Positions 1-14,120 are shown, numbered from the stretch's first letter. The stretch: DNA of 14,120 bases from Archangiaceae bacterium (GCA_043750125.1 JAYVCD010000043.1:1-14120); one strand, 5' to 3'. Translations and numbers: made by a program. The notes: generated from the letters alone by a model not told the origin.

Positions 1-1
1 C

Positions 2-34
2 GGCGCGGGCGGCGCGGGCGGCGCCGGCGGAGGC
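2..34 (+). repeat. Low-complexity GGCGCGGGC-type repeat encoding a Gly/Ala linker
   Basis: ggcgcgggc ggcgcgggc ggcgccggc ggaggc at the window start, in frame as GAG GAG GAG GG. Confidence 0.8.
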
Positions 35-727
35 GCTCAAGCGTGCGCCACCGACGGAGGAATTCCAGGGCCGAGCAAGTGCGGCTGCCCGGGATTCACC
101 TTCTGCGAAGACTTCGAAGGCGCGGCGATCGACCCTGCCCGATGGACATTGGACTTGAGCATGGGAACCGCGGTGTTGGACCCGACGCGGGCGGCCCGAG
201 GAGCCAAGTCGCTGCATGTGAATGTGAAGAGCTCGGCGGGCAGTCGCGCTTTGCTCACCACCGCTCGACCATTTCCAGCAGCGAACAATTCGTTCTTCGG
301 GCGGGCGTTCGTCTACGCCACGGCTCCGATTCCCACGGTTCACACCGGGCTCTTCGCCGCCAGCGGTGGGAATACCGAAGTGCGGTTGGGCATCGATCAC
401 AATGGAGACATCGAGCCGAACTACATGAGCCCTCCGAACGAATACGGAATTTTCACTTCCAACAAAAGCAAGATGCCCACCAACACCTGGTCGTGTCTCG
501 AGTGGGAATACCGAGGCAACGGTGAGCTCCATTTCTTCCTCAATGGCACCGAAATGACGCAGATCCAGGTGCTGTCGACGAACAGCCCTCCGTGGACGGC
601 TCCGACCTACTCGAAGTTTTCGGTTGGAATGATTCTCTATCAGTCCGATACCGCCACCGCGCCCAGCTTCGATGTCTGGTTCGACGAAGTGGCATTCAGT
701 GCAACGCGCGTGGGCTGCGCCAACTAA
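2..727 (+). CDS. 5'-truncated protein with Gly-rich linker and C-terminal Cip1-like/polysaccharide-lyase-like (ConA/LamG-type) beta-sandwich domain, probably secreted
   Basis: The frame of ORF 149..727 stays open back to position 2: GAGGAGGAGGGAQACATDGGIPGPSKCGCPGFTFCEDFEGAAIDPARW. The motifs FCEDFE, FFGRAFVY, MPTNTWSCLEWEY and VWFDEVAFSATRVGC resemble Cip1-like domains of myxobacterial exported proteins. Family assigned by recognition only. Confidence 0.7.
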   Translation, partial: GAGGAGGAGGGAQACATDGGIPGPSKCGCPGFTFCEDFEGAAIDPARWTLDLSMGTAVLDPTRAARGAKSLHVNVKSSAGSRALLTTARPFPAANNSFFGRAFVYATAPIPTVHTGLFAASGGNTEVRLGIDHNGDIEPNYMSPPNEYGIFTSNKSKMPTNTWSCLEWEYRGNGELHFFLNGTEMTQIQVLSTNSPPWTAPTYSKFSVGMILYQSDTATAPSFDVWFDEVAFSATRVGCAN

Positions 728-742
728 AAAAGGGGAACCGTC

Positions 743-1342
743 ATGGTCAAAAAAATTCTCGCAGTGGTTGCCGTGCTGATTCTGGGTTTCGTCGCCTTCG
801 TCGCGACCCGCCCGGCCGAGTTCGTGATCACCCGCAAAGCGACAATCGCCGCGTCGCCCGATGTGATCTTCCCTTTGGTGAATGACTTTCATTCCTGGAA
901 GTTGTGGTCCCCCTGGGACGGGCTCGACCCGAAGATGACGACCGCCTTCGAAGGTCCCCCCGCAGGTCCGGGGGCCAGCTACTCGTGGAAGGGCAACGAC
1001 CAGGTGGGCGAAGGCAAGATGACGATCGTCGAGAGCAAACCGAACTACATGGTGTCGATCAAGCTCGAGTTCCTCAAGCCGTTCGAGGCCACCAACACCA
1101 CCACCTTGAACCTCGTCCCCGGCCCGAGCACCGAGGTCATCTGGAAGATGGAAGGAAAGAACAACTTCATGAGCAAGGCCGCAGGCGTGTTCATGAACAT
1201 GGACGCACTGGTTGGAAAGGACTTCGACAAGGGGCTGGCCAAGCTCAAGGCCCTGGCTGAAGAAGAGGCGAAGAAGCGCGCGCCGGCGCCCGAAGCAGCG
1301 GCGATGCCGGTGCCTGCCGACCCGCCCGTCGCGACGCCCTAA
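743..1342 (+). CDS. SRPBCC (START/polyketide cyclase-like) family protein with N-terminal membrane anchor and Pro/Ala tail
   Basis: SD-like AGGGGA at 731-736 and hydrophobic N-terminus. Motifs VITRKATIAASPDVIFPLVNDFHSWKLWSPW, GASYSWKGNDQVGEGKMTI and VGKDFDKGLAKLKALAE are typical of this family. Confidence 0.9.
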   Translation: MVKKILAVVAVLILGFVAFVATRPAEFVITRKATIAASPDVIFPLVNDFHSWKLWSPWDGLDPKMTTAFEGPPAGPGASYSWKGNDQVGEGKMTIVESKPNYMVSIKLEFLKPFEATNTTTLNLVPGPSTEVIWKMEGKNNFMSKAAGVFMNMDALVGKDFDKGLAKLKALAEEEAKKRAPAPEAAAMPVPADPPVATP

Positions 1343-1839
1343 AGCGTTCCCGGCCCGACGAGCCACTTCGCGTTGCACTTCGCGACGATCTCGCCGGACT
1401 CGTCTTTCAACACCGCGGTGACCTCGTACTCCTTGCGTTCAGAAGAGCTGGGCACCGCGCAGCTGCACTCGGCGGTGATGGTTCCCCGCGCCTTCTTGAC
1501 GTAGTCCATCGAGAGGTGGGTGGGGATGCCCCTCGCTCCGTCGGTGAGCGACACCAGCATCGCGGTGCCGGTGGTGGCCTCGCCCAGGTTCATCAGCGCG
1601 ATCGCGTGCACGCTGTTCAGGTGGTTGCGCACCTTCTTTCGGTCTCGCATCTGCACTTTCGAGTAGCCGACCTCGAGCTGCACGATCTCGGGCTTGATGG
1701 TCCCGGTGTAGGGCGCCATTCGGCCGATCAGCCGCCCCATCATGATTCCTCCTCCGGGAATCGCCTTCAACACGTTCCACAGGGACAACAGCGAAGACGG
1801 GCTGGCCAGCTGGGCAAAGACTTTGGGAAGGCGGGTCAT
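1339..1839 (-). CDS. Hotdog-fold thioesterase (PaaI/DUF4442-like), 166 aa
   Basis: Start placed at ATG 1839 (MTRLPKVF), preceded by TAAGGA. Motifs APYTGTI, VRNHLNSVHAIALMNLGE and MDYVKKARGTITAEC. Confidence 0.88.
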   Translation of the reverse strand: MTRLPKVFAQLASPSSLLSLWNVLKAIPGGGIMMGRLIGRMAPYTGTIKPEIVQLEVGYSKVQMRDRKKVRNHLNSVHAIALMNLGEATTGTAMLVSLTDGARGIPTHLSMDYVKKARGTITAECSCAVPSSSERKEYEVTAVLKDESGEIVAKCNAKWLVGPGTL

Positions 1840-1922
1840 GCGCGGGTCCTTAGCCCAACGCGAACTTTCCTCACCAGAAGCTGCAGCCGGAGTTATGAGC
1901 AGCACCCGCCGCGGAGGCAGCC

Positions 1923-3491
1923 ATTCGAATCGGAGTTCCTCGAGAGACAGCACCCGGAGAACGCCGGGTCGCCGCCACCCCAGAATCAGTCAAGAAGCTC
2001 GTCGGCCCCGGCGTGACCGTCGTCATCGAGCGTGGCGCCGGCGTCAGCGCGGGCTACCCCGATGCCGCCTACCTCAATGCCGGAGCGACCCTCGGGAGCA
2101 AAGGCGAGGCGCTGGGCGAGTGCGAAATCGTGCTCAAAGTCCGGGCCCCCGCCCTCGATGAAGCTTCCCAGCTCAAAGAAGGCGCGTTCCTCGCGTGCCT
2201 GCTGCAACCCGAGCGACACCCGGGCCTGCTCGAAGCGCTGAAGGCGCGCGGAGTCTCGGCCCTGGCGCTGGAAAAGATTCCCCGCATCAGCCGAGCCCAG
2301 AAGATGGACGTGCTGTCGTCGATGGCCAACCTCGCCGGCCATCGCGCGGTCGTCGAAGCGGCAGCGGCGTATGGCAGCCCGTTCGGAGCGCAGGTCACTG
2401 CCGCGGGCACCACCCGGCCGGCGAAGGTGCTGATCATCGGCGCGGGCGTGGCCGGACTGGCGGCCGCCGCAGCCGCCAAGGCGATGGGAGCCGACGTGCG
2501 CGCGTTCGATACCCGCGCGGCCGCACGCGAGCAGGTCGAAAGTCTGGGCGCGAAGTTCCTCACCCTCGAAGTCAAAGAGAGCGGCGAGGGCGGCGGCGGC
2601 TACGCGAAGGTGATGAGCCCCCAGTTCATCGAAGCCGAGATGGCGCTGTTCAAGGCCCAGGCCGCAGAGGTCGACGTGGTGGTGACGACCGCGCTCGTCC
2701 CGGGCGCCCGCGCCCCCACCCTTCTTCCGCGCGACGTGGTCCTGGCCTTCAAGCCGGGCAGCGTGATTGTCGACATGGCCGCCGAGCAGGGCGGCAACTG
2801 CGAGCTGTGCAAGCCGGGAGAAGTCGTCGAGTTCAACGGGATCAAGATCATCGGCTACACCGACCTGACCAGCCGCATGGCCGGCACCGCGAGCAAGTTC
2901 TTCGCGACCAACCTGGTGCACCTGCTGCTCGAGATGGGCGTGGGCAAAGAATTCAAGGTCGACCTGGGAAGCGACGTGGTCCGCCCCGCGCTGCTGACCC
3001 ACGCCGGGCAACTGCTGGCTGCGCCTGCGCCCAAAGAGCCTTCGGCCCAACGCGACATCAAGCCGCCGCCCGTGGACGCCAAGCCGAAGCAGCAGCAGAT
3101 CATGACGCCCACCCGCAAGGCCTGGGGCACGACGCTGGGCGGAATGTTCGTAATCGCCGTCCTCTTCACCGTCGGCCGCTTTGCGCCGCGCGACTTTCTT
3201 CAACACTCGACCGTGTTCATCCTCGCCTGCTTCGTCGGCTGGCAGGTCATCTGGAGCGTGAGCCCCGCGCTTCACACCCCCCTGATGAGCGTCACCAACG
3301 CGATCTCGGGAATCATCGTCGTCGGAGGAATGCTGCAGATCGGCACCACGCTCGACACCGCTTCGGTCCTCGGAGCGCTGGCGGTGCTGGTTGCGTCGAT
3401 CAACGTCGCAGGCGGGTTCCTCGTCACCCAGCGAATGCTGAAGATGTTTCACCGCGAGAGCCCGACCCCCGCGCCGAAGGGGCACCCGTGA
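1923..3491 (+). CDS. pntA: Re/Si-specific NAD(P)+ transhydrogenase subunit alpha (single-chain, E. coli-type); start codon ambiguous
   Basis: The conserved N-terminus (I)[25 protein letters not shown] is in frame from 1923, upstream of the ORF-track start at 2013. Also [21 protein letters not shown] Rossmann motif, GGYAK mobile loop and [14 protein letters not shown] membrane segment. Confidence 0.96.
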
Positions 3492-4921
3492 CCCAGCTCG
3501 ACGGGATGATGACCATCGCCTACCTCGCCGCCGGCGTGCTCTTCATCCGATCGTTGGCCGGGCTGTCGAAGCAGGAAAGCGCGCAGCGCGGAAATCTGTA
3601 CGGAATGGTTGGAATGGGGCTGGCGGTCGCAGTCGCCGCAGTCGCCTGGCTCTCGGGTGGCTTGCAAGGGCGCGAGCAGGGCCTGTCGATGCTCGCCGGG
3701 GCGGTGTTGATTGGAGGCTCGATCGGAGCCGTGCTCGCGCGCCGGGTCGAGATGACGGGCATGCCCGAGCTGGTGGCGATTCTGCACAGCTTCGTCGGGC
3801 TGGCGGCGGTGATGGTGGGCATCAGCAGCTACCTGGCGCCGCGCGGAGGCGTTCACACCGACGCGGCCACCCGCATCGTTCACATCGCCGAAGTCTGGGT
3901 CGGGATCGCGGTCGGAGCCGTCACGCTCACCGGCTCGATCGTCGCCTGGGCCAAGCTGCGCGGCACCCTGTCGGGCAAGCCGCTGCTGCTGCCCGGCCGT
4001 CACCTGCTCAACGCGGGAATTGCCCTCTCGATGCTCGCGCTCGCCTACCCGTTTCTGCAGGCCACGGGCACCAGCGGCCTTCCGTACCTGCTGGTGATGA
4101 CCGGGCTGGCCGCGATTCTGGGGATCCACCTGGTGATGGCGATCGGCGGCGCCGACATGCCGGTCGTCGTCTCGCTGCTCAACAGCTATTCGGGCTGGGC
4201 CGCGGCCGCGGCGGGCTTCATGCTCGCCAACGATCTGCTGATCGTCACCGGGGCACTGGTCGGATCTTCGGGCACCATCTTGAGCATCATCATGTGCCGG
4301 GCGATGAACCGGTCGATCTTGAACGTCGTCTTCGGGGGCTTCGGCACCGCCGACGGAGGCGCGGCCGTGGCCGGTGCGGCAGCCGCAGGAGAAGTGCGCG
4401 AGCTGAAGGGCGACGAGACCGCCGAGCTGCTGATGAACGCGCAGAGCGTGGTCATCGTCCCCGGGTACGGAATGGCGGTCGCGAGGGCGCAGAACGCGGT
4501 GTACGAGCTGACGAAAAATCTTCGGGACCAGGGGATTTCAGTTCGCTTTGCGATTCACCCCGTCGCGGGCCGCCTTCCGGGCCACATGAACGTGCTGCTG
4601 GCGGAAGCCGGGGTGCCCTACGACATCGTGCTCGAGATGGAGCACATCAATGCCGACTTCCCCAAGACCGACGTGGTGCTGGTGATCGGCGCCAATGACA
4701 TCGTCAACCCGGGAGCGCTCACCGATGCTCAGAGCCCGATCTACGGAATGCCGGTGCTCGAGGTCTGGAAGTCGAAGGCGGTCGTGGTGCTCAAGCGCGG
4801 AATGGCTGCCGGTTATGCCGGCGTCGAAAATCCGCTCTTTTTTCTCGAGAACACCCGCATGCTGTTTGGCGATGCGAAGAAGAGCATCGATGCGCTGGTC
4901 AGTGGAACGCGGAAGGCTTGA
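3488..4921 (+). CDS. pntB: NAD(P)+ transhydrogenase subunit beta, 477 aa
   Basis: GTG start overlaps the pntA stop (GTGA), with GAAGGGG upstream. Motifs [71 protein letters not shown]. Confidence 0.97.
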
Positions 4922-4928
4922 TTCACTT

Positions 4929-5201
4929 TTAGCCAGACCGGGCGGCGCTCACCAACCGGCGGTGGTGACGATGGGCGCCCTTGAAGGCGACCTCGCCGGA
5001 CCGAAATGCCAGCGCGCTCAGCAGGCCGATGTCCTTGCTCGTCTTCAATTCGCCGGCGTCCGCCAGGTCAATCACAATCGGCGTGTCGTCATCGGTCAGC
5101 GCAAGTGCTTCCAGCAACGCGGTCACGGCCGCGTCGTTCAGCTCGCCGTGGGTGGTCAAAATCACCCGCCCCGTAGCCCGTTCCCTCGTGATTGCGATCA
5201 T
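4929..5201 (-). CDS. Small STAS-like (anti-sigma antagonist/MlaB-like) protein, 90 aa
   Basis: MIAITRERATGRVILTTHGELNDAAVTALLEALALTDDDTPIVIDLADAGEL...IGLLSAL...EVAFKG follows the STAS pattern (xGELD, helix, VVIDL, helix, strand). A sigma54-like promoter directly upstream supports this start. Confidence 0.68.
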   Translation of the reverse strand: MIAITRERATGRVILTTHGELNDAAVTALLEALALTDDDTPIVIDLADAGELKTSKDIGLLSALAFRSGEVAFKGAHRHHRRLVSAARSG

Positions 5202-5213
5202 GCCGGAAGGGAG

Positions 5214-5229
5214 AGCAACAGGCGGGCCA
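5214..5229 (-). promoter_or_regulatory. Putative sigma54 -24/-12 promoter of the STAS-like gene
   Basis: Minus strand TGGCCCG-CCTG-TTGCT versus consensus TGGCACG-N4-TTGCW, with exact GG-N10-GC spacing. Confidence 0.75.
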
Positions 5230-5263
5230 AGCTGCCTCAAACCGTGAGCGATTTTGGCGGGTT

Positions 5264-5307
5264 GCGTCAAATTGCGGCGCTCCGCCACGAGTGCCGCGAA
5301 TTGCCAC
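5264..5307. promoter_or_regulatory. Pair of candidate enhancer-binding-protein sites between the divergent sigma54 promoters
   Basis: GCGTCAAATTGCGGC (5264-5278) and GCCGCGAATTGCCAC (5293-5307) are imperfect inverted copies (11/15 identical), each with an AT core and GC flanks. Confidence 0.5.
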
Positions 5308-5371
5308 CCCGGTAGAAAGCTCTCATGCGGCAACCCTGATTCCAGCGCCCCCCGAAGCGCATTGATGGGTC

Positions 5372-5387
5372 TGGCATGAAAGGTGCG
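5372..5387 (+). promoter_or_regulatory. Putative sigma54 -24/-12 promoter of katE
   Basis: TGGCATG-AAAG-GTGCG with exact GG-N10-GC spacing; the -12 C lies 16 nt before the katE ATG. Confidence 0.68.
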
Positions 5388-5401
5388 CACGCCGGGCCCC
5401 A

Positions 5402-7594
5402 ATGACCAAAAAAACCAAGACGCCCGGGATCAGCAACGCAAAACTCGAAGCGCTCGAACACTTCCGCGCAAACTCTGCCGACGCGCTGCTGACCACCAAC
5501 CAGGGCGCCCGGATTTCCGACAACCACAACTCGCTCAAGGCGGGGCCCCGCGGCCCGACGCTGATGGAAGACTTCATTCTTCGCGAGAAGATCACCCACT
5601 TCGATCACGAACGAATTCCAGAGCGCATCGTTCACGCCCGCGGCGAAGGCGCGTTTGGCTACTTCGAGTGCACCAAGGAACTTTCCCGCTACACCCGGGC
5701 GAGCTTCTTGAACCAGGTCGGGCTGCGCACCCCGGTGCTGGTGCGCTTCTCCACTGTCGCCGGCAGCCGGGGCTCGGCCGACACGGTGCGCGACGCGCGC
5801 GGCTTCGCGGTGAAGTTCTATACCCAGCAGGGAAACTACGACCTCGTCGGCAACAACATCCCCGTCTTCTTCATTCAAGACGCGATGAAGTTCCCGGACC
5901 TCATTCACGCAGTGAAGCCCGAGCCGCACCACGAGATGCCGCAGGCCGCGTCGGCCCACGACACGTTCTGGGACTTCATCTCGCTGATGCCCGAGTCGCT
6001 GCACATGATCATGTGGGTGATGAGCGACCGGGCCATTCCCCGCAGCCTGCGCATGATGGAAGGCTTCGGCGTTCACACCTTCCGGTTCGTCAATGCCGCC
6101 GGCGTCTCGACCTTCGTCAAGTTCCACTGGAAGCCGAAGCTCGGCTCGCACGCGCTGACGTGGGACGAGGCGTCGACGCTGGCCGGGAAGGACGCGGACT
6201 TTCATCGCCGAGATCTCTGGGAAGCGATCGACAGCGGCGACTTCCCAGAGTGGGAACTGGGAGTGCAGCTCATTCCCGAGGCCGATGAGCACAAGTTCCC
6301 GTTCGACCTGCTCGACGCGACCAAGCTCGTCCCCGAAGAGATGGTGCCGGTGCTTCGCGTCGGCACGCTGGTGCTCAACCGGAACCCCGACAACTTCTTT
6401 TCCGAAATCGAGCAGGCCGCCTTCCACCCCGGCCACGTCGTCGATGGCATCGACTTCACCAATGACCCCCTGCTGCAGGGGCGGCTGTTTTCGTACACCG
6501 ACACCCAGCTCATTCGCCTGGGCGGACCCAACTTCCACGAGCTGCCGGTCAACCGGCCCCTGGCCCCGGTGCACAACAACCAGCGCGATGGCCTGGGCCG
6601 CCAGACGATCGACGTGGGCCGGGTGGCCTACGAGCCCAACACGCTCGCCCGCGGCTGTCCGATGCATTCGCCCGAGAAGCTCAAAGGGTTCGTCAGCCAC
6701 GCGGAGAAGATCGATGCCCACAAGGTCCGCGCCCGCAGCGGAAGCTTTGCCGACCACCTCTCGCAGCCGCGGCTGTTTCTGCACAGCCAGAGCCCGATCG
6801 AGCAACAGCACATCGCAGCCGCGCTCACGTTCGAGCTCTCGAAGGTCCAGACCGTCGACATCCGCAAGCGAATGCTCAGCCTGCTGGCGCAAATCGACAT
6901 CGACCTGGCGAAGAAGGTCGCCGATGGGCTGGGGCTGCCGGTGCTCAAGAGCGCGGTGATGCCTCCGAGCGCCTCCGACCCCGAAAACAACATCGTGCCT
7001 CCCAACCGCGCCACCGAGCTCGCGCAAGAAGACGACGACGGGATCAACAAGAAAGGCCGGGGCCTGCCGGACGATTCGGTCGCGCTCAGCATGGTGCGAA
7101 GCAACCCGGGTGGAATCAAAGGACGCAAGGTGGCGATCCTCGTGGCCGACGGCGTCGATGCGGCGCAGGTGGCGTCGATTACCCGTGAGCTCGAGGCGGC
7201 CGGAGCGCGGGTCGAGACGGTCGCGCCGCGCTTGGGGACGGTCAAGCCCGGCAAGGGCCCCGCCTTCGAGGCGATGCGCACGCTCGAGAGCACCCCGTCG
7301 CTCGTCTATGACGCGGTGGTGGTGGCCGGCGGGAAGGCAGCGGGCGATGCGCTGGCCGACGACGGCCGAGCGCTGCACTTCGTCGCCCAGGCCTTCAAGC
7401 ACCACAAGACCCTCGCGTTCTACGGCTCAGGGGTCGAGGTGCTGAAGGCTTCTCCGATTCGCTTCGTTGTTTCCAGCAGCGCGCACGGAGTGTTGATCGG
7501 CGATTCGTCGCCGGCCGCGCTCAAGACCCTGGTGCTGGAAATCGGCAAGCACCGCCACTGGGGTCGGCCCGGTGTCGAACGAATCCCCGTCTGA
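5402..7594 (+). CDS. katE: Large-subunit (clade 2) monofunctional catalase HPII with C-terminal DJ-1/PfpI-like domain, 730 aa
   Basis: FDHERIPERIVHARG (distal His), VRFSTVAGSRGSADTVRD, QAASAHDTFWDF, AAFHPGH, RLFSYTDTQ (proximal Tyr); C-terminal GRKVAILVADGVD...YDAVVVAGG...AFKHHK. Confidence 0.98.
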   Translation: MTKKTKTPGISNAKLEALEHFRANSADALLTTNQGARISDNHNSLKAGPRGPTLMEDFILREKITHFDHERIPERIVHARGEGAFGYFECTKELSRYTRASFLNQVGLRTPVLVRFSTVAGSRGSADTVRDARGFAVKFYTQQGNYDLVGNNIPVFFIQDAMKFPDLIHAVKPEPHHEMPQAASAHDTFWDFISLMPESLHMIMWVMSDRAIPRSLRMMEGFGVHTFRFVNAAGVSTFVKFHWKPKLGSHALTWDEASTLAGKDADFHRRDLWEAIDSGDFPEWELGVQLIPEADEHKFPFDLLDATKLVPEEMVPVLRVGTLVLNRNPDNFFSEIEQAAFHPGHVVDGIDFTNDPLLQGRLFSYTDTQLIRLGGPNFHELPVNRPLAPVHNNQRDGLGRQTIDVGRVAYEPNTLARGCPMHSPEKLKGFVSHAEKIDAHKVRARSGSFADHLSQPRLFLHSQSPIEQQHIAAALTFELSKVQTVDIRKRMLSLLAQIDIDLAKKVADGLGLPVLKSAVMPPSASDPENNIVPPNRATELAQEDDDGINKKGRGLPDDSVALSMVRSNPGGIKGRKVAILVADGVDAAQVASITRELEAAGARVETVAPRLGTVKPGKGPAFEAMRTLESTPSLVYDAVVVAGGKAAGDALADDGRALHFVAQAFKHHKTLAFYGSGVEVLKASPIRFVVSSSAHGVLIGDSSPAALKTLVLEIGKHRHWGRPGVERIPV

Positions 7595-7670
7595 GACCAA
7601 TTGACCCAATGAAACCAAAAAGCCACAGCCAGTCTGTTCCCGATGCAACCCGTGCGCAGCGCCGCGAAAC

Positions 7671-7686
7671 CGGCACAACCCTTGAA
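7671..7686 (+). promoter_or_regulatory. Putative sigma54 promoter (variant GA at -13/-12) of the general stress protein gene
   Basis: CGGCACA-ACCC-TTGAA has correct spacing but A replaces the -12 C. It lies 14 nt before ATG 7699, the same geometry as the STAS promoter. Confidence 0.5.
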
Positions 7687-7698
7687 ACATCTGCCCCT

Positions 7699-8247
7699 AT
7701 GCCCAACACCCAGAACGAAACCCAGGAGCAGGAACTCGCACCCGAAGGATCTCGCGCCCATCTGCGAACGGCGTTGAAGGAATTCAACACCATGATGGTG
7801 GCGACCTACGACAAGAAGGGAAAGCATCCGCGGCTTCACGCGCGCCCGTTGCTCGTCGCCCGGGTCGAGGAAGACTGCTCGCTCGTTTTCGTCACCCGAA
7901 TGGACGACCACAAGGCGGTCAACGGCGAGATGCAACCCGAAGACGGGACGGTGATCGCGCAGTCCCTCACCCGGCAGGTCTCGATGTTGGGCACGATCGA
8001 GTATTCGACCGACCGCAAGCTGCTCAACGAGGCCTGGAAGCTGCCGTTCAACCTGTTCTTCGGCAACGGGAAGGACGACCCGAACGTCTGCCTGATGGTC
8101 TTCAAGCCCCGCGACGCCGAGCTTTGGGACCTGTCGGGAAAGAAGGGCCTCAAGTTCCTGTTCGACGCCGCGAAGTCCCTGATTCAGCGCAAGACCCCGG
8201 ACTTCACCGGCGACCAACACGAGAAGCTCAAGCTTCACCGCGCCTGA
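7699..8247 (+). CDS. General stress protein, pyridoxamine 5'-phosphate oxidase-like FMN-binding split barrel (GSP26/YdaG-like); alternative start at 7609
   Basis: TMMVAT...LHARPL...LVFVT...HK...QVSMLG...DRKLLNEAW...FFGNGKDDPNVCLMVFKPRDAELWD pattern. Start 7699 preferred on promoter geometry. Confidence 0.85.
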   Translation: MPNTQNETQEQELAPEGSRAHLRTALKEFNTMMVATYDKKGKHPRLHARPLLVARVEEDCSLVFVTRMDDHKAVNGEMQPEDGTVIAQSLTRQVSMLGTIEYSTDRKLLNEAWKLPFNLFFGNGKDDPNVCLMVFKPRDAELWDLSGKKGLKFLFDAAKSLIQRKTPDFTGDQHEKLKLHRA

Positions 8248-8263
8248 AGTTCTCGCGACTGCT

Positions 8264-8297
8264 CTCGACCGCTTCGGTTCACACCGAAGGGGTCGGG
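8264..8297. terminator. Hairpin between convergent genes; likely (bidirectional) terminator or 3' stabiliser, no U-tract
   Basis: CTCGACC-G-CTTCGGT [TCAC] ACCGAAG-G-GGTCGGG: two 7-bp stems separated by one G/G mismatch, in the 55-bp gap between the two stop codons. Confidence 0.7.
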
Positions 8298-8302
8298 GAT
8301 GA

Positions 8303-9367
8303 CTACACCTTCGTCAACCACCCATGGGTGTCGGGCCGGGTGCCGCGCTGAATGCCCGAGATCTCTTCGTACAGCCGCCCCGCCAGCGGGCCCACTTCGC
8401 CCTTGTTGATGGTCAGCTTCACCTTGCCCCCCAACGCCAGCTCGCCGACGGGCGAAATCACCGCCGCGGTGCCGCTGCCGAAGACTTCCTTCAACGCGCC
8501 ACTGCTGTGCGCCTTTTGCAGCTCGGTCACCGTCAGCTGGCGCTCGACCACCTTGACGCCTGCCTCTTTCGCCAGGGCGATCACGCAGTCCCGGGTGACT
8601 CCGGCGAGAATCGAGTCCGACAGCGGAGGAGTGACCAGCTCATCGCCCAGGTAGGCAAAGAGGTTCATCGTCCCGACCTCTTCGATCTGCTCGTGCTTGG
8701 CCGCGTCGAGCCACAGCACCTGGTCGTAACCTTCCTTCTTCGCATTCTGTGCCGCGAGGAGACTGGCTGCGTAGTTCGCCCCGGCCTTCACCGCACCCAG
8801 GCCTCCGTGGGCCGCCCGGGTCTGCTCGCGCTCGACCCAGATTCGCACCGGCTTCACTCCGCCTGCGTAGTAGGCGCCCACCGGCGAGGTGATGACGAAG
8901 AACAGGTATCGCGAGGCCGGTCGCACCCCCAGGTAACCTTCCGAGGCAATCAGCGTCGGACGAATGTAGAGGGCCGTGCCTGCTTCCGACGGGACCCAAC
9001 TCTGGTCCACCTTCACCAGCTGGGTGATCCACGCCTGCATCAACTTCGGATCCACCGACGGCATGCACAGCCGCGGCGCTCCGCGTTCCATTCGCAAGCA
9101 GTGGTGCGCAGGACGAAACAGATTCACCCCGCCATCCGCGGCGCGAAATGCCTTCATCCCCTCGAACATCGCCTGCCCGTAGTGGAAAACCCCGGCGGCG
9201 GGATCCATCGGGAGCGGCCCGTAAGGCTCGATTCTCGCGTCGTGCCACCCCGACTCGGGCGAGTACTCGGCAAGTACCATGTGATCGGCAAATACCCGGC
9301 CGAAACCAAGCTCGGCTTCCTTCGACTTCGAACGGGGAGAGGTAGTGGTCAGAACTGGCAGTGACAT
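8303..9367 (-). CDS. ilvE: Branched-chain amino acid aminotransferase (PLP fold IV), 354 aa
   Basis: SD GAAGGAG 5 nt before ATG 9367. Motifs LGFGRVFADHM, FHYGQAMFEGMKA, LYIRP, KAGANY (PLP Lys), EEVGTMN, ILAGVTR, FGSGTAAVISPVG. Confidence 0.96.
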   Translation of the reverse strand: MSLPVLTTTSPRSKSKEAELGFGRVFADHMVLAEYSPESGWHDARIEPYGPLPMDPAAGVFHYGQAMFEGMKAFRAADGGVNLFRPAHHCLRMERGAPRLCMPSVDPKLMQAWITQLVKVDQSWVPSEAGTALYIRPTLIASEGYLGVRPASRYLFFVITSPVGAYYAGGVKPVRIWVEREQTRAAHGGLGAVKAGANYAASLLAAQNAKKEGYDQVLWLDAAKHEQIEEVGTMNLFAYLGDELVTPPLSDSILAGVTRDCVIALAKEAGVKVVERQLTVTELQKAHSSGALKEVFGSGTAAVISPVGELALGGKVKLTINKGEVGPLAGRLYEEISGIQRGTRPDTHGWLTKV

Positions 9368-9481
9368 GGATGCTCCTTCTGATCGCTCTTCTAGCCGCAA
9401 AGCCGTGCCACCTCGCAACCGATTCGAGCAGCACAGCCCGCCCCCCGAAGCCTTTGAGCTCGCCTCACATCCTGGCCCTCG

Positions 9482-10077
9482 GGTTCGAGCCGGGCGGACC
9501 TCGCGTCGCGGGCAGGGAAAACAGGCGGGTTCAGTGTCTTTCGAAACAGATGCGTCTTTCAGAAAGTACGGACTCAGTGCGCTTTACCGAGGACGAACCA
9601 CCGACCTGCCGGACCCGAAGCTCTTCCTTGCGTGGGTCCGGGCGGCGAGGCGGTTCGTTTCAGTGACCTTGGCCCTTTGACCACACCCTGATGTGGCGGG
9701 AAGGACAAGGTCGCTCCCACGGCTTCGAACAGGCGCTTCGAACGGCCGCCTTCGAGCGCCGCCGCTGATCATCGGTGCGCCGAGACCCGCTGTTTCCTCG
9801 ACCTGGTGTGGCTCACCCCCACTGGTGTTGATTCACCCCCATCGTTCGACGGTGAGCCTCACCACTGGGGGTAACCCACACCACCTCGGCGGCAAAATGG
9901 CCGTTCGAAGCGCTTCCAGAGGTTGTGGGGGCAAGTTTCGTGAACCTTCTTTCACCCGTTCAATGCAAACGGGCTCTCACCTTCTTCGATCGCCCGGTCC
10001 GGGCTCGGACTTTCCGATGACCCGTTTGAAAAGGTGGGACTTCCCCGGGGGACACTCCCGCCGCCGAGCACCGAACC
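9482..10077 (+). ncRNA. Candidate large structured non-coding RNA or structured repeat element, family unknown, boundaries approximate
   Basis: Abutting hairpins at 9534-9553, 9591-9660, 9662-9715, 9716-9929 (rod including a perfect 15-bp IR), 9955-9973 and 9975-10039. Non-Watson-Crick positions within stems are mostly G-U on the + strand. No credible ORF. Confidence 0.5.
9733..9913. repeat. Perfect 15-bp inverted repeat enclosing four copies of an 18-19-nt unit
   Basis: GCGCTTCGAACGGCC (9733-9747) pairs with GGCCGTTCGAAGCGC (9899-9913). Units: TGGTGTGGCTCACCCCCA (9804-9821,+), TGGTGTTGATTCACCCCCA (9823-9841,+), TGGTGAGGCTCACCGTCG (9847-9864,-), TGGTGTGGGTTACCCCCA (9866-9883,-). Confidence 0.9.
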
Positions 10078-10089
10078 ATCGCCGACCCG

Positions 10090-11199
10090 CTAAATCGAGT
10101 CGCCGTCGGCGAGCGCGACTTCCGGGGTCGGCGCGGCAAGAATCTCCTCGACCCTGACGGTCGCAAGATCCGAAGTGAAAAGCTTCATCAGCGCCAGCAT
10201 CTCAGCTCGGCCCAGCGACTGGTTCACGCCCCCGGCCCGCGCGGGCTGCAGCCACTCGAGGGCAAGCGAATTGGCCAATCGCCAAGCGGCCTGGGGCTTC
10301 CCCGCCGCGTGCTCCACTCGGACCGCCACCGCCCTTCGTCGCACCGAGTGGGTCGCCTCGGTCACCAATGCGAGCAGCGCCATCCCCACCCTCGGAGCCC
10401 CCACGCAGGTGCGCTCGACCGCGTCGAGCAACAGCGACTGGGCGGACCGATTGAAGGCCCCCGACGAAACCGTCACCGGCTGTCCCAGCGCATTTCGGCA
10501 CAGCGCTTCGAGCACCGCGCGATGCACCCGCTGCACCGACGTGGTGCCCGCCCGCAGATCCGCGGCGAGGATCGCCAGCGCGCCCGAAGGGTCGATGCTG
10601 AACGCCCGCTGCGCCAGGCCCAACGCGTGGCCCTGCCCTTCCTTCACCCTATCGAGCCACGCCTTCACTTCTCCTGGCGTCGGCGGAGGGGCTTCGTCCT
10701 TTCCGTCCGCCTCCAGAACCAGCGCCTCCACTTCCGCCAACTGCTCGACGAACTGGGGCGAGTTGGTGCGGTTGACGATCACCGCGAGCAGTCCCCGCAG
10801 GGCCGCTCCGAAGGCGGTGCTCGCGTCATGACGGGTGGCGATCGTCTCGAAGTTGTTTCGTTCCTCTTCGAGCCGGTCGAGAAATTCGGTCGCGAACGGG
10901 CTGGGGCAGCTGTGGGCACAGAGCGCGACGTTCGCCAACAGCACCGCAGCCAGGGCCCGCCCCTTCGCCGGCTCAGACTCGATGAGCTTCATCAGCGGCT
11001 CGACGACGTGCGGCGCAATCGGAGCCAACAGCCCCCTCGAGACCAGATGATCTTCGAGCTGCTCGAACCCTTCTTCACGAATCAGCGGCAGCTCATCGGC
11101 GAGCGCGGCGAGCCATTCGGGCACGATGGTCGCATCGTTGCCCAGCGCGTCCTTGTGCGCGGCCCAATCGATGCTGAAGAGGTTGAACGGGAAGCCCAT
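10090..11199 (-). CDS. Hypothetical all-alpha protein with HEAT/ARM-like N-terminal region, 369 aa
   Basis: IDWAAHKDALGNDATIVPEWLAALA...REEGFEQLEDHLVSRG...PHVVEPLMKL resembles a degenerate DWxxLxHAYG/VPxLL/HQG HEAT-like family. Ala/Leu-rich helical composition. Start at 11199 follows a TACAAT box. Confidence 0.72.
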   Translation of the reverse strand: MGFPFNLFSIDWAAHKDALGNDATIVPEWLAALADELPLIREEGFEQLEDHLVSRGLLAPIAPHVVEPLMKLIESEPAKGRALAAVLLANVALCAHSCPSPFATEFLDRLEEERNNFETIATRHDASTAFGAALRGLLAVIVNRTNSPQFVEQLAEVEALVLEADGKDEAPPPTPGEVKAWLDRVKEGQGHALGLAQRAFSIDPSGALAILAADLRAGTTSVQRVHRAVLEALCRNALGQPVTVSSGAFNRSAQSLLLDAVERTCVGAPRVGMALLALVTEATHSVRRRAVAVRVEHAAGKPQAAWRLANSLALEWLQPARAGGVNQSLGRAEMLALMKLFTSDLATVRVEEILAAPTPEVALADGDSI

Positions 11200-11204
11200 A
11201 CAAA

Positions 11205-11210
11205 ATTGTA
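11205..11210 (-). promoter_or_regulatory. Putative sigma70-type -10 box (TACAAT) giving a leaderless transcript of the HEAT-like gene
   Basis: Minus strand reads TACAAT-TTTGT-ATG, with no SD sequence. Confidence 0.55.
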
Positions 11211-11225
11211 GGGCGCACTCTAACC

Positions 11226-11573
11226 GTGGGCGAGACTGACCGCGTGAGGCCAATTGCCAAGCGCGGCGTCGCAGCCAAAACCGGAAAGGGCAAAGCCCAG
11301 TCCAAGCGCATCGATGCCCTGCAATACCAGTTGATGTGCAAAGCCCTGCTGAAGGCCATTCCCCGGACCCAGGCCGGGGTGCGGTTCATGGACCTGTTCG
11401 ACACCATCGGCAGCGTTCGGCCGCGCGTGAGCCTGCCGGGTGGAGGAAGCCTGTCGTGGTATCTGACGACCGTGAAGCTCGACCTCGAGGCCCGCGGGTT
11501 GATCGAACGGGTGCCCCATTCAGTCCCGCAACGCCTGCGGCGTCCCCCCCGGGCGCGCAAGGAGCTGGCTTGA
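11226..11573 (+). CDS. Small basic conserved protein, DUF6958-like (probably winged-helix fold); exact start uncertain
   Basis: Recognisable motif GSLSWYLTTVKLDLEARGLIERVP..PQRLR, preceded by IDALQYQLMCKALL and a F..L helix. Family name recalled from memory, not from a search. Confidence 0.75.
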   Translation: MGETDRVRPIAKRGVAAKTGKGKAQSKRIDALQYQLMCKALLKAIPRTQAGVRFMDLFDTIGSVRPRVSLPGGGSLSWYLTTVKLDLEARGLIERVPHSVPQRLRRPPRARKELA

Positions 11574-13147
11574 TGAAGACCGCCACGTTCGTCGTTCTGT
11601 TTTCGCTTTCTGCGTTCGCAGCCGAGCGGAGGCCGGTGCTGGCCATCTTTCCTCCCTCGGCCGCCGACCCTGCGGCCAAAGAGCTCGCGCTGCTGATTCA
11701 GGCGCGCACCACTGCCGTCCTGGGAACCACCGACCGGTACTCGGAAGTGCACCTGAAGCAGATCCTGGCGATGGCCGCCCGCGAAGGGCTCGACATCGAA
11801 GCCCTGGACCCGAGGAATTCCGAGCGCGCCGCGAAGCTGCTCGGCGCTGAACGCATCGCGTGGGGGCAGCTGGAACGAAACGAAAAGGGCTTCAAGCTCA
11901 AAGCCGTCGTGACCGATTTGAAGAAGCTCACCCGCGTCGAAGTGCAGCTGGGCACGGACCTCGCGATCGCCGTCGAAGCGGCCGCGACCACGCTGTCTCA
12001 CGCGCTGCTGCGGCTGGAAGGGGTCTCGGGGTTCAAGACGCCTCCGGCGGTGTCGACCAAGTCGGCCCCCGCGATGCAGGCGTTTAGCCACTGCTACGCG
12101 ACGGTGGTGCGTCAGCCGATGGGAATCGAAAACCCCGCCACGCTCGATGGCCCCGAGCTCGAAGTCGCCGTCACCCAATGCAAAGAGGCGCTGATTGCAG
12201 ATCCGAAGTTTGCTCCTGCGGGTGCGGCCCTCGCTCTGGCGTACGCGATGTTGGGCAATGACGCCGAAGCGGTGAAGACCCTGGCCGAGCTCAAGGGCAC
12301 GGACCTCGACCAGCCGCTGTATTGGATCGCGCGATTCTGGGAAGTCACCCGCTACCAGAGCAACGACGCCGGCGAGGCGCTGCTGCGTGAGGCGATCGCC
12401 AAGCGCCCCGGCTTTCTGCTCGCGCGCAGCTACCTGGGCGAGCTGCTCGAGACTCTGGGTAAGCACGACAAGGCCGCGATCGCCTGGCAGGACTACGCCG
12501 CGATGGCCCCCGCGGATCCCTTCGTGCTGGGCCAGCTGGGGAAGTCCCTGGCACGCCTGGGAAAACACGACGAGGCGATTGCGTTGACCCAGAAGGCGCT
12601 CGACCTCGAGCCACGCAGTCGCGAGATGCGCCTGCAGCTGGCCAGCCGCTACATCGATGCGAACCGGGTGGATGAGGCCCTTCCGCTGCTGACCCCGATG
12701 TCCGAGGAAGCCGACGTACGGGGGGAAGTGCTGTTGCGATTGGGGTGGGCCTACTTCCTCAAAGGCTCGATGGAGCTGGCTGGCCCCTTGTTCGTCCGGG
12801 CGATTGCCCGCGCGAAGTCTCCGGGCGAATGGCGCACCCGAGGCCGGGCCCACTACGACCTGGCGCTGGTGCACGTGAAGAAAAATCCGGACCGAGCCGA
12901 AGCCGCGCTGAAGGCGTCGCTGCTCACCGGATTCAAGACCCGGGAGCTCGACCCGTCGCTGACGAAGATTGCCCAGAAGCTCGATCGGGCCGAATTGTCC
13001 CAGGCCGAGAAGAAGGGAGCGAAGAAGATCGCGACCGCGCCTGCGCCCCGGGAAGTGAGTCTCTTTCCGGTCAACAAATTCGGAGAGGTCGATGCAGCCG
13101 CGAGTAAGCCGAAGCCGCCCGAAGGCTTCCTGCTCGTTCACTTCTAG
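11573..13147 (+). CDS. Exported tetratricopeptide-repeat protein with N-terminal TolB-N/CsgG-like alpha/beta domain, 524 aa
   Basis: TGATG overlap with the upstream stop and SD AAGGAG. Signal peptide MKTATFVVLFSLSAFA; VLAIFPP...AAKLLGAERIAWGQL. TPR motifs such as LGKSLARLGKHDEAIALTQKALDLEP and LGWAYFLKG. Confidence 0.88.
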   Translation: MKTATFVVLFSLSAFAAERRPVLAIFPPSAADPAAKELALLIQARTTAVLGTTDRYSEVHLKQILAMAAREGLDIEALDPRNSERAAKLLGAERIAWGQLERNEKGFKLKAVVTDLKKLTRVEVQLGTDLAIAVEAAATTLSHALLRLEGVSGFKTPPAVSTKSAPAMQAFSHCYATVVRQPMGIENPATLDGPELEVAVTQCKEALIADPKFAPAGAALALAYAMLGNDAEAVKTLAELKGTDLDQPLYWIARFWEVTRYQSNDAGEALLREAIAKRPGFLLARSYLGELLETLGKHDKAAIAWQDYAAMAPADPFVLGQLGKSLARLGKHDEAIALTQKALDLEPRSREMRLQLASRYIDANRVDEALPLLTPMSEEADVRGEVLLRLGWAYFLKGSMELAGPLFVRAIARAKSPGEWRTRGRAHYDLALVHVKKNPDRAEAALKASLLTGFKTRELDPSLTKIAQKLDRAELSQAEKKGAKKIATAPAPREVSLFPVNKFGEVDAAASKPKPPEGFLLVHF

Positions 13148-13231
13148 TCGGACCCGTACCATCTCGCCTCGATTGTCGCGGACAGTCACAGCGCGCACCG
13201 CTGGGCGAGCCCGTCATGCCTTGAAGAGGTG

Positions 13232-13247
13232 TGGCCCTGCATTTGCT
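13232..13247 (+). promoter_or_regulatory. Putative sigma54 -24/-12 promoter of the BON lipoprotein gene
   Basis: TGGCCCT-GCAT-TTGCT with exact spacing; predicted +1 near 13258, about 30 nt before ATG 13289. Confidence 0.72.
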
Positions 13248-13288
13248 CCTGCAGACCGCAGACGTTCAAACGAAACCCAAGGTGCCCC

Positions 13289-13876
13289 ATGTTCCGAAAA
13301 GCGATCATCGCCATTGCTGCAAGTGGGCTTCTCGCCGCCTGCGCGCACAGCCAGGAAGTCGAGAACGAAAACATTGCACGTGAGCCGAGTGCCGCTGCTG
13401 CTTCGTCCGATTCGGTGCAAACCCGCCACGCTCTGGCGACTCGCCCGGTGAGCGCAGACGGGACGGAGCTCCACGCGCAAAACGGAAAGCCCGCGCCCAG
13501 GCTCGACCCGAAACGCGATGCCAAGACGGAACAGAAGACCGAAGAGAAGACCGAGCAGAAAGCCGAGCCCGACAACACCGCGGTGAACAAGCGGGACACC
13601 AAAGACAAGACCCTGACTCCGATGGACCAGGGCAACTCGGGCAACGATTTGAAGATCACTCAGGAAATTCGCAAGGCCGTGGTGGGGGCCGATGGGCTGT
13701 CATTCACCGCGAAGAACGTGAAGATCATCACCCGCGACGCCAACGTGACCCTGCGGGGGCCGGTGAAGACCTCGAGTGAGAAGCAGCGCATCGACGAGCT
13801 GGTGCGAGCGACGGCGGGCGTGGCCCGGGTCGACAACCAGCTGGAAGTGGAGTCGCCGAACCAGTCGTTGCGTTAG
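13289..13876 (+). CDS. BON-domain (OsmY-like) lipoprotein, 195 aa
   Basis: SD-like AAGGTG; lipoprotein signal MFRKAIIAIAASGLLAA-C. DNTAVNKRD...TPMDQ motif followed by BON domain DLKITQEIRKAV...VTLRGPV...GVARVDNQLEV. Confidence 0.92.
   Translation: MFRKAIIAIAASGLLAACAHSQEVENENIAREPSAAAASSDSVQTRHALATRPVSADGTELHAQNGKPAPRLDPKRDAKTEQKTEEKTEQKAEPDNTAVNKRDTKDKTLTPMDQGNSGNDLKITQEIRKAVVGADGLSFTAKNVKIITRDANVTLRGPVKTSSEKQRIDELVRATAGVARVDNQLEVESPNQSLR
13523..13570 (+). repeat. In-frame 12-bp tandem repeat (KTEQ KTEE KTEQ KAEP) in the BON linker
   Basis: aagacggaacag aagaccgaagag aagaccgagcag aaagccgagccc. Confidence 0.8.
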
Positions 13877-13884
13877 GAAAAGTA

Positions 13885-14066
13885 GGTACGAATTTTCGAG
13901 TGGGCCGTAGTGACGAGGGAGAAGGAACGACGCAAGACGAGGCACTGGGACGCATGAGCAGCAGAAAGTGCCGTTGGTAAGTCGAGCAGCAACGTCGGAC
14001 TCTTTTGGCGATCACTACGGCCCATTCGGAGCAGTGGGCTAGTACGACAGATCAGAAGTTCGTGCC
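13885..14066 (+). other. Structured non-coding element (nested inverted repeats) 3' of the BON gene
   Basis: Outer 12-bp stem 13885-13896/14055-14066 (3 G-U); 17-bp stem 13897-13913/14012-14028 (1 G-U); inner stems CGACG/CGTCG and GGCACT/AGTGCC. Confidence 0.65.
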
Positions 14067-14120
14067 CGGGAATGCGGGCCGTGGTTGACGGTTGAGAGCG
14101 CCGTGACCTCGTTACTTCCG

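Follow-up and report, generated by a model that had tools for sequence, protein, structure and literature searches.

Whether the gap between an ilvE-like gene and its neighbour in this DNA holds a gene for a large structured RNA, or a repeat that has spread through the genome, is the question raised by the locus. The initial annotation had read positions 9482-10077 as one structured RNA of about 600 nt encoded on the plus strand and possibly representing a new class of non-coding RNA (ncRNA), with the RNA of a non-autonomous mobile element as its fallback. The window, by which we mean the whole stretch of 14,120 nt that was analysed, is contig C43 of genome G000 (6.17 Mb in 460 contigs, 89.4% complete), a fragmented Myxococcaceae genome assembled from a metagenome (MAG). 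From comparisons with congeners and with paralogous copies in the same genome, we consider it probable that a composite repeat, dispersed and non-coding, has been inserted at 9482-10077 in a lineage-specific manner, with a copied flank that extends as far as about 10135.

Results

The locus and its flanking genes

The features to which we refer are the following.

8303-9418, minus strand: ilvE-like branched-chain aminotransferase gene, given as its longest ORF (Pfam Aminotran_4, E 2.9e-38)
9383-9436, minus strand: ilvE upstream segment conserved in congeners; homology to their loci stops at 9436
9437-9481, no strand: unique spacer with zero BLAST cover elsewhere in G000, unaligned to G002, G003 and G004
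9482-9502, plus strand: 5' extension of the repeat (variant I), at which BLAST matches start (9482/9483); common to the C416 and C339 copies
9503-9643, plus strand: module A, a dispersed repeat of about 140 nt in which three sequence boxes, but no structure, are conserved
9659-9713, no strand: H1 palindromic hairpin of about 55 nt, at 16 loci in G000, matched on both strands
about 9716-9785, plus strand: module M, in 3 copies (C43, C196 and C44, by nhmmer)
9799-9888, no strand: H2 palindromic hairpin of about 90 nt with compensated arms, at 16 loci, including 4 at contig ends
about 9895-10052, plus strand: module C, about 160 nt, in 6 copies, always 3' of A
10053-10077, plus strand: 3' tail of the repeat, common to C337, C325 and C167; the BLAST matches of most copies end at 10052-10075
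10078-10135, no strand: host flank, made of a 12-nt spacer, the ORF387 stop codon (10090-10092) and the last 14 codons of that gene
10090-11253, minus strand: ORF387, a hypothetical gene of 387 amino acids, syntenic with ilvE across the genus

Both flanking genes lie on the minus strand, as had been annotated, and the gap of 722 bp given at that time holds if ilvE begins at the in-frame ATG at 9367, inside the longest ORF; measured from the longest ORF itself the gap is 671 nt. The ilvE orthologues of three congeners (G002, G003 and G004) are 83-91% identical in amino acid sequence, and the upstream segment at 9383-9436 is identical at 52 of 54 positions in G003, 45 of 49 in G002 and 43 of 49 in G004. 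ORF387 belongs to no Pfam or NCBIfam family; by tblastn it is 72% identical to its counterpart in G003 and 51% to those in G004 and G002, and it adjoins ilvE in each of them.

The block is an insertion

The ilvE gene and the ORF387 orthologue are separated by about 57, 15 and 29 nt in G003, G004 and G002 respectively, against 653 nt here. Nucleotide homology to these congeners runs to 9436 and resumes at the ORF387 stop, and no module was found in their three ilvE loci. Since the two genes lie only 15-57 nt apart in the congeners, the block must be an insertion. A fourth genome, G001 (78% complete), gave no ilvE match. A second empty site was found at the ddl-PEGA locus on C119, where modules A and H1 occupy about 309 nt between aligned flanks and where G004 and G002 have 44-62 nt in place of this A+H1 block; at a third locus, C416, synteny was kept on one side only. 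The comparison with relatives that the initial annotation had proposed, resolved at these two loci only, thus returned empty sites in three of three congeners at ilvE and in two of two at ddl. An ilvE leader, riboswitch or T-box is rejected, because the block is absent 5' of ilvE in all three congeners, which conserve the different 54-nt segment at 9383-9436 upstream of the gene; the initial annotation had likewise decided against a leader.

Contigs from three sequencing runs, one of which may be the source sample, match 8900-9641, 9324-9704 and 9678-10600 without difference; the junctions are therefore reproducible and do not stem from misassembly in this one MAG. Among the reads of four DNA runs there was no empty site at the ilvE locus, and the joints observed all fit paralogous forms.

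Five modules and their copies

BLASTN of 9400-10120 against its own genome returned 31 matches besides the self match. Cover elsewhere in G000 is 0 up to 9481, 2-9 over 9482-9657, 17-18 over 9665-9711, 3 over 9722-9785, 5-8 over 9786-10048 and 0 past 10110. The ends that had been given to the candidate RNA, 9482 and 10077, accordingly delimit a block with paralogues, where BLAST matches begin at 9482 and fall off near 10075. Iterated nhmmer searches of G000 resolved this block into five repeat modules in the order A, H1, M, H2, C. Module A has 10 copies in G000 by nhmmer and 12 by a later model, R1. Module M begins with about 32 nt that repeat the start of module C in inverted orientation, and this inversion creates the "rod" that had been described as one of the large domains. 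Module C contains an invariant hairpin, CCCGTT/AACGGG, at 9955-9973.

Six composites running from A to C (on C43, C337, C416, C167, C231 and C325) have one module order and one set of junctions; identity among the six is 72-86%, and the presence of H1, M and H2 varies from one to another. Module A occurs without C on C119, C339 and C363, a fragment from mid-A to M that is 94% identical lies on C196, and H1 and H2 each stand alone at about ten other loci in either orientation. What had been taken for one RNA of about 600 nt is in this search a set of five modules that are also found separately elsewhere. All copies are intergenic and of mixed orientation. The genes beside them are housekeeping genes with no relation to one another, among them a pyruvate-carboxylase-like gene, ddl, a kinase, a polyketide synthase and a 5'-nucleotidase-like gene. 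A same-strand gene lies upstream of six of the eight A-bearing loci. No neighbour gene is shared: when four flanking proteins were used as tblastn queries, none had a paralogue next to another copy. All these copy counts are lower bounds, because the MAG is fragmented and incomplete and repeats break its contigs.

Among relatives, BLAST of the 596 nt found matches in 4 of 41 genomes, the own genome included. R1, a sequence-only model of A that gathered 31 copies, had matches in 8 of 151 Myxococcaceae genomes and 5 of 51 genera, with 12 in G000, at least 21 in G001, one in G003, two in G054 and one weak match in each of four others; there were none in G002 and G004. The A units of G001 form tandem or inverted pairs, are intergenic, and come without H1, H2 or C. 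The exact pattern of the A boxes was found in five stretches of species-representative genomes, all in the G001 MAG, which is of the same genus, and in four metagenome contigs, three with scores equal to those of G001 copies and the fourth from another relative. It was found in no viral contig. The C pattern was found in no metagenome contig.

Folding does not distinguish the strands

The plus strand of 9482-10077 has a minimum free energy (MFE) of -285.5 kcal/mol, compared with -242.6 +/- 8.1 for dinucleotide shuffles (z -5.31), and none of 100 shuffles folds as well. Every stem named in the initial annotation is present in the sequence and in the plus-strand MFE, and the comparison with shuffles that it had suggested came out in favour of strong folding. 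The minus strand, however, reaches -291.0 kcal/mol (z -5.47), the two MFE structures contain 21 G-U pairs on the plus and 19 on the minus strand, and 107 of about 209 pairs are common to both. There is no strand asymmetry in folding or in G-U use, and the earlier argument from G-U pairs to selection on the plus strand falls with it. A repeat finder located a pair of 15-nt arms with 100% complementarity (9733-9747/9899-9913) and a pair of 29-nt arms (9799-9827/9860-9888). The large folding energy adds up from palindromes and from helices peculiar to this copy, and does not reflect an architecture selected on one strand; the high z-score is a by-product of nested repeats.

Only the palindromes and one short hairpin persist among copies

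We mapped the MFE structure of this copy on the alignment of the six composites and counted the share of cells that are paired. Only H1 (88-93%), H2 (91-98%) and the 6-bp hairpin CCCGTT/AACGGG (91.7%, with no covariation) persist. Most helices of the large domains that had been proposed are not kept: the domain GGACGAACC/GGTTCGTTT at 9591-9660 has 53.6% and 68.3% of cells paired, the rod closure CCCACGGCTTC/GAGGTTGTGGG 55.7%, and TCTCACCTT/AAGGTGGGA 74.4%, with 9 of its 15 pairs broken in some copy. Two nested closing helices, which had been given as no more than possible, are paired in 51.9% and 50.0% of cells of the paralogous composites. The helix of 17-18 bp on which the rod was said to stack occurs in only two of the six composites, since module M supplies its 5' arm. 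Covariation over the whole MFE structure was 0.070 against 0.063 in shuffles and was equalled by 37 of 500 of them, with a structure derived from one row of the alignment, which favours the structure.

The two palindromes were also analysed with RNAalifold. H2 (n=13) has an SCI of 0.74 on the plus and 0.65 on the minus strand, with column-shuffle z of -12.1 and -11.2, and 4 of its 26 pairs are changed on both sides; H1 (n=15) has z of -6.2 (plus) and -7.7 (minus). The alignment of H2 holds 12 G-U and 11 A-C cells on the plus strand, and that of H1 15 and 4 on the plus and 17 and 4 on the minus strand. H1 and H2 are similarly conserved on both strands.

Modules A and C keep sequence but no structure

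For the A core, 17 copies of two species gave SCI values of 0.01 (plus) and 0.08 (minus) with shuffle z of +1.45 and +0.55; the nine own copies gave 0.34 and 0.43 with z of +0.46 and -0.79; and on 31 A copies RNAalifold predicted no pairs. Module C (n=6) showed no conserved structure, with SCI of 0.36 and 0.33 and z of -0.5 and +0.2. A covariation check of the kind advised by the initial annotation therefore ended with no conserved structure in A or C and with H1 and H2 as the only structurally conserved parts. Two local candidates within A were also rejected. A helix closing the invariant A box (GCTCCACC...CCGAC) has an energy of -12.12 kcal/mol with its own flanks and -11.71 with swapped flanks, and 939 of 5000 permutations were as low as the own-flank pairing. 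A hairpin in the variable centre of A gave mean z of -0.43 and -0.13 against dinucleotide shuffles (n=27).

The A boxes nevertheless do not vary among about 30 copies from two species, and the sequence between the boxes drifts. This persistence suggests selection, for example on a protein-binding site or on a single-stranded RNA motif, and the boxes may be candidate sites for a protein.

Searches for known RNAs, genes and signals

A known RNA family is rejected: Rfam 15 gave no match at the gathering threshold in the whole window, in agreement with the earlier failure to recognise any RNA class. At E up to 10, four chance-level matches to eukaryotic miRNAs or snoRNAs appeared in 9300-10200, at 15.5-23.2 bits against cut-offs of 45-100. 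A decayed gene or small ORF is rejected as well, since of 36 readings, six frames in each of six copies, 35 contain 1-7 stops, frame +3 of the C231 copy alone being open, the copies differ by 1-nt indels, and the five ORFs of the gap match no Pfam family at E up to 0.1. A codon-like minus-frame reading of an A box, seen by eye, is broken by indels of 1-2 nt between copies. A scan of both strands of 9300-10250 for sigma-70-like and intrinsic-terminator-like consensus sites, the only types scanned, found neither.

Capture of the host flank

The 3' flank at 10060-10135 holds the ORF387 stop and its last 14 codons, and G003, G004 and G002, none of which has the insert, conserve the C-terminal peptide encoded there (...APTPEVALADGDSI*). 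To judge from these orthologues, the ORF387 C-terminus is ancestral at the ilvE locus. About 65 nt of this ORF387-end flank also lie directly 5' of module A on two other contigs, twice on C167 and once on C231, with local alignment scores of 58, 52 and 45; 1000 random windows scored 23.3 +/- 4.8 and at most 43. The versions of the ORF387 end in the congeners score only 16-32, and the captured flank thus fits the G000 version. On C167 the order is flank-A-H2-C-flank-A', the last unit being truncated, which amounts to 1.3 tandem units; C231 carries an extra flank and the first 16 nt of A.

The presence of the ORF387 end on C167 and C231 implies that at least those copies descend from a locus of the C43 type. 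The copying carries along host DNA 3' of C and makes permuted or tandem junctions. Such flank-carrying copying is at the DNA level, or by way of a read-through intermediate, and is unlike the behaviour of a conserved RNA gene family.

Searches for a mobilising partner gave the following results. No IS200-type Y1 transposase (PF01797) was found in G000, which is 89.4% complete, and the same search was positive in 6 of 14 control genomes. No transposase or mobilising gene is linked to the repeat and no long ORF is flanked by copies of A or C, in a BLAST search that matching ends of less than about 20 nt would escape; no IscB, TnpB or reverse-transcriptase gene lies beside any copy. Direct repeats flanking H1 and H2 averaged 2.4 and 2.5 nt, at the level of the control (1.8 and 2.1), and give no sign of target-site duplication. 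Terminal inverted repeats are rejected, as the GGTTCG/CGAACC ends of this copy are missing from the other copies. These negative results run against a mobile-repeat reading, as do the age (72-86% identity) and small number of the copies, the persistence of the A boxes, and the compensated changes in the arms of H1 and H2, which are expected of an RNA hairpin.

Discussion

Insertion of a composite repeat

The fallback of the initial annotation, a non-autonomous mobile element, was broadly right, in that the block is probably an inserted non-coding repeat copied together with its flank. In the mechanism that we propose, A and C would be a travelling pair conserved in sequence, H1 and H2 independent palindromes nested between them, and M a partly inverted duplicate of the start of C. 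The composite would spread as DNA, either as a non-autonomous element or as a duplicative repeat, and the likely route would be a tandem, circular or read-through intermediate that takes the 3' host flank along. A putative effect on the host would be exerted by hairpins in a minus-strand transcript running from ORF387 to ilvE; because these genes are nearly contiguous in relatives, any function would most plausibly lie inside minus-strand mRNAs.

Alternative explanations

One alternative is that the repeat has been domesticated as a cis-acting element, acting in mRNA stability, processing or termination as proposed for REP and BIME sequences, or as a set of protein-binding DNA sites. It would account for the invariance of the A boxes across two species amid drifting sequence, for the hairpins maintained by compensated changes, and for a block placed between same-strand genes that are near-contiguous in relatives, and so inside a minus-strand transcript. 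The position of A just 3' of a same-strand gene also fits, but at six of eight loci this orientation bias is weak, and in the window the block is antisense to both genes. The consensus scan found no terminator-like site in it, no binding protein or phenotype is known, and copy numbers of 12, at least 21, 1, 0 and 0 among congeners are unlike those of a conserved regulatory system. We regard domestication as unlikely.

Another possibility, to which we give rather little credence, is that the A...C composite is a flank-capturing non-autonomous element copied via a read-through single-stranded intermediate. This intermediate would start at A and run past C into host DNA, and might be a reverse-transcribed plus-strand RNA or a rolling-circle DNA strand. 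Read-through of this kind would explain both the ORF387 end on two other contigs and the permuted tandem junctions. If true, the plus-strand RNA would serve as transposition intermediate for a non-coding element of bacteria that resembles SINEs or Helitrons, and this element would be recognised at the A boxes, which are conserved but unstructured.

We think it very improbable that the paralogues are functional gene copies in a family of structured plus-strand ncRNAs of about 450-600 nt, the family form of what the initial annotation had put first. Strong folding (z -5.31) would agree with such a family, yet the minus strand folds no worse and G-U pairs favour neither strand. Compensated changes in the H1 and H2 hairpins would agree with it too, yet both hairpins stand alone at about ten other loci each, in either orientation. 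There are six paralogues with conserved sequence boxes, and a family without an Rfam entry would be new; A and C nevertheless have no conserved structure, the inter-domain and closing helices are lost in paralogues, and the consensus scan found no promoter-like or terminator-like site on either strand. Furthermore, the block is missing at the orthologous site in three of three congeners holding the locus, and copies carry host coding flank. With modular repeats, no strand signal and unstructured A and C, the new large plus-strand ncRNA is not supported as the main reading.

Least probable of all is plain segmental duplication and gene conversion by host recombination with no element-directed mobility, which would suit the diverged copies, the lack of a transposase, terminal inverted repeats and target-site duplication, and the tandem partial units and captured flank of C167 and C231 as products of unequal or illegitimate recombination, but which would hardly produce by chance at least 6-12 dispersed copies and two nested palindrome families of 16 loci each, or the at least 21 copies of A at different loci in the sister species G001.

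Relation to known elements

Returning to the inserted composite repeat, the block is best read, by analogy with described elements, as a non-autonomous mosaic repeat of the BIME or BOX kind. BIMEs are intergenic non-coding mosaics of palindromic units and other short motifs, and REP units are imperfect palindromes of 20-40 bp with more than 100 copies per genome (PMC2817692, PMC3733652). Like the enterobacterial BIMEs, the repeat is an intergenic mosaic whose units occur alone or combined, often between or after same-strand genes, and its modules are combined at at least six loci, all intergenic. It departs from them in that the units are of about 55 and 90 nt, not 20-40 bp, and occupy 16 loci each, not more than 100. 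Moreover, modules A and C, which are non-palindromic and 140-160 nt long, dominate the composite, and no RAYT-type transposase was found in G000. The GTAG end tag of REP sequences occurs in 0 of 13 H2 and 0 of 15 H1 copies, and CGTC in 0 of 13 and 1 of 15. A REP system with RAYT is rejected, as copy number, unit size, end tags and Y1 transposase all disagree.

The BOX elements of Streptococcus pneumoniae are modular boxA-boxB-boxC repeats with about a hundred copies. As in BOX, fixed end modules (here A and C) enclose variable inner modules (H1, M and H2), and the repeat is non-coding, intergenic, highly foldable and has no transposase of its own. It belongs to another phylum and is unrelated in sequence, however; the composite is 2-4 times longer than BOX and has about six copies, with the flank capture and permuted tandem junctions described above.

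REP doublets and MITEs such as the Correia elements have long inverted arms in which changes are compensated. H2 resembles REPINs and MITEs in having two inverted arms and a short centre and in being dispersed, intergenic and compensated. Presence/absence polymorphism of the MITE kind was seen at the ilvE and ddl sites; the composite has no terminal inverted repeats, and H2 as a whole is an inverted repeat. In contrast to REPIN/RAYT systems and Correia elements, no RAYT and no related autonomous IS was found, there is no target-site duplication above control, and the copy number is low.

Size range and strong predicted folding are features in common with OLE, GOLLD, ROOL, HEARO/omega RNA and ORF-less group II introns, and a multi-copy state with HEARO/omega RNAs. 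Unlike these large structured ncRNAs, the block has no Rfam match and no covariation outside the palindromes.

Full-text literature searches turned up no described equivalent among the intergenic repeat families of myxobacteria, and PMC3733652 does not mention Myxococc-. We regard A, H1, H2 and C as members, not described before, of a kind of element that is already known. Their description puts on record families of modular repeats in the intergenic DNA of an uncultured Myxococcaceae lineage, and strikes a false candidate from the search for new classes of large ncRNA; nested palindromic repeats are a trap in this respect, giving z near -5 on both strands. The sites in sister species are cleanly empty, and in one clear instance the repeat has taken host coding sequence with it; the result bears on how repeats with no transposase spread. 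Finally, four H2 copies lie at contig ends, which indicates that assemblies are broken there and makes the module map useful for annotating such MAGs.

Repeat copies and their neighbourhoods

Four of the 16 copies of the palindromic H2 repeat in this genome are located at the extreme ends of contigs:

C415:17-101, H2 copy at contig end
C232:11911-11996, H2 copy at contig end
C207:77-155, H2 copy at contig end
C434:1-74, H2 copy at contig end

This placement indicates that H2 repeats break the assembly, and consequently that the real H2 copy number is probably higher than the 16 loci counted.

Outside this genome, module A weakly matches (E 0.047) a stretch of the congener G001 (contig C114, locus L038:2385-2443) just upstream of the orthologue of the gene flanking the C416 composite, in the orientation opposite to that of the copy in G000. 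This match may mean that the same intergenic site received an insertion independently, or it may have arisen by chance.

Directly upstream of the full composite on C231 (L005; C231:14510-14680), a unit of approximately 80 nt is duplicated in tandem, and consists of the captured gene-end flank and the initial 16 nt of module A. Within module M, a 13-nt unit is also found in tandem (window 9722-9747; GCTTCGAACAGGC / GCTTCGAACGGCC). TTCGAA sites are common across the whole repeat block.

Neighbouring genes and reading frames

The 54 nt upstream of ilvE (window 9383-9436, minus strand) are kept in four species, with 52/54 positions identical to those of the congener G003. Their minus strand contains TGGCAC...TTGC, with the spacing GG-N9-GC identical in congeners. 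This motif resembles a sigma-54 -24/-12 element, with a spacer one base shorter than the canonical N10 between GG and GC.

Long ORFs overlap on opposite strands of the window:

11093-13198, minus, 701-aa ORF
11336-13147, plus, ORF matching TPR-repeat models (e.g. PEP_TPR_lipo, E 2.5e-14)

Unlike the plus-strand ORF, the 701-aa ORF has no family matches, and is therefore probably spurious. The pair formed by ORF 7609-8247 (plus), with weak pyridoxamine-phosphate-oxidase matches, and the opposite ORF 7420-8238 (minus), with no family matches, is likewise such a case.

One A+H1 copy adjoins a further gene:

L007:1815-3185 (contig C119), minus, PEGA-domain protein gene

BLAST comparison of this protein with its orthologues gave many staggered self-matches, and in Pfam it weakly matched Plasmodium_HRP. 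Its C-terminal half is highly repetitive and His-rich.
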